Positions 1-23,259 of a stretch of 23,259 nt of DNA are shown here, one piece after another. The notes under the pieces were generated by a model. The model had not been told where the DNA came from. It saw only the letters and a list, made by a program, of their open reading frames with translations, and searched no databases. Positions within the stretch are counted from its first letter, which is position 1. Every line of letters begins with the position of its first letter. The position numbers and the translations under genes are program-made. The stretch comes from a virus (taxonomy: Duplodnaviria > Heunggongvirae > Uroviricota > Caudoviricetes), in IMG/VR virus record IMGVR_UViG_3300024346_000020, one strand, 5' to 3'.

Positions 1-2
1 GT

Positions 3-104
3 ATGTATTATGAACTATTAAGAAAAAGAGAAAAGATTACTGATATGCTTTTGAAGATAGAGAATAGAAAGAGAAAAATAGAAAAACTATTATGCAAAAT
101 ATAG
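3..104 (+). CDS. 3' end of a gene entering the window (or a 33-aa ORF), hypothetical; ends ...NRKRKIEKLLCKI
   Basis: Hand translation from position 3: MYYELLRKREKITDMLLKIENRKRKIEKLLCKI-TAG (102-104); overlaps the next ATG at 92; carries the R-x-x-K-I-x-x-L-L motif seen in neighbours. Not in the supplied ORF track. Confidence 0.55.
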   Translation: MYYELLRKREKITDMLLKIENRKRKIEKLLCKI

Positions 105-418
105 AAGATAGATTTGAAATGGGAGATAGTGTTGTTTGTATAAAACAATATGAAACTCTAAAACCAAAAAGTCACTACAAGATAAAAGGTTGTGGTGACT
201 TAGAGTGGAATATGGCCACTGATAAAAAAGGTTATGGATTCTGTATTGAAGATGAATTTTTTGGTTCTGATAAGAAAGATTGGTGGAAGAAACCATACTC
301 AGAAAGAGTTAAATGGTATTACTTTACATTAGAAGAAATGAATGAGTTATTTATTACACAAGCAGAAGATTATGTAACATATACAAGAGATATAAAATTA
401 AAAGAATTAGGAATATGA
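92..418 (+). CDS. Hypothetical protein, 108 aa, C-terminal RDIKLKELGI motif
   Basis: ORF track; ATGA overlap with next gene; N-terminal FEMGDSVVCIK resembles small SH3-like phage domains (inference). Confidence 0.8.
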   Translation: MQNIEDRFEMGDSVVCIKQYETLKPKSHYKIKGCGDLEWNMATDKKGYGFCIEDEFFGSDKKDWWKKPYSERVKWYYFTLEEMNELFITQAEDYVTYTRDIKLKELGI

Positions 419-1032
419 TAGATATATTTGGTAATGTACCAATTGACTTAACGAAAATTACTTGTCATTCTGGTGGTGCAATTGGTAGTGATACTTATTT
501 TGAAAACATTGGAGCTAACTATGGAGTAAAAACTAAAGCTTATTCTTATAAAACAAAGTATCATACTACTGATAATAAAGTAGAAATTAGTGATACTGAC
601 TATGAAGAAGGAGTAAAAGCAATTCAGATTGCTAATAAAACTTTAGGTAGATTTGGTATTCACAGATTTATGAACTTGTTAGCAAGAAATTGGTCACAAG
701 TAAAGTATTCTGATGAAGTATTTGCCATTGGAACTATTGTGGCAGCCGGTAAAAAAGGTTCAAAAGGATTTTATAATAAGTCACAATTTGAAGTAGTTGA
801 TGGTGGTACTGGTTATGCGGTTCAAATGGCAGTTGATAATCAAAAAATAGTTTATGTTTTTGATCAAGACAAAGATAAATGGTTTAGATGGTCATATACG
901 TCATTATCGTTTAGAGAGTTGAAGGACACACCAGTTATTACAAGTGAAAATTTTGCTGGAATTGGAACAAGAGAAATAAAACCAAATGGTATTTTAGCAA
1001 TACAAGAGGTCTATAATTTAACATTTAATTAA
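415..1032 (+). CDS. SLOG (SMF/DprA-LOG) superfamily Rossmann-like nucleotide-binding protein
   Basis: HSGGAIGSD glycine loop, LARN, DGGTGYAVQMA and FAGIGTR motifs match recalled SLOG/YpsA-like signatures; not HMM-verified. Confidence 0.6.
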   Translation: MIDIFGNVPIDLTKITCHSGGAIGSDTYFENIGANYGVKTKAYSYKTKYHTTDNKVEISDTDYEEGVKAIQIANKTLGRFGIHRFMNLLARNWSQVKYSDEVFAIGTIVAAGKKGSKGFYNKSQFEVVDGGTGYAVQMAVDNQKIVYVFDQDKDKWFRWSYTSLSFRELKDTPVITSENFAGIGTREIKPNGILAIQEVYNLTFN

Positions 1033-1035
1033 AAC

Positions 1036-1407
1036 ATGGAAAAAGTAATTATTGAAATGACACCTTTTATATTTGAAGATGGTAATACCTACTACTTTCA
1101 AATCTTTAATAGACCGAGTACTAATGATTATCAAAACTTATATGTTTATGAAAAGAAAATAACTACTAAAAAGTCTTTTTGGGGTAAGGAAACAATCAAA
1201 GAAGATTTTATTCAATTAAATGAACGTGCAGAATTGGTAGATTACCGATTACGTACAGATGAAATAAAACATAGTATTAAAAAGATACTAACTGGTACAA
1301 AAGCAGAATATCTAATAAAAGACTGGGATGGATTTGTTGGTAATATACCAGACAATGTTAAAAAAGCATTATTAAGAGATAATAAATTAAAAGATTTAGG
1401 ATTGTAA
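1036..1407 (+). CDS. Hypothetical protein, 123 aa, C-terminal RDNKLKDLGL motif
   Basis: ORF track; TAATG overlap with next gene. Confidence 0.8.
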   Translation: MEKVIIEMTPFIFEDGNTYYFQIFNRPSTNDYQNLYVYEKKITTKKSFWGKETIKEDFIQLNERAELVDYRLRTDEIKHSIKKILTGTKAEYLIKDWDGFVGNIPDNVKKALLRDNKLKDLGL

Positions 1408-1838
1408 TGAAAAAATCAGCAGGTATAATAATAATTTTAAATAACACAAAAATACTTCTTTCACATGCCACTAATGCAAGATGGGAGAAAACTTTCTCAT
1501 TTCCTAAAGGAGGAATTGAAAAAGATGAAAAACGAATAGTCGCTGCAATTAGAGAATTAGCAGAAGAAACTTCTATTGTAATCACTAGAGAGCAAATTAG
1601 TAATAAAGAAGAACCTATTGTAGTAAATTATGTAGATAAATATGGTGAGAACTATAAGAGATTATACTTATACACCATTTATATAGAAGATATTTCTGAA
1701 ATTGGTTTAGAAAGTGAAATTGTACCTGTTGAAAATCTTCAAGCAGATGAATTAGATTGGTGTGGTTTTCTAACAAAAGAAGAAGCTAAGGATAAAATAT
1801 TTAATAGAGTAGAACATCTATTAGATTTAATCATATAA
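1407..1838 (+). CDS. Nudix hydrolase
   Basis: Nudix box G-GIEKD-E-KRIVAAI-RELAEETSI (G-x5-E-x7-REUxEE; final Gly replaced by Ser), preceded by FPKG. Confidence 0.9.
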   Translation: MKKSAGIIIILNNTKILLSHATNARWEKTFSFPKGGIEKDEKRIVAAIRELAEETSIVITREQISNKEEPIVVNYVDKYGENYKRLYLYTIYIEDISEIGLESEIVPVENLQADELDWCGFLTKEEAKDKIFNRVEHLLDLII

Positions 1839-1852
1839 CAAATAAAATTGTT

Positions 1853-2185
1853 ATGAGAGAAGTAAATTTAGATAATCCAATTTTTGCTTTCTATGTAAGT
1901 GTTGAAGGAATGTCAAGACAAAGTGCTGCACAGCATTTAGCAGAATTTAAAAATCAACTTAGTTATGATAATATAACTACTTGGATAATACCAGTTCAAG
2001 GAGAAAGCAAAGTAGAATGTGTTTATCCAGGTAAAAGTATGTATAATACACCTGAGTTAGAAAATTTGATAAAAGAAATAAATGAAAGAATTGAATTGTT
2101 CGCAGATTCAGATTCATTTGAAGATTTTAAGATAAATATAAGAGATTGGAGAATAGGAAAAATTTTCAATGAGAGCAATAAATAA
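1853..2185 (+). CDS. Hypothetical protein, 110 aa, near-C-terminal RDWRIGKIF motif
   Basis: ORF track, co-oriented in operon. Confidence 0.75.
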   Translation: MREVNLDNPIFAFYVSVEGMSRQSAAQHLAEFKNQLSYDNITTWIIPVQGESKVECVYPGKSMYNTPELENLIKEINERIELFADSDSFEDFKINIRDWRIGKIFNESNK

Positions 2186-2522
2186 AACATACGAGGATAA
2201 ACTTTTTAGATCAGAAGTAAAAATGGAAACTACCATGTGGTGGGACTATTATTACTACGATACTTCTTGGGAGCATGATGATTATTATGACTTTGGTTAT
2301 AATAAATCTGCCGATGGAAACCTACATCTTTTACCTAACTTAGATTATATTCATAGTAAAGGAAGAAAAATGTATCACGCAGTTGATATGGAATCTTTCT
2401 ACTCTAAAGAAGTTATGAGAGAAAAACGAATAAATGATTTACTAGGATTACCTGGTGGAACAGTAAGAACTGAAAAACCAACACTAGGAGATTTAATTAG
2501 AAAAGATGTACGTAACTCCTAA
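2169..2522 (+). CDS. Hypothetical protein with aromatic/acidic patch (WWDYYYYDTSWEHDDYYDFGY) and REKRINDLL motif; true start may be a downstream Met
   Basis: ORF track; overlaps both neighbours. Confidence 0.7.
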   Translation: MRAINKTYEDKLFRSEVKMETTMWWDYYYYDTSWEHDDYYDFGYNKSADGNLHLLPNLDYIHSKGRKMYHAVDMESFYSKEVMREKRINDLLGLPGGTVRTEKPTLGDLIRKDVRNS

Positions 2523-2922
2523 TCATATAAAAGAATTAAAAGAAAATGAGATCTTCGTTTTCGGTAGTAACCGTCAAGGTCGCCACGGAAAAGGTGCTGC
2601 TTTAACTGCTAGAAATAAGTTTGGTGCGATATACGGACAATCTGAAGGACTTCAAGGTCAATCATATGCTATAATAACAAAAGAACTACGAAAAGAGTAT
2701 CAACCGGTAAGTTTAGGTGAGATTAAACTGGGTGTTGATACTTTTATTCAGTTTGCCAAAGATAATAAACATCTAACATTCTATGTAGTTGAGTTAGGTT
2801 GTAACTTAGCTTATTTTACAGTAGAGGAAGTTGCACCTCTTTTTAAATCTGCAATGAAATTAAGAAACATTTATTTACCTGAAAGATTTTTAAACAATTT
2901 ACAAACAGGGTTTATAATATGA
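2506..2922 (+). CDS. A1S_2505-family phage protein (macro-domain-like, putative ADP-ribose related)
   Basis: IFVFGSNRQGRHGKGAA...FGAIYG..EGLQGQSYAI pattern matches the recalled family signature; the macro-like relationship is an inference. Confidence 0.65.
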   Translation: MYVTPNHIKELKENEIFVFGSNRQGRHGKGAALTARNKFGAIYGQSEGLQGQSYAIITKELRKEYQPVSLGEIKLGVDTFIQFAKDNKHLTFYVVELGCNLAYFTVEEVAPLFKSAMKLRNIYLPERFLNNLQTGFII

Positions 2923-3353
2923 ATAAAGAACAATTAAAGGAACTGATTGAAAAAGAAGGCGACACATTACTATGGAGTTATACTTGTAGTAATGGTGTCA
3001 TTATTGATTGTTCTATTCATAGAAATGGATTAAAAGCTTTATGTGGATATATTACTTTGACACAAGATAGTTCTTTATATGGAGTTGATTATGATGAACT
3101 TAATATAAGAGCACATGGCGGTCTAACATACAATTCATATGATGATAATAATAACTGGGTAATTGGATTTGATTGTGCACATCATGGAGATTTAACACCT
3201 TATTTTTTATTAGATGAAGATAGTGTCTTTGGATTAAGTGGCACTTATAGAGATATGGAGTACGTAAAATCAGAGTGTGAAAAACTAGCAGAACAAGCTT
3301 CAAAATTTAGTAAATCAATAGTAAGATATAATAAAATTAGTCAAATTATTTAA
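2919..3353 (+). CDS. Conserved phage hypothetical protein (CGY...HGGLTY...GFDCAH motifs), C-terminal RYNKISQII motif
   Basis: Motifs visible in the translation; Cys/His residues suggest metal binding (inference). Confidence 0.75.
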   Translation: MNKEQLKELIEKEGDTLLWSYTCSNGVIIDCSIHRNGLKALCGYITLTQDSSLYGVDYDELNIRAHGGLTYNSYDDNNNWVIGFDCAHHGDLTPYFLLDEDSVFGLSGTYRDMEYVKSECEKLAEQASKFSKSIVRYNKISQII

Positions 3354-3364
3354 AATAATTTTTG

Positions 3365-3372
3365 TATATTTG
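3365..3372 (+). promoter_or_regulatory. Bacteroidota-type primary-sigma -7 element TAnnTTTG (TATATTTG)
   Basis: Intergenic, 16 nt before ATG 3389; matches the established Bacteroides/Flavobacterium -7 consensus; no clear -33 TTG. Confidence 0.55.
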
Positions 3373-3388
3373 TAGAAATATAAACACT

Positions 3389-3493
3389 ATGTACTACGAT
3401 TTAGAAAATTACTCTGCTGAACAAGCATACTATTTATTACAAATGTATAATGACTTTATTGAGTCAGAATTACTACAAGAACTTAACAATTAA
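3389..3493 (+). CDS. Small hypothetical protein, 34 aa (MYYDLENYSAEQAYYLLQMYNDFIESELLQELNN)
   Basis: Hand translation; lies just after the TAnnTTTG element and ends 1 nt before ATG 3495. Below the ORF-track length cutoff. Confidence 0.55.
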   Translation: MYYDLENYSAEQAYYLLQMYNDFIESELLQELNN

Positions 3494-3494
3494 A

Positions 3495-4103
3495 ATGGAA
3501 GACGGAGATATGGTTGGATACACTTACACTGAGATACCCTCAGATTTTTCACCTTTGAGTGAAATTAGAAACTTAAAAATTAGATTGATTACCGAAGACG
3601 TAAAGTTTAAGGTTTTTGAAAATAACTTTGATAGATATGAAAGTTATTTAAGATTTATAGGTGATCAATATCCAGATGCAATTATCTCTGGGTCATTAGC
3701 ATTGAATTTATATTCTCTAATAAATAGAGAGATTAAAGATATTGATTTAATTGTAGATCAAAGACCTACCGGAGGATTTCATAGAGATAGATATGGGGAT
3801 GAAAACATTCCTGTAAACTCTGAAAGACTTGGTTATCAATATATCACAGAAGATTTCAGTTGGAGACGTATTTTTAATAAAAGACAAACTTTTAATGTAG
3901 ATTTCTTCTTAGATAATAATGATAAAGTAAAGTATAATACATTTACTTTTAACAAGAAAACTTATAAGATACAAGACCCCGTTCAAATTATTGAGCAAAA
4001 ACTAGAAATGGTAAATAATGCCGAGAACCATATGTTTGAAAGTAAAAGAAAACACAATAAAGACTTATTTGTGTTCTTTAAGAATTTCAACTGGAAAAAT
4101 TAA
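3495..4103 (+). CDS. Pol-beta-superfamily nucleotidyltransferase-like protein
   Basis: IISGSLAL...REIKDIDLIV (hG[GS]...DhD) and a later VDFF third acidic residue. Start moved from 3450 to 3495 because of the upstream 34-aa ORF. Confidence 0.65.
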   Translation: MEDGDMVGYTYTEIPSDFSPLSEIRNLKIRLITEDVKFKVFENNFDRYESYLRFIGDQYPDAIISGSLALNLYSLINREIKDIDLIVDQRPTGGFHRDRYGDENIPVNSERLGYQYITEDFSWRRIFNKRQTFNVDFFLDNNDKVKYNTFTFNKKTYKIQDPVQIIEQKLEMVNNAENHMFESKRKHNKDLFVFFKNFNWKN

Positions 4104-4144
4104 GGCGATTATATTATATAGTTTATCATGATGTTGCATAAATA

Positions 4145-5062
4145 TCAAATCATATGTGTACAAATTTCATCCAACCATCCATTTCTGGATGAAATTTGAT
4201 ATGCACTTCTATTTTTTTTTTGAAACTCACTTCTACTATTATATTCAATCGCCATAACTTGACATCTTTCTTTTGTCCAATAACCTTTAGGCTTTATCTT
4301 TATATATTTCATATGTGAACATATTTCATCTAACCACTTATTCTTCTGTGATGCAGCATAGCCACCAGGGAATTTTTTTGAAAACTCTATCCTACTTTTA
4401 CATGAAAGTGCAAATTCGACACATTTCTCTTTTGTCCAGTAATTAAATACATTTTTACTTCTATTCATATGGATACATATTTCATCTAACCATTTACTTC
4501 TAACTGCTGCTCTATAAGATAAACTACCCTCTCTATAAGAACAAATATCATTATATTTTAATGCTTCTTCTTGACATCTTTCTTTTGTCCACTTTGTCTT
4601 GCCTCCACCCAATGCACCTGTTTTTACACTATTTAATATTTTCCATCCATTAGTAATATAACTCTCCAAAAACTCTTTTTCTTTAATAATTGCCAACTCA
4701 TTTGATATATAATCAGTCAGTATACTAAATATTGGTAAATTACCTGTTTTTAAAATATGTTTCTTAACTGGTCCTCTCTTAGTATGTTGTTTTTTACGTT
4801 CTTCTATATTATAAGTTAAACCAACATATACATAATTATCATTAAACTCATAAGAATATATACATCTATTATAGTGATTACCTATAATAGTCATATGACA
4901 ACAAATATCATCTAACCATTTACAATCCCACGCCTTACAATATGCAGCAAGACTATTTTTATTAAATTCACTTCTTGTTTTATATTTCAATGCTTCTTCA
5001 AGGCATTTTTCTTTTGTCCAATAGTTTTTAGGATTTCTTTTCTTAACCAAAATATCTTTCAT
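4145..5062 (-). CDS. Free-standing GIY-YIG-family (homing) endonuclease with four ~45-aa WTKExC...WLDEIC.HM repeats
   Basis: CIYSYEF...YVYVGLTYNIEERKKQH = GIY-YIG motif with R and H; one repeat N-terminal and three C-terminal to the nuclease domain; antisense to flanking genes. Confidence 0.8.
   Translation of the reverse strand: MKDILVKKRNPKNYWTKEKCLEEALKYKTRSEFNKNSLAAYCKAWDCKWLDDICCHMTIIGNHYNRCIYSYEFNDNYVYVGLTYNIEERKKQHTKRGPVKKHILKTGNLPIFSILTDYISNELAIIKEKEFLESYITNGWKILNSVKTGALGGGKTKWTKERCQEEALKYNDICSYREGSLSYRAAVRSKWLDEICIHMNRSKNVFNYWTKEKCVEFALSCKSRIEFSKKFPGGYAASQKNKWLDEICSHMKYIKIKPKGYWTKERCQVMAIEYNSRSEFQKKNRSAYQISSRNGWLDEICTHMI
4258..4591. repeat. Identical 22-nt direct repeat CTTGACATCTTTCTTTTGTCCA (4258-4279, 4570-4591) underlying the endonuclease repeats
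   Basis: Read directly; encodes WTKERCQ in two repeats. TCATCTAACCA (WLD[ED]) also recurs in three repeats. Confidence 0.85.
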
Positions 5063-5082
5063 AAACGGAACTAATTTTATTA

Positions 5083-5092
5083 TATATATTAA
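5083..5092 (-). promoter_or_regulatory. TTAATATATA motif (putative phage late/middle promoter) 20 nt before the endonuclease ATG
   Basis: Exact copy of a motif recurring in intergenic positions across the window. Confidence 0.55.
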
Positions 5093-5103
5093 ATATTTAT
5101 CCT

Positions 5104-5111
5104 TACCTTTG
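5104..5111 (+). promoter_or_regulatory. Bacteroidota-type -7 element TACCTTTG
   Basis: 15 nt before ATG 5127; matches TAnnTTTG. Confidence 0.6.
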
Positions 5112-5126
5112 TAAAAATATTTATCT

Positions 5127-5765
5127 ATGGCAAAATACTCAAACTACCGTTACATTTTTCCTCCCAGACCTCGTAATGCCATAATGTCTAGTGATTTAGA
5201 CTTTTGGGATAATGGTACTTTACTTTGTCAGTGTAAGTTGAATGGGTCAAACTGTACCATTTACACTAATGGTGAAAAAAACATTGTAATGAATAGACAC
5301 AATGGTAGACTTACAAACTTTCAAATTACCGATGAAGAGATAAAATCTATGTACCGTGGAAATGGTGAGTGGATGGTAATCAACGGTGAGTATCTCAATA
5401 AAAGCAAAAGTGATGAAAATCGTAAAGTTTTCAATCACAAGTTTGTTATCTTTGATATTCTTGTTTTAGATGGTGATTCTTTAGTAGGAAAAACTTTTGA
5501 AGAAAGAGTTGTTTTACTTGACAAATTGTATGGTACAAAATCTTGTGAGAAATCTTACTTATACGGTATTTCAGAGAACATTTATAGAGTGAAGTCTTAT
5601 ACATCAAACTTTTTAGATTTGTATAATGATTTAGTAGAAATTGATATGATCGAAGGCTTGGTAATGAAACGTAGATCAGCTCGTTTAGAAGCAGGTACTT
5701 CTGAGTTGAATAATGTTAAATCTCAAATTAAATGTAGAAAACCTACCAAGAATTATAGATATTAG
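5127..5765 (+). CDS. Ligase/capping-enzyme-superfamily adenylation (nucleotidyltransferase) domain, stand-alone, no OB fold
   Basis: Motifs I (KLNGSN), III (INGEY), IIIa (VIFDIL), IV (EGLVMK) and V (IKCRK) occur in order; protein ends 7 aa after motif V. Confidence 0.8.
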   Translation: MAKYSNYRYIFPPRPRNAIMSSDLDFWDNGTLLCQCKLNGSNCTIYTNGEKNIVMNRHNGRLTNFQITDEEIKSMYRGNGEWMVINGEYLNKSKSDENRKVFNHKFVIFDILVLDGDSLVGKTFEERVVLLDKLYGTKSCEKSYLYGISENIYRVKSYTSNFLDLYNDLVEIDMIEGLVMKRRSARLEAGTSELNNVKSQIKCRKPTKNYRY

Positions 5766-5768
5766 AAC

Positions 5769-5778
5769 TTAATATATA
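5769..5778 (+). promoter_or_regulatory. TTAATATATA motif 20 nt before TTG start 5799
   Basis: Exact intergenic copy. Confidence 0.55.
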
Positions 5779-5798
5779 AGAAAAACTAATATAATAAA

Positions 5799-6293
5799 TT
5801 GAAACATTTAAAAAGATTTAATGAATCTAGTGATTATGATTGGGAATTAGAAAGAGACGATTATCAAGATTTTTGTGATACTTATTTAGCTTACTTAACA
5901 GATGAAGATTTCAAAGTAACTTTAACAAACTTCGATAAACATAGAAAAACTATTTACATTCTTAAAGAAGGTGAAAAAGGTGGCTGGCTTTATAATCCAG
6001 ATGTAAGAGCTAATGCAACTTTTGAATGGGATGAAATTAAAGATTCATTTATTCCATTTCTAACATTATTAGAAAGAAAATGTGAAGGTACTTATTACTT
6101 AGGTGATGTAGATTCATCTGTGTTTTTTCCTCCGGGAACAATGGGAAAAGGTAACTTAATTCTATTTAATCATGAGTTAGATGGTAAATCAAAGTATGAC
6201 TATGTACCACTACAAGATTTACTGGATGATAAAGTAGATTTTATTGAAATCACATCAATTCAAATCACATTGAATATACTACCAAAAAAATAA
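5799..6293 (+). CDS. Hypothetical acidic protein, 164 aa, N-terminus MKHLKRFNES (TTG start)
   Basis: ORF track; N-terminus resembles a capsid-targeting-like peptide (inference). Confidence 0.75.
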   Translation: MKHLKRFNESSDYDWELERDDYQDFCDTYLAYLTDEDFKVTLTNFDKHRKTIYILKEGEKGGWLYNPDVRANATFEWDEIKDSFIPFLTLLERKCEGTYYLGDVDSSVFFPPGTMGKGNLILFNHELDGKSKYDYVPLQDLLDDKVDFIEITSIQITLNILPKK

Positions 6294-6300
6294 AAATAAT

Positions 6301-6873
6301 ATGGACAAATTTTCAACATTAAAACCAAAAGAAGAGTTTAAAACAGATAAAGAAGAACCAGTTTATCAAGATAAACATATGTCAGTCATTAAATTTGAGG
6401 ACTGGTCGATTGTAAGACATAAAGATTATGTTGTTTGTATTCCATACTTAATAGAGTCAAATCAAGTCATTTTAAGATACGAATACATCCCAACATTCAA
6501 ATATACAGACGGACAGGAATATCACCTTACATTAGTCGGTGGTGGCACAGAAGAAGGTGAATCACATGATTTAGCAATCACAAGAGAACTTGAGGAAGAA
6601 GCAGGTATTGTTTTGAGAGAAGATTTTGAACTAGAAGCTCTGAGACCTTTGTTTTTAACTAAGATGAATGCTAATAAAGTTTACCCTTATATTATTCCTC
6701 TTCACAATAAAGATTTTGAGGAAATTGTACCAAAAGGAGACGGAACAAAACACGAAGCAATATCTAAATCAGTAAAAGTAGATATTAAACAATTGAAAAA
6801 TATTCAAGCATCCGATTTAATAACTGATTATATTTTATTGAAACTAAAAGAATATATGAACTTACAAAAATAA
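6301..6873 (+). CDS. Nudix hydrolase (ADP-ribose pyrophosphatase-like architecture)
   Basis: Canonical Nudix box G-GTEEG-E-SHDLAIT-RELEEEAGI; N-terminal extension and VILRYEY segment resemble NudF/NudE-type enzymes (substrate is inference). Confidence 0.85.
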   Translation: MDKFSTLKPKEEFKTDKEEPVYQDKHMSVIKFEDWSIVRHKDYVVCIPYLIESNQVILRYEYIPTFKYTDGQEYHLTLVGGGTEEGESHDLAITRELEEEAGIVLREDFELEALRPLFLTKMNANKVYPYIIPLHNKDFEEIVPKGDGTKHEAISKSVKVDIKQLKNIQASDLITDYILLKLKEYMNLQK

Positions 6874-6879
6874 TTAAAA

Positions 6880-7035
6880 GTGAAAAAAGAAATATACTTT
6901 ATATTACTTTATGTAACATCAAAAATTTTAAATAAACTAATCAAATTACGTTGGTTTAATCTAGCACAATATGTAATAGATTTTAGAAAAAGATTTGTTA
7001 TAGTTAAGTTAAGAGAAATAGTAAAACCATCTTAA
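6880..7035 (+). CDS. Possible small basic/hydrophobic protein, 51 aa (GTG start; MKKEIYFILLYVTSKILNKLIKLRWFNLAQYVIDFRKRFVIVKLREIVKPS)
   Basis: Hand translation; fills the gap after the Nudix gene, with its TAA in the terminator loop. Not in the ORF track. Confidence 0.45.
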   Translation: MKKEIYFILLYVTSKILNKLIKLRWFNLAQYVIDFRKRFVIVKLREIVKPS

Positions 7036-7047
7036 TTGATGGTTTTA
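7022..7047. terminator. Bidirectional intrinsic terminator TAAAACCATC-TTAATT-GATGGTTTTA
   Basis: Perfect 10-bp inverted repeat between convergent genes. Confidence 0.8.
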
Positions 7048-7070
7048 TTCTATAGCTGTTATTAGTTTAA

Positions 7071-8156
7071 TTATATTTTAGAAAGTAATTCAACTTTCTT
7101 TGTTGTGAATTCTTCATCAGTTAAAATTCCTGCTTTATGTAATTCACCAAGTTTTTGTAATAGTTCAACTGATTTTATTTTATCATCAATTATATCTCTA
7201 TTTTCTTTTGTATCTTTCTCCCATACAAAATCAGACACTAATTCTTCGATTTTAGAAATTGAATCCTTACTAAGTCCTTTAGGTACTTTTACTTCAATTA
7301 GACTTTTATGAACTTTAATTTCTTTAGTTTCAATCGGTCTTCTACTTTCTGGTAAGATTTGTAAAATTGTTGAAGCAATGTAATACTTATCAAAGTCCAT
7401 ATCAACAGATTCAAACTTTTGTTTAGAATTATCTCCTTTACCAATTCTACCTGTTTCAATACTTTTAGCACTACCACCAATTGCACTCGTAAGAGAAACA
7501 TTGTTAGTATAAGAAGAATTTATTGCCATTGTATTTGAAGAATAATAAGCATTACCGGTTGATGTATTAAGATTACTTAAATCAATACTACCACTTGTAA
7601 GATTAGTAGTAGTAAACGTATTTATTGTTCCTATACCACAATAAGGAGCACCGATTGTAACAGTATTACCCCAGTAAGGATAAGTTGGATAAACCCAGTA
7701 AGGATAAGTTCTAGTAGTTAAAATTCTATTAAATCTATCACTCCAATTTTGTAAAGTAACAACAGATTCTTTATAGAAGAAAACTTCTAATAATCCATTT
7801 TTAGCAATTGCTTGTGTAGTTTCATCGGTATCATCAACTTCATAAGTATCAAAAATAAATTTTTTCTTATCGTCAATAAAACAATCTAAATAAAATCTTT
7901 GTCCTGGATTTAAAACTAATCCTGATTTTGAAATTGAGTTACCGTTTAATTTAATGTCTGCTAGAACGCAGTCTTGTAGAGGGTTAAATAGTTCTATTTG
8001 AAATTCTTCTTTATCAGATAGATAAACTTTACCTTTTTTGATAGATTTTCTTCCTCTATCATTGGAATTTACTATCCACGCACTTGGGACAGTAGTTTTG
8101 ACTTGTTTTGCCATTTTTTGTTTTTTAATTTTTTTATCCATATCTTTGATTCTCAA
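7071..8156 (-). CDS. Hypothetical protein with beta-rich N-terminal domain, Tyr/Pro and Thr/Ser/Asn linker and C-terminal SHOCT domain; likely real start 8141 or 8114
   Basis: C-terminus ELLQKLGELHKAGILTDEEFTTKKVELL matches the SHOCT pattern (L..L..L...G.LT.EEF...K..LL); the track start is TTG, with in-frame ATGs at 8141 and 8114. Confidence 0.75.
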   Translation of the reverse strand: MRIKDMDKKIKKQKMAKQVKTTVPSAWIVNSNDRGRKSIKKGKVYLSDKEEFQIELFNPLQDCVLADIKLNGNSISKSGLVLNPGQRFYLDCFIDDKKKFIFDTYEVDDTDETTQAIAKNGLLEVFFYKESVVTLQNWSDRFNRILTTRTYPYWVYPTYPYWGNTVTIGAPYCGIGTINTFTTTNLTSGSIDLSNLNTSTGNAYYSSNTMAINSSYTNNVSLTSAIGGSAKSIETGRIGKGDNSKQKFESVDMDFDKYYIASTILQILPESRRPIETKEIKVHKSLIEVKVPKGLSKDSISKIEELVSDFVWEKDTKENRDIIDDKIKSVELLQKLGELHKAGILTDEEFTTKKVELLSKI

Positions 8157-8214
8157 TTAAATCTCAAAGGCACCCTATTGATACCCGACATGAATTATAT
8201 AACAGCTATAACGA

Positions 8215-8224
8215 TATATATTAA
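8215..8224 (-). promoter_or_regulatory. TTAATATATA motif upstream of the SHOCT-domain gene
   Basis: Exact copy on the minus strand in a divergent intergenic region. Confidence 0.55.
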
Positions 8225-8231
8225 AAAATCC

Positions 8232-8262
8232 TTGTTTGTTTATAATTTTTGTTGTATCTTTG
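8232..8262 (+). promoter_or_regulatory. Bacteroidota-type promoter: TTG (8232-8234), 20-nt spacer, TATCTTTG (8255-8262)
   Basis: Matches the established -33 TTG / -7 TAnnTTTG architecture; 18 nt before ATG 8281. Confidence 0.7.
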
Positions 8263-8280
8263 AGTAAATAAATAAAATAG

Positions 8281-9471
8281 ATGATAAACGTAAACAAATT
8301 TATTCCTGAGTTGTTTCTTAAACTGACTTCAAAGACTTACCCTCACGGTTATGAGGATATTTGTTTAGAAGAAATGGTAAGTCTTGGTTATTTACCAAAA
8401 GACATCAGTAAAGATACTCACGGAAATTACTTCTACAAAATTGGAGAATCAAGAACAATCTTTGCTTCTCACTTAGATACAGTTTCTAGTAAACACGAAC
8501 CAGTAAAACACGTACTTGATGGTGAAACTATTAGAACTGATGGAACAACTACACTTGGTGCAGATGATAAAGCAGGTGTATCAGTTATGATTTGGATGAT
8601 GAAACATAACATTCCAGGAACATACTACTTTTTTATTGGTGAAGAAGTTGGTTGTATTGGTTCTGGTTTAGCAGCAAAATATGGTGAATTTAAAGGTATA
8701 TATGATAGAATTATTTCTTTTGATAGAAGAGGTACTACTTCAATTATTACACACCAATCTTGGGCAAGATGTTGTTCAGATGAATTTGCAGATGCTTTTT
8801 GTGCTGAATTAAACAAATCAGATTACAAATTAAAATATATTAAAGATGATGGTGGTGTTTACACTGACTCTGCTGAGTTTGTTGACCTTATTCCAGAATG
8901 TACAAATGTTTCAGTAGGTTATTATTCAGAACACACTAAAAGTGAAAATCAAGATATTAGACACTTAGTAAACTTAGCGAGTGCTTGTTTATTAGTTGAT
9001 TGGGAAAACTTACCAACAAAAAGAGATACTTCAGTTTATGAAGGTAAATCTTTCAAAACTTATACTACGGCTTCTTATCCTGCAGACTGGGATAACTATG
9101 CTACTAGAACTAAAAGAGCTGATAGTGGAAGTTCTTGGAGTAGAAGTGGTACTAAGAGTAGAGACGTTACTTACTACCAGGATTGGTATGACAATACTGG
9201 TGCGGATGATATTATGATGCGAAATGGTGGTAAGAAAACTAGAAGAGGAAATCAAAAGAAAAAAGGTAAAACTTACTTCGATAATGGTGGAAACCTAGTA
9301 GAGATTTCTACTCCAAATGATAAACAATACGATTGGCTTTTAGCAAAGTACAATGGATCTAAGTTGAAAGAAAAAGAATTAGAAGTGATTAGAGAACAAT
9401 ATTTAGATATTGAGAATAATGATTATGATAAATTTTTCTACGACTGCTTAGTAGAAGAAATGTTAGACTAA
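8281..9471 (+). CDS. M20/M28-family zinc peptidase with low-complexity C-terminal extension
   Basis: ASHLDTV, LGADDKAGV, GEEVGCIGS, SFDRRG and GYYSEHT metal-ligand motifs. Confidence 0.85.
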   Translation: MINVNKFIPELFLKLTSKTYPHGYEDICLEEMVSLGYLPKDISKDTHGNYFYKIGESRTIFASHLDTVSSKHEPVKHVLDGETIRTDGTTTLGADDKAGVSVMIWMMKHNIPGTYYFFIGEEVGCIGSGLAAKYGEFKGIYDRIISFDRRGTTSIITHQSWARCCSDEFADAFCAELNKSDYKLKYIKDDGGVYTDSAEFVDLIPECTNVSVGYYSEHTKSENQDIRHLVNLASACLLVDWENLPTKRDTSVYEGKSFKTYTTASYPADWDNYATRTKRADSGSSWSRSGTKSRDVTYYQDWYDNTGADDIMMRNGGKKTRRGNQKKKGKTYFDNGGNLVEISTPNDKQYDWLLAKYNGSKLKEKELEVIREQYLDIENNDYDKFFYDCLVEEMLD

Positions 9472-9473
9472 TA

Positions 9474-9501
9474 AAAAAACCCATCTTATGATGGGTTTTT
9501 T
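9474..9501. terminator. Bidirectional intrinsic terminator AAAAAACCCATC-TTAT-GATGGGTTTTTT
   Basis: Perfect 12-bp inverted repeat with A/T tracts on both sides, between convergent genes. Confidence 0.85.
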
Positions 9502-9713
9502 GTTTTATGTCTATCTAGTATTTCAGATGTTTTTATTATTTCATCGGGTGCGTTTCTTATAGCAGAACCTTCTACATCGTGACTTACCTTAAATCTTGAT
9601 TTTGAGACCTTTTCAATTACTCTTACTGGTGTTATCATATCATTGTACCAGTATTCTAAAAGAATAATATCACCTTCTTTATAAAATGCTTTGTATTCAA
9701 GTATAAATTTCAT
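9486..9713 (-). CDS. Hypothetical protein, 75 aa, possibly small SH3/Tudor-like beta-barrel; N-terminus MKFILEYKAFY
   Basis: ORF track; YKEGDIILL...PVRVIEK...FKVS pattern; TTAATATATA 4 nt upstream supports a real gene. Confidence 0.75.
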   Translation of the reverse strand: MKFILEYKAFYKEGDIILLEYWYNDMITPVRVIEKVSKSRFKVSHDVEGSAIRNAPDEIIKTSEILDRHKTKNPS

Positions 9714-9717
9714 ACTG

Positions 9718-9727
9718 TATATATTAA
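9718..9727 (-). promoter_or_regulatory. TTAATATATA motif 4 nt before ATG 9713
   Basis: Exact copy. Confidence 0.6.
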
Positions 9728-9768
9728 ATTGTATAATCCTTTTTCTAATCTATAGAGAAGAAGTAATA

Positions 9769-9781
9769 TAATATATATTAA
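9769..9781. promoter_or_regulatory. Palindromic TAATATATATTA (9769-9780): motif readable on both strands; 22 nt before the phoH ATG on +
   Basis: Read directly in the divergent intergenic region. Confidence 0.5.
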
Positions 9782-9799
9782 AAAATAAGACTTTAATTT

Positions 9800-10594
9800 A
9801 TGAGTACAGGACGCAGAAGACCCACAAAGAAACCAATTGCAGACGAACTAAAAGAAAAGGTAGAACCAGTAAAAAGAATACCTAAAGAAAAAGTAATAAC
9901 ACAAGGTACTCCACAATTTAGAGTAAATTGTAAATTCAAAAATAAAAAACAAAAAGAAATGCATGACACCATTCTAGAAAATAGAATAACATTTGTCAGA
10001 GGTGCAGCAGGAACAGGAAAAACTTTAATATCACTTTTAACCGCATTAGAATGTATTAAAGATCCAACAGTAAATATAGATCAAATTGTTTTAACGAAAC
10101 CAATCGTTGAAATAACATCCAGTAGAGGATTAGGTGCTTTACCTGGAGATATAAATGAAAAAACTTTAAGTTATTACACACACTTTTATGATAGCTTAAC
10201 AAAACTAATCGGAACAGAACCAACAAAATTACTAAAAGAAAGAGGTGTTATAAAAGACACTGTATTAAACTTTTTAAGAGGATCTACATTTGGAAAATGG
10301 GATGCTCAAGGTAATCCAGTTGGTTCTTTTTGTATTTTTGATGAATCGCAAAACTGTTCTCCAGTAGAAATGAAAACTTTTATTTCTAGAATGGGAGAAG
10401 AATCTAAGTTAGTAATAATGGGAGATTCAGATCAAATTGACTTAAAATTGAATAAAGGAGAGAAATGTGGTTTAGATGATGCTTGGGATAGACTTCAGGG
10501 AGTTCCGGGTATTGGATTTATTGAATTTACAGAAGATGATATTGTTAGAGATCCATTCTTAATAGAAATCATGAAACGTTATAAACAACAATAA
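9800..10594 (+). CDS. phoH: PhoH-like ATPase
   Basis: Walker A GAAGTGKT, FLRGSTF, DESQN, SRMGE.SKLVIMGD..QIDL and DIVRDP are PhoH-family signatures. Confidence 0.92.
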   Translation: MSTGRRRPTKKPIADELKEKVEPVKRIPKEKVITQGTPQFRVNCKFKNKKQKEMHDTILENRITFVRGAAGTGKTLISLLTALECIKDPTVNIDQIVLTKPIVEITSSRGLGALPGDINEKTLSYYTHFYDSLTKLIGTEPTKLLKERGVIKDTVLNFLRGSTFGKWDAQGNPVGSFCIFDESQNCSPVEMKTFISRMGEESKLVIMGDSDQIDLKLNKGEKCGLDDAWDRLQGVPGIGFIEFTEDDIVRDPFLIEIMKRYKQQ

Positions 10595-10628
10595 TATAGC
10601 AACTATTTTCTTTATAGGTACTCAAATT

Positions 10629-10638
10629 TTAATATATA
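10629..10638 (+). promoter_or_regulatory. TTAATATATA motif heading the structural operon (22 nt before GTG 10661)
   Basis: Exact intergenic copy. Confidence 0.6.
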
Positions 10639-10660
10639 CAATGAAAAAAATTTTTTTGTT

Positions 10661-10876
10661 GTGAAGAAAACTGATGATTTAATTTATGATTTAATATTCT
10701 CAGATGAAACTTACTACTTAATTGACATTTCAAACTATATAAAAGATATTTATCAGTATGATATATTCATATCTAATATAAGAGAAGTGTTAAAAAAGTC
10801 AAAAGTTAGGATTATCAAAAGTGATGTTAAATTAGACAGCAAGACAGTTATTTGGGAATTAAAAGTAAAGAAATAA
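10661..10876 (+). CDS. Hypothetical protein, 71 aa (GTG start)
   Basis: ORF track; ends 3 nt before the giant ORF. Confidence 0.7.
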   Translation: MKKTDDLIYDLIFSDETYYLIDISNYIKDIYQYDIFISNIREVLKKSKVRIIKSDVKLDSKTVIWELKVKK

Positions 10877-10879
10877 TTT

Positions 10880-13800
10880 ATGTGGACATTTAATACTGAT
10901 TATAACAAATGGGTAACCGTTGAAGATAAAATATCAAAAAATAATTTTGACTATTTAAAACAAGAACTAGCTTCCACAAGATTCTACTCTAAGTGTCTTA
11001 GTGGTGCAACTTACTTACCTATAAATAATTTAGAGAATATTTATGATATTTTAGGTGAATATGAACCAAGAAATTGGTATATAAGTAATGTTGGATCAGT
11101 TTATACTTCTGGTGTACTTCCTACGAATTTTAAGTCTCCAATAACTAACCTTACATCATATGATTTTTATGAAAAGTATGTATCTGAGTATGGCTTAACT
11201 TTAAAGAATTTATTTACTCCAGATAGACTTATAAAGGATTCAGTAAAAAACTTTATATATGTTGATTTGGCAACAATCACTAGATTTTTAGATTTAGGTG
11301 CAACTTTTAATGAGTTATACCTTGATGGTATTAAAGTATTAGACGGTCATAGAATATTGATAAAAGATCAAATATCAACTACTACTCTACCATTTGATAG
11401 AGACCCAAATACATATTTTAAAGGTAATTATACAGTAATTCAAGATTATGGTGCTACTATAGAATATAACTTCTATAACTCTGATAATGGTATTTATACA
11501 TTCAATAAAGGTAAATTATTTAAAACTACTGAATTGAGTGATTATGCAGACTGTATTAGATACAGTGTTTCTGTTAAACTTGGAAATATCAATGCAGAAA
11601 AACAATTTCATTTGAGTAGATTATTAAACGGTTACTACCCAACAACATCTTTAAATGAACCTATTGAGTTTAAAGAAAAACATAATTGGTTATTAAGAAA
11701 TAGAGTTGATTATAATAACTTATTTGAAATAAACTACTATGATGTGGTCAAATATACAACACAGTCTTATTACTTGAGTGGTGTTACGTATAGTATACCA
11801 GAGAGAACTATTGCAGTAGGAGAATTTGGTGTTATTTTAAATACTCAAGGAGGATTATCTAATATCATTCCAAATAAGTATAAAGTAAATCTTAGAAGTA
11901 TTTCACAAACAGAAAAGTACTATTGGATATGTGGTGATAATGGAATACTTTTAAAAGTAAGAAAACATGATTTCACTATTGAGAAAGTTGACACTGGTGT
12001 TACAACCAATTTAAAGTCTGTTTCTTTTTATAATGATATTAAAGGTGTAATTGTTGGTGATCTAAACACAATATTGATAATAGATGATGGTCTGACCTGT
12101 AATAAAATAATAGTTGATGACTTTGATTCATACTATTACAACAAAGCAATATTTTATAAATCTAATAGTATTTATATTGTAGGTAATTCAGGAGTATTTC
12201 TTGAATTAAATGAAGATATTCAAGGTTGGGATGTCTATAAAAGAAGAGTTTCTAGATTTATAGATGACTTTGAAGAATATTTATTAGTTGATAACATCAA
12301 TGATATGTATATAACAAAAAGTTCCTGGGGTTTAAGTTTCTCATACTCCACACAAAGCTCTTTACCAGATAAAGAAATATTATTACTAACAACCGCAGAG
12401 AATAAAATAATTGTTTATGATATAAACAGTTCAATACCTAATTTTGATTTTATTTATCTTTCTTTTAGAGAAGATTATGGTGACATTAAGTCAATTACTA
12501 GATTTGAAGGCACCGGCACATCATCAAATATATTCTATTTTAATTGGTTAAAGACTGATAATCAAGGTGAACCAACATATGGTATATCATCATTTAACTT
12601 ATCCACATTTCAATATGTTGGAGTTGATAATATCTACTCTAATACTATCAGAAATTCACAAAATGCTCAACCAGAGAGTAACCTATATGTAAATAAAATA
12701 TTTAACTATAATGCAACTGAATTAGTAGTTTGTGGTAATAGTTCTTTATTATTGAAAGCAGACTATAATACATTTTTATTTAATACACTAGATCCAACTT
12801 TAGACTCAAGATTGAAATCAAAAATGTTATTTTTAGATTATGATATTGCAGGTAAATTAAACTTTTTTACAGATCTTGGTGATTATAGATTACCAAATGA
12901 GGCCATATTTTATCTATCAAGTACTTTCAGCGACTTTTTAATTACATCAACAACTTCAGCAACATCAATTATGACTAACGCGGTTACTAATGATACTATA
13001 ACAGTTGGTAATAATAATCCGGTTCCACTTAATATTGAGGTAAATTTAAACTTAAATACAACATCAATAAATAAATTAAGGATAAATCTAAAATCACCTA
13101 GTGGTAAAGTAATAAATCTTAAAAGAAACAATAGTGGTACTGGTCTAACTTTTTCAAACACTAAGTTCAGTACTAGTACTAATTTTACTAATTTTAGTAG
13201 TACTCCAGATATTTCTTATAATAATAAGAAATATCAAATGGATAAAGTATTAGGAATTGGTCGAACAGGTTGGGTATCAAATACTAACGCACTTACTGAT
13301 TTATTTTCAAACTCTTCTATAAATGGAAATTGGACGTTATATATTGAAGTAGTAGAGCCACGTGTAAGATCTATTGATCCTTTTGCTAGATTCTCATCTC
13401 CTACAATACCGATTATACCAATATTAAGTACACCTGTAGGAACATTTAGTAACTGGAGTATAAATTTTATTTATCAAGATCCAAATATAGTTTCACTAAC
13501 TTCTAGTGTATCTAATTTATGGTTTGATACTCTTATACATGGTGCAACGGCTCCAAGTTTTATGACTCAATCAGAAACAAATTGGTTAACATATTGGAAA
13601 GATACTGAAAAGACATTTAGATACTATGCAGGGGGTACGTATTCACCACTTGATGAATCAACAAAAGTTTTAATATCAACAACTTTCTCATATTCTACAG
13701 TTAGTGGTTCATTCTCAGTTATTTCTGATGATGTAACAAATTCAATTACTCAATTAGAAAGATTGGCACCTCCATCAATTGACTTTGAACAAAGTAGGTT

Positions 13801-16711
13801 TAATGGATTGAATCCACCTACTATTACATATCCTACAGAATTATCTACAATTTATTTGAAGGATTCAATAATGATTATTAGAGTACCTATGACATATCTT
13901 GTTAGAGTTGGTGATGTTATCAGATTGGAAAGTGATGTAGTTGATGGTAATTTTGTTGTTAATAGAATTTCAGAATTAACAATACCTCAGAATTTACCAC
14001 AAAGTGAATTTGAACGTCAAATGGCACCCTCAAATCGATCATTTAACTATCTTTATATGTTTACTAACTTTAATGAAAATATTATTACAAATTTAACTAA
14101 AACAAGTAATCCTATAAATATAATAAATCTAAATAAGTATAAAACTGTTGATGAACTTAAAAATAATTTCAATTTACATCCAATATCTAATGGTTACAAT
14201 TTAAGTTATACACCACCTAGTTCAGACACTCCATCAAATATAACTATAAATGCTAAATTTAACAACTTAACATCATATTATAACTTAGCAACTAATGTAT
14301 TTGTAAATGATAACATACGTTCAGGAACTAATTCTGTTATTGCAACGATGTCATATACGGGAGGATTTCTAAAGTTTGGATATACTCCTACATATAATCT
14401 TTTAGATTATTTGGAACAATTAAATGACAATACAAATCCAACTCCTAAATTTTATGCAAATAAAGAATATCTAGCAATGCCTGATTATAGATTAGTACCA
14501 ATGCCTGGTTCAGATAGTCATCAGACATCACAAATTTATATAGAGTATAATAATGTCACTACACAAAATAGAATATATTTTGGTAAGGATTTAAGATTAG
14601 AATGGGAGAGTATATTTATAAATACTTTTGTAGATATTACTATCTACTCTATTGGCAATCCATCACAGGATTCCGAAAGGTTATTAGTTATGAAAAAGGG
14701 TATAGTAAATGACCCAGATAATTATCCAAATTCAGGATATTTTATTGATTTTCATAAAAGTTTAACTTATGTTATTGGTGATCCACAGACATTGATAGAT
14801 ATTAAGTCAAGACGCACATTATTACAAATAAGTCATGACTTACAAGAATTGAATAATATACAAAGAGGTTTATTAAAGAAAAAAGACTTGTTACTTGGAT
14901 CAGAATTTTATAACTATGAGAGAGATTTAAACTTTAAGATTCCAACAGATTCATATGCTAAGATACTATTATCTGATGTAGATACTATCAGAGAATTATC
15001 TGCTTTAATTTATATTGATTATAAAAATGAGTTAGCAATGAATATTACAAGACTTGATAAGGAATATACTATTCCTATTATTGGTACTACTAATTATAGT
15101 TTAAACGGAAAAGTTTTAATAATATGTAAGGATAATCACGACTTAAAAACTGGTGATAGTGTTACATTAGAGTTTAATGGAGGTACTTTCTCATCACAAT
15201 TTTTAAACCAGCAATACTTTGGATATCAAAATGTAACAGTAGTAAATTCATTGAATTTCTATATTGATTTGCCTTATGGTAATAGTACTGTAGGAGATAC
15301 GGGATTTGTTAAATATCTTAAAAGAGATCCATTTTTAAATTATCAACCAGTTGATATTATTGATGTTGGTGTTGATAAAAGAGGTAAAAATGCAATAGAA
15401 CTAAGTATTGATAATTTGAAGCTATCAGGTGATGTTTATAGTTTAGTAAATGTTGATTTTAATAAATTTAGATTTAGATTAGTTGATGGTTTAACAGTCG
15501 AGACATTATCGTTAAACTATCCATGGATATTAGAAGCAGAAATTACTGATGCTATAATTGGGAATGATGGTAATAATATTGTTTGGTATAAAGGTAATTG
15601 GGAATGTGGTAGATGGTTCGGTGGTACTTGGATGTCAGGTATTTGGAAATCAGGAGACTGGTATGGTGGTACTTGGAATGCTAAAAAAATTAAAGATAAT
15701 TTAATATCTGTTGAAGTTGCAAACAACACTTCAGATAAATCTTTATCAACTTGGTTTTCTGGAAGATGGTATGATGGTACTTGGAATGATGGTGTTTGGG
15801 TTGATGGTAGATGGTATGGTGGTACTTGGAATACAGGAGAATGGTATAAAGGTACTTGGAATGATGGTACTTGGAATGATGGTGAGTTTTCTGGAGGTGT
15901 TTGGATAACAGGTACTTGGAATAACGGTGTACTTAACTGTAACAATGATCCAACATTTTGGATTGATGGTAAGTGGAATGGTGGAGACTTTGAGAATGGT
16001 ATATGGTATGATGGTATTTTTGAGGAAAAAAATGGATTATCCAGATTTGGAACAAAGGCATTTAATAGTAGAACCGCAACTTGGCATAGTGGTCAATGGT
16101 TAAGTGGAAGCTTTTATTCAAGAATGATACTAGATAATAATGACGAGCCTCAAGTTTCGTTATCACACAAATATTCAATATGGCATACTGGATCTTGGTA
16201 TTCTGGTGATGTATATGGTGGTATTTTCTATAATATTGATTTTAAATCAGGAACTTGGTACGGGGGTATATCAGAAGAAATACAAATAATAAAGGTTAGA
16301 ATTAGTCAAAATAATTCTTATTTAACATTAAATGGAGTATTTAGATTTAATATAGGAGATGAGATTACTATCGTTCCTAAAGAAGAACAGATAGATTCTA
16401 GTGGTGCATACTATAGTTCTTATTTTAGTACGGAAAGATATAAAGTAATTTATGCAGAGAACCCAGATTTAGATAATAAAACAACTAGAATCTATATTGA
16501 TTCTGATATTATTGATCCTAATTTTAACTACAATGATGATATTTATACTCAAAATATAGATGGTGTGGAAACAAAGATGAGAGTTATAAGCAGATTTAGA
16601 AATACTGATTGGAGATCAGGTATTTGGACAAATGGTATTTTTGAAACTGGATACTGGCAAGGTGGTATTTGGTATGATGGTACTTTCGGTGAGAAAGCAA
16701 AATGGAGTTAA
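10880..16711 (+). CDS. Giant (1943 aa) mosaic putative virion/baseplate-tail protein: tail-type DGxxxxxGxRILIKDQ motif, beta-propeller-like xVGxxGxIL blades, proprotein-convertase P-domain-like module, C-terminal WxxG pentapeptide repeats
   Basis: Motifs read from the translation; structural role inferred from size, composition and neighbours. Confidence 0.75.
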   Translation: MWTFNTDYNKWVTVEDKISKNNFDYLKQELASTRFYSKCLSGATYLPINNLENIYDILGEYEPRNWYISNVGSVYTSGVLPTNFKSPITNLTSYDFYEKYVSEYGLTLKNLFTPDRLIKDSVKNFIYVDLATITRFLDLGATFNELYLDGIKVLDGHRILIKDQISTTTLPFDRDPNTYFKGNYTVIQDYGATIEYNFYNSDNGIYTFNKGKLFKTTELSDYADCIRYSVSVKLGNINAEKQFHLSRLLNGYYPTTSLNEPIEFKEKHNWLLRNRVDYNNLFEINYYDVVKYTTQSYYLSGVTYSIPERTIAVGEFGVILNTQGGLSNIIPNKYKVNLRSISQTEKYYWICGDNGILLKVRKHDFTIEKVDTGVTTNLKSVSFYNDIKGVIVGDLNTILIIDDGLTCNKIIVDDFDSYYYNKAIFYKSNSIYIVGNSGVFLELNEDIQGWDVYKRRVSRFIDDFEEYLLVDNINDMYITKSSWGLSFSYSTQSSLPDKEILLLTTAENKIIVYDINSSIPNFDFIYLSFREDYGDIKSITRFEGTGTSSNIFYFNWLKTDNQGEPTYGISSFNLSTFQYVGVDNIYSNTIRNSQNAQPESNLYVNKIFNYNATELVVCGNSSLLLKADYNTFLFNTLDPTLDSRLKSKMLFLDYDIAGKLNFFTDLGDYRLPNEAIFYLSSTFSDFLITSTTSATSIMTNAVTNDTITVGNNNPVPLNIEVNLNLNTTSINKLRINLKSPSGKVINLKRNNSGTGLTFSNTKFSTSTNFTNFSSTPDISYNNKKYQMDKVLGIGRTGWVSNTNALTDLFSNSSINGNWTLYIEVVEPRVRSIDPFARFSSPTIPIIPILSTPVGTFSNWSINFIYQDPNIVSLTSSVSNLWFDTLIHGATAPSFMTQSETNWLTYWKDTEKTFRYYAGGTYSPLDESTKVLISTTFSYSTVSGSFSVISDDVTNSITQLERLAPPSIDFEQSRFNGLNPPTITYPTELSTIYLKDSIMIIRVPMTYLVRVGDVIRLESDVVDGNFVVNRISELTIPQNLPQSEFERQMAPSNRSFNYLYMFTNFNENIITNLTKTSNPINIINLNKYKTVDELKNNFNLHPISNGYNLSYTPPSSDTPSNITINAKFNNLTSYYNLATNVFVNDNIRSGTNSVIATMSYTGGFLKFGYTPTYNLLDYLEQLNDNTNPTPKFYANKEYLAMPDYRLVPMPGSDSHQTSQIYIEYNNVTTQNRIYFGKDLRLEWESIFINTFVDITIYSIGNPSQDSERLLVMKKGIVNDPDNYPNSGYFIDFHKSLTYVIGDPQTLIDIKSRRTLLQISHDLQELNNIQRGLLKKKDLLLGSEFYNYERDLNFKIPTDSYAKILLSDVDTIRELSALIYIDYKNELAMNITRLDKEYTIPIIGTTNYSLNGKVLIICKDNHDLKTGDSVTLEFNGGTFSSQFLNQQYFGYQNVTVVNSLNFYIDLPYGNSTVGDTGFVKYLKRDPFLNYQPVDIIDVGVDKRGKNAIELSIDNLKLSGDVYSLVNVDFNKFRFRLVDGLTVETLSLNYPWILEAEITDAIIGNDGNNIVWYKGNWECGRWFGGTWMSGIWKSGDWYGGTWNAKKIKDNLISVEVANNTSDKSLSTWFSGRWYDGTWNDGVWVDGRWYGGTWNTGEWYKGTWNDGTWNDGEFSGGVWITGTWNNGVLNCNNDPTFWIDGKWNGGDFENGIWYDGIFEEKNGLSRFGTKAFNSRTATWHSGQWLSGSFYSRMILDNNDEPQVSLSHKYSIWHTGSWYSGDVYGGIFYNIDFKSGTWYGGISEEIQIIKVRISQNNSYLTLNGVFRFNIGDEITIVPKEEQIDSSGAYYSSYFSTERYKVIYAENPDLDNKTTRIYIDSDIIDPNFNYNDDIYTQNIDGVETKMRVISRFRNTDWRSGIWTNGIFETGYWQGGIWYDGTFGEKAKWS
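15584..16266 (+). repeat. WxxG(x) pentapeptide repeat array (likely beta-helix); further copies at 16610-16708; DNA unit GGTACTTGGAATGATGGT recurs
   Basis: WYKGN WECGR WFGGT WMSGI WKSGD WYGGT W... read directly. Confidence 0.9.
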
Positions 16712-16726
16712 AATTGTATTTTAATT

Positions 16727-16736
16727 TTAATATATA
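16727..16736 (+). promoter_or_regulatory. TTAATATATA motif 4 nt before ATG 16741
   Basis: Exact intergenic copy. Confidence 0.6.
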
Positions 16737-16740
16737 GTAT

Positions 16741-17169
16741 ATGATAAAGAAATATTCACAATTTATAAACGAGGCAGATCAAGTTGAAACACAAGTTCAG
16801 GCAGAACAGCCAGTAGAATCAGAAGGTATTAAATCTTTAGATAGTTCTAAATATACTGAAGTTAAAGAAGAAATAAATAAAATGATTGAAAACACTATTC
16901 AAAAAAGTGGTGGTGAATTAAATACATTTATTGAATCATTTGAAAAAAATTCAGAAGATGTTAAAGTTGAAGGATTCATAAATGACTCTGATATATATGA
17001 CTTTTATTTAAAGTTTAGAAATGATATAGATGGGATCTTAAATAATATAAAATTCTATGATGAATCACCTACAGAAGTAAATGCATTTGGTTTATATGAA
17101 TATGTAATAAAAGGAACAGAGCGCGCTTTTATGGAAGTGGTCAAGATGATAAATAAAAATCCTCAGTAA
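16741..17169 (+). CDS. Hypothetical acidic protein, 142 aa, N-terminus MIKKYSQFINEA (candidate internal head protein)
   Basis: ORF track; has its own promoter motif and terminator; N-terminus resembles the T4 capsid-targeting sequence (inference). Confidence 0.8.
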   Translation: MIKKYSQFINEADQVETQVQAEQPVESEGIKSLDSSKYTEVKEEINKMIENTIQKSGGELNTFIESFEKNSEDVKVEGFINDSDIYDFYLKFRNDIDGILNNIKFYDESPTEVNAFGLYEYVIKGTERAFMEVVKMINKNPQ

Positions 17170-17181
17170 GTGAGGATTTTT
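17155..17181 (+). terminator. Intrinsic terminator AAAAATCCTCA-GTAAG-TGAGGATTTTT
   Basis: Perfect 11-bp inverted repeat ending in a T-tract and overlapping the gene end. Confidence 0.8.
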
Positions 17182-17203
17182 CATTTAATAGAGGTTTCAT
17201 TTT

Positions 17204-17213
17204 TTTATATATA
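17204..17213 (+). promoter_or_regulatory. One-mismatch variant TTTATATATA, 24 nt before ATG 17238
   Basis: Intergenic, just downstream of the terminator; spacing fits the other copies. Confidence 0.4.
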
Positions 17214-17237
17214 TGAAAAACTATATATTGACTTTTT

Positions 17238-19916
17238 ATGGCTACACCATTGTATAAATCACTAAAAAGCCAGGGTACAACATTTTATGCTTTCCCTTCG
17301 GCCTCAGAAGATATTTCTGCTGCATATCAGAACTCAAATTACAAAATGTATTTTTCTAAATACGCTTTGTTAAACTTACCAAAACAAGTAACTGAACAAT
17401 ATACAGAGGCTACTGGTTCACCAACTGCATCAAAACCAATTTACTTTGACTTTGAAACTAAATTTAAAAAATCATTTGCGGCAACACCTGCTGCAAATTT
17501 TAGTGAAGAAATAATCGAATCATTAAGAAACTATGTCGCAAATCAAGAAGTTACTATAAAAGAATCAAAACTAAATAATACTGAGTATTATTATGATAAC
17601 AATGCACTTGAAACTACAACAGAAAAGATTTTCTTTAAATGGGCAAAGAAATTAAATATAATTGATTTTGAACCTGCTATTCCAGATGACGAATACTTTA
17701 GTAATTTGGCAGAGTTTCAATCAGGTAATGTAAATGATGATCAATACTTTCCAGAATATTTATGGAAGGAAAGAGAAGTTGTTGAGTGGGACACACCATA
17801 TTTTGATGGTTCAACTGGGTATCTAGTAATTACCTTCAATGGTACTACTAACTTTTTAATTGGTGATGTCGTAAATATTTATAATGTAATAGGATTGTCT
17901 ACACAGGCTATATCAGATTTACAAGGTATAGAAACCGATAGTGGTATAAGTGTAAGAGTAAGATCAGTTAGTGGAAATATAGTAACATTTGAATTAGCTA
18001 CTAATAATGTCTTTAGTTTAATTGGTCCTATAACTGGTAAAGCAAAATTAGTTTATAATAGATTAGTTAGATATATTGGTGAAGTACAAGGTGTAAGTAA
18101 TGTTCAACAAGCTAATCGTTCTTATACAGAAGTTCATGCACATATACCAGATCACACAGGTCAAACTCCAGATATTCTTTTCAGAACTATGGTAGATGTA
18201 AATTATATGCCTAATAAAACTTTCCCAATTATTCCTAGTCAATATCAACCAGAAATAATTGGTGCCGAATCATTTAACTCACCAATTGTAAATACTCCAC
18301 AAAATTACCCAGGTTCTTACTTTGGACAATATGATACTGCGGATTTTACATACGAAACTGCACCTGGTGATTCATTCAGAAGAAGTGGTAAATATTATGG
18401 TATAGATGGTAATATAAATTCACCTATTGTCAATGGTAAAAATATTGATGGTATAACAATGAACTTTAATACAAGTCACTATGTAAAAATGAATATTTTA
18501 GGTAGAAACTTAACTAACTTTGATCAGTTTAATGCGTTAGAGATAAATAATTTACCTCCAGTTGCCTTTGAATTTAATGCTATTTTATGGTATTATACTG
18601 TTGAGGATAATACTGGTAAATCAACAACTAATTTATATGGTGTTTCATTTTTAGATAATCCAGATAATAATGTAATTCCTGAAGAAACAAGTTTAAGATT
18701 TCCAACTTATAAAAAGTTTGTAACTAATGGAATACAAGATGGTACTTCATTTGCATTTAGTTTAAATCTTAACTTTAACATAATAAATGAAAATCCACAA
18801 GATTCATATAATCCTGAGGCAATAAACTCTATGTTTAGTATGAACTTGTTCAATAAATCAATGTCTAAACTTGCTGCAACAAATGACAGTTTTATAAATC
18901 TACTTGCAGAACAAGGTAATGTTAGAGATGAAGTAACCTTCTTAAAAAGTTTACTTTACACACAAACAGATTTGGCGACATTAAATACAAAAATTCAAAA
19001 TCTTGAGAATTTATTAAGATTATACTCGACTAATCAAATTGTAGCATCAGATACTATAGATGTAACTACTGTACCAGGTACACCACCCTATATACAATTA
19101 GACACAGTAAATACTTCTTATGAAAGAGTTTATGTTTATAATGCAACTGATATGTATAGTTCACAAGGTATTATACCTGCAACTTTAACAGTTCCTAAAA
19201 ATAGAGACTTTCTAGTAAATTTCACTAATAATGATGAGGTTGAGTTGGATTTACCTAATAATGATAAACTAACTTTTATTTTTGATAAAGATTTATATTA
19301 TAAACAATCGGTTGATATTAATATTGTTGGTGGTAACTTCTCTACTCAGAATAAAATGTTAGATATTTATATGAATACTGATATTTTAAATACAACCACT
19401 CAAACAACAACACAAGTTTTATTAGCAGGTAGTATAAATTTACCTGTCTATTATAATTCATTTACTCAACAACCTAACTCATCATACTTATGGAATGAGT
19501 TTAAATTTGAAATAGATTTATTAGATACAAACAAACCAATACTTTTGGATGTTGGTTCTATATTGAGAGTACCTTTAAAAGCTCCTCAAGAATTAGTAAC
19601 AAATTCAATTAAAACTGGTGATGTTCTTTACTTAAATAATTTATTTGTTGGAACCTCTTCTATTTATGATTTTTCTGGCCAATATGCAGTACAATCTGTA
19701 GATTCAGTAGGTTCGTATATAATATTAGATATTAGTTCAAATGCTAGTTTGGTCAATTATGGTTCAACAGCATCATTACCTCTATCTTTAAACTCAACCC
19801 TTTCTAACTTTCCTTATTTTAGTTTTAATAAGGGTAAAAAAATTAGAATGACTAGAATATCAAATTCTAATGTATTAAAAGAAAGGTATACGATAAATAT
19901 TGAAGATATTAAGTAA
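17238..19916 (+). CDS. Large (892 aa) putative virion structural protein, function unknown
   Basis: Long Asn/Thr/Ser-rich ORF in the structural cluster with a short coiled-coil-like segment (DLATLNTKIQNLENLL); no recognisable catalytic motif. Confidence 0.7.
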   Translation: MATPLYKSLKSQGTTFYAFPSASEDISAAYQNSNYKMYFSKYALLNLPKQVTEQYTEATGSPTASKPIYFDFETKFKKSFAATPAANFSEEIIESLRNYVANQEVTIKESKLNNTEYYYDNNALETTTEKIFFKWAKKLNIIDFEPAIPDDEYFSNLAEFQSGNVNDDQYFPEYLWKEREVVEWDTPYFDGSTGYLVITFNGTTNFLIGDVVNIYNVIGLSTQAISDLQGIETDSGISVRVRSVSGNIVTFELATNNVFSLIGPITGKAKLVYNRLVRYIGEVQGVSNVQQANRSYTEVHAHIPDHTGQTPDILFRTMVDVNYMPNKTFPIIPSQYQPEIIGAESFNSPIVNTPQNYPGSYFGQYDTADFTYETAPGDSFRRSGKYYGIDGNINSPIVNGKNIDGITMNFNTSHYVKMNILGRNLTNFDQFNALEINNLPPVAFEFNAILWYYTVEDNTGKSTTNLYGVSFLDNPDNNVIPEETSLRFPTYKKFVTNGIQDGTSFAFSLNLNFNIINENPQDSYNPEAINSMFSMNLFNKSMSKLAATNDSFINLLAEQGNVRDEVTFLKSLLYTQTDLATLNTKIQNLENLLRLYSTNQIVASDTIDVTTVPGTPPYIQLDTVNTSYERVYVYNATDMYSSQGIIPATLTVPKNRDFLVNFTNNDEVELDLPNNDKLTFIFDKDLYYKQSVDINIVGGNFSTQNKMLDIYMNTDILNTTTQTTTQVLLAGSINLPVYYNSFTQQPNSSYLWNEFKFEIDLLDTNKPILLDVGSILRVPLKAPQELVTNSIKTGDVLYLNNLFVGTSSIYDFSGQYAVQSVDSVGSYIILDISSNASLVNYGSTASLPLSLNSTLSNFPYFSFNKGKKIRMTRISNSNVLKERYTINIEDIK

Positions 19917-19929
19917 ATAGATTTTTAAT

Positions 19930-19949
19930 TTTTAATATATATATTAAAA
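19930..19949. promoter_or_regulatory. 20-bp perfect palindrome TTTTAATATATATATTAAAA containing TTAATATATA (19932-19941, 21 nt before ATG 19963)
   Basis: Read directly. Confidence 0.55.
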
Positions 19950-19962
19950 TTAATAATTTATT

Positions 19963-21117
19963 ATGGGATGTCAATCATCATTATTTGGAGCTAGTGCTCA
20001 ATATATCAAAGTAAGTGGAGGAGATTTTATAGCAATCGAAGGTGCCAATACAGTAGATAGACTTACTGTTTCTGATTTAAGAATGCCATATAAACAATTA
20101 CTTAGAAGTAGAGTTATACTTAAATCTGGACAAACCAATTACTTATTAAATCATTTAGGACTAGGTGATAATGCAACTTTTCTTTGTATAAAAGCTGTTT
20201 ATAACCAAAAATCAGTTATCGAAGAAGACAATTACATAAAATGGAGTTTTTATGATGATATGGCCAAAGTTCATACGATGGCACAAATGATGGTTTTAAC
20301 TGGTAACTCAACTAATAGAATCAAACAACTTTATTTATCAAATCCAAGTGAAAAATATCCAGTATCATTAGACGTTATGGTTGGTGTTATTGATGATACA
20401 TACACATTTTTTAATGACTCTGTAAATCAATCAAGTACTTCTTTTGTTGGTTTAAATTATACTGACATACAAACACATATTGCAGGACAGTCGTTTAAGA
20501 TAAATGATAAAGGAACTCCTGTAAGACCTTTAATTTATATAGAAATAGTAAATATTGAAACAATTGAAAAGACTGGTTCTATTCTAATTATAGATGATGC
20601 TAGTTATGGAACTATATTCTTACAATTTTTAACTGAATATGATGCTTATCAAGCACACTCAATATTAAACTATATAATTGAAAATCCAGATATTGATATT
20701 AGTCTAATACCTACTGGTGATAATGAAGATCCTATAGTTTACTTCTATAGCTCAGTTGGTGATTTAGGTAATGATTTTATTGCATTAGATGGAGATTTAA
20801 TCAATGGACCTTATAATACCTCAATGGGTCTAACCTTCTCTACTGAGTTCTCTTTATTGACTTATGGAACTACTGCAAGTGGTAGTACTTCAAGTATAAT
20901 AGATAGGTCACAGTTGATTGATTTATTATTTGATAAAATAACTGATAATAGAGATGGGACTATGTCTATGCAACCATCAAATATAGTTATAAATAGTGCA
21001 AGTGCAAGTATTTCAACAATACTTGTACCAGGTACATATTCACTGACATTTAATTTTTCTGATATAGCACATAATACACTAGAGGGTATTCACATGGACC
21101 TTTCAATAACAGTATAA
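19963..21117 (+). CDS. Hypothetical protein, 384 aa, probably structural (beta-rich, Ser/Thr-rich)
   Basis: ORF track and context. Confidence 0.75.
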   Translation: MGCQSSLFGASAQYIKVSGGDFIAIEGANTVDRLTVSDLRMPYKQLLRSRVILKSGQTNYLLNHLGLGDNATFLCIKAVYNQKSVIEEDNYIKWSFYDDMAKVHTMAQMMVLTGNSTNRIKQLYLSNPSEKYPVSLDVMVGVIDDTYTFFNDSVNQSSTSFVGLNYTDIQTHIAGQSFKINDKGTPVRPLIYIEIVNIETIEKTGSILIIDDASYGTIFLQFLTEYDAYQAHSILNYIIENPDIDISLIPTGDNEDPIVYFYSSVGDLGNDFIALDGDLINGPYNTSMGLTFSTEFSLLTYGTTASGSTSSIIDRSQLIDLLFDKITDNRDGTMSMQPSNIVINSASASISTILVPGTYSLTFNFSDIAHNTLEGIHMDLSITV

Positions 21118-21131
21118 AAATAAATTAGATA

Positions 21132-22778
21132 ATGAGTTATAGTTACGATAAGTTTTTAAGACCAATTACTTCTTCTGATAAGAGTATTAAGATTTTAGAT
21201 AATACTAATGATATTAAATATACAATAGATCCATTTGTTATTATAAATGTCGCGGTCACTAATAATATTTTAAGAATAAGTTTAAGATCATTAAAGGTTA
21301 TTTTATTAGATTTTTCAACAAAAAATGAAGCCAAGATAGCTTTGATAAGAATACAGGAACAAATTGATATTCTAACTTCTAAAGTTCCAATTTTAATAGA
21401 TAAAGATATCAAAAACTACATTCAAAGTAAAATTGATCAAGTTGGTATCATTGTTGGACCTACTGGTCCACAAGGTGCGACAGGTTCTGCAGATAGATAC
21501 TCTGCAACCTCAAGTACAACTTTTGAAGTTCCTGTTGTTGGTGAGTATGTTGAATTATCAACACAAGAAAATTTAGCATATAGTTCTGCACAGAGTGTTG
21601 TTATTTATAATGACTTACCTAATTTATATGATTTTGATTATGAAATCGATGGTTCTTATTTTGTAGGTCAGATAGATTATTATGATCCAGAAACTGGTGA
21701 TATGTCATTAGTAACTACCTTTTCACACGGTACTGGAACTTATAGTTACTGGTATCTTAATTTAAGTGGTATGATTCCAGATGTAGCAACAAGCTCTGAA
21801 TCATTAGATTTAACAAGTTTAACAACTGATATTATTCCTGCAGTAAATAGTCAGTATAGTTTAGGATCAAGTGCATCACAATGGAAAAGCTTACACGTTT
21901 CTGGACAAACAATTTATATCGGTGGTGTTCCTTTATCAACTGATGGTCAGTCATTACTTGTAAATAGTATAAATCTAGGCACAACTGCTTCTCCTTTAAT
22001 TTTATCTACAAATAATGATAAATTAATAATAAACGGTGTAACAGTTTCTTTTGGAACATCAGGTACATCTGGATCTTCTGGTACAGATGGTACTTCTGGT
22101 ATAGACGGAATTGATGGAATCGATGGGTCTTCTGGTACATCTGGATCTTCTGGTACATCTGGTGTTAATGGATTCCAAGGATTGCCTGGTAGTTCTGGTA
22201 CATCTGGATCTTCTGGTGCAGATGGTACTTCTGGTATAAACGGTACTTCAAATTACTTAGTATATACAGCTTTATTAACACAGAGTGGTGGGGATAATCC
22301 TGTTGCACAAGGCGCTGGCGATATAATGATAGGGGTTACCTATGTAATCCAGGAGGCAAAATCTGGAACATGGGACTTTACAAATGTAGGTGCGCCGAAT
22401 AATGATGACGGAACTTATTTTGTAGCTACAGGAACTACACCAAATGAATGGGGAGAAGCTAGCCTACAATACAATAATGGAACTCCAGTAGTAACAGTGT
22501 TAGAAAACACCATTGGGAATATTTGGTTTACTTATAATGATCCAGGAATTTATAGTGGAGGTATTTATAGTTGTAATTCAGATGGATTATTTACAGAAGG
22601 TAAAGTTTTTACGACAGTAACAAATCTTTTGAATCTACTAGATACTTTATTTCCTTTTACTACAACATTTGGTTATAACAATACATCAACCGTGTTACTT
22701 AAAACTAGTATAAAAGATGAGTATCAAAATGATCTTATAGCTCCTAACACTCCAATAGAAATAAGAGTTTATTCATAA
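21132..22778 (+). CDS. Putative tail-fibre/spike protein with Gly-X-Y repeats and C-terminal YTALLTQ...VLENTIGNIW...PIEIRVY domain
   Basis: GPTGPQGATGS, fibre-type IIPAVNSQYSLGSSASQWKSLHV motif, 22 consecutive Gly-X-Y triplets, and a C-terminal domain paralogous to the next ORF. Confidence 0.75.
   Translation: MSYSYDKFLRPITSSDKSIKILDNTNDIKYTIDPFVIINVAVTNNILRISLRSLKVILLDFSTKNEAKIALIRIQEQIDILTSKVPILIDKDIKNYIQSKIDQVGIIVGPTGPQGATGSADRYSATSSTTFEVPVVGEYVELSTQENLAYSSAQSVVIYNDLPNLYDFDYEIDGSYFVGQIDYYDPETGDMSLVTTFSHGTGTYSYWYLNLSGMIPDVATSSESLDLTSLTTDIIPAVNSQYSLGSSASQWKSLHVSGQTIYIGGVPLSTDGQSLLVNSINLGTTASPLILSTNNDKLIINGVTVSFGTSGTSGSSGTDGTSGIDGIDGIDGSSGTSGSSGTSGVNGFQGLPGSSGTSGSSGADGTSGINGTSNYLVYTALLTQSGGDNPVAQGAGDIMIGVTYVIQEAKSGTWDFTNVGAPNNDDGTYFVATGTTPNEWGEASLQYNNGTPVVTVLENTIGNIWFTYNDPGIYSGGIYSCNSDGLFTEGKVFTTVTNLLNLLDTLFPFTTTFGYNNTSTVLLKTSIKDEYQNDLIAPNTPIEIRVYS
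22053..22250 (+). repeat. 22 Gly-X-Y triplets (GTS/GSS/GID-rich, one Pro); 47-nt near-identical direct repeat 22062-22108 vs 22197-22243 (2 mismatches)
   Basis: Counted from translation and DNA. Confidence 0.9.
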
Positions 22779-22794
22779 GTAACATAAATAACAA

Positions 22795-23259
22795 ATGGCA
22801 ATAGGTAATAGAGGAATAGGGTGGACACAAGAATCCAACTTATTATATCAAATTTTAAAACAACTAACAAGACTTACATCTATTATATTTGGATTAGCAC
22901 CTAAATACAAAGTATATACAGCTTTATTAACCCAAACCGGAAATATCGATATAACTCAATATATTAATTATGGACCAGTAACACAAGGAGTTACTTATTT
23001 TATTGATGATACTCCAGGAGGTGCTTCTGATTTTACTAATGTTGGAGGTCTCCAATATCCAGAATGCGTGAATACTTACTTTGTAGCTATTAATTCAGAT
23101 ACCCCTAATGAATATGATGGCGCAGTATTACAATATAACGCAGGAGCTCCGGTAACAACTGTATTAGAAAACACCATCGGAAATATTTGGTGGACTGGAA
23201 TATCCGGCAATTTGACCTGTAATTCGAATAATTTATTTTTGACTGATAAAACTTTTACT
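22795..23259 (+). CDS. Partial ORF (155 codons, runs off the window): short N-terminal module MAIGNRGIGWTQESNLLYQILKQLTRL fused to a paralog of the upstream fibre's C-terminal domain
   Basis: Hand translation, no stop to window end: ...KYKVYTALLTQTGN...VTYFI...DFTNVGG...TYFVA...TPNEYDGAVLQYNAGAPVTTVLENTIGNIWWT...; absent from the ORF track because it is truncated. Confidence 0.85.
   Translation, partial: MAIGNRGIGWTQESNLLYQILKQLTRLTSIIFGLAPKYKVYTALLTQTGNIDITQYINYGPVTQGVTYFIDDTPGGASDFTNVGGLQYPECVNTYFVAINSDTPNEYDGAVLQYNAGAPVTTVLENTIGNIWWTGISGNLTCNSNNLFLTDKTFT

Follow-up and report, generated by a model that had tools for sequence, protein, structure and literature searches.

Short terminal peptides that address proteins to a common partner are known from several systems. 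MuA (...RRKKAI) and SspB (...LRVVK) end in short C-terminal peptides that address or tether them to Clp machines; some peptides of this kind are basic and hydrophobic. The N-domain of ClpC is the binding site of MecA and of phospho-arginine. The capsid-targeting sequence (CTS) of phage T4 is located at the N-terminus of a few proteins, among them the internal proteins IPI-III and Alt, and is removed by the prohead protease. Encapsulin cargo-loading peptides are short C-terminal tags, whose reader is the HK97-fold shell. Several LxxLL, PIP and clamp-binding motifs are located at extreme C-termini.

Here, a stretch of 23,259 nucleotides of Caudoviricetes DNA (IMG/VR record IMGVR_UViG_3300024346_000020; below, the window) was analysed, in which small proteins encoded at 66-3350 carry a common peptide near their C-termini. 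The data as a whole are best explained, with a probability of about 60%, by a portable C-terminal peptide tag that is specific to one lineage and docks onto a common reader. It resembles an address or docking label of early proteins that has not been described so far; a literature search yielded no publication on it. Its invariant Arg and Lys and its three Ile/Leu residues would make up one helical face, which would dock into a groove on one reader shared by all carriers. In this manner, the early accessory proteins would all be directed to the same site or machinery. The leading candidate for the reader is a phage-encoded ClpC without Clp_N, accompanied by two ClpP paralogues.

Tag copies in the window

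A pattern scan of the window ORFs yielded six strict matches to R-x-x-[KR]-[IL]-x-x-[IL]-[GILF], all in 66-3350 (Table 1), and none in the remaining ~6,400 residues. These are the six copies that the initial annotation had listed, and each was confirmed at its coordinates. Two thousand shuffles of the window proteins gave a mean of 0.22 matches in total and 0.017 at the C-terminus, compared to 6 and 5 observed. Five of the six copies are at most 5 residues away from the stop codon, i.e. inside the C-terminal range of ~10 residues, and the copy in 2169..2522 is found 25 residues from the protein end. On a weight matrix, for which the relative LR745206 served as the only training set, the six copies reach 15.9-20.4 bits. 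The remaining window ORFs score 3.9 bits or less, with the exception of an internal near-match of 13.9 bits in ORF 3450-4103. A seventh, degenerate copy had been proposed in ORF 1407-1838, in which a domain search identified a Nudix domain. This copy obtains -1.7 bits, has no basic residue at position 4 and had to be dropped. Therefore, six and not seven of the first nine ORFs are tagged.

Table 1. Coordinates of tagged proteins, untagged neighbours and the discarded Nudix copy in the window
Position	Strand	Feature	Basis or remark
66-92	+	Tag RKRKIEKLL	ORF 3-104, 3 residues before stop; 20.4 bits
92..418	+	108-aa orphan protein, tag RDIKLKELG-I at 386-412	18.2 bits
415..1032	+	Untagged DprA/SLOG-like Rossmann protein, same operon	phrog_768; best weight-matrix score -5.3 bits
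1036..1407	+	123-aa orphan protein, tag RDNKLKDLG-L at 1375-1401	19.4 bits
1806..1832	+	RVEHLLDLI, C-terminal end of Nudix hydrolase ORF 1407-1838	Not a tag
1853..2185	+	110-aa protein, tag RDWRIGKIF at 2141-2167	Pattern match
2169..2522	+	117-aa orphan protein, internal tag REKRINDLL at 2418-2444	20.0 bits
2506..2922	+	Untagged operon gene, phrog_2072	Best weight-matrix score 1.9 bits
2919..3353	+	144-aa phrog_2164-family protein, linker and tag ...SKSIV-RYNKISQII-stop (3324-3350)	PHROG match

Counterparts of the window proteins keep the tag or a variant of it. The LR745206 counterpart of ORF 3-104 has the C-terminus KRKSKIKNIW. The L001 orthologue of protein 92..418 retains RDRKINSII with 51% identity in the body, and RERKIDQIL is the conserved L001 counterpart of the internal copy in 2169..2522. 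Orthologues of protein 1036..1407, whose bodies are 29-54% identical, end in RDSKIKDILGY and RDGKLKSILGE and display both synonymous and I/L changes. Among more than 100 metagenomic homologues of protein 1853..2185, nearly all have kept RDWR[IL]xx[ILV][ILVF], followed by tails of 1-11 residues. Orthologues of the untagged protein 415..1032 are 59-63% identical, and its conservation is above that of its tagged neighbours. Neither a Pfam nor a PHROG family was found for protein 92..418. Its stop codon overlaps the following start codon (ATATGA). Likewise, the five residues after RDWRIGKIF in ORF 1853-2185 overlap the start of the next gene at 2169. ORF 3-104 comprises 33 aa and may be truncated by the window start.

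Enrichment and spread among related phages

The related phage LR745206 has 635 kb and 975 ORFs. It contains 134 motif matches compared to 7.8 +/- 2.9 in shuffles, and none of the 134 is N-terminal. In 113 of the 975 ORFs, the motif lies at most 10 residues from the C-terminus, whereas shuffled proteins gave 0.59. Enrichment at the C-terminus over shuffled proteins had been suggested as the test on which the idea of a tag should stand or fall, and these figures bear it out. A weight-matrix score of at least 8 bits was reached by 168 LR745206 ORFs, but by 1.0 in shuffles. The mirror pattern and two scrambled patterns had merely 2-9 total matches in this genome, with 1 C-terminal match for the mirror and 2 and 0 for the scrambled versions. 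The consensus reads h-x-x-h-R-[D/E/N]-x-[K/R]-[I/L]-x-x-[I/L]-[L/I/F/G], with 0-9 residues between it and the stop codon. Tagged genes are dispersed across the LR745206 genome and are distant from the structural genes.

About 12-17% of the ORFs carry the tag within one clade of megaphages of 260-640 kb. For instance, 76 of 506 ORFs are tagged in G009, a genome with 37% GC. Approximately 16 of 18 orthologue pairs between LR745206 and G009 (26-53% identity) keep the tag or a near variant. Lak phages and the other megaphages examined have no tag. The tag is restricted to a single clade of related megaphages.

Codon use and the nucleic-acid alternative

A conserved peptide might be the by-product of a DNA or RNA signal, either for the translation start of the next gene or as a recombination cassette; the latter had been put forward as an alternative in the initial annotation, which pointed to 26 of 31 identical nucleotides between 385-415 and 1374-1404. 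This figure is correct, and additional observations point in the same direction: in 50 of 92 co-directional cases, the next ATG follows the end of the motif within 1-5 nt (offsets -1 to +5), 53% of the tagged genes compared to 26% of the others overlap the next start, and codons ending with A (ATA, TTA) are favoured at tag positions 7-8. However, the codons used at the defining residues resemble those of the genome. For the tag Arg, all six codons are used at frequencies like those of the whole genome (p = 0.69; LR745206), and codon choice for Lys and for the first Ile/Leu (position 4) agrees with the genome, too. At the defining positions, orthologues have 10 codons in common and differ by 5 synonymous changes and by 15 residue changes within a class, with I/L and K/R interchanging. 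Frame and distance between motif end and next ATG vary, and the starts are not preceded by a common nucleotide motif at constant spacing. For 42 of the 113 LR745206 tags, there is no nearby co-directional start, as they have a convergent neighbour or a downstream gap of more than 15 nt. Furthermore, 340 starts with at least 45 nt of noncoding upstream DNA displayed A/T richness, but neither a motif nor a Shine-Dalgarno signal, and the tag is retained at 37% GC in G009. The 26/31 identity can be attributed to the same peptide combined with AT-rich codon bias. The tag is selected at the protein level and the nucleic-acid reading, cassette version included, is already contradicted; we consider it extremely improbable.

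Promoter class and timing

In LR745206, the nearest upstream promoter-like motif is host-type for 55 and late-like for 9 tagged genes, compared to 219 and 279 untagged genes (Fisher p = 7e-11), where the classes are assigned by sequence motif, ~43% of the genes have no assignment and the host-type box TAnnTTTG also arises by chance. The late-like motif is TTAATATATA. TAnnTTTG is 2.7-fold enriched in intergenic DNA, and a correctly spaced -33 TTTG accompanies 23% of its intergenic copies but only 6% of those in coding DNA. By these motifs, the tagged genes probably belong to a host-promoter, early-type class and are expressed early. The promoter class of the tagged genes was newly added by this analysis.

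These data also bear on a possible role in capsid loading. The tag could bind the procapsid interior or a scaffold, and the tagged proteins would be packaged and injected, similar to what the T4 CTS or encapsulin cargo peptides bring about. A precedent for such C-terminal tags is provided by the latter, whose reader is a shell with HK97 fold, and the capsids of megaphages are large enough for many internal proteins. However, the late-like motif, which is located ahead of structural genes, is depleted before tagged genes (9 of 64 assigned). In addition, an N-terminal motif similar to the T4 CTS, MK[YH]LKxFxE, already marks a separate late class (1 host-type and 16 late-like genes), none of which carries the C-terminal tag, and there is no resemblance to the GSL-type consensus of encapsulin cargo. 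A capsid-loading signal is, hence, very unlikely.

Protein bodies and predicted helix

The bodies of the 113 tagged LR745206 proteins fall into 112 BLAST clusters, a Pfam match was obtained for 2 of 112, and the median length of the tagged proteins is 99 aa. With few exceptions, the carriers are small orphans, and their bodies are unrelated to each other. In the phrog_2164 family, to which protein 2919..3353 belongs, the tail is present in the megaphage members and absent from distant ones: P0115 (from a Tannerellaceae MAG), P0116 and P0119 end ~17 residues sooner. The tag has, hence, been appended to one domain family at least, the distant members of which are without it. Together with cluster numbers and codon use, this upholds the proposal that small, unrelated proteins share a C-terminal tag that is portable and conserved as a peptide.

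In the AlphaFold2 model of protein 2919..3353 (pLDDT 93), body helix 113-128 is followed by a helix of its own for the tag, at 132-143. In the model of protein 1853..2185, the tag is placed within the terminal helix 89-109. The tag is, therefore, predicted to be a short terminal helix in two different bodies, in line with the helix-compatible spacing noted at the outset. Altogether, the original reading of the window held for tag, helix and enrichment, but not for the DNA cassette and the Nudix copy.

A helix of this kind might do without a common reader. It would then be a generic C-terminal cap, or a handle for self-association, by which small and rapidly evolving proteins are stabilised or made to oligomerise, and would have spread through descent or through recombination among genes. 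The pattern L-x-x-L-G-h in the logo is compatible with a Schellman-type helix C-cap. Moreover, the tag helix is modelled beside the last body helix with high confidence, so it may pack on its own protein. However, invariant Arg and Lys residues with a fixed spacing in 113 unrelated bodies would be superfluous for a generic cap, which would not stay within one promoter class and one phage clade either, and distant homologues with the phrog_2164 fold manage without the tag. A cap without a reader is, in our opinion, clearly unlikely, and docking onto a common reader is preferred.

ClpC and ClpP as candidate reader

A lead newly added by this analysis is that the common reader might be a phage Clp protease, i.e. 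ClpC lacking the N-domain (Clp_N) together with ClpP. The tag could be a degron that would limit the lifetime of early proteins. Alternatively, it could be a tether similar to SspB or MecA, by which more than 100 variable small proteins would carry bound host targets to the protease. This assignment is tentative, and the odds are against it. In LR745206, the region 423224-425329 matches residues 145-803 of B. subtilis ClpC (E = 8e-239) and retains the VGF loop for ClpP docking. Two full-length ClpP genes are present in the same genome, and LR756502 likewise encodes a ClpC orthologue with the VGF loop and two ClpPs. All tag-bearing genomes examined have a ClpC with an N-extension of 38-48 residues of the type [IV][KR]A[AS]L[ED]DDDD...KTPVLD, whereas the ClpC proteins of tag-free genomes have different N-termini and lack this conserved acidic extension. 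Four of four near-complete contigs retrieved via a tagged family, i.e. independently of ClpC, also encode ClpC. Furthermore, there is a tagged protein that corresponds to a free-standing copy of the M-domain/UVR segment of ClpC, and the gene directly upstream of clpC has a tag-like C-terminus (ERRENIINDIL / RRDEIIDELL). A precedent is SPO1 Gp53, a small early phage protein that is an adaptor-like partner of host ClpC (PMC6873191).

On the other hand, ClpC is far more widespread than the tag: the complete genomes G015 and G017 encode ClpC but are devoid of the tag. The tag-bearing genomes form one clade, so that the co-occurrence of ClpC and tag amounts to a single evolutionary event and may reflect common descent alone. 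The other chaperone genes found, encoding phage DnaK and GrpE, do not follow the tag; therefore, the chaperone set as a whole is not tied to it. The variable tail after the motif (0-9 residues) also argues against Clp as reader; together with the conserved internal copy in the window, it makes a poor fit with degrons that depend on a free carboxylate at the C-terminus. The ClpP1 gene is located behind a host-type box. ClpP1 would, therefore, be produced together with the tagged proteins, which is ill-suited to a simple 'late clearance' model.

A more specific version, which we consider rather unlikely, is that the tag serves as docking handle of a phage-encoded system for targeted degradation, in which more than 100 rapidly evolving early proteins would hand targets to the phage ClpC/ClpP to be destroyed. 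The variable body of each protein would bind a different host (or phage) target, and the common C-terminal helix would dock on the acidic N-extension of the phage ClpC.

Comparison with known systems

Like the SspB XB motif and the ssrA and MuA signals recognised by ClpX/ClpA, the tag is a short C-terminal peptide, and its phages have genes for a Clp unfoldase and for ClpP. Of the ClpC adaptors MecA and SPO1 Gp53, the latter is an example of an early phage protein that acts on ClpC. It differs from SspB XB and ssrA/MuA in its sequence, forms a predicted helix of two to three turns that allows up to 9 further residues, and is present on more than 100 different proteins per genome. A degron of the ssrA/MuA type with a free carboxylate was rejected: the trailing residues are variable, and a conserved copy resides 25 residues from the protein end. 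Compared to adaptor tethers (SspB XB; MecA/Gp53 type), the predicted layout of the tag is a linker and then a separate helix. In contrast to the systems of MecA and Gp53, the candidate unfoldase would be the phage's own, which lacks the N-domain.

With the T4 CTS, the tag shares the principle of a short common terminal peptide as address label on unrelated phage proteins. However, it is C-terminal, present on about 15% of the ORFs, belongs to operons with host-type promoters and is never combined with the N-terminal CTS-like motif found in the same clade of genomes. A T4-type capsid-targeting sequence was discarded because of the C-terminal position and because the late-like motif precedes so few of the assigned tagged genes. 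Encapsulin cargo peptides and the peroxisomal PTS1 are also C-terminal portable signals of ~10 residues for unrelated cargo, but they have a different consensus, a known receptor (shell protein or Pex5) and far fewer prokaryotic cargo types. An encapsulin cargo-loading peptide was excluded, too: the logo lacks a G-S-L core and the tagged genes are away from the structural genes. LxxLL boxes, PIP boxes and clamp motifs (QL[SD]LF) are short amphipathic, groove-docking helices with the same h-x-x-h-h spacing. In contrast to them, the tag has no defining Gln or aromatic residues, and its invariant Arg and Lys have no counterpart there. Sliding-clamp motifs (QL[SD]LF; T4 gp45-binding tails) were, hence, ruled out: R and K are invariant, and both Q and an aromatic core such as the acidic-aromatic LDFL type are missing.

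For the adaptor version of the hypothesis, the ankyrin/PRANC host-range proteins of poxviruses, with their F-box-like C-terminus, are the best analogue, since there, many variable target-binding bodies share one common C-terminal docking element for a degradation machine. PRANC, however, is a folded domain of ~40 residues that binds the eukaryotic host Skp1, whereas the phage tag comprises ~13 residues and its partner is a candidate. If the docking-handle version is true, bacteriophages would have their own equivalent of the strategies known from poxvirus PRANC/F-box proteins and from HIV Vif, but with the protease supplied by the virus as well.

Occurrence of the tag

The C-terminal tag R-x-x-[KR]-[IL]-x-x-[IL]-[GILF] was searched for as the regular expression R..[KR][IL]..[IL][GILF]. 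It matches six ORFs between positions 66 and 3350 of the window, where the initial annotation had placed them, and nothing among the remaining ~6,400 window residues. Five of the six matches are C-terminal, and 2,000 protein shuffles yielded means of 0.22 matches in total and 0.017 at the C-terminus. REKRINDLL of ORF 2169-2522 lies 25 residues before the protein end, a place conserved in the orthologue. A weight matrix derived from LR745206 only assigns the six copies 15.9-20.4 bits, which separates them clearly from every other window ORF. The Nudix sequence RVEHLLDLI, initially counted as a degenerate seventh copy, scores -1.7 bits with this matrix and is not a member.

The window is densely coding and has ~29% GC. 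Its closest public relatives are the uncultured phage genomes LR745206 (635 kb) and LR756502 (642 kb) with ~70% nt identity across one third of the first 8 kb; matches to Prevotella Lak megaphages were all short and weak. Genome-wide statistics were computed on the relatives, for which the entire LR745206 was taken (975 ORFs from a simple caller). Here, the regular expression finds 134 matches compared to 7.8 ± 2.9 in composition-preserving shuffles. The anticipated C-terminal enrichment was confirmed: 113 of the 134 matches are located at most 10 residues from the C-terminus (0.59 expected), and none is N-terminal. As controls, the mirror pattern was found nine times and two scrambled patterns seven times and twice. 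With the weight matrix, ~168 LR745206 ORFs (17%) are tagged versus 1 in shuffles. The logo reads h-x-x-h-R-[D/E/N]-x-K-[I/L]-x-x-[I/L]-[L/G/I/F]-x-stop, and the motif is followed by 0-9, most commonly 1-2, residues. Tagged proteins are short (median 99 aa vs. 141 aa for all LR745206 ORFs). Their genes are scattered over both strands and cluster towards the genome ends.

The tag is also abundant in LR756502 and in the IMG/VR records G002-G006, G009, G010, G013 and G014. It has a lower density in G007 and occurs as the variant R-x-x-x-I-D-x-I-L in G012. No tag was found in Lak-B1, LR756500, G015 and G017 or, by pattern counts, in G016, G019 and G021. One short peptide marks about one seventh of the genes of the largest known phages, almost all of them orphans without family assignment.

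Peptide or nucleic acid signal

As an alternative, a DNA cassette had been considered, based on the identity of 26 of 31 nt between positions 385-415 and 1374-1404. This identity is present in the window, and identical peptides together with an AT-rich codon bias suffice to give it. Conservation at the DNA level only is not what the codons reveal. At the invariant Arg, all six Arg codons are used in genome-wide proportions (p = 0.69), which argues for selection on the peptide. Ile and Leu codon use at position 4 fits the genome, too. A lean towards A-ending codons is confined to the last two tag positions, in keeping with the A/T-rich surroundings of the following start. When window and orthologues are compared at the five defining positions, 10 codons are identical, 5 synonymous and 15 represent residue swaps within a class; synonymous changes between orthologues include AGA/CGA, AAA/AAG and TTA/TTG/CTA. 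In G009, a record with 37% GC, 76 of 506 ORFs are tagged in the form R-E-x-K-L-x-E-L-G-I. Of 18 orthologue pairs between LR745206 and G009, ~16 have retained the tag or a closely similar variant at a body identity of just 26-53%.

The tag often ends immediately 5' of the next ATG, also in genes that continue for another 5-7 codons to their stop. Offset and frame between tag end and ATG are variable, and for 42 of the 113 LR745206 tags, the neighbouring gene is convergent or the gap exceeds 15 nt. At 340 starts with noncoding upstream DNA, neither a Shine-Dalgarno signal nor a tag-like motif was detected; the few 'noncoding' tag matches resemble unannotated mini-ORFs with the tag at their end. 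'LGI' as a Shine-Dalgarno sequence (TTAGGAAT-ATG) was rejected, since noncoding start regions contain at most 13% G at every position. Codon use, changes between orthologues, tags without a close downstream gene and the 37% GC of G009 all argue against the cassette, and the variable offsets and motif-free noncoding starts led us to dismiss nucleic-acid readings of the tag in general. For this close packing, the best explanation is that the next gene starts once the upstream protein has reached its functional end.

Portability and predicted structure

Without their tag, the 113 LR745206 proteins fall into 112 BLAST clusters. Only 2 of 112 tagged proteins have Pfam matches and 3 a PHROG family, and the tagged protein of 731 aa was without a family in the Pfam and PHROG scans. 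Homologues are rarely detectable, even in those sister lineages that possess large tagged sets of their own. A single weak Gp23 match (E = 2e-4), which was not assignable to any individual member, is probably spurious.

The clearest case of portability is ORF 2919-3353, which belongs to the widespread family phrog_2164. All megaphage members end with ...S-x-S-x-x-R-x-x-K-[IL]-x-x-[IL]-[ILV], whereas distant members, among them one from a Tannerellaceae MAG, stop ~17 residues earlier, directly after the last body helix. The AlphaFold2 model of ORF 2919-3353 (pLDDT 93) displays an alpha/beta body whose last helix spans 113-128 and, after a short break, a separate tag helix at 132-143. In the model of the unrelated ORF 1853-2185, which has a different fold, the tag is within the terminal helix. 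Foldseek searches of the PDB with both models yielded no significant fold match. R, K and Ile/Leu would share one face of a helical wheel, and L-x-x-L-G-h may resemble a Schellman C-cap. We assign a probability of about 0.95 to the tag being real, selected as a peptide and portable.

Promoter classes and timing

Two motifs dominate intergenic DNA of LR745206, TTAATATATA and TAnnTTTG. The former resembles the T4 late promoter TATAAATA, the latter is the -7 box of Bacteroidota housekeeping promoters. TAnnTTTG is 2.7-fold enriched in intergenic regions, and a properly spaced -33 TTTG accompanies 23% of its intergenic but 6% of its coding copies. Perfect TAnnTTTG promoters drive a tRNA cluster. 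In the window, TTAATATATA precedes large structural-type genes at 5799, 10661, 16741 and 19963, including those whose products start with MKHLKRFNE (5799) and MIKKYSQFINE (16741). The window's own TAnnTTTG boxes point to a putative Bacteroidota host.

With promoter classes inferred from sequence motifs only, the nearest upstream motif is host-type for 55 and late-like for 9 tagged genes compared to 219 and 279 untagged genes (Fisher p = 7e-11). For ORFs of at least 500 aa, the corresponding numbers are 9 and 36, and for genes with an N-terminal MK[YH]LKxFxE, a motif similar to the T4 capsid-targeting sequence (CTS), 1 and 16. None of the MK[YH]LKxFxE proteins of LR745206 carries the C-terminal tag. 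The promoter split and this lack of overlap suggest that the tagged set is most likely early and distinct from the putative capsid-targeted set. Probable early expression and separation from the CTS-like set speak against a role of the tag in capsid loading. We lean towards a common docking or address signal of early proteins, a reading held with moderate confidence.

Candidate readers

One candidate for the partner that binds the tag is the phage-encoded ClpC together with ClpP. ClpC of LR745206 (701 aa) aligns with residues 145-803 of B. subtilis ClpC (E = 8e-239) and comprises D1, a UVR-type M-domain, D2 and a VGF ClpP-docking loop. Instead of Clp_N, it has an acidic stretch of ~42 residues. 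LR745206 encodes two full-length ClpPs (E = 1e-55 to 1e-68), and an equivalent set of one ClpC and two ClpPs is present in LR756502. Relatives of this ClpC are frequent in IMG/VR (576 matches). Every examined tag-bearing genome encodes a ~700-aa ClpC with a conserved N-extension of 38-48 residues ([IV][KR]A[AS]L[ED]DDDD...KKPDSKSKTPVLD), and so do all four near-complete contigs that were reached via a tagged family, independently of ClpC. By contrast, ClpC of the tag-free G015 and G017 has a short, different N-terminus, and a canonical Clp_N domain is present in G016, G019 and G021.

On the other hand, ClpC is far wider in distribution than the tag, and its presence alone was rejected as a predictor, as G015 and G017 have ClpC but no tag. 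Since all tag-bearing genomes belong to one clade, the co-occurrence may reflect simple common descent. Tails of variable length and a conserved copy inside a protein are at odds with classical carboxylate-dependent degrons. The clpP1 gene is located behind a host-type promoter box, so that ClpP1 would be made alongside the tagged proteins. A predicted complex of phage ClpC (L029:2974-5106) and P0170, a tagged protein encoded on that contig, scored 0.00, which speaks neither for nor against binding. In sum, ClpC/ClpP is the leading candidate reader, held with low confidence.

DnaK/GrpE was discarded: G014 is tagged without DnaK, and G017 and Lak-B1 are untagged with DnaK. A gene-content comparison of tag-bearing and tag-free genomes yielded 57 clade-specific genes, among them a helicase, TROVE/Ro60, NAD ligase, GrpE and orphans; so long a list does not single out a reader. 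Related megaphages have a near-complete proteostasis set composed of N-extended ClpC, two ClpP paralogues, full-length DnaK and GrpE. Its Lak-B1 counterpart comprises a 419-aa ClpX-like AAA_2 protein, ClpP, a split DnaK and GrpE.

Features in the window and in LR745206
Feature	Location	Strand	Remark
Late-like motif TTAATATATA	window 5769-5780, 10629-10640, 16727-16738, 19932-19943	+	10-30 nt before structural-type gene starts
Late-like motif TTAATATATA	window 9727, 9781, 8224, 5092	-	10-30 nt before structural-type gene starts
TAnnTTTG -7 boxes	window 3365-3372, 5104-5111, 8255-8262		intergenic, before ORF 3389/3450, ligase-like gene 5127, gene 8281
Internal near-match IRNLKIRLIT	window 3450-4103, residue 40		13.9 bits, near N-terminus of nucleotidyltransferase-like protein; may be chance or relic
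GIY-YIG endonuclease-like gene	window 4145-5062	-	four ~45-residue module repeats (YWTKE.C.EEALKY...WLDEIC.HM); probably homing endonuclease inserted into early operon
1,943-aa protein	window 10880-16711		C-terminal third Trp/Gly-rich repeats (GxWxxGxW...); no family match; probably structural or fibre protein
ClpC	LR745206 423224-425329 (L020:256-2358)
ClpP	LR745206 123556-124221, 75119-75859
Conserved gene directly upstream of clpC	L029:2573-2950; LR745206 422809-423204		tag-like end helix without Lys, RRDEIIDELL / ERRENIINDIL
99-aa tagged protein	LR745206 296085-296384 (within L008)		first ~60 residues copy ClpC M-domain/UVR segment (39% over 59 aa, E = 6e-9); could be ClpC regulator or mimic
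Three near-identical perfect Bacteroidota promoters	LR745206 419750-420100 (within L011)		TTTG-N19-TAtaTTTG; tRNA/small-RNA genes; upstream of clpC operon
DnaK	LR745206 473651-475432		full-length, E = 1e-251
GrpE	LR745206 462777-463475
TROVE/Ro60 homologue	LR745206 241087-242538

Implications and comparison with known systems

The tag is of interest for its scale and for a reader that can be approached by experiment. As a simple marker in the sequence, it allows early accessory genes of the clade to be recognised, and it could double as a portable targeting peptide. If its role is that of an address or docking label, it offers one experimental handle on more than 100 early orphan proteins at once and would delimit a functional class within the 'dark matter' of megaphages. 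Should phage ClpC/ClpP prove to be the reader, phages would have their first described case of a virus-encoded system for proteolysis or delivery that is directed by a tag.

Literature searches retrieved no description of a C-terminal tag in megaphages or jumbo phages. Phage SPO1 has a small early protein, Gp53, with an adaptor-like role towards host ClpC (PMC6873191). In jumbo phages, genes for ClpP, ClpA, ClpX and ClpS have been noted with the tag unmentioned (PMC7824862). While the tag differs from established systems in those of their defining features that can be tested, it resembles SspB XB, ssrA, the T4 CTS, encapsulin cargo peptides and PTS1 as terminal address or docking peptides, and is akin to the poxvirus PRANC box in concept.
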